Shown here in pieces: positions 1 through 64,000 of a stretch of DNA of 64,000 nt. The notes below the pieces were generated by a model, which saw nothing but the letters and a program-made list of their open reading frames with translations, had not been told where the DNA came from and searched no databases. How positions within the stretch are numbered: the stretch's first letter is position 1; the number at the start of each line of letters is the position of its first letter. The stretch is taken from assembly GCF_006345805.1 (NCBI RefSeq), contig NC_043001.1, forward strand, positions 62,806,001 to 62,870,000, in the 5' to 3' direction. The stretch is from Octopus sinensis (Eukaryota). A program made the position numbers and the translations under genes.

Positions 1-29
1 GTAGAAAAGTGTGACTGGTCTATGAGGGG

Positions 30-900
30 GACGTACAATTGGGCTGCCTGTCGAAAGAATTTGTGGAGTAACAAAAATTTATATCTCTCTGAGGAGATAA
101 ATATCTAGATAGCTATTGATTTAAATATTTTGACTGGATGCCTGGTCGCCGAATCCATTCTTTTACATCCCTCCACAAATGTTCAATGTTTTGTGTGTAT
201 ATGTGTGTCAGATGTACAAAGTTTTTAGAATGATTTACCATGTAATGGTGGTAACCCAAACTGCTTATATTTTTGTAGGCAGCCTAAGAATCACTGTAAA
301 TAATTCAGCCTGGTTTGATATGTTTTTGGATCAAAGGAACCAGTGTTGCTTTGTCACGCTTCTTATTAATAAGAGGCACAACAAAATAACACTTACTGGT
401 TCGCTCTATTCCACCAAACAACCAAACTTGGCTCAGAATTCGACCCCCTCCTGTACTTACGACAAACAATCAAAGGCTCATCAATTTTGACTTTGATTGA
501 TTCGCCGCCAATCAGTTCCTGAGATTGAAACCACTTTTCCATAATTTCAGAACAAAACGATCTTCCAGTCCAGACTGGTTGCTGAACCCAATTCCAGGTT
601 TTCCATGACTGTGTAATGCATCCATGAAGCATGCAGAAATTCATTCACAAAGAGAATGAGTTCCCATGGAGGAATGCTTGCATTATGAAGAAAGGACCTA
701 TGAAAGTCCGATATAGAATAACCACACTGACGCCACTTTTTCGATTTGGCAGCAGTGTAACTTTTTCTACATCGCCAGACATATTGGTCCTCTCTGTACA
801 CACATTCATTTCCACATTGAGTACATGCCACAGAATTCCAAAGGAATTCTACAGCTTTTCCGTCTTCCTCAACAAAGTTAAGGATACAAATATATTTGTA
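30..900 (-). pseudogene. Degenerate Merlin/IS1016 (ISXO2-like) transposase
   Basis: Minus-strand fragments: CTQC..WRC zinc region (ORF 547..972), LIGGESIKVKIDE (ORF 393..644), then by manual translation IIYSD..AY..GYHHYMVNHSKNFV..TQNIEHLW; several stops and frameshifts. Confidence 0.8.
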
Positions 901-904
901 TTCG

Positions 905-1340
905 CAAGTTCTTATTTTTATGTTTCTGATCTCTCTCTCTCTCTGTCCTATCTTTCTCTCTCTCTCTCTCAATGTTTTACAGCTTCATACCAGCGTTTTA
1001 AGAAAAAGCAAACTCAAAAATCTTCTGCGCCCTAATTTTTGCATGTGGGGGGGGGGGGTGAGAACGATGAACAATTTGAAATAAATATATCTTAATTGTT
1101 GTGTGAGAAAGTATACATATTCTGATGATGAAGTATCTTTAAAAAACATCCTAAATTTATAGACTATATTGTGTATGTTTAAGACAAAAAAACATTTTAA
1201 AGAAAAATTTCCCATAGTGTTAATTACATGGTTCATTATTAAACATATATATATATATATATATATATATGGCTGAGAATGAGACATTGTCCATCTGTCT
1301 TCTCCCGCCCCACCCACACAAAAATTAGTTTGGGCACGAA
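905..1340 (-). repeat. Merlin upstream-region repeat; related copies at 10860-11220 and 25800-25915
   Basis: Shared strings such as AGATCAGAA(A/G)CA(T/A)AAAA, ACACAAAAATTAGTTTG and ATTTATAGACTATAT recur at these loci. Confidence 0.55.
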
Positions 1341-1480
1341 AGAGTTTTGTTTTTGTTTTTTCGTAAAACACTGGTACAAAGTTCAACTGATCTAGCATAA
1401 AAGTGTGTTTTGTTGAGAATTGATCCATTTTTTTGACTAAGTAAATTTTTACCTGTCTACATACATACATATACACACTA

Positions 1481-1665
1481 TTGGAAAGACTTCCTCCCAA
1501 ATGAATTTATTTTTATTTTTGTTTTTGCCTAAAACCTGTTTTCGGATACGAAAATTCTGGAAAATTGCCAACATTTTGAAATTTTCAAAAATTTCTTTAT
1601 TTTTGACTTTTTTCCCTATCCCTAAAACCCTAAACCTAACCCTCAAACCCTAGCAGATTCATATT
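1481..1665. repeat. Dispersed repeat end with telomere-like motifs; related inverted copy at ~63700-63993
   Basis: TGGAAAGACTTCC..AACCCTAAACCTAACCCT here; TTAGGGTTAGAGTTATGGTTAG..GGAAGTCTTTCCA at the window end. Confidence 0.5.
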
Positions 1666-1765
1666 CTCTGCAGTGGAAAACATGGGGGGAGGGGTCGAAA
1701 AAATAAATAAAAGTGGAGGTTTTGGGGGTACAAAAGGAAATCTTGCCCATGCTATTTATATATAT

Positions 1766-4143
1766 GGAGAGAAGTGTGTTTGCATGGAAGATGGTTCACT
1801 TGCGCTAAATGAGGATGCAAAGAGAGAGGTTTGGAGACGCCACTATGAAAGGTTGCTGAATAAAGAAAATGAATGAGATAAAGAGAGTCTGCCGAATGTT
1901 GACCCAACATTTATCTGAGTTGACAGTTCCTTGGTAGTTAAGGCAATTAGAAGCATGAAGACAGGGAAAGCCCCAGGCCCATCAGGAATCACTGCAGAGA
2001 TGCTCAAAATATCTGGTAGTGTCGGCTATAGCATAGTCACCCGTATAGTTAATCAGGTGATACACGAAGGTGTCATACCCAATGACTGGTGTAGCAGCAT
2101 AATAGTCAACTGCTACAAAGGTAAAGGTGACGCCCTAGATACAAATAATTAGAGGTATCAAGCTGTTGGATCAGGTAATGAAGGTTACGGAGAGGGTCAT
2201 AGCCCAACTAATTAGAGAGAGAGTTAGTTTAGATGAGATGCAGTTTGGGTTCGTGCCAGGGAAAAGTACCACTGATGCTATATTCCTGGTAAGGCAGCTG
2301 CAGGAGAAATACCTAGCCAAAGATAGGCCCCTGTACCTGGCTTTTGTAGACAAGGAGAAAGCCTTCGACAGGGTCCCCCGATCCCTTATCTGGTGGTCAA
2401 TGAGAAAACTAGGGATAGATGAATGGTTAGTGAGAGCTGTGTGAGCCATGTACAGGGACGCTGCTAGTAAGGTGAGGGTTGGCAACAAGTACAGTGAAGA
2501 ATTCCGGGTAGAGGTAGGGGTCCACCAAGGCTCAGTCCTCAGCCCCCTCCTATTTATCATAGTCCTCCAGGCAATAACGGAGGAATTCAAGACAGGATGC
2601 CCTTGGGAGCTCCTCTATGCTGATGACCTTGCTCTAATTGCTGAGTCACTATCAGAACCGGAGAAGTTTCAGGTGTGGAAGCAAGGATTAGAATCAAAGG
2701 GCCTTAGAGTCAATCTAGCTATAACCAAAGTCCTAATAAGTAGGAAGGTAGACAAATCACAAACGCCTTCAGGTAGATGGCCCTGCTCAATCTGTAGAAA
2801 AGGTGTAGGTAGAAACTCTATAAGATGCACCAAGTGTAAGCTATGGACACATAAGAGGTGCAGCAATGTCAAAGGAAGGCTAACTAGGAAGATAGTTTTT
2901 GTATGTGGCAGATGCTCAGGAACAATAAACACTGAAAATGCTCTGAGACCAACTTCTGTTACTTTCCAGGGAGAAAAACTAGAAATAGTTGATAGCTTCC
3001 GTTACCTAGGTGACCAAGTCAGCAGCGGGGGCGGGTGTGCTGAAAGTGTAACTGCTAGAGTAAGAATAGCTTGGGCAAAGTTCAGAGAGCTCTTACCTCT
3101 GCTGGTGACAAAAGGCCTCTCGCTAAGAGTAAAAGGCAGACTGTATGACGCATGTGTACGAACAGCCATGCTACATGGCAGTGAAACATGGGCTGTGACT
3201 GCTGAGGATATGCGTAAGCTCGCAAGAAATGAAGCCAGTATGCTCCGATGGATGTGTAATGTCAGTGTTCATACTCAACAGAGTGTAAGTACCTTGAGAG
3301 AAAAGCTGGACCTAAGAAGCATCAGATGTGGTGTGCAAGAGAGACGTTTGCGCTGGTATGGACATGTGGCGAGAATGGATGAAGATAGTTGTGTGAAAAA
3401 GTGCCACACCCTAGTGGTTGAGGGAACCTGTGGAAGAGGCAGACCCAGGAAAACTTGGGACAAGGTGGTGAAGCACGACCTTCGAACTTTAGGTCTCACT
3501 AAGGAAATGACTAGAGACCGAGACCTCTGGAAGTATGCTGTGCGTGAGAAGACCTGGCAGGACAAGTGAGACCATAACCCGTGGCCTTCTACACGGGATG
3601 TAGCCAGTCGACTTATGCATACCTTCCCTTCTTGGGACACAAAACTCTACTTGTGAAGACCTGTTGAGGCAAGTGAGAATCAGAATCGAAATCGATCAAT
3701 GGAAATTGCAGATGTGTTACCAGTGCCGGTGGCATGTAAGAGAACCATCCGTTCATTACCGTTGCCAGCTCCGCCCCGACTAGCCTCGTGCCGGTGGCAC
3801 GTAAAAAGCACCATCCGTTCGTGGTCATTGCCAGCGCCACCCAGACTGGCCTCGTGCCAGTGGCACGTAAAAAGCACCATCCGTTCATGGCCGTTGCCAG
3901 CCATGCCTGGCACATAAAAAGCACCATCTGATCGTGGCCATTTGCCAGACTCGTCTGGCACCTGTGCCAGTGGCACGTAAAAAGCACCCACTACACTCAT
4001 GGAGTGGTTGGCGTTAGGAAGGGCATCCAGCCATAGAAACATTGCCAGATCAAACTGGGCCTGGTGCAGCCTTCTGGCTTCCCAGACCCCAGTTGAACCG
4101 TCCAACCCATGCTAGCATGGAAAGCGGACACTAAACGATGATG

Positions 4144-4149
<6 letters not shown>
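1766..4149 (+). mobile_element. 5'-truncated RTE-clade LINE with in-frame stops, repeat-containing 3' UTR and (GAT)n tail
   Basis: RT motifs KAPGPSG, QFGFVPGKSTTDAIF, QGSVLSPLLF, LLYADD, FRYLG (ORFs 1931-3569); tail ACGATGATGATGATG followed by (TA)n. Confidence 0.95.
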
Positions 4150-4180
<31 letters not shown>

Positions 4181-4185
<5 letters not shown>

Positions 4186-5189
4186 CGCCGCATGCAGGCC
4201 TACGATGCCACCACGGGTCCTCACACAATCAGCCTGCAGTTGCTGGCCCTGAGAAGCTCACATGCGACATCGCTCAGTAAATCAGAAACCCACTCTGGAC
4301 GGTGAAGCAGCGAAACGTAGCCAGTAGAGCCAACAACAACAAAAATAACACACACAAACATTGCGTAGTCAAAGTAATTTTTTTTTAACAAAACATTCAA
4401 CAACAGTTCTTTGGAAAGTTTTTTTTTCTTTCCTTAGTTCCTTAAAAAAACACATTTAACAACACAAAGTTCTTTTTTTCTTTATCTTTTAAACACAAAG
4501 TTCATTTCCCAAAACATTTAACAGTCCTTTTTCTTCTTTCTTTTCTTTTTTCTTTTCCTTTCTTTTAAAAGCAGTCAACAACTCAGTTCTTTCTTTTTAA
4601 ATAAACACAATTAACAAAGTTCTTTTTTTTCTTCTTTTCTTTTCAAACAGTTAACGTCACAAAGTTTTTCTCTTTCATTTTTTTTTAGAACATTTAACAC
4701 CACAAAGATTTTCTCTTTTTTTCTTGAAACATTTAACAACACAAAGTTTTCTCTTTTTTAAAAAAAAACATTTAACATCCAAGTTCGTTTCCTTTAAAAC
4801 ACAAAGAAAAACATTTACCGGCAACATTTTACGTCTGCAACTTCGGTAGGCACAGTATCCCACTACATCACCTGCCAATCGTTCAGTTGGCTGTCTCTCG
4901 CTCCATGTATCTCTCTCTGCCCCTGTCTGTCTCTGTCAGACCACATCTGCCCCTTGTCCGGTCACTCTCTCTGATTGCCTCCTCGCAACTTAGCACTACC
5001 TGTATATATGAGGCTGTCCAGCCAGAAAGAGAGGCATAGCGTCCATAGCAGTGCGTGTTTCCCTTCCCAAAACTTCAACTTTCAACTCTCTGTGACTGTA
5101 GAGGGCCAGAGGTCAAGTGCCTACGGCCATAAAGAACCATGCTCCTTGACAGGACAAAGGAAATACCACTGACCTGAACGACTACAACA
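4181..5189. mobile_element. Probable solo LTR (~1 kb)
   Basis: Termini TGTTG...CAACA; non-coding; internal imperfect repeats CATTTAACAACACAAAGTT(C)TTTT at 4380-4810; no TSD recognisable. Confidence 0.4.
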
Positions 5190-5286
5190 CCATTTCGATC
5201 CCAGCTAATGGAAATAGGGACATAATGTTTTTTTGTTCATCTTCATTTTTCTCTGTGTTCGTATCTATATATATATATATATATAT

Positions 5287-5672
5287 TACCAGCAGTATTG
5301 CCCAGCGTTGCTCGGGTTTGTTTCGACCCTTTAGAATTGGAATTTTTGAAAAGTTAAACTTTTGCATTATGTAGCTGGTTATTCTCTTTAAGTAAACATT
5401 TTTCTGGTTGAAATACACCGAAAAATGGCAACACAGCAGTAAAAAAATCGTAAAAAATAGGGATTTTCATAGAAAAAAAGCACCTTTGTGATGTAAATAA
5501 TTTTTGGTGTTAACATGGTCCGATTTGTATTTTTTCTTCTACGGAAGAAAGAACAAGTCTTCTATCATACTCTCAATTTTGGTCAACTTGCGCTGCAGGG
5601 TCTCGGAGGAGATAGTGTTAGTTGAAAGCTACCAAACCTGCCATACAGACAATTTCAGCTTTATATATATAT
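5287..5672 (-). mobile_element. Non-autonomous Helitron-type element
   Basis: Left end (TA)CCAGCAGTATTGCCCAGCGTTGCTCGGG resembles the CTAG plus hairpin 3' end of the other Helitrons here; right end ACAGACAATTTCAGCTTTATATATA resembles their 5' end; flanked by (TA)n. Confidence 0.6.
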
Positions 5673-5719
5673 ATAATATATACACCAAATATACACAAAA
5701 TATATATGTAAATATATAT

Positions 5720-8700
5720 CTTGTCTTGAGACAGCATTCACCCGTGGTGGGTTGAGCTGGCTTCTCAACTCCCTCCAAATGGCCAGCCGGCTTGACCCGC
5801 AGTTGACCATGGAGAGATACATTCCCTGATGGTAGAGCATCACAACCACAGCTAGCCTCTTCCAGTTGTGCTCCACCGATAGGTTTCCTTGCTCATGCCC
5901 ACACAGACCAGGGTCAATGGACTGACACCTGTCGCAGCTCCGGACCACTTTCCGGATGCTTCTCCTAGTAACGTCAGCATCAATCTTCTTCCGCGAGATA
6001 CAGGGTTCTGTCCACACCCAAGTGATGCGTAGCATGCAGTCTCTTCAGTTCGGAGTCATCCAACTGACATGCCACAGCTACCCCTTTCCATGCCTCCTCT
6101 GGCTCTTCCAACCATGCTCTTTTCACCCTGGTCAGTGCATCTGCCCCGTTTCTCTCCGAAGGCACAAAAACCATGTTCAGCTTCAGTCCGAACTTGGCAC
6201 TCCTAGATAGCGCTTCACCAACATCTCTGCAGCACCTTTCATCCGAACACTCCTCTCACCGGTGATCACTGATCCTACCCAGCCAAGCAAAGTGGTCAAA
6301 TCCGTCTGAATTTCGATTGAGCGCAGCCCCCATTTCAGGGCCAAGTTCACCTCCTTCAGCACCACGCCTAATTCGGCGACATTGATGTGGTTAAAGTTAT
6401 CTGCTTTCCGAAGCCAGGCCACATCCTCCACCTCAGCGCCTTCAATCTCCAACACAACCACTATCGCTATACTGCTAGCATCACACCAGACGGTCCCACA
6501 TTCCATCTTGGGCACATACCAGTACCCCCTGACCAGGTCTTCCGCTCTTGTCCTCTCTAGGATTTCCTGCATCATCGCCACTGTCCCTTCTCCCACCTTG
6601 TCGCCCCCAACCATTCCCCTCCTCTCGTCTTTTGGTGTAACTGCACACTGTGCGCAACCATCCAGCAATCGGGTAGTGACCAACCAACTTTCCACACACC
6701 GAGAACAGCTCTCTCCTGCTGATGCTGGAACTCAGCTCTGGGATTTCATTTCCTCTCCGGAACACCAACTCACCCGATCTATCTCTTTGCAGCTTCAGCC
6801 CCAGCGCAGCTCCCCATTCCATTGACTCCGGTGGCTTTGCAATCAGTCCAAACTTCTCCAGATGTCTCACTACCTCGTTGGCTGGCACTACAGTTTCATC
6901 TACCAAAATGTTGTTTATGTAGGAACTGGAGGCCTTTCTAATCTTGTCCTCTTTCCCTAGGATAGACTTAAGCACTGCCGCCATGATCTTTGGAGCGGAA
7001 TTCAGTTCGAAACCCAGCCTGGTTAAACAGTACATCCGGCTCTTGTACTGCACCAGCTGATATCACCACAGTCTGTCACTCACATGGAGCTGACAGTATG
7101 TCAATTTCAAGTCGACAATCGTCGCTGCCTTGGTCGACTGTTTCCACACACATAATGTCTCACCTCCTGTGTGGCATGATATATGCTCGTTTAGCTCCCT
7201 AAAGTCCAGCACTGGTCTGACTTTTCCCTTCGTCGGTTGCACCACCGCCATCAGAAGCAGCACTCCACCCACGGGACAAGGATACCTTCCTTGATCCACC
7301 ACTCTACCTCGTTTTCAAACTCGACCCTGGCATGACCTTTCAGGGTATGCTGGTAGCAGCTCACCTTGTTTTTCAGCATCAGGGGCTCGTCCTTCCATCG
7401 CCACTCTATCATCCACCGCCTGAAAATCTGTCCTCAATGGTGTAAGCGGCACAGTCCCTCGCGGGGCCCTGCTCTCTCTGGCAATCCTGACTCACAGCGC
7501 ACGATGCCCCCACACTTCCAAACGTGACCTCATCTCCTACAATACTGACGCCACCGATGCAGTTGAAGGCATCCCTCCCCATTACAACACCAACCCCGTC
7601 TATCACGCGTTCAACCACAATTACTTGCAGCCTTAGCATCGCGCCTCGCACAACTATCTCTACCTTGCTGCTGCCTTTGCAACAGTCAACCACCCGGACG
7701 CTACTTGTTCCATTCCATTTCTTTGTCACCCTTAAAGTCACGAGGGTGGTCATGCAACCCGTCTCCACGGGGGCCTTAAACGTCTTCTCCTCGGCCTCGA
7801 CATCGATTAAGGGCAGCGTCTCCAAAAGCGCCTCTACTCGTTTGCGGGGTAAGACCGAGAGGCAGCAACTTCCCCACGGTCGTTTCCCTGGTCACAATCA
7901 CGGACGATGTGCCCTGTCTGCCTGCATCGATAGCAGACGGGCCCCGGTTGCATACACTCCCTTGCCATGTACAACCCCGGCCTGAGAACGGCCGCTGTCG
8001 TTGCACGGTAGGCTTCTTCACGTCTTTCTCCGGCCGTCGGCCGTTTTTATGCACCTCCATTACCGCTATCGCCTTCCATCCAGTGTTTCGCAACAACATG
8101 CGGGCTTGAGTCTCAAGTTCGCTCAGCGCCATCTTTTTGCTCTCTCGAGCAATTGTTACAGTCGAATCCCTACATCGTCAGGGAACCCACTTACAAACGC
8201 CAGTCGTGCTGCTCTATCCAGTAAACCCAGCCAGCATGGCTACCCATCGCACCTCCATCGCGTATTCATCCACCTGTTCTCCCGTCCATCTAATCATGCC
8301 CAGCTTAACAAAGGCTGTGTACTCACACTCAGTGTAAGCATCTCTCAGACATTGCTCAATCTTCTCCTTCCAAAGTGCCACATCACTAATGCCTTGCAGT
8401 CTCGCCACAAGCCTGATTTTACGCATCCAGGCCACTACATCACCCTCACCATTAAAGGGCCTGATAAAGTCGCTGGCGATCCTGATCTTAGCTGCCATTG
8501 TGGTGATGTCTTATATGGAGTGCCGACGCAGACCTCTCAGGCAGTAACGCACCCTTCCACTTGGCCTGACCCGAACGCTAAAAGTAGCAGCTGCTTTTAC
8601 CTTACCTCGACAAAGTGATCACAAGTCCAGCTCTGTCTGCTACCTTGATCAAAAAGGCCCAATGCTCCCCTGCCTGCATGCGCATCACTCCTGCCCCTTC

Positions 8701-8740
8701 CTCTTCTGGTCAGCTCCCCAGAGACTGACGTCATCCCACA
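5720..8740 (-). mobile_element. Degenerate Gypsy-type LTR retrotransposon (5' LTR, gag, protease, RT, RNase H, integrase N-terminus; 3' truncated)
   Basis: ORFs 8214..8498 (gag), 7409..7825 (VETGC, decayed DTG), 7063..7302 (KVRPVLDFRELN), 6481..7053 (LGFELNSAP, YINN for YxDD), 6183..6695 (WCDAS, HINVAEL), 5661-6174 (H..H..C..C integrase zinc finger, WKRLA). Confidence 0.9.
8499..8740 (-). repeat. 5' LTR of the Gypsy element (242 bp)
   Basis: On the minus strand it starts TGTGGGATGAC and ends CATCACCACA (TGTGG/CCACA inverted ends), directly followed by ATGGCAGC. Confidence 0.7.
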
Positions 8741-10010
8741 CCAAAATAAGGGATTTTGCAGTATATTAGGAGGTCAGGGTACTTGATTACACGCAAAAAA
8801 TCCGGGCTTTTTTTTTTCGGTAAAAATCGTACGTGTGTTAATCTGAAAATTTACCCCGTTTCAAAGGTATGTAAAATTTCATTGAAAAAAAACTATTTTC
8901 CTTAAAGTTATGAGGGAAAAACTCGGATTTTGTGAATTTTCCGAAGTCCTCTCCCCACGCCCTTGGGAAAGATTTCCCCCACAAATTTCTTTATAATCGT
9001 AATCTATGCCGTTTGAAAGGTATTTATATAAAATTTCATTGAAAAAAAACCCATTTTCCTAAAAGTTATAAAGGAAAAGCTCGGATCTTGTGAATTTTCC
9101 GAAGTCCTCTTCCCACCCTCCCGTTGCTTTGCGCGCATTTTCTTTTTTCTATATTTGTTTCCTGCACATTGTTTTACACCCATTCCAGTATATTTTTTTT
9201 TCATTTTCATTTCCGGGTCAAGATATAAAAATGGTCATAAAAACAACAAAAAAATAGTGTAATAGGTGTAAAACAACTTCCTCTAAACGAATATGACAAA
9301 AAAATGCGCGCTTGCGAAAGGGGGGAAGGGGGAGGCCTCGAAAAATTCACATCGTGAATTTCCTAAAGCGTCTGAGGGTCTGACCCGGGCACAAAACCAA
9401 AAAATAGTGTAATATGTGTAAAACAACTTGCTCTAAACGAATATGACAAAGAAATGCGCTCTCGCGAAATGGGGAGGGGGGACAGGACTCGGAAAATTCA
9501 CATCTTCAGTCCATGGCCCTTAAACTATAGTGTTTGACCCGGGCCGGAAAAAAATTTTAAAATAGTGTAATTGGTGTAAAACTACTTGCTCGAAACGATT
9601 ATCAAGAACATACACACACACACACAAAGAGAAATGGTTGGTTCAAGGCAAGTGTGCATTGAATTGAATTTAAATAAGCAAGAAAGATATTAAAGAACAG
9701 GCCGGTAAAATTACAGATTAACACCCGCACGATTTTCACTAAGAAAAAAAAAAAAAACTCGGATTTTTTGCGTGGGATCAAGTACCCTGACCTCCTAATA
9801 TGCTGCAAATCCCATATTTTGGTCCGGAAGGGGGGGGGGGGGGTTTACCCCCACCCCCCGGAATTTTCAAAAGGAAAAAAAAAATCAGATTTTTTGCGTG
9901 GAATCAAGTAACTTGACCTCCTAATATGCTGCAAATCCCATATTTTGGTCCGGAATTGCTCCGGAAAGGGGGGGTAACCCCCTCCCCCGGAATTTTCACA
10001 AGGAAAAAAA
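8741..10010. repeat. Modular repeat element built of ~125-165-bp tandem subunits; related inverted modules at 15120-15710 and 17600-17770
   Basis: Module GGGATTTGCAGCATATTAGGAGGTCAGGGTACTTGAT at 8750, inverted at 9780 and 9905, and again at 15185, 15320 and 26610; module AATAGTGTAAT.GGTGTAAAACAACTT x3 at 9250-9600; module AAAGGTAT..AAAATTTCATTG x2 at 8860-9110. Confidence 0.7.
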
Positions 10011-10453
10011 AATAATATATCAATAATTTAGAAAAGAAACATTTCTAGAAAATAGTAAATTGAAGTGTGAACAAATTATTGGGCAAAATTGAAGTGTGAA
10101 CAAATCATTGGGCAAAAGAAGATTTGGCATACTGTCATGCTTTTTTAGCTGTCAGAAGTGAAAGTCGTCAACTTCGTGTATTTGCGTCCGGTTCGCTGTT
10201 AGGCTTATAAAACAATTGAAGTTCAGTTTAAAGTCTATAAATAAATACATTTCATTCCATGTTCTGTTTAAACTTTATAAATAAATATATTCTTGCAGTG
10301 TGTGTATATGTGGCTATATGTCTGACTAATGTGTGTGTCTGTATTTATTGTATGTGTGTATAAGTAGTTATATGCTTATATTATCCATTATAGTAATATT
10401 TGTCTGTTGAAACCTGTTTTAAGGCGGTCAATAGTTTAATTAAAGATGTATCT

Positions 10454-10511
<58 letters not shown>

Positions 10512-11801
10512 GTATATATATATATAAATATATATATATACATGTATAGACACATCTTTAATTAAACTATTGACCGCCTTAAAACGGGTTTCAACAGACA
10601 AATATTACTATAATGGATAATGTAATGGATAAAATTCAGACAAACTGCTACTTACCTCTTGCTGTCAAAAAGATGGATTGATTCTCAGCAAAACATACTG
10701 TTATGCTAAACCAGGGTTCCGCAAGAAGTTGCAAAACTGCTAAAATCGGCAATAATTTTTAATTCTCCTGTGCAGATATGTGTGCATAAGACTATTAAAT
10801 TATTGTACAGGGGTTCCTCGAGCCAGTGGAATGTTTGAATTACGCTCTGTGATAGTGTCAGGTTCTAATTTTTGCTTCTGATCTCTCTCTCTCTGCCCCC
10901 CCCTCTCTATCTCAAACTAATTTTTGTGTAGGTGGAGGTGTGGTGGGGAGACAGATGAACGATGTCTCATGAACCATTTCTTAAACATACATGATATAGT
11001 CTATAAATTTGGGATGTTTTTGAAAGATAATATATTTTATCATCAGAATATATATACTTTCTCACACTACAATTAAGATATATTTATTTTAAATCGTTCA
11101 TCTTTTCCCGCCCACAACAAAAATTGGCGCCAAAATTTTTCTAAATATCAGCAGAATGAACAACTGAGATAGAGAGGGGGGGGCAAAGAGAGATCAGAAG
11201 CAAAAATTAGAACCTGACACGGCACTGTCATGCCTTTGGGTGTCAAAAGTGAAAGTAGAGAAATCTGACGTCAGACGTCAACTTCGTGTATTTACGTCGT
11301 CTTTCGTTTATTTACGCCGTTTATTTACGTACCACTGAAATGCAAGTAAAAGCTTGTATGTATGTATGTATATATATATACATACATACACACATATATA
11401 TAATATACATGTATATATACATATATATATATATTTAATACATACATATATATAATATATACATGTATTTTTAATCGGTCTTTTTTCTTAACCACTATAC
11501 ATTATATACATACACACAGATAGATAGATAGATACACACACACACATATAATAGATATAAAATGTGTACGTGTGTACATTTTTCAGAAAAAAATTCATAC
11601 ATTTTAAATATCAATAGCATTTCTCTTATTTTTTACATGAAGTTTTCGAAAAATGAATTTAGAATGTAAAAATCAAATATATCAAATTAATAAACGCAAA
11701 TTATTTTCAAATATCATTTTCAACGGTGAGATTATCAAAATATAAACTTGAAGTTAAGTTTAAAAATAAATGCGATACTCATTCTGTCTTGATACTTATG
11801 C

Positions 11802-12708
11802 TCAAATACATGGATATAGCTGTCGAATTTGTTCTATCAACTTCCCGAATATATCATCCTTAAATTCATAGCGCCACATGAATTCGATGAGATGGGTCTG
11901 AAGTAAATTTCTGGCTGTTCCACATTCTCTCCTATTTCGAGTCTTTACGTGTTTCCATAAACATTCTATGTGGTTGGTTGTGGCAAATGTTACCGGATCA
12001 ACAAAATTTATAGAATGATTCACGGTCAAATGTCTGTATCCTAGCTGACTGAGTGTATTATACGAACGCCAAAGGTCGGATATTATTGTTGTACCAGGCA
12101 ATATACGCTCGCGTATAATCTGTAATAGAGTGTCCGCTGTTCGATTTTCAACTGCCACTAAAATACATCTTCTACTATCTCTTTCTAATGCACCAAACAC
12201 CCATTGCGTTTTAACCCGATGGCCAACATGATATTTTCTCTTAACAAACGCAGTTTCATCTATTTCAACGATTCTATTGGGTCCTCCCAGTTTAATATTC
12301 TGTGCAACATAATATTCTGCACATACATCGCGGCAAAAATTCCTCCAATCGGTTACCGCTACATTTGCTAAATGACATTCCTGTCCTATTCCTTTTGCTA
12401 AATCTTCTTTGGCCCAGTAAAACAAAATATCTATGATCTGTTGACACTTCAATTTGCTATTTTCTAAAAATGTTCCTTTTCTAATTGACACGGATTTTCT
12501 ACAAGGTCTTCCACACGACCATATTATTTCATCAGATATATTTTTTTTTCGTTACTTCTCTCATGGGAGCTCCACACGATGTACATATTTTCTGGGTATT
12601 CAAAAGGCCATGTCTCTTAAGCCAATTAATGCTATCTGCTGTTGTAGCAGTGGAGACGGCAATATCGCGGTGACTAATTCCTCTTAAACTTGGATATGCA
12701 AAAGCCAT
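11802..12708 (-). CDS. Merlin/ISXO2-like DDE transposase, left-arm copy (one frameshift at a 9-A run near 12545)
   Basis: ATG at 12708; ORF 11802..12491 carries GGPNRIVEIDE, IISDLWRSY, HLTVNHS, TTNHIECLW. Confidence 0.88.
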
Positions 12709-13106
12709 ATTAAAAATTGTTTAGCACGTGTTGATATCACACTGAAAGTTTCTAACTGAATAAATTTCAAAGTTTGAATTACGCACGTGGTGGTCAGTGG
12801 TCATTCTGATTGGTGTATGTAATCGCGGTGATGGTCATGGGGGTTCATTTGTGCAGATTTTGGTGTGATTTCTTTTTTAAAAACAATAATGAATAATGCA
12901 AGAATAATATATTCTTGCATTATTCATTATTGTTTTTAAAAAAGAAATCACACCAAATCTGCACAAATGAACCCCCATGACCATCACCGCGATTACATAC
13001 ACCAATCAGAATGACCACTGACCACCACGTGCGTAATTCAAACTTTGAAATTTATTCAGTTAGAAACTTTCAGTGTGATATCAACACGTGCTAAACAATT
13101 TTTAAT

Positions 13107-14011
13107 ATGGCTTTTGCATATCCAAGTTTAAGAGGAATTAGTCACCGCGATATTGCCGTCTCCACTGCTACAACAGCAGATAGCATTAATTGGCTTAAGA
13201 GACATGGCCTTTTGAATACCCAGAAAATATGTACATCGTGTGGAGCTCCCATGAGAGAAGTAACGAAAAAAAATATATCTGATGAAATAATATGGTCGTG
13301 TGGAAGACCTTGTAGAAAATCCGTGTCAATTAGAAAAGGAACATTTTTAGAAAATAGCAAATTGAAGTGTCAACAGATCATAGATATTTTGTTTTACTGG
13401 GCCAAAGAAGATTTAGCAAAAGAATAGGACAGGAATGTCATTTAGCAAATGTAGCGGTAACCGATTGGAGGAATTTTTGCCGCGATGTATGTGCAGAATA
13501 TTATGTTGCACAGAATATTAAACTGGGAGGACCCAATAGAATCGTTGAAATAGATGAAACTGCGTTTGTTAAGAGAAAATATCATGTTGGCCATCGGGTT
13601 AAAACGCAATGGGTGTTTGGTGCATTAGAAAGAGATAGTAGAAGATGTATTTTAGTGGCAGTTGAAAATCGAACAGCGGACACTCTATTACAGATTATAC
13701 GCGAGCGTATATTGCCTGGTACAACAATAATATCCGACCTTTGGCGTTCGTATAATACACTCAGTCAGCTAGGATACAGACATTTGACCGTGAATCATTC
13801 TATAAATTTTGTTGATCCGGTAACATTTGCCACAACCAACCACATAGAATGTTTATGGAAACACGTAAAGACTCGAAATAGGAGAGAATGTGGAACAGCC
13901 AGAAATTTACTTCAGACCCATCTCATCGAATTCATGTGGCGCTATGAATTTAAGGATGATATATTCGGGAAGTTGATAGAACAAATTCGACAGCTATATC
14001 CATGTATTTGA
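13107..14011 (+). CDS. Merlin/ISXO2-like DDE transposase, right-arm copy (one frameshift, missing G near 13421)
   Basis: ORF 13107..13427 (CTSC..WSC zinc region) joins ORF 13367..14011 (IDE / SD / TNHIE catalytic triad). Confidence 0.88.
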
Positions 14012-16317
14012 GCATAAGTATCAAGACAGAATGAGTATCGCATTTATTTTTAAACTTAACTTCAAGTTTATATTTTGATAATCTCACCGTTGAAAATGAT
14101 ATTTGAAAATAATTTGCGTTTATTAATTTGATATATTTGATTTTTACATTCTAAATTCATTTTTCGAAAACTTCATGTAAAAAATAAGAGAAATGCTATT
14201 GATATTTAAAATGTATGAATTTTTTTCTGAAAAATGTACACACGTACACATTTTATATCTATTATATGTGTGTGTGTGTATCTATCTATCTATCTGTATG
14301 TATGTATATAATGTATAGTGGTTAAGAAAAAAACCGATTAAAAATACATGTATATATTATATATATGTATGTATTAAATATATATATATATGTATATATA
14401 CATGTATATTATATATATGTGTGTATGTATGTATATATATATACATACATACATACAAGCTTTTACTTGCATTTCAGTGGTACGTAAATAAACGGCGTAA
14501 ATAAACGAAAGACGACGTAAATACACGAAGTTGACGTCTGACGTCAGATTTCTCTACTTTCACTTTTGACACCCAAAGGCATGACAGTGCCCCTGACACC
14601 ATCACAGAGCGTAATTCAAACATTCCACTGGCTCGAGGAAGCCCTGTGCAATAATTTAATAGTCTTATGCACACATACCTGCACAGGAGAATTAAAAATT
14701 ACTGCCGATTTTAGCAGTTTTGCAACTTCTTGCGGAACCCTGGTTTAGCATAACAGTATGTTTTGCTGAGAATTAATCCATTTTTTTGACAGCAAGAGGT
14801 AAGTAGCAGTTTGTCTGAACTTTATCCATTACATTATCCATTATAGTAATATTTGTCTGTTGAAACCCGTTTTAAGGCGGTCAATAGTTTAATTAAAGAT
14901 GTGTCTATACATGTATATATATATATATTTATATATATATATATACATGTGTATATATATGTATACACTTCTGACAGCTAAAAGCATGACAGTATGCCAA
15001 ATCTTCTTTTGCCCAATGATTTGTTCACACTTCAATTTTGCCCAATAATTTGTTCACACTTCAATTTACTATTTTCTAGAAATGTTTCTTTTCTAAATTA
15101 TTGATATATTTTTTTTTTCCTTGTGAAAATTCCGAGGGAGGGGGTTACCCCCCCCTTTCCGGAGCAATTCTGGACCAAAATATGGGATTTGCAGCATATT
15201 AGGAGGTCAGGGTACTTGATTCCACGCAAGAAATCTGAGGTTTTTTTCTTCTTCCTTGTGAAAATTCCGGGGTGGGGGTGTTACGCCCCCCTTTCCGGAG
15301 CAATTCCGGACCAAAATATGGGATTTGCAGCATATTAGGAGGTCAGGGTACTTGATCCCACGCAAAAAATCCGAGTTTTTTTTTTTTTTTTCTTAGTGAA
15401 AATCGTGCGGGTGTTAATCTGTAATTTTACCAAAAAGCCATAGCACCATCTTTAGTATCTGTTGTTATTATTATTATTATGGAGTTGAATGTGTGTGGTG
15501 AAGTTATCAATACATTAACCAACACCATTGAAGTGAAATAATAGGCTTAATATCTAGATCCGCACCCGGTGGGAAAAATGGAAACGATGTAAATTTTCCG
15601 AGGCCTCTCCCCCACCCACTTTCCCGAGCACGCATATTTTTGTCATATTCGTTTAGAGGAAGTTGTTTTACACCTATTACACTATTTTTTTTTTGGTTTT
15701 TATGACCGGGTCAAACGCTTTAGTTTGACCGTAAAAATTAACCTTTTAATTTTCTTCCCCTAAGACAAAAAAGGGGATGAAGGTAATTAAAATTTTGAAA
15801 AATGTGATTCGTCGTTTAGCTGCTGTTTCTAGCATGTCGTGTGTTCTGATTAGATACTTGTTACGTCTGCTAAGGAGGAGGCGAGGGGGTGTTCATTTAT
15901 TTTTTGAAAAATTGAAATTTTACAAATTTTGTTTTCAGAATCATAATCTCCGTATTTCGCCAAAAGAGATTTGTAAAAAAAAAAGTGAAAAACGGGGGGG
16001 GGGGGTGTTAAATTTTGATATGCCTATTTTTTTGCAGATTCCTAATCTCAGCAATCGAAAAGACGCGTTTCTGCAGAAAAAAATACCGAAAGTATGTGTG
16101 GTTCATGTCCTTTACCTCCGCCTCTAAATCGCCCTTAAATCACACATCAAAAATAATTTTGGTTAATTTTTTTTATGTAATCGTATGAATGTACAGAACA
16201 CAGATTAACAAAAATTTTGAAGGGTTATACAAGGTGCTTAAACCAGAATTCCGCCACAAGAATTATATGGGGTACTTAAACCAGAATTTCGTCGAAAAAT
16301 ATTGAAAAACAACAATA

Positions 16318-16481
16318 CGCGCAGGAGTGGCTGTGTGGTAAGTAGCTTGCTTACCAACCACATGGTTCCGGGTTCAGTCCCACTGCGTGGCACCTTGGGC
16401 AAGTGTCTTCTGCTATAGCCCCGGCCCACCAATGCCTTGTGAGAGGATTTGGTAGACGGAAACTGAAAGAAGCCCGTCGTA

Positions 16482-16533
<52 letters not shown>

Positions 16534-16745
16534 TGTGTGTGTTTGTGTGTCTGTGTTTGTCTCCTTAGCATTGCTTGACAACCGATGCTGGTGTGTTTAC
16601 GTTCCCGTTACTTAGCGGTTCGGCAAAAGAGACCGATAGAATAAGTACTGGGCTTACCAAAAGAATAAGTCCCGGGGTCGATTTGCTCGACTAAAAAAGG
16701 CGGTGCTCCAGCATGGCCGCAGTCAAAATGACTGAAACAAGGAAA
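16318..16745 (+). mobile_element. tRNA-derived SINE with internal (TA)n(TG)n (resembles the octopus OK/OR-type SINEs)
   Basis: A box TGGCTGTGTGG, B box GGTTCAGTCCC, CORE-like GGCACCTTGGGCAAGTG; tail AATGACTGAAACAAG.AAAAGA. Confidence 0.85.
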
Positions 16746-17782
16746 AAGAAGGAAAGGAATACACGTCAAAGTGAAAAAGAAACGAGGAAGATGTGATATG
16801 AGGTAGTCATGGGATGTACTAAAAACAACAGCTACATCACTTTTAAATCACACGCAATTTTTTTTCATTTTTGCTTCCAGAATTCCGCTGGTAATGATTT
16901 CTTTAGAAAATTTAAAAGAAAAACTGAGAAAAAAAAAACTCGGAAGAGCAACATTAATAGTTGAAATATTTGCTTGGAACGACATTTTAAGATAAATGAA
17001 AGACTTACCCCAAAACAAGGAAAAAGAACAAACTTGAAGTTGAAGAAATTTGGCGGGAAACATAAAAAGTGGTGTAACATGGGAAAAATAATGTGGATGG
17101 AAAATAAACTGGAACGAAATGAAATCACAGAAGACAAATTTAGGCTAGTCACGGGAAAATATATTAGAATAATATACTATAAATAATACAGTCGTTAAAA
17201 AGATAATATTTTAAGTAAATTTTTTACAGACTTCTGATTTTTACTTATTTTCTCCGTACCTGCTTGAAATTATTACCTTGCAAGTATTGCATCGTCATTT
17301 TGTAATGTTGCATCACGTTTAGAAGTAAAATTGGTCAGGTTTGTTGTAGTCTTTGAAGTTGAGAATCCGAAACATAGTCAGGTGACAGGTATTTTTTTTT
17401 TCTTTGCAAGAAATTTTTCCTCAACTTTGATCCGATTGTAATTGAGGTTGTTAATAAAATATCTGAATAATCTTTGGTGCTTGACAATCGATTATTCTTT
17501 TCGCTGTCGGATTCCACGTCAATTTTTAGTTAATGTTTACAAAATTGCCCGGAAACGAAAACAAAAAAAAAAGAAAGAGTGCAACGAGTATTTAAAAATG
17601 TGTATGAAACGAACATGAAAACAAAAATGTGCGCAAAGCAACGGGGTTTGAGTGGGGAGAGAGGACTTTGAAACATTCAGAACATCCAAGTTTTTTCCTC
17701 ATAAATTTTGGGAAAATGAATTCTTTTGGACGAAATTTTATATAAATACCTTTCATACGGCATAGATTACGATTATAAAGAC

Positions 17783-18125
17783 GCAGGGGTGGCTGTGTGG
17801 TAAGAAGCTTGCTTCTCAACTACATAGTTCTGGGTTCAGTCCCACTGCGTGGCACCTTGGGCAAGTGTCTTCTACTATAGCCTGGGCCCGACCAAAGCCT
17901 TGTGAATGGATTTGGTAGACGCCCGTCGTATATATATATATATATGTGTGTGTTTGTCCTCTACTGTCGCTTGACAACCGACGTTGGTGTGATTATGCCC
18001 CCATAACTAGCGGTTCGGCAAAAGATAGCGATAGAATAAGTACTAGGCTTACAAAGAATAAGTTTCACGAAAGGCAGTGCACCAGCATGGCTGCAGTCAA
18101 ATGACTGAAACAAATAAAATAAAGG
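17783..18125 (+). mobile_element. Older copy of the same tRNA SINE
   Basis: Same head, core and tail with more substitutions and deletions. Confidence 0.8.
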
Positions 18126-18146
18126 AAACACCCACACACATATATA

Positions 18147-21100
18147 CATCAACATCATCGTTTAACGTCCGTTTTCCATGCTAGCATGGGTTGGACGCTT
18201 TGACCGGTGTCTGGGAAGTCAAGAGGCTGCACCAGGCTCCAGTCTGGTCTGGCAGTGTTTCTACAGCTGATTGCCCTTCCTAATGCCAACCACTCTTTGA
18301 GTGTAGTGGGTGCTTTTTACATACCACTGGTACAGGGGCCATGGTAGGCTGGCAGCGGCAACGATCGGCTGGTGCTTTTTACGTACCACCGGCACGGAAG
18401 CCAGTCAAGGAAGTGCTGGCATCAGTCACGTTCGGATGGTGCATTTTATGTGCCACCGGCACAGGTATCACAACTACAATTTCCATTTGATTTTTTATTT
18501 TGATGTTGATTGACTCAATAGGTCACCTCAAGCACAGCAGGTTGCTACACGATCCAAGGTAAACACAGCAGGCCGTTCTGTGATCCAAGGTACTTTGGGT
18601 GGGCTGGGGCTGCTATATAAAACTGGTGCAGGAAACAGCCATGAACTCACGTTATTTGTCGGGTCTTTGCAGTCACAGCATATCTCCAGAGATCTCGGTC
18701 TTTCGTCATTGCCTCTGTGAGGCCCAACATTCGACGGTCATCCTTGACCACCTCATCCCCATGTCTGCCTGGGTCTACCTCTACCCTAGATTCTTTCAAT
18801 TGTTTGGGAGTGAACTTCTTCACACATCTCTCCTCATCCATTCTTAGTACATGACCATACCAGCGCAAATGTCTCTCTCTTGCACACCACATCTGATGCT
18901 TCTTATGTCCGGAATTTCTCTCTGGGCACTTACACTGTCGTGTGTGCACACTGACATCCAGCAGATCATGCTAGCTTCATTTCCTTCAAGCCTACACATG
19001 TCCTCTGCAGTCACGGCCCATGTTTCACTACCATGAAGCATGGCAATTCGCACACATGTCATACAATCTACCCTTCACTCTGAACGAGAGACCCTTTGGC
19101 ACCTGTAGGGGTAGAAGCTTTCTAAACTTTGCCCAGGCTATTTGTATTCTAGTGGTGACACTCTCTGAGCATCCACCTCCACAACTAACTTGGTCACCTA
19201 GGTAGCAGAAACTATCAACTAGTTCTACTTTCTCCCCCTGGAGTGTGATGGAATTTGTTTTCTGAGTATCTGTCATATCTATTGCCCTTGTGCATTTGCC
19301 GTACACAAAAGCTGTCTTCTCGGTTAATTTTCCTTTGGTGTTGCTGCACCTCTTATGCATCCATAGCTTACACTGGGTACATCTTATGGAGTTTCTACCT
19401 ACACCATTTCTACAGATCGAGCAGGGCCACCTACCTGAAGGGGTGTGTGGTGTGTTTGCCTTCCTACTTACTAGAACTTTGGTCTTTGCTACATTTACTT
19501 TAAGGCCTTTTGATTCTAAACCTAGCTTCCACACCCGAAATTTCTTTTCTGGTTCTGGTAGTCATTCTGCTATGAGGGCCAGGTCATCAGCATAGAGGAG
19601 CTCCAAGGGGCAACCCGTCTTGAATTTCTCTGTTATTGCCTGGAGGACTATGATGAATAAAAGGGGACTGAGGGCTGAACCTGGTGAACCCCTACTTCTA
19701 CCTGGAATTCTTCACTATACTCATTGCAAATCCTAACCTTACTAACAGCCTCTCTGTATAGGGCCTGTACAGCCCTTATTAACTATTCGTCTATCTCCAG
19801 TTTCCGCATTGCCTACCAGATAAAGGATCGGGGGACCCTAGCAAAGGCTTTCTCCAAGTCCACAAAAGCTATGTAGAGGGGTTTATCTTTAGCTAAGTAT
19901 TTCTCCTGCAGTTGTCGAACCAGGAATATGGCATTAGTGGTGCTTCTACCCGGAACAAAACTGAACTGCATCTCATCTAAGCAGGACTATGACCTTCTCT
20001 GTGACCTTCATCACCAGATCCAGCAGTTTGGAATCCCTGTAGTTATTTCTATCTAGAGCATCACCTTTACCCTTGTAGCAGTTGACTATGGTGCTGCTAC
20101 ACCAGTCATTGGGTATGACACTATTATGAACTACCAGGTTTACAATGCGGGTGACTAGGCCATAGCCCACACCACCAGATGCTTTGAGCATCTCAGCAGT
20201 GATTCCGGATGGGCCGTGGGCTTTTCCTGGCTTCATACCCTTAATTGCTTTATCTACTAGGGAGCTATCTATTGGGATAGCTGGTCCCTCTACTGGGTCA
20301 ACATTTGGCAGGCTCTCCTCCTCCCATTCATTCTCCACATTCAATAGACTTTCATAATGGCTTCTCCAAGCCTCTTTCTTTTCAGAAACATTAAAAGCAA
20401 GTGCACCATCATCCATGTGGACGCATTTCTCTCCTGTGACATCACAATTTTCTCTCACACACTGTCTAGCAATCTGAAATACCTCAGTTCTTTGGTCCTC
20501 ATGTTGCTGGACATTGGCAAACTTCTTTTCCACTTCACCCTTGGCTATGTATACCTGCCGCCGAGCCTCCCTTTCGTCTACCTGGTACAGTTCCCTGCTA
20601 CCCCTATCCCTCCAGGCTTTCCAGGCCTGTTTCTTTGTTCTAATGGCTTTGTCTACCGTACTATTCCACCACCACGTAACTCTAGGTCTGGAAGGGACTT
20701 TGCACCATCTGTAGACTTCCAAATCCTTCTTTTCTGGATTGGTCTGCTTCTTGGTATCCTTCTGGCCTCGAGCCTAAAGTCACTAATGACTAGCCTATGC
20801 TGGGGAGTACATTCTTCACCCAGGAGGGTCTTTCTATTTAAGAGCAACCCTGCGTCCCACTGTCTGGTGAGGATGAAATCAATCTGGCTAGCAGAGTCTC
20901 CTGACTGATAGGTTATAAGGTGACTGTCTGGCTTACTGAAGTTAGTGTTGCAGATTAAAAGGTTACATGCATCACAGAATTCCAGTAGTCTAGTTCCCTC
21001 ATCGTTTTGGGTGCCAATATCATGGTCACCAGTGAAGATATCATATTCCCACTCAACATGCCCATTAAAGTCTCCAGCCACAAAGATGAGGTCAATTCTA

Positions 21101-21560
21101 CTCGTCTTTGAGGTAGCTTGTAGAAGGGTATCATAAAAGTGGTCCTTCTGATCATTTGGTAGCCCTGCATGTGGGACGTGGGCAGAGATAATTGTAGCTG
21201 TGCTATTCTGTAGGACTAAGCACTCTATCACATACCCTGACAACCTGACCTTATCCACCCATTTCTCCACAAGGAGTATGCCAACTCCCCCTACATCATC
21301 CATGTTACCTTGCCAGGAGACTTTATACCTATGTGCCTTGCCTGTGAGGACCCTAGCTGAAGCTCATCTCCATCTTACCTCTTGTATGCAAGCATACATC
21401 AACCCGTCTCCTTTCAAGCATCTCTACAATCTCACTAGACCTACCTTTCAGTGTGCCAACATTGACAGTGCCAACTCTGAAAATTGGGAAGGTAATGTGG
21501 GGTGAGGTTTGGGGAGAAGGGATTTTATTCAGCGACTGAAAAGAAGAGGGTTGTTGTGGT
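18147..21560 (-). mobile_element. Near-full-length degenerate RTE LINE (APE plus RT)
   Basis: ORFs 21353..21610 (RVGTVNVGTL), 20653..21303 (AGDFNGH, QIDFIL, QHRLV), 19973..20722, 19028..19534; (GAT)-type tail at 18147. Confidence 0.92.
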
Positions 21561-21667
21561 GTTCGTTTTATAGGCATGCTTCGTTGATCTCTCTTCCAGC
21601 CTGGCAACATTCAAGCATGTTAGATTGCTGGATGTAGGAGCCAGTGTTAGCAGCGTTGTAAGCATAA

Positions 21668-21842
21668 GCATTATGGTCATTGAATGATGTAGATTTAAGC
21701 GATGTAGCAGAAATATGGATATTCCAATGTTAGGTTAGGAGGGAGCAGAATATGGATATTCGTAAGCATTATGGTCATCAAATGATGTAGATTTAAGTGG
21801 TGTAGCAGAAATATGGATATTCCAATGTTAGGTTAGGAAAGG
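21668..21842. repeat. Local direct duplication of ~72 bp
   Basis: GCATTATGGTCAT..AATGATGTAGATTTAAG..GTAGCAGAAATATGGATATTCCAATGTTAGGTTAGGA occurs twice. Confidence 0.75.
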
Positions 21843-22386
21843 GTCAGATGAAAGCTGGTCGCATTTGTCCAAGTAGAGGAGGATTGCAGGTATAATGGAG
21901 GGTACCACCAGCGGGGAAGCGTTCAGACAAAGAGAGAGGAAACAAGCTCTTTCCCACATTCCTACAAGCACACCCACACTTTGGAACAAGCACGCATGGA
22001 CAGCCAAATAGCTTTTACATTTACTTCCCAAGGCCAAGGAAATGGGTAGTTGTTGGCATATTTCTAGACAACGGAAATGGAATGAAATATAGCCAAACCT
22101 GGTTGCACTTGTCCCAGAAGAGTGATAGAGAAAGAGAGAGTGCAGGTAATACAAGTCACAGCACCAGTGAGGAGGGGGAGTTGGGAGAAACGATAACTGG
22201 TACACACGTATATATATATATATAATTACATACACACACACATGTGTACATACATACATATATATAAATGTACATACACATACATATATACATACATATG
22301 GTGTGTTGTGAATTTATGGAAAGAAAATCCCATAAAACTCAAGCATTTTGTTAAAATTCGAGAAGAGAAGATGTTAAAATATATAA

Positions 22387-22812
22387 GAGGTGCAGGAGTG
22401 GCTGTGTGGTAAGTAGCTTGCTAACCAACCACATGGTTCTGGGTTCAGTCCCACTGCGTGGCATCTTGGGCAAGTATCTTCTGCTATAGCCCCGGGCCAG
22501 TATCTTCTGCTATAGCCCCGGGCCGACCAATGCCTTGTGAGTGGATTTGGTAGACGGAAACTGAAAGAAGCCTGTCGTATATATGTATATATATATGTGT
22601 GTGTGTGTGTGTCTGTGTTTGTCCCCCTAGCATTGCTTGACAACCGAAGCTGGTGTGTTTACGTCCCCGTCACTTAGCGGTTCGGCAAAAGAGACCGATA
22701 GAATTAGTACTGGGCTTACAAAGAATAAGTCCCGGGGTCAATTTGCTCGACTAAAGGCGGTGCTCCAGCGTGGCTGCAGTCAAATGACTGAAACAAGTAA
22801 AAGAGTAAGAGA
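22387..22812 (+). mobile_element. tRNA-derived SINE (same family) with a small internal duplication
   Basis: GGTGCAGGAGTGGCTGTGTGG head; AGTATCTTCTGCTATAGCCCCGGGCC occurs twice at 22473-22525. Confidence 0.88.
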
Positions 22813-22997
22813 ATCTTAATTCATGCAATCTTTTAAACTAACAAACATTTATTTACATGAAAGAAAATTACCGGAGACATAACACGTGTTGGGTACTAGT
22901 ATCGTAGACTGGTCCCTGTTTGCGCGCGTCCGCGCTAGCCAGACGTAGGTAGTCGATACTCGATCCTACGAGCTGACTGGCGTATATATATAATGGT

Positions 22998-25740
22998 TCA
23001 TCATCATCATCATCATCATTAAGCGTCCGCTTTCCATGCTAGCATGGGTTGGACGGGTCAACTGGGGTCTGTGAAGCTGGAAGGCTTCGTCAGGCCCAGT
23101 CAGATCTGGCAGTGTTTCTACGGCTGGATGCCCTTCCTAACGCCAACCACTCCGTGAGTGTAGTGGGTGTTTTTTACGTGCCACCTGCACAGGTGCCAGA
23201 CAGAGCTGGCGAACGGCCACAAACGGATGGTGCTTTTACGTGTCACCAGCACGGGGCCAGGCGATGCTGGCAACGGACACAAACAGATGGTGCTTTTACG
23301 TGCCACCGACACGGGGCCAGACAGAGCTGGCAAACGGCCACGAACGGATGGTGCTTTTAGTGTCACCGGCACGGGGGCCAGCCGAGGCTGACAACGAACA
23401 CGAACGGATGGTGCTTTTACATGCCACCGACACGGGGCCAGACAGAGCTGGCAAACGGCCACGAACGGACGGTGCTTTTATGTGTCACCGGCACGGGGGC
23501 CAGCCGAGGCTGGCAACGGACGCGAACGGATGGTGCTTTTACGTGCCACCGACACGGGGCCAGACAGAGCTGGCAAACGGCCACGAACGGACGGTGCTTT
23601 TATGTGTCACCGGCACGGGGGCCAGCCGAGGCTGGCAACGGACGCGAACGGATGGTGCTTTTACGTGCCACCGACACGGTTGCCAGACAGAGCTGACAAA
23701 CGGCCACGAACGGACGGTGCTTTTACGTGTCACCGGCACGGGGGCCAGCCGAGGCTGGCAACGAACACGAACGGATGGTGCTTTTACATGCCACCGACAC
23801 GGGGCCAGACAGAGCTGGCAAACGGCCACGAACGGACGGTGCTTTTACGTGTCACCGGCACGGGGCCAGGCAGAGCTGGCAAACGGCCACGAGCGAATGG
23901 TGCTTTTACGTATCACCGGCACGGGTGCCAGACGAGGCTGACAGCGGACACGAACGGATGGGTCACTTAACCCCTGCTTTCTGATATATGATTTGATTTT
24001 GATTGTTCTCACTGGTCTTGCCGGGTCTTCTCACGCACAGCATACTTCCATAGGTCTCGGTCTCTGGTCATTTCCTTGGTGAGACCTAGAGTTCGAAGGT
24101 CGTGCTTCACCACCTTGACCCAGGTTTTCCTGGGTCTACTTCTTCCACAGGTCCCCTCAACTGCCAGGGTGTGGGACTTTTTCACACACCTATCTTCATC
24201 CATTCTCACCACATGACCATACCAGCGCAATCGTCTCTCTTGCACACAACATCTGATGGCTCTTAGGTCCAACTTTTCTCTCAAGGTACTTACACTCTGT
24301 CGACTATGAACACTGACATTACACATCCAACGGAGCATACTAGCTTCATTTCTCGCGAGCTTACGCATGTCCTCAGCAGTCACGGCCCATGTTTCACTGC
24401 CATATAGCATGGCTGTTCGTACACATGCATCATACAGTCTGCCTTTTACTCTGAGCGAGAGGCCTTTAGTCACCAACAGAGGTAAGAGCTCCCTAAACTT
24501 TGCCCAGGCTATTCTTACTCTAGCCGTTACACTTTCAGCACACCCACCCCCACTACTGACTTGGTCACCAAGATAACGGAAGCTATCAACTACTTCTAGT
24601 TTTTCCCCCTGGAAAGTGACGGAAGTTGTTTTCTGCAGATTTTCAGAGGTTAATGCTCCCGAGCATCTGCCACATACAAAAACCATCTTCCTAGTTAGCC
24701 TTCCTATGACATTGCTGCACCTCTTATGTGTCCATAGCTTACACTGGTGCATCTTATAGAGTTTCTACCTACACCTTTTCTACAGATCGAGCAGGGCCAT
24801 CTACCTGAAGGCGTTTGTGATTTGTCTACCTTCCTACTTATTAGGACTTTGGTTTTAGCTAGGTTGACTCTAAGGCCCTTCGATTCTAAACCATGCTACC
24901 ACACCTGAGACTTCTTCTCCAGTTCTGATAATGACTCAGCAATTAGAGCAAGGTCATCAGCATAGAGGAGCTCCCAGGGGCATCCTGTCTTGAATTCCTC
25001 CGTTATTGCCTGGAGGACTATGATAAATAGGAGGGGGCTGAGGACTGAGCCTTGGTGGACCCCACCTCTACACGGAATTCTTCACTGTACTCATTTCCAA
25101 CCCTCACCTTACTAGCAGCATCCCTGTACATGGCTTGCACAGCTCTCACTAACCATTCATCTATTCCTAGTTTCCTCATTGACCACCATATGAGGGATCG
25201 GGGGACCCTGTCGAAGGCTTTCTCCATGTCAACAAAAGCCAGGTACAGGGGCTTATCTTTGGCTAGGTATTTCTCCTGCAGCTGCCTTACCAGGAATATA
25301 GCATCAGTGGTACTTTTCCCTGGCACAAAACCAAACTGCATCTCATCTAAACTAACTCTCTCTCTAATTAGTTGGCTTATGACCCTCTCTGTAACCTTCA
25401 TCACCTGATCCAACAGCTTGATACCTCTGTAATTATTTGTATCTAGGGCATCACCTTTACCTTTGTAGCAGTTGACTATTATGTTGCTACACCAGTCATT
25501 GGGTATGACTCCTTCATGTATCACCTGATTAACTATACAGGTGACTAGGCTATAGCCGACACTACCAGATATTTTGAGCATCTCTGCAGTGATACCAGAT
25601 GGGCCTGGGACTTTCCCTGTCTTCATGCTTCTAATTGCCTTAGCTACCAAGGAACTATCAACCCTGATAGCTGGTCCCTCTGTTGGGTCAACGTTCGGCA
25701 GACTCTCTTTATCCCATTCATTTTCTTTATTCAGCAACCT
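22998..25740 (-). mobile_element. Young 5'-truncated RTE LINE with expanded 3' UTR array
   Basis: ORFs 25018..25737 and 24009..24752 are nearly identical to ORF 31641..33506; (GAT)n tail at 22998; 5' junction abuts (TA)n. Confidence 0.95.
23165..23960 (-). repeat. Tandem array of ~61-bp units (12 units plus the terminal unit) in the RTE 3' UTR
   Basis: GGTGCTTTT recurs at 23229, 23289, 23350, 23410, 23471, 23532, 23593, 23654, 23716, 23777, 23838, 23899. Confidence 0.95.
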
Positions 25741-25742
25741 TC

Positions 25743-25799
<57 letters not shown>

Positions 25800-26694
25800 C
25801 AGAGAATGAGACATCGTTCATCTGTCTCTCAACCACACCTCCACCTACACAAAAATTAGTTTGAGAAAGAGAGGGGGGCAGAGAGAGATCAGAAACAAAA
25901 ATTAGAACGTGACATTTCTGCTAACCTGTCGTAATTGCTTAATTAAGACTTTGTTTAAATTGAAAGGTGCAAATATGTGACTATGTGACGAGGTTGAAAA
26001 AAAATACCCCAATATCTCTACATCAGCAAGATATCGTCTTATTTGGTCGAATGTGAATTCAGTACAGGAGAAACTGGTTTGAAATTGGAACATGTGGCGA
26101 TCTACGGCTGAAGTTAACAAAATTATCTCCTCAAATCAAGGATCTGTGCCGTATGCACCAGGCACAGGGTTCTCACTAAATTAGCCGGTGTCTGTTGGCC
26201 AGGTAATTAAATTAAAAATCGTGTTTCTATATTTGAAAAAAAAATGTTGATGGGTACCAGAGTTTTTGTTATTAAAAAGTGGCTCGCCGGAAAAAATGGT
26301 TGGGAAACACTGATCTCACGGAAGTCTGTATAATCAACTGAATCAATCGGGTATAGTGCTTATCTAATTGACTACTATTTTGCTACACTCATAGCCCTGC
26401 GGAAATGTCATAAAAAAGAAAATGAAGGACATATATATATAACATATATTTCTGTTTATTCGTATAAATCATTGAAATTGTTGCACAGACACGACTACAC
26501 CAATTATACACTCTTTCTATATCACCCCACTCCATTTTTCGAACCGCAATTCATTCAACGAAAAAAACAACAAAAAATCCAATTCGCCACCCTCTTTTCA
26601 GAACCAGAATATGGGATTTGTAGCATATTAGGGTAAGGAGGTCAAAGTACTTGATTCCACGCAAAAAATCCGAATTAAAAAAAAATTAATTTTT

Positions 26695-29160
26695 CATCGT
26701 CATCGTTTAACGTCCGTTTTCCGCGCTAGCACGGGTTGGACGGTTCGACCGGGGTCTAGGAAGCCAGGGGCTGCACCAGGCTCCAGTCTGATCTGGCAGA
26801 GTTTCTACAGCTTGATGCCCTTCTACAGCTGAACGCCAACTACTCCGCGAGTGTAGTGGGTGCTTTTTACGTTCCACCTGCACAGGTGCCAGGTGGGGTC
26901 CGGCATCGGTCACGATCGGTTGGAGCTTTTAACGTGCCACCGGCACGGAAGCCAGCCAGGGCGGCGCTGGCAACGGCCACGTTCGGATAGTGATTTTTGT
27001 GTGCCACTGGCACAGGAGCCAGTTGGCGCGGCGCTGGCATCGGCCACGTTCGGATGGTGCTTTTTATGTGCCACCGGCACAGAAGCCACTAGAGTCGGGG
27101 CTGGCTACGGCCACGTTCAGATGGTGCTTTTTATGTGCCACCGGCACAGGTATCACAACTACTATTTCCATTGATATTTATTTCGATGTTCATGTTCATG
27201 TACTTGACTCAACAGGTCTCCTCAAGCACAGCGGGACTTTCTGGGATCCAGGGTACTTTGAATGGGCAGGGGCTATGCAGAACTGGTGCAGGAAGCAGAC
27301 CGGGTCTTTGCAGTCACAGCATATCTCCAGAGATCTCGGTCCTTCGCCATTGCCTCAGTGAGGCCCAATGCTCTGAGGTCATGCTTGACTACCTCATCCC
27401 ATGTCTACCTCTCCCCTTGATACCTTCAACTTTTTGGGAGTGGCACTTCTTCACACATCTCTCCTCATCCATCCGCAGAACATGACCCAAGCGTCACTCT
27501 TGCACACCACATCTGATGCTTCTTATGTCCAGCATTTCTCTCAGGGTGCTTACACTCTGCCGTGCATGCACACTGACATTACACATCCAGCGGAACATGC
27601 TAGCTTCATTTCTTTCAAGCCTACGCATGTCCTCTGCAGTCACAGCCCATGTTTCACTACCGTGAAGCATGGCAGTTGGCACACATGCATCAAACAATCT
27701 ACCTTTCGCTCTGAACTTTGCCCAGGCTATTCGTATTCTAGTGGTGATACTCTCTGAGCATCCACCTCCACAACTAACTTGGTCACCCAGGTAGCGGAAA
27801 CTATGAACTACTTCTAATTTCTGCCCTTGGAGTGAGATGGAATCTGTTTTCTGTGTGTCTGTGGTGTCTATTGTCCCTGTGCATCTGCCGCACATGAAAG
27901 CTATCTTATCAGTTAATTTCCCTTTAATGTTGCTGCACCTCTTATGCGTCCATAGCTTACATTGGGTGCATCTTATGGAGTTTCTACCTACACCTTTCCT
28001 ACAGATCGAGCAGGGCCACCTGCCCGAGGGGGTGTGTGCTGAGTTCGCCTTTCTGCTTACTATAACTTTGGTCTTTGCTACATTTACTCTAAGGCCCTTT
28101 GATTCTAACCCTTGCTTCCACACCCGAAATTTCTTTTCCAGTTCCGGTAGTGATTCTGCTATGAGAGCCAGGTCATCAGCATAGAGGAGCTCCCAGGGGC
28201 ATCCTGTTTGGAATTCCTCTGTTATTGCTTGGAGGACTATGATGAATAAAAGGGGACTGAGAGCTGAGCCTTGGTGTACACCTACTTCTACCTGGAATTC
28301 TTCACTATATTCGTTGCCAATCCTAACCTTGCTGACAGCCTCTCTGTATAGAGCCTGTACAGCCCTTATTAGCCATTCACCAATCTCCAGTTTCCGCATC
28401 GACCACCAGATAAGGGATCGGGGAACCCTGTCAAAGGCTTTCTCCAAGTCCACAAAAGCTATGTAGAGGGGTTTATCTTTAGCTAGGTACTTCTCCTGCA
28501 GTTGTCGAACCAGGAATATAGCATCAGTAGTGCTTCTACCTGGCACAAAACCGAACTGCATCTCATCTAAGCAAATTCTCTCCCTAATGAGATGGGTTAT
28601 GACCCTCTCTGTGACCTTCATCACCTGATCCAACAGTTTAATACCCCTGTAGTTATTTCTATCTAGAGCATCCCCCTTACCCTTGTAGCAGTTGACTATG
28701 GTGCTGCTACGCCAGTCATTGGGCATGACTCCATTATGAACTACCTGGTTTACAATGCGGGTGACTAGGCCATACCCCACATAGCCAGCTATTTTAAGCA
28801 TCTCAGCAGTGATTCCTGATGGGCCGGGGGCTTTACCTGGTTTCATATCCTTAATTGCCTTAACTACAAGGGAGCTGTCTATTCGGGTAGCTGGTCCCTC
28901 TACTGGGTCAACATTTGGCAGGCTCTCCTCCTCCCATTCATTCTCCTCATTCAGCAGTCTTTCATAATGGCTTCTCCAAGCCTCTTTCTTTTCACCAACA
29001 GTAAAAGCAAGTGCCCCATCATCCATGTGGACACATTTCTCTCCTGTAGCATCACTATATTCTCTCACACACTGTCTGGCAATCCGAAATACCTCAGCTC
29101 GTTGGTCCTCACGTCGCTGGACATTGGCAAACTTCTTCTTTTCTGCTACATCTTTGGCTA
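26695..29160 (-). mobile_element. 5'-truncated RTE LINE, second subfamily
   Basis: ORF 27494..29068 (524 aa) with complete RT motifs and Cys finger; small deletion near FRAKGRLF; 3' UTR with repeat units. Confidence 0.95.
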
Positions 29161-29425
29161 TTCAGTGAATATACATATATACAATTACGAAGTCGAGGCA
29201 AATATCACCAGCTGACCGGTGTCTGCTACTCTAGGCCGATGAAGGACAACGATCCTGAAACACGGTGTCCCTAGATGCAGTTCCGGCAGCTGGGGGTGTT
29301 TGTCTCCCCTTCGTATATGTATATACACAGGGAAAAAATGTGTCAAAGCTATCAGGAGGCTATACAGCGGTGGTGTACCCCCTACTGTCACGTTCTTGTT
29401 AGATTGACAGTATACAACCAGTCTA
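29160..29425 (+). mobile_element. Short non-coding element carrying a hammerhead ribozyme (retrozyme or Penelope-LTR-like)
   Basis: Homologous to the inverted copy at 56910-57294; ends GATTGACAGTATACAACCAGTCTATA then (TA)n. Confidence 0.7.
29230..29275 (+). ncRNA. Minimal type I hammerhead ribozyme motif
   Basis: Stem I TCTAGG/CCTAGA; core CCGATGA; stem II AGGA-CAACGA-TCCT; GAAA; near-palindromic stem III ACAC-G-GTGT; GTC cleavage triplet (cut after 29269). U4 is C. Confidence 0.75.
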
Positions 29426-30716
29426 TATATATATATATATATAATTTATATTTATTTATTTTTGTTTATTTGGCACTTACTAACTTATAATTAATTTAAT
29501 TTAATTTATAATTAATTAACTTATATCTAAGTTAATAGTAACTTCTGTTTACTTTTTGTGTATGTATATATACGTCTTTGGATGGGCAGACATATATTTT
29601 AATTTATTATTTAGTGGATGTGGGTTGAGGTGTTGAGGTGTGTGAAATGTGTATGTGTACGTGTATATGTTTTGGTACGTATAGGTATGTTCGTGGGTGG
29701 ATGTACGGATGTATGTTTTTCTTATACATATGAGTACGCAGGTGCGTATTTGGATATGTATATATGTATATACAAATATTTATTCAGGGGTGGATATAAG
29801 TATAGGTTTTATTTGTACGTATGAGTGCGCAGACATATATTTAAATATGCATATATGTGTGTGTGCGAATGTTCCCTGATACAGTATATGAGAGTGTATT
29901 AATATTTATGAGTATATGCAGATGTTCGTGTGAGTGTGTGTGTGTTAGTGTATAGACATTGCTGCCTGTACTGATTTGTCTATAAGCCATGCGATGACAG
30001 ACATACACTCTGCAATCTGGTGAATGTGTCGGGGTGTGGTCATGTGTGTGTGCATGTGTGTGTGGGTTGGATGTGGATGTGTATGTTTTTCTTGTGCGGT
30101 GTGGTGGAGGTCAGGCGGCTCTCAACAGACCAACCATGAGAAAGACAATGATAATTTAAATTCAAATCCAATAGTGTATTTATGTCATAAGGAAAATTAC
30201 TAACTGGAACCTGGACATACATATGTGCCACTTTGGATCCTAATGTAAGCGTTATTAATAATATTATGAATGATAATAATGGTAGCATTAATGGTATTGA
30301 CAACGATAATGATGCTAACTTTAATGACACTTTGGAAATTAGTAGGAAGTAATATAATGTACTATTGACTATGTATATTTGCATCTAGGTACTACTATGT
30401 GTATGTTTACTATCACAATATTAAGTTGAAAAACTGAAACATTGAATATGGAACATATATATGTTTACTAATTTATATTATTTATTTACGTTATTATATA
30501 TATGTATATTTTTATATGTATAGGAGTGTGAGTATATGTACTCATAGGTATATCTCCGAAGAGGCCTTAAGATATTTTTGTAAATGTCTCATTTATATCT
30601 ATATATCTATATATTGACCTACCACAAAGGGCTAATATTGGTAAAATGAGACATACTTATCTGCATGGCAGAAACAGCTGTAAGATGTAATCTATACTTA
30701 TATCTATATTTACTTA

Positions 30717-33700
30717 TCAGAGTATGCGACAGAATACTTAAGATTAGATTAGCACTTCATCATAGTTTAGCAACCATTATATCAGCCTATGCTCCTCAGT
30801 CGGGGCTACCTGATGGACAGAAAGACCGATTCTATGACACTCTACTGCAGACTACCTCGTTGACAAACGACAGAGACCTTCTCTTTGTGGCTGGTGACTT
30901 CAATGGTCACGTTGGACAACATGCTGGGGGCTTCCATGGCGTACATGGAGGCTATGGCTCTGGTTCCCGCAACGAGGAGGGAACCAGGCTGCTGGAGTTC
31001 AGCGATGCAAATAATCTTATGATTTGCAACACTAACTTCAGGAAACCTACCAGCCACCTAGTCACCTACCGATCGGGCCAACATACCAGCCAAATTGACT
31101 ACATCCTTGCCAGGCAAAGGGAGAGATGGCTACTTATAAGTGCCAAAACCTTCCCAGGCGAAGAATGTACCCCACAACATAGACTGGTAGTTAGTGACTT
31201 TAGGATCAGGAGTAGGAGGACAACCAGAAGACGACCAACATGGAGAAGAAGGATCTGGAAGCTTAAGGATCCTGTGAATGGACAGAGATTTAGAGACATG
31301 TTCCTTGAACCCTTTGACGAAGTAGAAGGGGATAGAGTATCACATGGGGTAGAGGACAACTGGACGTTTCTAAGGGACAACCTGCTGAGAGCCACTGACC
31401 AGATCTGTGGCTGGTGCAAAGTCCCCTCTCGTCCCAAGGTAACGTGGTGGTGGAACAGTGTCGTAGACAGGGCTATTAGAGAAAAGAGACAGACTTGGAA
31501 GCACTGGAAGAATGGTGGTAGCAGGGAATTGTATCAGACTGCTAAAAGGGAAGCTAGGAGACAGGTCTATCTAGCCAGAGGGGAAGCAGATAAGAAAAAA
31601 ATTTGCCAATGTTCTGCGCCGTGAGGACCAAAGACTGGAGGTGTTTCGCGTTGCAAGACAGTGTGTGAGAGAGAATTGTGATGTGGTGGGAGAGAAGTGT
31701 GTTCGCATGGAAGATGGCTCACTTGCGCTAAACGAGGATGCAAAGAGAGAGGCTTGGAGACGCCACTATAAAAGGTTGCTGAATAAAGAAAATGAATGGG
31801 ATAAAGAGAGTCTGCCGAACGTTGACCCAACAGAGGGACCAGCTATCAGGGTTGATAGTTCCTTAGTAGCTAAGGCAATTAGAAGCATGAAGACAGGGAA
31901 AGCCCCAGGCCCATCAGGTATCACTGCAGAGATGCTCAAAATATCTGGTAGTGTCGGCTATAGCCTAGTCACCTGTATAGTTAATCAGGTGATACATGAA
32001 GGAGTCATACCCAATGACTGGTGTAGCAGCATAATAGTCAACTGCTACAAAGGTAAAGGTGATGCCCTAGATACAAATAATTACAGAGGTATCAAGCTGT
32101 TGGATCAGGTGATGAAGGTTACAGAGAGGGTCATAAGCCAACTAATTAGAGAGAGAGTTAGTTTAGATGAGATGCAGTTTGGTTTCGTGCCAGGGAAAAG
32201 TACCACTGATGCTATATTCCTGGTAAGGCAGCTGCAGGAGAAATACCTAGCCAAAGATAAGCCCCTGTACCTGGCTTTTGTTGACATGGAGAAAGCCTTC
32301 GACAGGGTCCCCCGATCCCTCATATGGTGGTCAATGAGGAAACTAGGAATAGATGAATGGTTAGTGAGAGCTGTGCAAGCCATGTACAGGGACGCTGCTA
32401 GTAAGGTGAGGGTTGGCAATGAGTACAGTGAAGAATTCCGGGTAGAGGTAGGGGTCCACCAAGGCTCAGTCCTCAGCCCCCTCCTATTTATCATAGTCTT
32501 CCAGGCAATAACGGAGGAATTCAAGACAGGATGCCCCTGGGAGCTACTCTATGCTGATGACCTTGCTCTAATTGCTGAGTCATTATCAGAACTGGAGAAG
32601 AAGTTTCAGGTGTGGAAGCATGGTTTAGAATCGAAGGGCCTTGGAGTCAACCTAGCTAAAACCAAAGTCCTAATAAGTAGGAAGGTAGACAAATCACAAA
32701 CGCCTTCAGGTAGATGGCCCTGCTCGATCTGTAGAAAAGGTGTAGGTAGAAACTCTATAAGATGCACCAAGTGTAAGCTATGGACACATAAGAGGTGCAG
32801 CAATGTCATAGGAAGGCTAACTAGGAAGATGGTTTTTGTATGTGGCAGATGCTCGGGAGCATTAACCTCTGAAAATCTGCAGAAAACAACTTCCGTCACT
32901 TTCCAGGGGGAAAAACTAGAAGTAGTTGATAGCTTCCGTTATCTTGGTGACCAAGTCAGTAGTGGGGGTGGGTGTGCTGAAAGTGTAACGGCTAGAGTAA
33001 GAATAGCCTGGGCAAAGTTTAGGGAGCTCTTACCTCTGTTGGTGACTAAAGGCCTCTCGCTAAGAGTAAAAGGCAGACTGTATGATGCATGTGTGCGAAC
33101 AGCCATGCTACATGGCAGTGAAACATGGGCCGTGACTGCGGAGGACATGCGTAAGCTCGCGAGAAATGAAGCTAGTATGCTCCGTTGGATGTGTAATGTC
33201 AGTGTTCATAGTCGACAGAGTGTAAGTACCTTGAAAGAAAAGTTGGACCTAAGAGGCATCAGATGCTGTGTGCAAGAGAGACGATTGCGCTGGTATGGTC
33301 ATGTGGTGAGAATGGATGAAGATAGGTGTGTGAAAAAGTGCCACACCCTGGCAGTTGAGGGGACCTGTGGAAGAGGTAGACCCAGGAAAACCTGGGTCGA
33401 GGTGGTGAAGCACGACCTTCGAACTCTAGGTCTCACCAAGGAAATGACCAGAGACCGAGACCTATGGAAGTATGCTGTGCGTGAGAAGACCCGGCAAGAC
33501 CAGTGAGAACAATCAAAATCAAATCATATATCAGAAAGCAGGGGTTAAGTGACCCATCCGTTCGTGTCCGCTGTCAGCCTCGTCTGGCCCCCGTGCCGGT
33601 GATACGTAAAAGCACCATTCGCTCGTGGCCATTTGCCAGCTCTGCCTGGCCCCGTGTCGGTGGCACGTAAAAGCACCATCCGTTCGTGTTCGTTGCCAGC

Positions 33701-34023
33701 CTCGCCTGGCCCCGTGCCGGTGACACATAAAAGCACCGTCCATTCGTGGCCGTTTGCCAGCTCTGTCTGGCCCCGTGTCGGTGGCACGTAAAAGCACCAT
33801 CCGTTCGTGGCCGTTCGCCAGCTCTGTCTGGCACCAGTGCAGGTGGCACGTAAAAAACACCCACTACACTCGCGGAGTGGTTGGCGTTAGGAAGGGCATC
33901 CAGCCGTAGAAACACTGCCAGATCTGACTGGGCCTGACGAAGCCTTCCAGCTTCACAGACCCCAGTTGACCCGTCCAACCCATGCTAGCATGGAAAGCGG
34001 ACGCTAAATGATGATGATGATGA
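30717..34023 (+). mobile_element. Young RTE LINE, APE-RT almost intact (APE N-terminus truncated, one frameshift)
   Basis: ORFs 30665..31624 and 31641..33506 are separated only by a 7-A run near 31595 (6 A in the paralog at 40715); (GAT)n tail. Confidence 0.96.
31641..33506 (+). CDS. RTE reverse transcriptase (621-aa open segment) with embedded Cys/His finger
   Basis: QFGF, AFVDMEKAFD, QGSVLSP, YADD, FRYLG, LRWYGH, RGRPRKTW motifs. Confidence 0.92.
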   Translation: MFRVARQCVRENCDVVGEKCVRMEDGSLALNEDAKREAWRRHYKRLLNKENEWDKESLPNVDPTEGPAIRVDSSLVAKAIRSMKTGKAPGPSGITAEMLKISGSVGYSLVTCIVNQVIHEGVIPNDWCSSIIVNCYKGKGDALDTNNYRGIKLLDQVMKVTERVISQLIRERVSLDEMQFGFVPGKSTTDAIFLVRQLQEKYLAKDKPLYLAFVDMEKAFDRVPRSLIWWSMRKLGIDEWLVRAVQAMYRDAASKVRVGNEYSEEFRVEVGVHQGSVLSPLLFIIVFQAITEEFKTGCPWELLYADDLALIAESLSELEKKFQVWKHGLESKGLGVNLAKTKVLISRKVDKSQTPSGRWPCSICRKGVGRNSIRCTKCKLWTHKRCSNVIGRLTRKMVFVCGRCSGALTSENLQKTTSVTFQGEKLEVVDSFRYLGDQVSSGGGCAESVTARVRIAWAKFRELLPLLVTKGLSLRVKGRLYDACVRTAMLHGSETWAVTAEDMRKLARNEASMLRWMCNVSVHSRQSVSTLKEKLDLRGIRCCVQERRLRWYGHVVRMDEDRCVKKCHTLAVEGTCGRGRPRKTWVEVVKHDLRTLGLTKEMTRDRDLWKYAVREKTRQDQ

Positions 34024-34247
34024 TTCTACTTATTATACAACATTACTCTTTTATGTACACTTTTTTATGTACATTCCTTTATGTACAGTGATTTGCTCTG
34101 CTTTTTTATGTTTAACCCTACAGTCTCTTATGTGATGGTTTAATAAAGTATGTGATTGAGTATTATCAGGTAATTGATATTTGATTTAGATGTATTTCTC
34201 CATTTTCTTATCTTGTATATATATATATATATACACATATATATATA

Positions 34248-35273
34248 CTAGCATTAAAGACCCGTCGTTGCCGGGTCATAGTGCTAGTGCATGTATATAT
34301 GTGTACATCTATATATATACATCTACACATAAAATACAAAATACAAAGTTTAAAAATTTTTTTCCGGGACGTCCTACGTCGCAGATATAAAGGTAAAAAT
34401 AAAATATTTCCACTTTGCAAGTTCGAGTCGAGTACTCCCTTGCACGCTCCGTTGACTCGAACCTTGCTTCTATTGTGGTGAATTTACCGCCTCTGATTAG
34501 ATACCTTTCATAGTCGCACCAAGACACTTTTCAGAGGAGCTTTCCTCCATATGTTCAAATCTTCTTTTTTCTCTACATTGTATACTTTATAGACAATAGT
34601 CTTTTCTTTAATTTAATTTTTTATTATCCATCTGGACTATTCCATTCTGCACGCTAATTTTATTTTTAATTTATTCCCATTCATGTGAAACCACTTATTC
34701 AAGTTCAAGTCATTGATGCAATTTTATACCAATTGCTATTTTTACTTTTGTTATGTTACGATTATATTATACTTTAGTTTGATTTTAATTATTACTTACT
34801 ACATATAATTCAATTGTTATTATTTTTACTGTTAAAGTGAAAGTATCTGACATAAAATAGAGAAACGTTTTTGTTTCACTTTTAACACGTAATTCTGAAA
34901 TAGTGGAGAAGATATGATATTGCTATGGGCTCGCTCTAGGCAAGAAGTTGAACATTTTTTTGCCCATGAAACTACATGGACTCTAAGTAAGGCATGTGTA
35001 AAATTTGAATGGAATTAGTTGTGTAGTTCTCAAGTTTTAGGGAATCATAGTGGAGAAGATATGATATTGCTGTGGGCTCGCCCTAGGCAAAAAGTTAAAA
35101 ATTTATTTATGCAAGAAGTTGAACATTTTTTTTTTGCCCATGAAACTACATGGACCCTAAGTAAGGCATGTGTAAAATTTGAATGAAATTGGTTGTGCAG
35201 TTCTCAAGTTTTAGGGAAACACACAGACAGACAGACACACACACATCCACATTTTCAGTTTTATATATAAAGA
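34248..35273 (-). mobile_element. Non-autonomous Helitron
   Basis: Minus strand 5' A|TCTTTATATATAAAACTG, 3' GC-rich hairpin plus CTAG|T; 5' ~130 bp shared with the Helitron at 36675; internal ~140-bp tandem duplication at 34900-35215. Confidence 0.8.
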
Positions 35274-35357
35274 TGGTAAAATATCTCTTTACGTTCACCC
35301 ATTTAGTACACTAGGTAATGTAATTGCAATGCAATAAAAAACACTTGTGTATTAATA

Positions 35358-36577
35358 TAGGTTGTCCCAAAAGTTCGTAAACACTTGCGAAAATTGAATT
35401 TTTACTCGCCAAGTACTAACAAAAACAACAAAAATTATTCCTCAAAATAAAGACCATTATTTTCCAAGACTTTCTGCCATCGATCTGTAAGCTGTCGAAT
35501 CAGGTCAAAGTACCATTCAGCCAGCTTCGAATCAAAGAATATATGACACGCTTCCTCGACTTCATTAAACAAGTCAAATCGGCGGCCCTTAAGAAAGTGT
35601 TGCATTGAGCGGAAAAGGCCGTAATCTGATGGAGCACAGTCAGGACTGTAGGCTGGATGTGGCAGAACCTCAACGCCGGCCATCTCTTCAAACTTGTCTT
35701 TGGTCTTCCTGGCGGTTTGTGGCTTGGCATTGTCCTGCTGCATCAAAGCGCGCTTTTGGTTGATCAGAGCCGGGTACTTTGCTTCAACATTTCGTAGACC
35801 CGCTCCAGTTGCTGACAGTAAAGTTTGGCACTGATGGCACGACCACTCGGAACCAACTCAAAATGCACGATTCCTTCAAAGTTCCACCAAACGCACAACA
35901 TGACTTTCTTGCCGAATCGATCTTGTTTTGGAACTGACGGTGTCTCTTGCCCTTTCTGAACCCATTGCTTGTCTCGATTGTGCTGGACCAGATAGACCCA
36001 TTTCTCGTCCGAAGTCACAATGCGCTTCCAAAACCAGTCGTCCAATGGATTGCTGAGCAATTGACGGTAAATTTCAACTCGTCTGTTGGCTTGTGCTTCG
36101 GTGAGTTCATGTGGATCCTGGCGCGGCTTTTTGTGAACAAAATCAAGTTGCCTCAAGTGTCGGTGAATTGTTGATTTGCCAACTCCAAGCTCATCAGCCA
36201 ATTCTCGAGTACTCGGTGAAGGCACAATGTTCAACCCGGTTTGTAAGTCTCCATCATCTAACTTTAACGGCCGTCCCGAACGAGGCTTATCTTCAAGAGT
36301 CATGTCGCCAGAATTGAAACGCTTGTACCACTTTCAGATCGCTGCATATGCAATTGTTCCTTCACCTTCGGCAGCACAAATCTCTTCTGCAGCTTTTCTG
36401 GTTGAAAGACCTCGCTTCCAGCAGTAACGAATCAAAACTCGCAGCTCAATTTTATTCATGGGCATCTGGAATATAAAGATGAAGGTAACTATAACAATAT
36501 AAACCCAAACAAACAATTAAAAATTGCATAAAAATTCAAATTTTTGCAAGTGTTTACAAACTTTTGGGACAACCTTA
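35358..36577 (-). mobile_element. Mariner (DD34D) transposon, full length, frameshifted transposase
   Basis: TIRs TAGGTTGTCCCAAAAGTT.GTAAACACTTGC.AAAA at both ends with TA flanks; ORFs 36334..36516, 35764..36303 (VTSDEKWV), 35435..35746 (QDNA..YSPDCAPSDY). Confidence 0.95.
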
Positions 36578-36674
36578 TAATTGGGTATTATACTAGCAGT
36601 ATATTGGATAGATATTATCCCTTAGTGGGTTGGATTCACAACCTCTAACTTTCTTGGAGTCATATATATATATA

Positions 36675-38395
36675 TCTATATATATAAAACTGAGAATGTG
36701 TGTCTGTCTGTCTGTGTGTTTCCCTAAAACTTGAGAACTACTCAACCAATTTCGTTCAAATTTTACACATACCTTACTTAAGGTCCGGGGAGTGTCATCG
36801 GCAAAAAAATCTTAACTTTTTCCTTAGGGCGTTGTTGTGTTGCATTTGCAAATATGTAAACAAGGGTTCTGACACTGCAACATTTCAACTTCAACAAGAA
36901 TACTGCCAGGATGAGGTGATGCATTATCAAATGGGACGGTACATAAGTAGCAACAAGGCTTTCTGGCGCATCTTTGGCTTTCCAATTGACCAACGACACC
37001 CCGCCATTCAACAGTTTGCAGTGCACCTGGAAAATGGTCAAAGAATGTACTTCACCGATGCTAATGCTTCTCTGTTGGCAGAGGAACCAAGGGATAGCAC
37101 ACTCACTGCATTCTTCAAGCTTTGTCAAGTGGATCCATTCGCTCAAACCTTGCTGTATTCACAGATTCCATCGTATGACACATGGAATGGAAAAAAATGG
37201 GCCCCATGGAAAGCATACGCCAATGCGAGGGACGAATCTTCTTCCTCAATGCTCCTGGAGGGACAGGAAAAACATTTATTACAAAGCTTCTCCTTGCAGA
37301 AGTCAGGCAGCATCAGGACATTGCAGTAGAGCTGATAAAGTTCAAGCATGCCTAAAGTCCTCTACCCTGTGGCATCATGTTACAATCCTCAGTCTCACCA
37401 CTAACATGAGAGCTCAGCTACACGGCGACAAAATGTCCACAAAGTTTGCACAGGACATTTTGACACTTGGTGAAGGCAAGATGCCTCTCGATGCTGCAGG
37501 ACAAATGGAAGTGTGGTCATTTTCCTCTGTTGTTAATTCTGTAGATGACCTCAAAAACAAAGTCTTTCCCAACTTCACACAAAACTACCAAAATCTCAAT
37601 TGGCTGTGTGAAAGAGCAATATTAGCTCCAAAAAACGTCGCTGTTAACAAAATTAATCAACAGCTAATGCATTCTCTTCCTGGCACTATACACACTTACA
37701 AGTCTGTTGATACAATTCCAGATATAAATGAAGTTGTGAACTATCCTCCTGAATTTCTCAGTTCACTGGAGCCTCCTGGACTACCTCCATACATATTAGC
37801 ACTTAGAGTTGGAACTCCTGTAATGCTACTCCGTAATCTGGAACCACCAAGACTTTGCAATGGAGCACGACTGGTGATAAAGTAAATGATGTCACACGTT
37901 ATCGAGGCAATCATTCTTTCTGGATGTGGAAAAGGTAATGACGTCTTTATTCCAAGATTTCCTCTTACTCCATCAGGAGCAGAAATTCCATTTACATTCA
38001 AAAGACTGCAATTCCCCCTTCGTGTCAGCTTTACCATGTCCATTAACAAATCTCAGGGTCAAACCCTCTCTGTAGCTGGTCTTCTCTTGGAAGAGCCCTG
38101 CTTCTCGCATGGGCAACTGTATGTTGGCTGCTCAACAGTAGGAACCAAAAGAAACCTTTTTGTATATGCTCCTCAAGGAAAAACAAGGAACATTGTTTAC
38201 AACGAGGTGTTATAATCTCAACAGCCAGGAGGTATATACATGATCCCTTTTTTTTTTTTAACAAACTTCATGTACTTTCATGTATTTCTATTAATATACA
38301 TATATATGTGTGTGTGTGTGTATCCATGTATATATAACAGAAAAGTCTAATTCTTCAATTGAATGTAACCGAGCAATGCCGGGTATCTCTGCTAG
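36675..38395 (+). mobile_element. Internally deleted Helitron with Rep C-terminal and PIF1-like helicase fragments
   Basis: A|TC start and CTAG|T end; GRYISSNKAFWRIFGFPI (Rep), [50 protein letters not shown] (helicase motifs). Confidence 0.93.
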
Positions 38396-38418
38396 TAAAT
38401 ATATATATATATATATAT

Positions 38419-38628
38419 ATTTCTTTACTACCCACAAGGGGCTAAACACAGACGGGACAAATAAGGACAGACAAACGGATTAAGTCAATTACATCGACCC
38501 CAGTGAACTGGTACTTAATTTATCGACCCCGAAAGGATGAAAGGCAAAGTCGACCTCGGCGGAATTTGAACTCAGAACGTAGCGGCAGACAAAATACCGC
38601 TAAGCATTTCGCCCGGCATCTCGCCGCC
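38419..38628 (-). mobile_element. tRNA-derived SINE with Nin-like central domain
   Basis: Minus strand: TGAGTTCAAATTCC B box then GCCGAGGTCGACTTTGCCTTTCATCCTTTCGGGGTCGATAAA; sits between (TA)n tracts. Domain name is from recall. Confidence 0.75.
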
Positions 38629-38631
38629 TTA

Positions 38632-38662
<31 letters not shown>

Positions 38663-38669
38663 ATACATA

Positions 38670-38707
38670 TAGTTAACGGGTTGAATTTAAATTCAACCCG
38701 TTAACTA
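38670..38707. repeat. Perfect 38-bp palindrome
   Basis: TAGTTAACGGGTTGAATTT|AAATTCAACCCGTTAACTA. Confidence 0.9.
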
Positions 38708-39499
38708 CCTAGTATTATTTCTGTGCAATTGATTAACCCGTTTAGTTTATCTCTATTTTGTTTTACTCTGTCTATTTCAGCTTCACGCCTCATGTTAAAT
38801 ATATAATTTGGATCTTTTCCTTTCGAACGGCATAATCTATTTTAGGGTTAGGTTTAGTTAGAGTTAGGGGTGGGGGAAGGGTATCTTTTTTTTTCTTCGC
38901 AAATGTAAATAAACATAATCTGTTTCTTAAACGAGGGGCATATTCATATAGCACGGTATGTTTTCACCCCAAATGGACATATTTGATTGGTTAAAATTGC
39001 CGAAATGCTTGATTTTAAAGTGGAAATATGTTACAACATATAGAGTTTTCTCAATAAAGCTAAGAAAAAATGATATTTTATAACCTTGTTAGTTTATCTC
39101 TATTCTGTTTTCCTCTGTCTAATTTCAGCTTCATGCCTCATGTTAAATATATAATTCTATATTTCCTCTAACTTATCGATGTCTAAGATAAATTAACTCA
39201 CACATCTCCCCCAAATCTGCAACATATCTCTCTCTCAATTATGTCTCTTAATAGCTACAATGAAGTATTCCTTCTCCAAGAGATGAGATGTGCCCCTCAT
39301 GGCTGCTAGTTTTCGCGGTGCACCCTCCCTCCCACTCCTCCACCTTTACCGGGAGTCCCAATTTTGTCATCCCTGGTTGTCTCCCATGTACACTTCAAAA
39401 GGCTTATGCCACCCCACCCCCTGCTATATAAGGTAGTGATCATACAGTGAAAAATATGATAGAGTAGTGTATGCGGTTTGAACTTAAGCCTATTGTTTG

Positions 39500-42400
39500 T
39501 CTATGAATCCTGCCAAATGCAAGTTTTCTTTTCAGGTACATGAAGCTACTGTCCCCCGTCCCAAGGTCCCTAGGGCCCATACCTCCCACACCCTCAGGGT
39601 AGGCACCCTCAATGTTGGCACACTGAAAGGTAGGTCTGGCGAGATTGTTGAGTTGCTTGAACGGAGATGTGTTGATATGTGTTGCATCCAAGAAGTGAGG
39701 TGGAGAGGAGGTTCTGCTAAGTTCCTCACAGGCAAAGAACACAGGTACAATATTTTCTGGGCTGGGAACACTGACGGGGTCGGGGGTGTGCATATACTTC
39801 TCACTGAAAAATGGGTAGATAAGGTAATTGAGGTAGTCAGAGTATGCGACAGAATACTTAAGATTAGATTAGTGCTTCATCATGGATTAGCAACCATTAT
39901 ATTGGCCTATGCCCCTCAGCCAGGGCTACCCGATGGATAGAAAGACCGATTCTATGACACCAGACTGCAGACTACCTTGTTGACGAATGACAGGGACCTT
40001 CTCTTTGTGGCTGGTGACTTCAATGGGCATGTTGGACAACATGCTGGGGGCTTCCATGGCGTACATGGAGGCTATGGCTCTGGTTCCCGCAACGAGGAGG
40101 GAACCAGACTGCTGGAGTTCTGCGATGCGAACGATCTTATGGTTTGCAACACTAACTTCAGGAAACCTACCAGCCACCTAGTCACCTACCAATCGGGCTG
40201 ACATACTAGCCAAATTGACTACATCCTTGCCAGAAAAAGGGAAAGATGGCTGCTTATAAATGCCAAAACCTTCCCAGGCGAAGAATGTACCCCACAACAT
40301 AGACTGGTAGTTAGTGACTTTAGGATCAGGACTAAGAGGACAACCAGAAGACGACCAACATGGAGAAGAAGGGTCTGGAAGCTTAAAGATCCTGCGAATG
40401 GACAGAGATTTAGAAAAATATTACTTGAAGCCTTTGACAAAATAGAAGGGGATATAGCTACACATGGGGTAGAAGACAACTTGAGGTTTCTAAGGGACAA
40501 CCTGCTGAGAACCACTGACCAGATCTGTGGTTGGTGCAAAGTCCCCTCAAGACCCAAAATAACGTGGTGGTGGAACAATATTGTTGACAGGGCTATTAGA
40601 CAAAAGAAACAGGCTTGGAAGCACTGGAAGAATGGTGGTAGCAGAGAAGTGTATCAGACTGCCTGAAGGGAAGCTAGGAGGCAGGTTTATTTAGCCAGAG
40701 GGGAAGCAGATAAGAAAAAATTTGCCAATGTTCTGTGCCGTGAGGACAAACAACTTGAGGTATTTCGTGTTGCAAGACACTGTCTGAGAGAGAATCGTGA
40801 CGTGGTAGGAGAGAAATGTGTTCGCAAGGATGACGGTTCACTTGCGCTAAATGTGGATGCAAAGAGAGTGGTTTAGAGACGCCACTATAAAAGGTTGCTG
40901 AATAAAGAAAATGAATGGGATAAAGAGAGTCTGCCGAATGTCAACTCAACAAAGGGACCAGCTATCCGTGTTGACAGTTCCTTGGTAGTCAAGGCAATTA
41001 GAAGCATGAAGACAGGGAAAGCCCCAGGCCAATCAGGAATTACCGCAGAGATGCTCAAAATATCTGGCAGTGTCGGCTATAGCCTAGTTACCCGTATAGT
41101 TAACCAGGTGATACACGAAGGAGTCATACCCAATGACTTGTGTAGCAGCATAATAGTTAACTGCTACAAAGGTAAAGGTGACGCCCTAGATAAAAATAAT
41201 TACAGAGGTATCAAGCTGTTGGATCATGTAATGAAGGTTACGGAGAGGGTCATAGCCCAACTTATTAGGGCGAGAGTCAACTTGGATGAGATGCAGTTTG
41301 GGAAAAGTACCACTGATGCCATATTTCTGGTAAGACAGCTGCAGGAGAAATACCTCGCCAAAGTTAAGCCCCTGTACCTGGCTTTTGTTGACATGGAGAA
41401 AGCCTTTGGCAGGGTCCCCCGATACCTTATCTGGTGGTCAATGAGGAAACTAGGGATAGATGAATGGTTAGTGAGAGCTGTGCAAGCCATGTACAGGGAC
41501 AATGTAAGTAAGGTAAGGGTTGGCAATGAGTACACTGAAGAATTCAAGGTAGAGGTTGGGGTCCACCGGGGTTCAGTCCTCAGCCCCCTCCTATTTATCA
41601 TAGTCCTCCAGGCAATAATGGAGGAATTCCAGACAGGATGCCCTTGGGAGCTACTCTACGCTGATGACCTTGCTCTAATCACTGAGTCACTATCAGAACT
41701 AGAGAAGAAGTTTCAAGTGTGGAAGCAAGGATTAGAATTGAAGGGCCTTAGAATCAACCTAGCTAAAACCAAAGTCCTAATAAATAGGAAGGCAGGCAAA
41801 CTACAAATCCCTTCAGGTAGTTGGCCCTGCTCGATCTGTAGTAGAGGTGTAGGTAGAAACTCTATAAGATGTACCAAGTGTAAGCTATGGACACATAAGA
41901 GGTGCAGTAATATCAAAGGAAGGCTAACTGGGAAGATAGTTTTTGTATGTGGCAGATGCTCGGGAGCAATAAACACTGAAAATGCGCAGAGACCAACTTC
42001 TACCACATTCCAGGGAGAAAAACTAGAAGTAGTTGATAGCTTCCATTATCTAGGTGACCAAATCAGTAGAGGAGGAGGGTGCACTGAAAGTGTAGCTGCT
42101 AGAATAAGAATAGCTTGGGCAAAGTTCAGAGAGCTCTTACCTCTGCTGGTGACAAAGGGCCTCTCGCTCAGAGTAAAAGGCAGACTGTATGATGCATGTG
42201 TACCAATAGCCATGCTACACGGCAGTGAAACATGGGCTGTGACTGCTGAGGATATGTGTAAGCTCATAAGGAATGAAGCCAGTATGATCTGATGGATGTG
42301 TAATGTCAGTGTTCATACTCAACAGAGTGTAAGTACCTTGAGAGAAAAGTTGGTCCTAAGAAGCATTAGATGTGGTGTGCAAGAGAGACGACTGCGCTGG

Positions 42401-43207
42401 TATGGTCATGTGGTGAGAATGGATGAGGATAGCTGTGTGAAAAAGTGCCACACCCTAGCCGTTGAGGGAACCTGTGGAAGAGGTAGACCCAGGAAGACCT
42501 GGGATGAAGTGATGAAGCACGACCTTCGAACATTAGGCCTCACCAAGGCAATGACTAGCGACCGAGACCTTTAGAAATATTCTGTGCTCGAGAAGACCCG
42601 GCAAGCCAGATGAAACCATAACCCATGGCCTATGCCAGGAGCATAACCAGTCTGCTTATGCGTAGCTTTTCCTTCTTTGGTCACTAAACTTTGCTTGCGA
42701 AGACCTGTTGAGGCAAGTGAAATCAAATCAATCAAAATCAAAAGCAAAGAGCACCATACAAGTGTGATCATTGACAGAGTATGATCGTTACCAGTGTTGC
42801 CTTACTGGCACTTATGCCTGTGCTAGTAGGGTGCTAAGAACACCATCCGAGTGTGATCGTTGTGATCACTGCCAGAGCAGCCAACTGGCTTCCGTACCCG
42901 TGGCACGTAAAAGGGCACCATTCGAGCATGATCATTACCAATGTCGCTTCACTGGCACCTGTGTCAGTGTCATGTGTGGAGAGATTCGAGCGAGGTCATT
43001 GCCAGTACTGCCTGACTGGCCCCTGTGCAGGTGGCACATAAAAATCACCCACTACACTCTCGAAGTGGTTGGCGTTAGGAAGGGCATCCAGCTGTAGAAA
43101 CTTTGCTAGATCAAGACTGGAGCCTGGTGCAGCCATCTGGTTGCCAGCCTTCAGTCAAAACCAACCAATCCATGCTAGCATGGAAAACGGACGTTAAATA
43201 ATGATGA

Positions 43208-43212
<5 letters not shown>
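39500..43212 (+). mobile_element. Near-full-length RTE LINE with several stops
   Basis: ORFs 39497..39940 (RVGTLNVGTL, CIQEVR), 39977..40201, 40895..42292, 42296..42574; 3' UTR and tail. Confidence 0.95.
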
Positions 43213-43246
<34 letters not shown>

Positions 43247-43605
43247 CATTACCAATATATATACATGATCATTACCAATATATATGATCATTACCAATAT
43301 ATATGATCATTACCAATATATATATATGATCATTACCAATGTCGCTTCACTGGCACCTGTGTCAGTGTCATGTGTGGAGAGATTCGAGCGAGGTCATTGC
43401 CAGTACTGCCTGACTGGCCCCTGTGCAGGTGGCACATAAAAAGCACCCACTATACTCTCGAAGTGGTTGGTGTTAGGAAGGGCATCCAGCTGTAGAAACT
43501 TTGCTAGATCAAGACTGGAGCCTGGTGCAGCCATCTGGTTGCCAGCCTTCAGTCAAAACCAACCAATCCATGCTAGCATGGAAAACGGACGTTAAATAAT
43601 GATGA

Positions 43606-43648
<43 letters not shown>

Positions 43649-43991
43649 CATTACCAATATATATACATGATCATTACCAATATATATAATCATTACCAAT
43701 ATATATATATGATCATTACCAATGTCGCTTCACTGGCACCTGTGTCAGTGTCATGTGTGGAGAGATTCGAGCGAGGTCATTGCCAGTACTGCCTGACTGG
43801 CCCCTGTGCAGGTGGCACATAAAAAGCACCCACTACACTCTCGAAGTGGTTGGCGTTAGGAAGGGCATCCAGCTGTAGAAACTTTGCTAGATCAAGACTG
43901 GAGCCTGGTGCAGCCATCTGGTTGCCAGCCCTCAGTCAAAACCAACCAATCCATGCTAGCATGGAAAACGGACGTTAAATAATGATGATGA
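42928..43991 (+). repeat. Tandem triplication of the RTE 3' tail (~285 bp) separated by (TA)n and short ATGATCATTACCAAT restarts
   Basis: Units start at 42928, 43326 and 43709 and are nearly identical. Confidence 0.9.
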
Positions 43992-45029
43992 TATATATAT
44001 ATATGTATATTACATATATATATATGTATATATACCTGTAGTGGTTAAGTGTGTATGTAAACAAATACGTAAACCAATTCATAATTGGAAATAATTTATT
44101 TACAGGATTTATTCGTTATAGGTACACTACATACAAAATGATGGCAACTGCTACGAGTTGCTAGAAATACAGAGTACATTCTTGGAAGTCATACCAGGAA
44201 TGAATATGTTTGTGTGACACTGATTTTATAACATTTGCATCATGTCAAATCAAGGAGACACAAACACATACACACATCATATTTGCATGTATGCACAAAT
44301 GTACACATATATACAATAATGGAAAACTGCAAACAAACAACACCATGACATTTGTTTACAGTTAGCATTAAATGTTAAGACAAGGAGACACATACATTCA
44401 TATATATATATACACAACAAGCTTCTTCTAGTTTTCTACACAATTTACACGACTTAAGCCAATCTCTTTGCAATAACTTCTATTTCAGATTCTTACATTA
44501 AACCTACTCTGAAATTTCTTTTTGTATTATAATTAGCACTGAATTTATCATTTTAGTTTTCAGCCCGCATATCTGTTCTGAATATGTGTATATTTGTCTT
44601 TTCATGTTAATTTGTATGTTCCATTCAACAGAAGTTTCTTTTTCATCCTGTTGAAAATCTGTATAGCTTGTCTTTAGTATGTTTCCTTTGTATCAGAAAC
44701 CTTTTTCTGTACTGGATACCTTTCTTCTTCTGTATTAGAAACTTTTCTTTTGAATCAGAAACCCTTCTTTACCCCCATCCTCCTGCTGATATCAGTACCC
44801 TATCAACAACAGTATTACAGACAGTTAACTAATTAACTGGTATTATTTATCCTTTATAGTTGTACACCACACATCTTCTTCAAGTAGATGCAGCAAGTGC
44901 TAAGTCATTGTATGATAACAATTTAAAAGAAGGGACAAACTGATATGGTATGCATATTGGCAAAAGTTCATGCAAAACATTTTTTCAGTTGTTAAATGCT
45001 GTTCCTCATCTTCCCTCTTGTCACTGATT

Positions 45030-46030
45030 CCACATTCCTAGAGTTGGCACAGTCAATATAGGCACATTGAAAGGTAGGTCTGGGAGGTTTTAGATGTGTA
45101 TTGTGTTTAAGAAGATGGAAGGGGCCTTCAGTCAGATTCCTCACAAGCAAAGAACATAGATATAAAATCTTCTGGGAGGCAACAGTAATGGGGTCGGTGG
45201 TGTGGACATACCTCTAGCTGAAAACTGGGTGGATAAAGTGATTGAGGTAGTCAAAGTGTGTAATAGGATACTTGCAAAGTAGTACAACTATTATTTCTGC
45301 CAAAGCTTCTCAACTGGAACTACCAGAAGAACAAAAGGACTGATTTTATATTCTTTTGCAGACTACCTCAATGACAAATAACAGGGACTTTATCTTTATG
45401 GTTGGTGACTTTAATGGGCATGTTGAGCAGCATCCTTCTAGCTTCCATGCTGTGCAAGGAGGCTATGGAGTTGATTCCAGAAATGAGGAGGGAAGAAAGC
45501 TACAGGAAGGTTATGATGCAAATGACTTAATGATCTGCAGCACTAACTTCAGGAAACCAGCCAGTCACTTGTTCACTAATCAATCTGGTGGTTACACAGG
45601 CCAGATTGATTACATTCTCACCAGAAAGTAGGACACATGGTTGCTCATAAATGCAAAGACCTTCCCAAGTGAAGTATACACCTCAACATAGGTTAGTTAA
45701 TAGTGACTTCAGACTTTTGGCCAGAAGGATTCCAATAAGCAAACCAGACTGGAATAGAAAGATTCAGAAGCTTAAAGATCCTTTGAATAATTGGAGATTT
45801 AGAAACACCCTAAATGAAGGATTTGGTGAGAAGACCCAACAGGAATTACTGTCAAGATACTTAAACTATCTGGCAGAGTGGGATATGGCCTAGTTACCCA
45901 TATAGTTAATTGGATTGTCCAGGAAGAAGTCATAACCTATGACTAGCATACCAGCATTATAGTCAACTGCTACAAAGGTAAAAGCAGTGCTTTAGACATA
46001 AGTAATTACAGAGGTATCATAACCAGGTCA
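45030..46030 (+). pseudogene. Old RTE LINE fragment (APE region)
   Basis: RVGTVNIGTL, VGDFNGHV, GQIDYIL, QHRLVNSDF, NCYKGK remnants with many stops. Confidence 0.85.
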
Positions 46031-46229
46031 TGGACATTACAAGAACTCTTTTTTTCTAATTTATTTTTCTTACCTTTCTTTTCAGATAAATGATGTCAGA
46101 CATCAGGTTGATTCAGCAAATGAACAGGCATACTGTAATGGGTACCTTAAAAGCGTAGCATAGTGATACAGAGAAAGCTTGCTTCCTGAAAGTCGCCTGA
46201 TCCTTTGTTGTTAAAGTTCAAAAGGAGTT

Positions 46230-47080
46230 GGAAGCTGTTAACGGGGATCCAACATCAGCAGCTAAATGCAAAACACATGCTCAGGGTTCTAATTTCACCA
46301 GGTATTATATGAAAAGTCCAAGAAATAATTGATAAAAATCCTGGAAAGATAACCTGAGCCACCACAAAGGACCTCAAGATTTCAGAATGCACCATCAGAA
46401 GAGTTGTGCATGATGGCAGCCTATCCTAGTCATATGTAATGCAGAGAGGTTAGTTCATGTCGGATGTGACAAGACAGAATCATTAATACCAAGAGGCTGG
46501 AATACTTTAGTTTTTTTGATGAGACAAACTTCAATCAGGATGAAAAGGTAAACTGAAGGAACAACAGATGGTTATGCAGAGACCTGAACGAGGTTCCAAT
46601 GGTCATGCATACTAAGTTCCCAACAACTGTGATGGTTCTTGGAATTGTCAGCAATGAGGGAGATGTCATGCTTCTTTATTTTTCTTCACAAAGCTTAAGA
46701 GTCAATGTCTCTGTCTATATAGAGGTGTTGGAGAAAGTTGTGAGGCCCTGGATAGACAGGATATGCAACAGAAGACTGCACATCTTCCAACAAGTCTTTG
46801 TACTGTCTAATAAGATCACCCGAGTGTGGACATGTGCCAATCTCCATGATCATGTTCACCCAGACACATGGCCTCCAAGTTCACCAGACCTGAATCCACT
46901 GGTCTATTATGTACATGGCATAGTTGAGAGAGGGGTCAAACAACACCCCCGTAACACCATACAATCTCTTAAGCCTGCCATAACCAACACTATGTCCAAA
47001 ATTGATGAAGATCATCTGATTCAAGCATGTCAACATTTCTTACTTTGTATTAAAGCAGCCACTGATGCTGACGGTTGATT
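46230..47080 (+). pseudogene. Decayed Tc1/mariner-superfamily transposase (maT/DD37D-like)
   Basis: ORF 46599..47078: KFPTTVMVLGIVS..FQQ..WPPSSPDLNPLVYYV. Confidence 0.75.
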
Positions 47081-47555
47081 CACATTGAATAAGTGTGGTA
47101 AATTGGTACAAATTATTTGTACCAATTTGTTTTCAAATACAGCATTTCTTTGATGAGCTATGTGCTGTGTTCTAAATTCATACAAATGAACTCAAAAAAT
47201 TGACATATCTTGTACATACATATACAAGATTTTCACACTAAATTTGATTATTTTTTTGTTTCCTTTTTTTCAGGAACAGCTTGATGTATTGGATAACAGA
47301 CAACAGTGTTAGAGAGCATTAGGATTAAAGTTGTAGTGAGAAAAATTAGCTAACATGGAGCTAACATGGAGGACTGGAAACCATTTGCTTATTGGAAAAG
47401 AGTTATCTGTATCATGTAAATTCATGCTGGATGTTAAAATGTCAACATCATGAATGCTCTGTGAACACTGTAAAAACTGTAAAATATGACAAGAACAGCT
47501 GCAACAAAGACTACAAAGCTGTGACCAGTAGGAAGGGATGCAGTAGGCACTTTGA

Positions 47556-47950
47556 GTGTATGTGCATGCTGAAATTCATCCCCACATCTTTGAACTGGGC
47601 CTTAAGTTCAATTCAGATAGGTATGTGAAGCTGTTGGAGACTATAATCAATTCCTGGCTGGAGAGGATTGCTGCTAGAAGGCCATATGTGAGGCAGCAGA
47701 ATTCGGCCCCTGGCCATACTTCCAGAAAGATTTCACCAGCCCCAATTTTTGGCCTCCTAATTCCCCCAGTTGTAATCCCATGGATTACTATGTGTAGGGC
47801 ACGGTTGAGAAAGACACCAACTACTTTGCTTCCAATACTAAGGCGAAACTGGTGGCCAAGATCAAAAAGATGTTCAAAGATCTTCAGTGAGGAATGCCAG
47901 ATTCTGAAGCTGTCTTGAGGCTGTGTTGGAAGCTGAGGGTGGCTACTTTG
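47556..47950 (+). pseudogene. Second decayed Tc1/mariner fragment of a similar family
   Basis: PHIFELGLKFNSDRYVKLLE..QQNSAPGHTS, then by frameshift WPPNSPSCNPMDYYV. Confidence 0.7.
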
Positions 47951-48027
47951 AGTAAACTATTATTTCTCAGCCATAATCTAGTTGATATTTTTTTGATTTT
48001 TTTCAAATATTAAATTTTTATATGGGA

Positions 48028-49810
48028 CTAGCAGAGATACCCGGCATTGCCCGGTTACATTCAATAGAAGAATTAGACTTTTCTGTTATATATATATATA
48101 TGGATATACACACACACACACACACACACAAGTATGTGTATATTAATATAAATACATGAAAGTACATGAAGTTTGTTAAAAAAAAGGGGATCATGTATAT
48201 ACATCCTGGCTGTTGAGATTATAACACCTCGTTGTAAACAATGTTCCTTGTTTTTCCTTGTGGAGCATATACAAAAAGGTTTCTTTTGGTTCCTACTGTT
48301 GAGCAGCCAACATACAGTTGCCCATGCGAGAAGCAGGGCTCTTCCAAGAGAAGACCAGCTACAGAGAGGGTTTGACCCTGAGATTTGTTAATGGACATGG
48401 CAAAGCTGACACGAAGGGGGAATTGCAGTCTTCTGAATGTAAATGGATGAAATAAGAGGAAATAAGAGGAAATCTTGGAATAAAGACGTCATCACCTTTT
48501 CCACATCCAGAAAGAATGATCGCCTCGATAACGTGTGACATCATTTTCTTTATCACCAGTCGTGCTCCATTGCAAAGTCTTGGTGGTTCCAGATTGCGGA
48601 GTAGCATTACAGGAGTTCCAACTTTAAGTGCTAATATGTGTGGAGGTAGTCCAGGAGGCTCCAGTGAACTGAGAAATTCAGGAGGATAGTTCACAACTTC
48701 ATTTATATCTGGAATTGTATCAACAGACTTGTAAGTGTGTATAGTGCCGGGAAGATTAGCTGTTGATTAATTTTGTTAACAGTGACATTTTTTGGAGCTA
48801 ATATTGCTCTTTCACACAGCCAATTGAGATTTTGGTAGTTTTGTGTGAAGTTGGGAAAGACTTTGTTTTTGAGGTCATCTACAGAATTAACAACAGAGGA
48901 AAATGACCACACTTCCATTTGTCCTGCAGCATCGAGAGGCATCTTGCCTTCACCAAGTGTCAAAATGTCCTGTGCAAACTTTGTGGACATTTTGTCGCCG
49001 TGTAGCTGAGCTCTCATGTTAGTGGTGAGACTGAGGATTGTAACATGATGCCACAGGGTAGAGGACTTTAGGCATGCTTGAACTTCATCAGCTCTAGTGC
49101 CTTTCAGAATGACAGGAAGAGTTGGCCTGAAATCACCTGAGAACAGAAGCGTTACACCTCCCATTGGAGCCTGACAGTCTCGGATGTCTTTCAGGTCTCT
49201 ATCTAATGCTTCCAAAGTATCCCTTGTGAGCCATAGTGCACTCATCCCAGACAATTACGTAACACATTTTAAGTACTTGTCCCTGATCTGAGCTTTTGTT
49301 GATGTTGCATGAAGGCATTTCGGATGCTGCTAAATTGAAAGGGAGTTTAAAAGTTGAGTGTGCTGTCCTACCACTGGGTAACAAAGTAGCTGCAATGCCA
49401 GAGGAGGCTACAGCTACTGCAATGCTACCTAACTTCTGCAAGGAGAAGCTTTGTAATAAATGTTTTTCCTGTCCCTCCAGGAGCATCGAGGAAGAAGATT
49501 CGTCCCTCGTGTTCGCGTACACTGTTAAGAATAGTTCTGTAGTCCTGCAGCTGGTCCAGAAGTAATTTAGGCTCATTTTCAACAATGTACTTTGAAAGCA
49601 CTTCAGTGTTGTAGGTTGTTTCACAAATGACAGCAATGGGAAGGCTATTTGACCCTGACCTGAATGCTTGTGGCAGGCCATACGTCGACAATTCATTTCC
49701 ACCCAGTTTAGCAATTCTGTCTTCAACGTCAATGAGTGTTTTGTTATAGATTTCATTGCTGATACCCTCCATGTCAGGATAGAGCAGTTGAGCTTGGTGC
49801 TGAAGGGGAC
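48028..49810 (-). mobile_element. Helitron copy with longer helicase remnant
   Basis: CTAG 3' end at 48028 matches the 38395 end; FFLDAPGGTGKT, VAVASSGIAATLL..GRTAHSTFKLP, IVWDECTMAH, GDFRPTLPV motifs. Confidence 0.9.
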
Positions 49811-49934
49811 AATGTTTTTGAGATTCCGGTTCGAATGTAAGGCAGGTTTGAAAGTGTTCCCAACAGTTATTAGTTGTAGTGGTAGAGTGTTTATGCTGAA
49901 TATGTACGTATGCATGTATATATATGTATGTATG

Positions 49935-50085
49935 CCTGTATATATGTACGAAATCCACTGAGAAGGCTTTTGTTGGTCTGAAGCTACAGCAGAAGACACA
50001 TGCCAAGTCACCACACAGTGGGACTGAACCCAGGACCATGTGTTTGGAACGTAGTTTGTTACCACACAGCCACACCTGCCCCTGT
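49935..50085 (-). mobile_element. Partial tRNA SINE inserted in the Helitron
   Basis: GGGACTGAACCCAGG..ACCACACAGCCAC is the reverse complement of the SINE head. Confidence 0.7.
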
Positions 50086-51699
50086 GTGTGTGTGCGCGCA
50101 TATGTGTGTATGGGTAGATATATTATGCATGTATATATGTGTACATATTACATGTACATCTATATATATATATACATCTACACATGAAATACAAAATACA
50201 AAGTTATATCTTGATATCGCCAGTGATAACAATACTCAAAATATATATCAGACTGGAATTGTCTCTTGCAATTTCGATCAATTGGATTTTGTCCTCCCTC
50301 TTGTATAGAAGTGTACGGCTGCAGCGAAATTCATTTTTGGACTTTCTTCTGTCAAAGGCATTTTAACAAAAATGCTTCCGTAAAGACGGTGAAAATATTG
50401 TCAATTTCCCCAAACAGGGACACAATTCAATTTTTAAACAATAACCAAAGCCCCTTCTCCAAAAGGGGGAGGGTTACGGTTTACAATTATTTAACAAATG
50501 CAACACAACAACGTTTCCCTGACGAGGAACCAACAAACGTGATTACAATAGTCAAACAGTAATAATAATAACAACAAGCCTTTTTAATTTATCCCTATTT
50601 ATGTGAAACCACTTATTCAAGTTCAAGTCATTGATGCGATTTTGTACGAATTGCTAATACACACACACACATAATAAGGGTGAAAAATTGAATATTAATT
50701 TGATTAATATGAATTGAAAACCAGTGGTGTAGCATATAAGACCATAGCAGATCTTCCTCTAGCAAAAAGGATGACCACTATTAATGGCTCATCCCTGTTA
50801 TATAATACTTTCACTTTAATAGTTTCACACTTGCAAAGAGAAAGTAGGAGAAAGTGTGGTGGTAATAGCAGGAGTAAACCACTTGAAATGAGAGAGGTAA
50901 ATCGTAAAATATTGAGTTTTCTCGAATTTTTGCTTAATTGGGGGTCAAATTGAAAAAACTTTTTATGCCATGACCCAATCGAATCTACTTGGAAAAATCA
51001 TAGGTAAATTCCAATTGAAGAAATTCTATATTGTAGAATTGTATTAAAAAGGAACATGGGAACAGGCAGAGAAAATCTGCTTTTTATCATAAGAGATACT
51101 GTGTTTTCTTTTCCTTTAATGTAAACTATCAAATTTAACCCAAACACCCTAAATATATGAATATATAAACACACACAAACGTGCACATACACACACACAC
51201 AAACACAAGCACACACACACACACACACACACACACAATATAGGCTTGTTTCAATTTCTGTCTACTAAATCCACTAACAAGGCTTTGGTTGACCTGAGAC
51301 TATAGTAGAAGACACCAGCCCAAGTTGCAATGTGGGACTGAAACCAAAATGGTTCCGAAGCAAACTTACTAGCCTTATGGCCATGCCTGTACCTATCATC
51401 ATCATCATTTAACACCCATTATCAATGCTGGCCTGGGTTGGATGGTTTGACAGGTATTAGCAAGCAAGAGAAGTGCACCAAGTTCCATTGCTGGCTTTAT
51501 GGAACTCTCATCAGTCCCAAATAAGATGCTCTTGGTAACCTGAGAGCATATGATCCAAAGGAACAAAATTGATCAGGGAACATAACTCCTGTTATTTATG
51601 TATCTTGATCAATTCTCTTGCTTTGCATCAAGTGATTTCAGGTTAAAATCACCATCTTATTTGAAATTGATGAGACCATAAGAAACCTAGCTTGCTTGC

Positions 51700-52230
51700 T
51701 TCATGCTTTTGTTTGATTGTGCTGGGGTCATCCCAAGTTAGTTCCAGAGACGTCATCATGCATGGAGCCAACCAAGTCCACCAGTGTTCTCCATCACTGG
51801 CAGTCCCATGCCAGCCCTTCTGCATCCTCCAAGGTGATGTTGAGCCTCTGGAGTTCCAGCCATCTGGTGCGAGGCCTGCCAATCACATCCAGCCATCTTG
51901 TGCAGGGCTTGCTACAAGGCCTCTTCTAGCCCACAGCTTCTGTGTTGAATGAGAGTAAAGCCTTGTTGATCTAGCAGAAGATGGAGGACATGTTCATACC
52001 AGTGCATGCAATGGATAGCTATGAGGTGTGAGGCTATGGGCTGCTGTGTGTGCATATACAGTAGTTTATTGGAAATGTGATAGTACCATCTCATGTTCTT
52101 GATGGTTCTCAGGGCTCTACTATTGAAGCTATTAATCATCTTTGTCAGGGTCTTCAAGAGGGGCCATGTTTCTGACCATAGAAGAGAATGGAGAGAGCAG
52201 ATGCATTGTGCGTGCAGAGTTTCATCTTCC
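51700..52230 (-). pseudogene. 3' fragment of a different RTE-like LINE subfamily
   Basis: LLWSETWPLLKTLTKMINSFNSRALRTI..WYYHISN..HWYEHVL (ORF 51912..52298). Confidence 0.7.
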
Positions 52231-54579
52231 AAGAGATAGAGTAGTGTGTGAGTGTGTATACATGCTGGTATCAAACGATAAGAATAAGCACTCCACATTG
52301 CATTGAAGGATAAATATTCTTAATCCATAATGTGTGTCTGTGTGTGTAGTTGTGTGTGTGTGTGTGCGTGCATGCAGGGAACATGTGAAGACCAGAAAGA
52401 AATGGAGCTAGTATGCTTTGATGCATATACAACATTATTGTAGTGTACAACCAAGTACAAATATGTTGCAAGAGAAACTGAGCATAAGGAGCATCAGATG
52501 AGGTGTGCAACAGAAATAACTGCTCTTGTATGGTTATGTGATGCAAACAGATAAGGATAGCTGTATAAAGAAATACTGATTACTAAAAGAGGAAGGAACC
52601 TGTGGAAGAGGGAGACCAGAAGAGACATGAGATGAAGTGGTAAAGATTGACTTTAAGTTATTGCATCTCTTGGAGAAAATGACATGGACCTGAGATGAAT
52701 GGCAATATGCTGTGCTTGAGAAGACCCATCCATCTCAGCAAAAATGAGGTTCTGTCTAGCTTTCTCCTACATTGTATCCCTTGTCCCTCCTACCTACTGA
52801 CCACTCCTATTTCCTTCTTCACTCCCCCACCAAACTGATATTTACTGTGCCCAACTCAATCTCCCTCTCTAATCATGTGTCACACTATTTTCACTTTGGC
52901 ACCCTTGTCTACCTACCCACCTTTTCTTCTATGTCCTATACTCTTTTAAATTTACCTTGTACCTTAACTTCACATTTCTCTTTGTCTCTCACTCTCTCTT
53001 TTTCAGAGATGGGAAAGCCATGTATGCATTTATAATGGCAGGAAGGTTTTTATGATACTTTTGGGGTATCTTCTTCCATTATAATTATTCTGTTGATTCA
53101 AGGAGCTTGAAATATGAAGAATGAAGTTCTCAGGCAGAGTAAATTCAATAACTGTTTATTCACAGCTGCTTCGTACAAAGGGTTTGCTTTCAATAACCAT
53201 CTTCACAGCAGTGTGTAGTTAGCCTTCTCACCCATACACGTGAGGTTCAATAACCTCTGGAGACAATGCATGCGGTTTCACAGCAGGACAAAAGTCCACT
53301 GTGAGCTCCTGGCTTCAAAGTCTTGCTTGGCATCTGCGTGAGAAGAATGAGATAGCAAATGTTGTCTTTTCCTTAAATAATGGTTGCAGGCGAGATCTCG
53401 TTTTTGTCTCGTGTATGAAAATGGTTGCAAGTGAGATCTCACTGTTTCAAAATGGCACTGGCTTCTTTGTGCCTTGCTACAGGGGCTTCCCCCTGAGAAC
53501 GCCAGTGTGAAAATAGAGAATAACTGGAGCAGGCACAAGAAAAGAGCAAAGATGGTAACCGATCGCAAACAACAAGATATGGTACAAAAATGTGACACGT
53601 CAAAATGAAAAATAATTGCAAGAAATATAAATTGGCATGCACAAAATTTGACAAAATGTTCAATGGTAGAGTATTGGAATTGTTCAGTAACACAAGAAAG
53701 CAACTGTCTGTCACAGGAAACACAAAAGAGATTGTCAGATATAAATAGTTTTGGTAAGTTTTTGGGGCCAATGCACAGTACAACCTGTCCTGATGACATA
53801 AGATTTGTTTGTGTTAAGTTGTGGCAATGAAGGTGGAAGACAGATAAGTAAGAACACACAGCTGATTTCATGCTTTAGTGAACTAGGCTACACTACTTCA
53901 TGATGTGTATTTTAGCATTTGCTGTATTTTAATGATTTTATATGCATTTATTCTTATTTATTGTAACATGATTTTATGTGCTTTTAATGTTTTTTAGTGT
54001 TTTACGATTCCAATATTGTTGGCGGGCCAACATAAAGTCAAATAAAATGACTTAACTTGACTTTTATCTTTCCCTATATTATTTTTGAAAACCGACATAT
54101 CTTCAAGAATGACCTAAGTTGAAACGACTTAAGCCGAGGTATCCCTGTATATATATGTCTATGTACATACATGTGCATTTGGCACACCGCCAAATATCAT
54201 GAACTACAAGTGGTGATGTTGTTCTGTCTCCTATCAACAAATCATTCACTGGCTTAAGGATCCCTTACTTGAAAACAGGAAATCAATCTGGCTGTGAAGC
54301 AATGACTCGATAAGATATTCATCTAATCCTAAAATGGACCTGTAAACATTGAGAAACGAGCATAAAAACAAATTTTGTGTGTGTGTAATAAGCTTGTATG
54401 TTGATATTCCATGGTGTCACCGGTTGAGTGAAGCAATGGTCATGTTGACATTATGGCTGATCATTCTGTGTTTTCCAAGACTTGTGAAATAAAGGAATCC
54501 CTTACTTGAGAAGTAGGTAATGGTTGGCAGCAAAAAGAGCATCCAGCAGTAAAATTTTGCCTTAAATAATGTTTTGTGA

Positions 54580-54903
54580 AAGTGCATGGCTCAGTGGTTA
54601 GAGCGATGAACTTACGACCGTGAGGTTGTGAGTTCGAATCCTGGACCGGGTTGCATGTTGTGTTCTTGAGCAAGACACTTTATTTCATGTTGCTCAAGTT
54701 CACTCAGCTGTAGAAATGAGTTGCGACATCACTGGTGCCAAGCTATATCAGCTTTTGTCTTTCCCTTGGATAACATCGGTGGCATGGAGCGGGGAGGCTG
54801 GTATGCATTGGCAACTGCTGACCTTCCGTAAACAACCTTGCCTGGACTTGTGCCTTGGAGGGTAACTTTCTAGGTGCAATCATTCATGACCAAACTGGGT
54901 CTC
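54580..54903 (+). mobile_element. tRNA-derived SINE with CORE/V-like centre
   Basis: A box TGGCTCAGTGG, B box GAGTTCGAATCC, then GTGTTCTTGAGCAAGACACTTTA. Confidence 0.75.
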
Positions 54904-55367
54904 CGAAATAATGTTCCATCTAAACCTATGGAAAAATGGATGTTGAATGAATGAATAATTGTTGTGCTCTCTACCATTTCCCCAAGCTTACAAGGAAGCC
55001 TCTATTGGTCTCTGTTTGCCTCAAACACCAGCCAAGTCTCCCTCAAATTACACCCTACCATAATAAAAAAAGGAGAGACACATTCCTTTTTCTTTAATCC
55101 TGGATATGGAAAGATCATGGTTTAAATATTTTGGTCATAGGTCAGCGTGATCAGAGTAGGGTTGGAGTTAAACAACTGTAACTATTTTCTATATGGTAAT
55201 ATATATGTCTATGAATTCCTAATAAAAACAAAAAAAAGCTTTATAACTTACCTTGAAAAGAAGCTTAGTTTGGAAAAATATGGCATTCATGTCCAGTTTT
55301 CATTTGATGATTAATCTCAATAAACTGCAATTTGATCAGATTTATTTCATGTTAGTCTTAAAAAATA

Positions 55368-56883
55368 CACTGAACTGCAAAAGAAACATGATTTTTTTCA
55401 AATGTCATTTTTATATGGTAAATTCTGAAAATTTATTTCAGAGATGTAGGTGTAAATATTCCAAGACATACCAGTTTATGGCTGAGATCCAAATTGCAGG
55501 TAACCTTTCAACTTTCCCTGAAACGAGATGCCAAAATGCAGCTGTGTTGAATGCCATGGGTGACAGTCACAAACAATTGTCACGAAAACCAAAATGTATG
55601 TGCATCTTGTGGAGGTTATGGGTACAAAAATCAACTTGAACTGCATTCCTGGCATTCATAATTTGGATGCATCAGGTATGACTCAACGGTCAGCAGCACA
55701 GAGAAAACAAGCTATTGGCCCGTTGCAAGCATGGCGGTACACCCTGGTTGTTGCGAAAGCTTACAATGTCCATGTCAGCACCTTCTATTGCCTGCAACAG
55801 TGATACAAAACCAATAGCACTACAGACCATGCCTGAAGAGGGCACCTCCAGGTGACCATGCTCAGGCAGGACCGTTTCATCCACCTGCAACACCTCTGTG
55901 ATCACTTCAGACCAACTAGTGGGACAGCTCACAGGACCAATGGCACTGGACAGCAACCCATCAGTGACGACACTGCACAACTGGCTGCCAACAACCTGCA
56001 TCGCTGTCGTTCTGCTCAAGGGCCTGTCCTCACTGCCTGCCACTATCAGGCACAACTAGAGTGGGCTACACAACACCGACATTAGCGGCATCAACAATGG
56101 AGGTCGATAGTCTTCTCTGACGAGAGCTGGTACTGCGTTTTTACCTCGAATGGCAGAGTGAGAGTGTGGCATAGGAGGGCTGAATGCTACAGAGTTGCAT
56201 GTGTCATGGAGAGAGACATGTGGGGTGGCTAAAGCATCATGGTTGGGGGTGCTATAGGCCTGAATCAGACAATTGGGCCCCATGTGTTCCAAAATGTTGG
56301 TGCAGGCAGAGGGAATGGCATCACAGCACAGCTCTACATTGACCAGATCCTAAGACCTCACATCACACCCTTCGTTGTGCATCACCATAGCCACATGATC
56401 CAGTAGGACAATGCTCCCTCCAACATGGCCAGGGTCACCATAGACTTCCTACATCAGCACAACATCAAAACCATGCTGTGGCCAGCTCTCAGCCTGGATT
56501 TAAACCCAACTGAGCACCTGTGGGATGAAATCCAGAGATGGCTGAACCAGGTGGTCCTAAGACCAACAACTTGTGTGGAACTGGAGGCAGCTTTCCTCAG
56601 GGTGTGGGCACAGGTGCCTATGGCTTTTGTGAATCACCTCATGCGCTCCATGTACCAATGGTGTATGGTCGTTTTGAACACCCAGTGAGAGCAAACACAG
56701 TATTGAACATGTCATGCCCTACAATCTCGCTGGATCCACCCACTACCAGAACACATGACAACTCATAGACAACTCATCCAAGAAATTGACTTTATCAGAT
56801 TTATCAAAATTTATCTCTGACATAATGAAATTAAAACATATTTCACAGTCACACACATCTCGTGTTTCTTTTGTGGTTCAGCA
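55368..56883 (+). mobile_element. Decayed Tc1 (DD34E) transposon
   Basis: Imperfect TIRs TA|CACTGAACTGCAAAAGAAAC ... GTTTCTTTTGTGGTTCAGCA|TA; IVFSDES, DNAP, WPALSLDLNPTEHLWD. Confidence 0.88.
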
Positions 56884-56909
56884 TAGTTTCAAAGAAAACT
56901 TATAACTTT

Positions 56910-57294
56910 ATAGAATGGTTGTATACTGTCAATCTAATGTGAACGTGACAGTAGGGGGTTACACCACCGCTGTTTACCCCTAGGAAGCATCAACGCTTCC
57001 TGCTGGCTTCGACACATTTTTCCTGTGTCCTTATATACATTTACGAAGGGGAGACAAACACCCCCAGCAGCCAGGCCTGCATCTAGAGACACGCATGTCT
57101 CAGGATCATTGTCCATCATCGGTCTAGAGTAGCAGACGCCCGCCAGCCGAGAATATCTGTCCCAATTTGCAAATGTATATATCTAATTTTCAGTGAAGTT
57201 TATTCACTGATTACCAAAATCAGAAATATTAAATTTCTAAATCTCTCATAGAGATATATAAAGTGGTGGGGCGATAGAATGGTTGTATACTGTC
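56910..57294 (-). mobile_element. Second copy of the hammerhead element with 21-bp terminal direct repeat
   Basis: ATAGAATGGTTGTATACTGTC at 56910 and 57274; degenerate hammerhead at ~57082-57129 (TCTAGA CCGATGA TGGA..TCCT GAGA CATGCGTG TC TCTAGA). Confidence 0.7.
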
Positions 57295-57869
57295 TTTATA
57301 TCCTTAATTGCTTCATCTATCATATTAATGTCGACTTTGAATAGAGAATAGAGATATTGTGGGTGAGAAAAGACAGGAAAAGCCCCTGGACCATCAGGAT
57401 TACCACTGAGATTATTAAAATATCTGGCGGAATAGGATATAGCCTGGTCACTTGTATAGTTAATATACTGAGATTTGGTCTGTAATTCTCAGTAGATTGT
57501 CCCACAGGAACTTCCAATTGTTCCCTAAGCTATATATATGTGAGCCCAATAAAATATAAAACAATACACTTAGACCAAGCATCCAGCCTGAATGTTTGCA
57601 ACAGAATGGACTCCACTAAAGGTAGCCAAGGATCAGTAGTGATGTTAACTGGGTGACAACAGAGTGGACTTCTACTAAAGGTACCCAAGGACCATGGTGG
57701 TGTTAAACCACACAATGGGTTATGTCTACCACCTAAATAATACTTCAGAATATTTCATTTTCTCACCTATGAAATGAACATTGATATGGTTTGTTGACAA
57801 TCAATGTTTCATTTATTAAAATTCTAATACAACTTGATATTTTTCCACTCATAACCAAGTCCCAGCCAG

Positions 57870-58625
57870 ACCAAGGGTGACATGGTGGTGGAACAAAGAA
57901 GTAGACAGTGCTATAAAAGCAAAGAGAAAAATTGTTGCAGCAGATAATTATATTGGGTAACTGGAAGGGAAGCTATGCAATAGGTTTACATAGCAAAGAG
58001 AAAAGCAGAAAGTAGGAGACTGCCATGTCTTACTGTGTGAGGTATCCCAGATTGCAAAGAAGTGTATCAGAGAGAGAGAGAGAATAGAGATATTGTGGGT
58101 GAGAAATGTGTGCAAATAGATAATGGTATACTTGTACTTAGTGATTCAGAGAAGAAAAATGCATGGAAATGCCACAATAAAAGTTTGCTAAATGTGGAGT
58201 ATTCATGGGAGGAGAGTCAAATATGGACCCAACTGAGGGACCAGCCATCAAAGTCGACATTAATATGATAGATGAAGCAATTAAGGATATAAAAACAGGA
58301 AAAGCCCCTGGACCATCAGGATTACCACTGAGATTATTAAAATATCTGGCGGAATAGGATATAGCCTAGTCACTTGTATAGTTAATCAGGTTATCCAGGA
58401 AGGCATCATCCCCAATGACTGGTGGAGTAGCAGCTATAAGGGTAAAGATGATACTTTAGATAGAAACTACTACAGAGGACTAGGTCATGTAAGTTACAGA
58501 GAGAGTTATACCCCAATTGATTAGGGACAGAATTAAACTAGATGAGACACTGTTTTGTTTTGTACCAGTGATACAGCTGCAGAAGTATCTAGCCAAAAGT
58601 AAATCAATGTACTTGGTGTTGTTAA
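57870..58625 (+). pseudogene. Decayed RTE LINE fragment
   Basis: VTWWWN, IVGEKCVQI, KAPGPSG remnants. Confidence 0.8.
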
Positions 58626-58629
58626 GGTT

Positions 58630-59085
58630 GGGAGAAGCAGCCGCTATTTCTAGCGTTCGGGTCGGGCTGTGTTAAAGGATCCATTTCCGCTGAAGGGTCT
58701 CCATCTGAGCGAAGAGAAGGTAGGTGCCTTATTTCGAATCTCTCGCATACACCACAAGCTATTTCGGCACTCTATATAAGACGTCACCACGATGGCAGCG
58801 AAAATCAGGATCGCCAGTGACATCATCAGACCCTTTAATGGTGAAGGCGATGTAGTGGCCTGGATGCGAAAAATCAGGCTGGTGGCAAGACTGCAAGGTA
58901 TAAGCGATGTGGCAAGTCTTATGGTGCTGTATTTGGAAGGGAGCACGTTGACGCTATATCTTGAGATGGACGAGGAAGAACGTCTGAGCAAGGAAAAGAT
59001 AGAGCAACGTCTGAGGGATGCCTATACAGAGTGTGAATACACAGCTTTTGCTAAGCTGGGTACAATTAGATGGTGGACGAGTACG
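58630..59085 (+). pseudogene. Gypsy LTR end plus gag N-terminus, same family as 5720-8740
   Basis: ORF 58792: MAAKIRIASDIIRPFNGEGDVVAWMRKIRLVARLQGISDVA matches ORF 8214..8498. Confidence 0.85.
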
Positions 59086-59299
59086 AGGCAGAAGTTCAAA
59101 GGTTCCCTTTATGGTTTTATTTTACCCTACTGGAGAGTACAGTTGTGTATCATGAGAGAGCTAGAGGTATTGTTATATTTTTCTTGTTGAATTAGTTTTT
59201 GTTACTGTTTTGGTGTTGTTACACATGCTGCTATTAGCAGATTTATTTTTCAAGATTTTCCCCTTTTTAAAGGGAGAACCTTTTATTTTTGTTTAATTT

Positions 59300-61640
59300 T
59301 TGAAAAAAAAAGGGAAATGAGCAACATTAAACGCTCACCAGGGCAAAATTCCTGAATTACTGGACGAAATAGTCCCGGAGTTACTGAATACCAAAGAAAA
59401 AGATAATTTACAAATGATGACAGGAATACCACAAAAAAAAAAAAAGGATTTTGCAGCAGTAGTTACCATTAATAGTAAAACTGTAAACATAAAAATCAAC
59501 AAACTAGATAAATACAAATGCCTCCTACAAAAGGAGGGAAACAATGTAAAGCTGATGCCACCAGGTAATGTTACACACTACAAAAAGGGGGACAATAATT
59601 TATAAGACATTTTCGGTGAAAACAAAAAAAAGCAGACATGGCTTCTAAGGAAGCAACAGAAAAATGCCTTAGGCCTATCTGGCAAGAGACAATGTATGTG
59701 GTGAGAGGCAAAAAATTCACAACCATTGAAGTCTGGTTTCAAAAAGAGGAGAAAGCAAGGCAACACTCTACCACTTCACTGAAAACAGCAGACCTGGTTC
59801 TCCTACTGACATACCTTGAAAGCTGTACTTCCAAGGTGGAGGAAATTTTACCAGAGGTGGATGTTGCCAGGCTATCATCCTTGGCTTGAAAGATAAAATT
59901 ATCATCCTCCAAGACACAAAGTACCACCAACAGTACTAGCAGGAGCAGGGACTTGAAATGTTAATTCAAGCTATCCCAACGGATTTGGAAGAAATTGCAG
60001 ATCAAAGGGGACGAGACTACACTGAGGGTTATGGAGGAGGGTCACAATCCCCACTATTATAAGTGAGGTCAGAAGGGTCGCATCAGGGCTGAATGCCCAC
60101 CTCCAGCCACATCCCTCTACCCTCTAACCCTCCACAAGAAAAAACAACAAAAAGGAATGAAAAGCTACCTCCAAGGAAGGAGCCAGCGAGACTAGCTGAG
60201 AAATAACCTACCACCACTCAACCAGCCACCATTCAACCTACCACCACAGAACAAAACTGGCAAATTGTAAGCCCCAAAACAAGAAGAGAAAAAATTCCCT
60301 CCCACCCCACACAGACAAAAACACACATGCACTCACCACAAGCACACAGGAACCCCAAACTCCCCTCCCACAACCACCCAAAACAATAATAAATCTAACC
60401 ACAATAAATGTGAATAATACTGAACTCATAGAAAAATTCAAAAAATCCCACATGCCAAACCATACAACACATTAAACAATCTGAAGACATTGGCCCTCTC
60501 CAGAACTTCTCTGCTTATTTGTACAACCAGTTCAGAGGGAGCACCCCTCAAACCACACCACATATCACTATGGAAGAGCAAGTACATGCACCCCTCCTCA
60601 AAGAATTTTTTAAAAAAACAAAAAAAAAGAAAGTTAGTAAACCTTTTCTTATGTTCTTGTTCAATGTAGGTTATATAAATGTATGTGGTCTGGGGTCAGA
60701 TTGGAAGCAAAGATGCCTCCTCGAAGATCTCAGGTTGCATAGATTGGATTTAGTAGTCACTACTGAAACTAGATGGAGAGGAAATCCTTGCCTCAGTGGT
60801 CTACTAAATCATTTTCAGCTAGCAGACCGATTTAGACTGGATCACCTGGATGTCTCATTGTGGACATGGGCAAATAACAATGGGTCTTACAGATCTTTTC
60901 TAGATAGGATTATTGTTAGAATTAAGAATAAGAATAGTTAGTTGTCCTCAACATCATATTTTCAACTACAGTGATCGCAAATTTGTGGCCTGTAGGTTTG
61001 ACTTAGTATGTGTAGACAGGGACCCAGTTACTGGAAGCTAAACAGGTCACTAATGGTCTATGAAGCCTACAGGCAGTTAGTGATAAAGGACATTAACAGG
61101 CACTATTACTACAACAAAAGGTGGGATGCCCTCAAAAGTACCATTAAATTTAGTAAGGAACTAGTCAATAATAGAAATAGAATAAAAAGGATTTTAGTTA
61201 TGGCTCTAGAAGAGGCAATGGAGTCAGGCTCTTCATCCAGAGTTTTAGCTGCAAGGCTGGCACTCGATCAATATCCAAAAACTAAGCATGAAGGATACAT
61301 TATCAGGGCTAAGTTACGTGCAATGGGACAAGAGGGAATCAACATTGCTGGATGGGCCCATGTATTAGAGACCCAATGTGACAATAGAACCATAATAAGG
61401 TCTTTGACAGACCAACACGAATGTTCAGTAAACGAACCCGAGGAGATGTGCAAGAGGTTTCACGAGCATTTTGCCCAGCTTTTTGGGAGGGGTGGTGAAT
61501 AGGAGCATGGGGAGGACCTTGCAGACTTCCTCACCAGTTTGCCACACCTCTTGGTGCAGGAAACAGAATGCTGTGAAGGGCCAATCACAGCTGCAGAGGT
61601 GGAGGAGGCATTGTCGAAATGTGGCGAGGACAAGCATCTT
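59300..61640 (+). mobile_element. Degenerate L1/Tx1-clade LINE (ORF1 with decayed zinc knuckle, ORF2 APE)
   Basis: YYK*GQKGRIRAECP near 60055-60100; VGYINVCGL..VTTETR, FLDRI, SDRKFV, GPSYWKLNRSL. Confidence 0.8.
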
Positions 61641-62099
61641 GAAAAGAAGGAGTAGACATAGAAGATAATGTAGTCCTCAATACATGATACTACCCGAGAA
61701 AAAGATAGGATGGTCACAATTTGAATGCTTTTTAAAGTAACACCTTTTCACCTATAAACACTGTTTGGCAACTGATTAACTCACCTCACTTCTAGCCGGA
61801 AGATGACCTCTTAGAGTCATGCAGATTTGATCTTTTGCACAGATGAAACATTTTTCAGCTATGAAAAGTTGGTTTTAACTGCTATTTCACACAGGCTAAA
61901 AATTTAGTGTCTCAGTCATTGTTATTAGACAATACTATTAGTATATTAACTCAGTCTTCACACAATTACTGTAAGATTGTTATGGTATTAAATAACAGAC
62001 TAACATATCACAGAGGGATGACTTCAAACCTTTGAAACACAAGTATACAATTTTGAGCTAGAGGAAAGAAATGAGACTTTGATGGCAACAATTAATTAA

Positions 62100-62400
62100 A
62101 TGGAGAATTCCTTTGGCAGACTCTCATCATCCCATTCATTCTCCACATTTAACAGTCTTTCGTAATGGCTTCTCCAAGCCTCTTTCTTTGCAGAAGCATT
62201 AAACTTACGGGCACCATCATCCATGTAGACATATTTCTCTCCTATGACATCACGATTGTCTCTCACTCACTGTCTTGCAACACGAAACACCTCAAGTCTT
62301 TGACAAATTACTTCTTTTCTGCTTCCCTTTTGGCTATTTGATACAATCTCCTGCTACCCCCACTCTTCCAGGCCTGTTTCTTTGCTCTAATGGCCCTGTC
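62100..62400 (-). pseudogene. Short decayed RTE fragment
   Basis: Reverse complement matches the VIGEKYVYMDDG..AWRSHY..LNVEN region. Confidence 0.65.
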
Positions 62401-63354
62401 TACAGTGTTGTGGCCCTGAATATGCTAATTGATTACCATTTGGTAATTATGATACTACTTCTACAATTGAAGATAATCTTAATAAACAAAGAATTTATGT
62501 ATTATTGTGTTTGATACCTGTCTATTGTCTACGTTGTTCACATAAATGCCAGTACCAGGCAGAGGTGGTTTCCAGCAGTAACAGAACTGTAAGAATAAAT
62601 GGAAATATGTAGGTGAAACAAAGTTAGTAACCACAAGTCACCTTTTACACTCTCAGTGTTGTGATAAGAGTCAAAGTACCCTCTTGTGAGGAATGGACTG
62701 AACTGAGAGAGTATATATGGTTTGTGTGGGTTGGTTTGTTCATTTGGAATATTTATTCTTGGTTCGTGAGAGATAGTTACATTCTTATTGCTACTGCATT
62801 ATCTTATTGTATCGCACTGGTACTGTGTATTGTAGGCCATTATCCCAATAGTGGTGGTACTACTATATTGGATACAAACCACATTATAGCATCTGGCGAC
62901 GAGAGTTTCGAAGCTTACATAGGTTGTATTTCACCTGCAAACCAAGCATTAAATCCTTTCTTACCAGATTGTCAGTCTTATGAAATTCCTTTGCCCATGT
63001 TTTTTCTTCAGCAGTCATCAACATATTCAAGATCGACTGCATCAATCTTACCAGTTTTTAAGGCACAGCTCTTGCCTTTCGTCTGAAAAGGAATGAAAAA
63101 GCCAAGGATATAGCCCCCTTTATCCAGCCAAATTGTTCAAATAAAACAGTGAGAAAAAAAACACCCACTGCTATTCCTGTGAATTAATAAGCTGTATACT
63201 ATATCAAACTGAGCCCACATCATCATCTTTAACATGTCTCACAGCTCAAACATCATCATCATCATTATCATCATGATGAAAACCTTATACTAAATATTTT
63301 ATCCAATCATTTCTCTCCAAAATATGCGGAAAAATACAGAGATTATGATTCTCT

Positions 63355-63700
63355 TTTACTCTTTTACTTGTTTCAGTTATTTAACTGCAGCCATGCTGGA
63401 GCACTGCCTTTAGTTGAGCAAATCTACCCCAGGACTTATTCTATTGGTCTCTTTTGCCGAACCACTAAGTTACAGGGACATAAACACACCAACATTGGTT
63501 GTCAAGCGATGTTGGGGGGGGATAAACACAGACACAAACATATATATACATATATACGACGGGCTTCTTTCAGTTTCCGTCTACCAAATCCACTCACAAG
63601 GCTTTGGTTGGCCTGAGGATATAGAAGACACTTGCCCAAGGTGCCCCGCAGTGGGACTGAACCCAGAACCACGTGGTTGGTAAGCAAGTCCAGCACCTAT
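63355..63700 (-). mobile_element. tRNA-derived SINE (same family as 16318)
   Basis: TTTCAGTTTCCGTCTACCAAATCC, CACTTGCCCAAGGTGCC, GGGACTGAACCC in reverse orientation. Confidence 0.85.
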
Positions 63701-64000
63701 AAAATCTGATAAAAATTCAAAAAAAGTTTTGTAAATTTTTTTTTTCTAAATATGCAGAAAAATATGGACGTTATGATTTGGACAAAAATTTCAAAACATT
63801 TCTGTAGTTAGGGTTAGAGTTATGGTTAGCAATGGGGAAAAAAGTCAAAATTGAAGAATGGGTGGGGGGGAATTTAACAGTGCCGATTTTTGGCAATTTT
63901 CCGAAAACGTGGGCTTTTGGCAAAAAATGAAATTTTTAAATTAACAAATTTGGGAGAAAATGGTGGTGGGGTGGGTGGGCGGAAGTCTTTCCATAATTTC

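What the first reader, a model, noticed from the sequence alone, without database searches (positions are those of the whole stretch)
11213..14599. Fully palindromic Merlin transposon with two head-to-head transposase genes that moved as one unit
Seen: 11221-14591 is a single hairpin with ~1.69-kb arms and a 3-nt loop at 12907-12909. Each arm carries the same DDE transposase. The ATGs at 12708 and 13107 diverge from a shared, itself palindromic ~400-bp upstream region containing CCAAT and CACGTG motifs. Both ends are the gene-distal end (GGCACTGTCATGCC). An 8-bp direct repeat CCTGACAC flanks it, and the uninterrupted target (AACCTGACACTATCACAG) survives in the mirror arm near 10855, so the TSD is genuine. 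Established: Merlin/IS1016 elements make 8-9-bp TSDs, start with GG, and normally have short TIRs and one ORF. Inference: this is an autonomous fold-back architecture in which the whole element, gene included, is its own TIR. The arms could correct each other by gene conversion, extrude a cruciform, or yield dsRNA. I do not know of a described example.
Basis: partly seen in the sequence, partly recalled or inferred. Interest (0 to 1): 0.88.

Follow-up and report, generated by a model that had tools for sequence, protein, structure and literature searches.

The report
Palindromic two-gene Merlin transposon, octopus
A 3.4-kb Merlin "jumping gene" in an octopus genome is a near-perfect mirror image of itself, with two back-to-back transposase genes; its clean 8-bp insertion footprint suggests it moved as one piece, but only this one copy was seen and both genes read as broken.

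Summary
Window 11221-14591 is one palindrome with arms of 1686 and 1682 nt, 1681 matching positions, and a 3-nt centre at 12907-12909. It is flanked by an exact 8-bp direct repeat, CCTGACAC. A paralogous uninterrupted target lies at 10848-10868. Each arm carries an IS1595/Merlin DDE transposase gene. The closest relatives are Octopus sinensis and O. bimaculoides.

Three corrections apply.
- As assembled, each gene copy has one different 1-nt frameshift. Both are derived, both are G/A run-length differences (one a 9-vs-8 A run), and they could be assembly errors. The inferred ancestral 301-aa protein is full-length with its catalytic residues.
- A conventional relative in O. sinensis has its own 5' end and an 8-bp TSD. 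The palindrome is therefore a recent derivative in which about 220 bp of 5' end was replaced by an inverted copy of the rest. The junction has only 1 nt of microhomology.
- TIRs that engulf transposase sequence are already described for Galileo. This locus is the extreme of a known trend.

Most likely reading: a fold-back inverted dimer of a Merlin element that then transposed as a unit. Whether it founds a mobile palindromic family could not be tested.

The parts
11213..11220 (.). Left copy of the 8-bp target-site duplication, CCTGACAC
   Evidence: Read directly. It is identical to 14592-14599, and the reconstructed empty site matches the mirror-arm paralogue.
11221..14591 (.). Whole palindromic Merlin element (3371 bp)
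   Evidence: 1681 of 1686 aligned positions are complementary. GGCACTGTCATGCC sits at both ends.
11221..12906 (-). Left arm (1686 nt): terminus, AT-rich microsatellites, transposase gene on the - strand, 5' region
11221..11356 (+). Left terminal region. It starts GG, and contains TGACGTCAGACGTCA and repeated CGTTTATTTACG motifs. It is the presumed transposase-binding end.
   Evidence: 87% identical over about 115 nt to the 5' end of the O. sinensis element, L001 9577-9688. It is 100% complementary to 14456-14591.
11357..11560 (.). AT-rich microsatellite block, (TATG)n/(TA)n/(GATA)n/(CA)n, between the terminus and the 3' UTR. Its mirror is 14252-14455.
   Evidence: The only arm-to-arm substitution lies here (11515 versus 14298).
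11802..12708 (-). Left transposase copy (ATG at 12708, stop at 11802-11804). It is frameshifted by one extra T in the T9 run at 12541-12549.
   Evidence: Translations. ORF 11802-12491. Outgroups show the 9-nt run is derived.
12709..13106 (.). Shared, self-complementary 398-bp region between the two diverging ATGs. Each half has CCAAT and two CACGTG motifs. It is the presumed back-to-back promoters and 5' UTRs.
   Evidence: motifs; hairpin, z = -47.9. The half-region is 91.5% conserved in L001 9804-10001.
12907..12909 (.). Asymmetric centre, ATA. Homology of the right arm to conventional elements runs to 12906, so the left arm ends 3-4 nt earlier (1-nt microhomology).
   Evidence: L001 reads ...tttataaatAAATATATTCTTGCATT. 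The window reads ...gcaagaatAATATATTCTTGCATT.
12910..14591 (+). Right arm (1682 nt): 5' region, transposase gene on the + strand, 3' UTR, microsatellites, terminus
13107..14011 (+). Right transposase copy (ATG at 13107, stop at 14009-14011). It is frameshifted by loss of one G at 13422, with a premature stop at 13425-13427.
   Evidence: ORF 13367-14011. Outgroups show the deletion is derived.
14456..14591 (-). Right terminal region, the exact inverted copy of 11221-11356
14592..14599 (.). Right copy of the 8-bp target-site duplication, CCTGACAC
10848..10868 (-). Paralogous uninterrupted target. Its reverse complement reads TAGAACCTGACACTATCACAG. It lies in the mirror arm of an older inverted duplication.
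   Evidence: It is colinear with 11150-11220 plus 14600-14660, with one mismatch next to the site.

Best explanation
This is a young inverted-dimer (fold-back) derivative of an octopus Merlin (IS1595-like DDE, cut-and-paste) transposon. A conventional progenitor had the order 5' end, about 220 bp of subterminal repeats, 5' UTR, single transposase gene, 3' UTR, 3' end. Its 5'-most part was lost and replaced by an inverted copy of everything downstream. The join sits at a self-complementary AATATATT with 1 nt of microhomology and a 3-nt asymmetric centre. That is the signature of snap-back or template-switch repair synthesis at a break, or of joining two nascent strands copied from the same end (inferred). 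The product has two identical outward-facing ends, a valid TIR pair. Transposase made in trans, or by its own then-intact genes, could therefore excise the whole 3.37 kb. It then integrated into CCTGACAC with the 8-bp staggered cut typical of Merlin. That footprint and the empty paralogous site are shown; the act of transposition is inferred. The two genes diverge from back-to-back copies of the native promoter region. Since insertion, or in the assembly process, each copy acquired one different 1-nt frameshift.
For: The palindrome is 99.7% complementary, and its boundaries coincide to the base with GG...CC Merlin termini. An exact 8-bp direct repeat flanks it, and a colinear paralogous empty site exists. 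The composite protein matches PF12762 at E = 1.4e-18. It aligns end to end with Merlin transposases from many phyla and keeps D150/D211/E248. A conventional relative in O. sinensis (L001 9578-11651, TSD AAACAAAG, 91.5% identity) has its own 5' end. Its homology to the window arm stops exactly at the palindrome centre. The 5' junction sequence ttctgtttaaactttataaataAATATATTCTTGCA is shared by L001, by the 73%-diverged L003 and by window 10262-10297, so the conventional 5' side is ancestral and the palindrome derived. Outgroups show both frameshifts are derived, so both genes were intact when the palindrome formed. The neighbouring older inverted duplication shows what an in-situ fold-back around a Merlin end looks like: mirrored flanks and no direct repeat. 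The young element instead has a direct TSD. Merlin is reported as recently active in O. vulgaris, with 2 families and 11 young copies (PMC13282606).
Against: Only one copy was seen, so mobility of the palindromic form rests on a single TSD and a paralogous, not orthologous, empty site. Neither ORF is intact in the assembly. A 1.7-kb-arm palindrome with a 3-nt spacer is expected to be unstable (my own knowledge of palindrome instability in yeast and mouse), so its persistence is surprising unless it is very young. The outer ~115 nt of both arms match the 5' end of the O. sinensis relative (87%) better than its 3' end. A single fold-back of an L001-like element does not predict that. It would require a progenitor with already homogenised long TIRs, or more than one template switch.
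Confidence: 0.62

Rival explanations
1. In-situ rearrangement. A conventional Merlin inserted here and made the TSD. It was later converted on the spot into a palindrome by two template switches, or by inter-TIR recombination plus fold-back. The palindrome itself never moved.
For: Conventional relatives already have inverted homology at both ends: about 65-bp TIRs plus a 51-bp inverted copy of the 3' UTR beside the centre position (L001 9736-9786 versus 11386-11436). That could seed template switching. The region demonstrably undergoes local inverted duplication, as the outer palindrome and the 250-bp palindrome at 10376-10625 show.
Against: It needs the original 5' end to be replaced precisely to the last base next to the TSD. 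The two ends are identical over 265 nt, with no residual end-specific differences. In the relative, the two ends differ well within the first 65 nt. The in-situ palindrome next door has mirrored flanks and not a direct repeat.
Confidence: 0.15
2. Assembly artefact. A conventional element was mis-assembled into a palindrome, for example from fold-back chimeric long reads or a graph hairpin.
For: Three of the four arm-to-arm indels are run-length differences (CC versus C, T9 versus A8, T4 versus A3). That suggests an imperfectly polished long-read consensus. Identical arms also hamper short-read polishing.
Against: The palindrome ends exactly at transposon termini on both sides, and continues into non-mirrored flanks with an 8-bp direct repeat and a matching empty site. 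Chimeric reads fold at arbitrary points and carry mirrored flanks. No other short-spacer kilobase palindrome occurs in the 64 kb. The roughly 220 bp of 5' sequence of a conventional element would have to have been dropped.
Confidence: 0.08
3. Two independent insertions. One Merlin copy landed head-to-head next to or inside another, and the inner ends were later deleted.
For: Merlin fragments are nested in this neighbourhood (window 10028-10300), so self-nesting does occur.
Against: The arms are symmetric to the base about one point, even through fast-evolving microsatellites. They differ by a single substitution. No inner terminus and no second TSD remain at the centre.
Confidence: 0.03

Closest known systems
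Conventional Merlin elements (IS1595/IS1016-related DDE transposons), e.g. the O. sinensis copy in VCDQ01004827.1 (L001 9578-11651)
   Same: The same transposase family (PF12762). The O. sinensis protein is 90% identical in amino acids and the DNA 91.5% identical. Also shared: GG termini, 8-bp TSD, the same 5' UTR/promoter with CCAAT and CACGTG, and the same 3' UTR.
   Different: The conventional copy has one gene, roughly 65-bp imperfect TIRs (83%) and a distinct 5' subterminal region of about 220 bp. Here that region is missing, the gene is present twice, and the TIR is the whole 1.69-kb half-element. Published Merlin TIRs span 24-462 bp (PMC8101967).
Galileo (P superfamily, Drosophila) copies with extended TIRs
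   Same: Internal, transposase-coding sequence is recruited into the TIRs. Copy 147 has TIRs of 1575 and 1608 bp (97.5% identical) that include more than 500 bp of the TPase, and it is flanked by identical TSDs. The authors invoke template switching during gap repair (PMC4168063).
   Different: A different superfamily. Galileo's extended TIRs hold only part of the ORF, a spacer remains, and no functional copy was found. Here the complete gene and promoter are duplicated and the spacer is 3 nt.
Mu killer (maize MuDR derivative) and Ac composite insertions
   Same: Both are inverted duplications of a DNA transposon that include one terminus twice plus transposase sequence (PMC3440606; 10.1101/2020.01.07.897926). 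They arise from aberrant transposition or repair.
   Different: Those are partial duplications at rearranged loci, and they act through read-through hairpin RNA to silence the family. Here both gene copies are complete, the unit has a clean TSD, and no RNA data exist.
Fold-back elements (Drosophila FB, C. elegans Tc4) and bacterial composite transposons with inverted IS copies (Tn5/Tn10); from my own knowledge, not tested here
   Same: Very long inverted terminal repeats make up most of the element. In Tn5/Tn10, two inverted transposase-encoding modules mobilise as one unit using their outer ends.
   Different: FB and Tc4 arms are non-coding repeat arrays. Tn5/Tn10 modules are complete IS elements with inner ends and cargo between them. 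Here the two modules lack inner ends and abut directly.

Membership tests
Merlin superfamily (eukaryotic IS1595/IS1016-like DNA transposons) | Transposase with a DDE_Tnp_IS1595 (ISXO2-like) catalytic domain | tested here: met
   PF12762, E = 1.4e-18, 67.8 bits against a cut-off of 27. There were 398 homologues at E <= 1e-10, nearly all annotated PF12762.
Merlin superfamily (eukaryotic IS1595/IS1016-like DNA transposons) | Conserved D, D, E catalytic residues | tested here: met
   D150, D211 and E248 of the composite protein fall in invariant or nearly invariant columns of a 13-sequence alignment. This holds only for the composite, since each assembled copy has a frameshift.
Merlin superfamily (eukaryotic IS1595/IS1016-like DNA transposons) | Terminal inverted repeats beginning 5'-GG | tested here: met
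   GGCACTGTCATGCC sits at both ends. The criterion is from PMC8101967.
Merlin superfamily (eukaryotic IS1595/IS1016-like DNA transposons) | 8- or 9-bp target-site duplication | tested here: met
   CCTGACAC on both sides, with a colinear paralogous empty site. The relative L001 has the 8-bp AAACAAAG.
Merlin superfamily (eukaryotic IS1595/IS1016-like DNA transposons) | Usual architecture: a single transposase ORF between TIRs of 24-462 bp | tested here: not met
   There are two inverted gene copies, and the TIR equals the 1.68-kb half-element. This is an architectural norm, not a catalytic criterion.
Merlin superfamily (eukaryotic IS1595/IS1016-like DNA transposons) | N-terminal zinc-chelating motif as in most IS1595 members | tested here: inconclusive
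   C42-x2-C45 and C65-x3-C69 are visible, and C42 and C65 are conserved in the alignment. No Pfam zinc-finger model hit at E <= 0.01.
Fold-back (FB-like) transposons | Long inverted terminal repeats making up most or all of the element | tested here: met
   The arms are 1686 and 1682 nt of a 3371-nt element.
Fold-back (FB-like) transposons | Arms built of non-coding tandem subrepeats; the transposase, if any, lies in the loop | tested here: not met
   The arms are a complete gene plus its UTRs, and the loop is 3 nt.
   There are no further copies in the 64-kb window. The three octopus loci fetched are single-gene. The source genome could not be searched. Exact-protein look-ups found nothing. 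The metagenome junction scan gave one chance bacterial hit.

The most novel reading that the evidence does not exclude
The palindromic form is not a one-off. It would be a propagating architecture in this octopus: an autonomous Merlin lineage in which the entire element, with two divergently transcribed transposase genes, serves as its own perfect TIR. It would be maintained by arm-to-arm correction and present as several copies with different 8-bp TSDs.
Probability: 0.2. Interest if true: 0.75.

Novelty: new variant of a known kind. Interest (0 to 1): 0.47.

Why it matters
If the structure is real and moved as a unit, a DDE cut-and-paste transposase would tolerate a substrate that is one giant hairpin-prone palindrome. 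It would also show the end-point of the TIR-extension process described for Galileo: the whole gene and promoter absorbed into the TIR. That bears on how long-TIR and fold-back elements, and palindromic MITEs, are born by repair-synthesis template switching. It also bears on how inverted transposase duplications arise that can later trigger small-RNA silencing, as with Mu killer and Ac composite insertions. Finally, it bears on the stability of kilobase palindromes in an animal germline. The composite ORF is the most intact Merlin transposase among the octopus copies seen here. It is therefore a reasonable candidate for a transposition assay.

Tried and rejected
1. Other copies in the window. 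BLASTN of one arm against the masked window found only short Merlin fragments of other subfamilies at 10028-10297 and 14966-15096, and no second palindromic or full copy.

2. Related copies elsewhere. The three octopus loci reachable through annotated proteins (L001 and L003 from O. sinensis, L002 from O. bimaculoides) each have one gene and no inverted second copy.

3. Exact-protein look-ups of the three window ORFs (229, 214 and 106 aa) found nothing on record. The source genome's other copies therefore could not be reached.

4. A scan of metagenome contigs for the 21-nt junction GCAAGAATAATATATTCTTGC gave one hit. It is an unrelated small hairpin in a bacterial-looking contig (L004) and is a chance match.

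5. KolobokP 'composite-like' transposons were considered. They were rejected as an analogue because their long terminal repeats are direct, not inverted.

6. A systematic palindrome artefact was considered. The other long inverted repeats in the window are dispersed retrotransposon-like (LINE) and Helitron-like copies kilobases apart. The only other short-spacer palindrome is a 250-bp one at 10376-10625.

7. I tried to decide the direction of evolution, palindrome to conventional or the reverse. Conservation of the conventional 5' junction in three diverged lineages favours the palindrome being derived. The 5'-end-like sequence of both termini remains unexplained.
Full report
**Observation**

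Window 11221-14591 (3371 bp) is a single palindrome.
- They differ by four 1-nt indels, all with the extra base in the left arm (11480, 12391, 12541, 12858), and one substitution (11515 C versus 14298 T).
- The centre is the 3-nt ATA at 12907-12909.
- The 398-nt segment between the two start codons folds as one hairpin (-240.8 kcal/mol; shuffles average -39.8; z = -47.9).
- The 14-mer GGCACTGTCATGCC occurs only at the two ends, in inverted orientation.

**Insertion footprint**

CCTGACAC lies immediately outside both ends, at 11213-11220 and 14592-14599. Joining the left flank to the right flank with one copy of the repeat gives a sequence colinear with the reverse complement of 10800-10930. 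That stretch reads ...GCAAAAATTAGAACCTGACAC(T/C)ATCACAGAGCGTAATTCAAACATTCC... and carries one CCTGACAC. It is a paralogous, not orthologous, empty site. It exists because the target lies in one arm of an older inverted duplication, with arms roughly 9233-10914 and 11165-11220 plus 14600-15707, 90-96% identical in the matching blocks.

**What it encodes**

Each arm carries a Merlin/IS1595-type transposase gene, but neither is intact as assembled.
- The left copy is shifted after codon 55 by a T9 run (12541-12549), where the right arm has A8.
- The right copy lacks one G at 13422 and terminates at 13425-13427.
- Alignment with three octopus outgroup copies shows that the 8-nt run and the GG are ancestral. 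Both frameshifts are therefore derived, and the palindrome originally carried two intact genes.
- Three of the four indels are run-length differences, so consensus error in the assembly is a live alternative.

The composite protein is 301 aa.
- It matches PF12762 (DDE_Tnp_IS1595) at E = 1.4e-18.
- It is colinear from end to end with homologues from molluscs, flatworms, cnidarians, sponges, spiders and nematodes.
- It keeps D150, D211 and E248 in conserved columns, plus an N-terminal CxxC...CxxxC.
- The best hits are Octopus sinensis (90% identity) and O. bimaculoides (81%), so the window is from an octopus. The rest of the window is dense in ORFs that look by eye like LINE, mariner and Helitron genes (not family-tested), which fits an octopus intergenic region.

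**Relatives and origin**

The O. sinensis locus L001 holds a conventional element (9578-11651).
- It is flanked by its own 8-bp TSD, AAACAAAG.
- It has one gene, interrupted by a 472-bp MITE, and imperfect TIRs of about 65 bp.
- It is 91.5% identical to the window arm from the gene outward.
- Its homology to the right arm runs leftward exactly to window 12906. L001 reads ...ctttataaatAAATATATTCTTGCATTATTC, and the window reads ...atgcaagaatAATATATTCTTGCATTATTC.
- To the left of that point, L001 has about 220 bp of its own 5' terminal and subterminal sequence. In the window, an inverted copy of the arm sits there instead.

The conventional junction ttctgtttaaactttataaataAATATATTCTTGCA recurs in the 73%-diverged L003 and in a Merlin fragment at window 10262-10297. 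The conventional 5' side is therefore old, and the 99.7%-identical palindrome is a recent derivative.

At the junction the left arm stops 3-4 nt short of the right arm, with 1 nt of possible microhomology. The progenitor sequence there (AATATATT) is self-complementary. I infer snap-back or template-switch repair synthesis at a break, or joining of two nascent strands copied from the same end during gap repair. This mechanism is inferred, not shown.

**One discordant detail**

The outer ~115 nt of both arms match the 5' end of L001 (87%). Beyond the shared ~65-bp TIR they do not match its 3' end, whereas the adjoining 3' UTR is clearly 3'-side sequence. Either the immediate progenitor already had long homogenised TIRs, or more than one switch occurred. 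I could not resolve this with one outgroup.

**Did it move as a unit?**

Three observations favour that reading.
- The palindrome's limits coincide to the base with transposon termini.
- The flanks are a direct 8-bp repeat and not mirror images.
- The empty-site paralogue has a single copy of the 8-mer.

A useful contrast lies in the same window. The older outer palindrome contains two outward-facing Merlin termini of another subfamily: GGCATACTGTCATGC... at 10127-10159, with its reverse complement at 14961-14993, similar to the 3' end of the O. bimaculoides copy L002. Its flanks are mirrored (10006-10126 versus 14994-15118, 99%) and show no direct repeat. That is what a fold-back formed in place looks like. 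The young element looks different.

In-situ conversion of a conventional insertion cannot be excluded. It would, however, require replacing the 5' end precisely up to the TSD. An assembly artefact is unlikely for the same boundary reasons. No other kilobase, short-spacer palindrome occurs in the 64 kb.

**Comparison with what is known**

Merlin elements are defined by the IS1595-type DDE domain, GG-initiated TIRs of 24-462 bp and 8-9-bp TSDs (PMC8101967). The element meets the catalytic, terminal and TSD criteria. It departs from the usual one-gene, short-TIR architecture.

Absorption of transposase-coding sequence into TIRs is documented for Galileo in Drosophila willistoni. Examples include TIRs of 1575 and 1608 bp containing more than 500 bp of the TPase, flanked by identical TSDs, which the authors attribute to template switching during gap repair and call unique to Galileo (PMC4168063). 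Inverted duplications of transposase genes that include duplicated termini are also known as Mu killer (PMC3440606) and Ac composite insertions (10.1101/2020.01.07.897926). Both act by hairpin RNA.

The octopus element is the extreme case: complete gene and promoter duplicated, a 3-nt spacer, and a different superfamily. I therefore rate it a new variant of a known kind. Merlin is reported as recently active in O. vulgaris, with 18 families, of which 2 have 11 young near-full-length copies (PMC13282606). That makes recent mobilisation plausible.

**What could not be done**

- Exact-protein look-ups of the window ORFs returned nothing.
- A metagenome scan for the junction returned only a chance bacterial hairpin.

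The existence of a palindromic family, the reality of the frameshifts, transcription and small-RNA output all remain open.

**Verdict**

The structure is real and correctly read. It is best explained as a fold-back inverted dimer of a Merlin element that transposed once as a unit (confidence about 0.6). Autonomy and family status are unproven. Interest is moderate.

Noticed in passing
window 9233-10914 versus 11165-11220 plus 14600-15707: An older inverted duplication surrounds the insertion site, with roughly 1.5-kb arms that are 90-96% identical in the matching blocks. The left arm has about 330 bp extra (10161-10488) compared with the right.
   Followed up: partly
window 10127-10159 and 14961-14993 (flanks 10006-10126 / 14994-15118): Two outward-facing Merlin termini of a second subfamily (GGCATACTGTCATGCTTTT(TT)AGCTGTCAGAAGTG, like the 3' end of the O. 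bimaculoides copy L002). Their flanks are mirror images (99%), not a direct TSD. This looks like a fold-back formed in place around a Merlin end.
   Followed up: partly
window 10028-10126 (mirror 14994-15096): A fragment of a Merlin transposase gene, 88-92% identical to window 13330-13381 and to L001. It directly abuts the outside of the terminus at 10127, which suggests Merlin nested in Merlin.
   Followed up: no
window 10376-10625: A 250-bp zero-spacer palindrome (94%) centred on a (TA)n tract. Only one half is present in the mirror arm (14829-14959). Like the Merlin palindrome, its centre is TA-rich and self-complementary.
   Followed up: no
window 10865-11213; paralogues 25806-25914 and 1016-1184: A MITE-like repeat of about 350 bp with roughly 60-bp inverted ends (TTCTAATTTTTGCTTCTGATCTCTC...). 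It forms the centre of the outer palindrome. The Merlin target CCTGACAC overlaps its right edge.
   Followed up: partly
window 23821-25741 versus 31772-33694; 37323-38256 versus 48178-49100: Two further large inverted duplications, 97-99% identical, with spacers of about 6 kb and 10 kb. They involve ORFs that look LINE-like and Helitron/PIF1-helicase-like by eye, but these were not family-tested.
   Followed up: no
window 9749-10012 and 15109-15380: Tandem units of about 136 bp (GGAATTTTCACAAGGAAAAAAAA...), 85-86% identical, present in both arms of the outer palindrome.
   Followed up: no
L001 10778-11249 (O. sinensis VCDQ01004827.1): A 472-bp MITE with perfect 44-bp TIRs (GGGCGATGTTTCGCTTGTCGTAGCACACG...) interrupts the transposase gene of the conventional O. 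sinensis Merlin. A similar element lies downstream of the L003 gene, at L003 11190-11605.
   Followed up: no
L001 9736-9786 versus 11386-11436: The conventional O. sinensis element carries a 51-bp inverted copy (86%) of its own 3' UTR, about 15 bp from the position that is the palindrome centre in the window. The family therefore already has discontinuous long TIRs reaching to the stop codon.
   Followed up: partly
window 11221-11356 / 14456-14591 versus L001 9577-9688: Both termini of the palindrome resemble the gene-proximal (5') end of the O. sinensis relative (87%), not its gene-distal end. This remains unexplained.
   Followed up: partly
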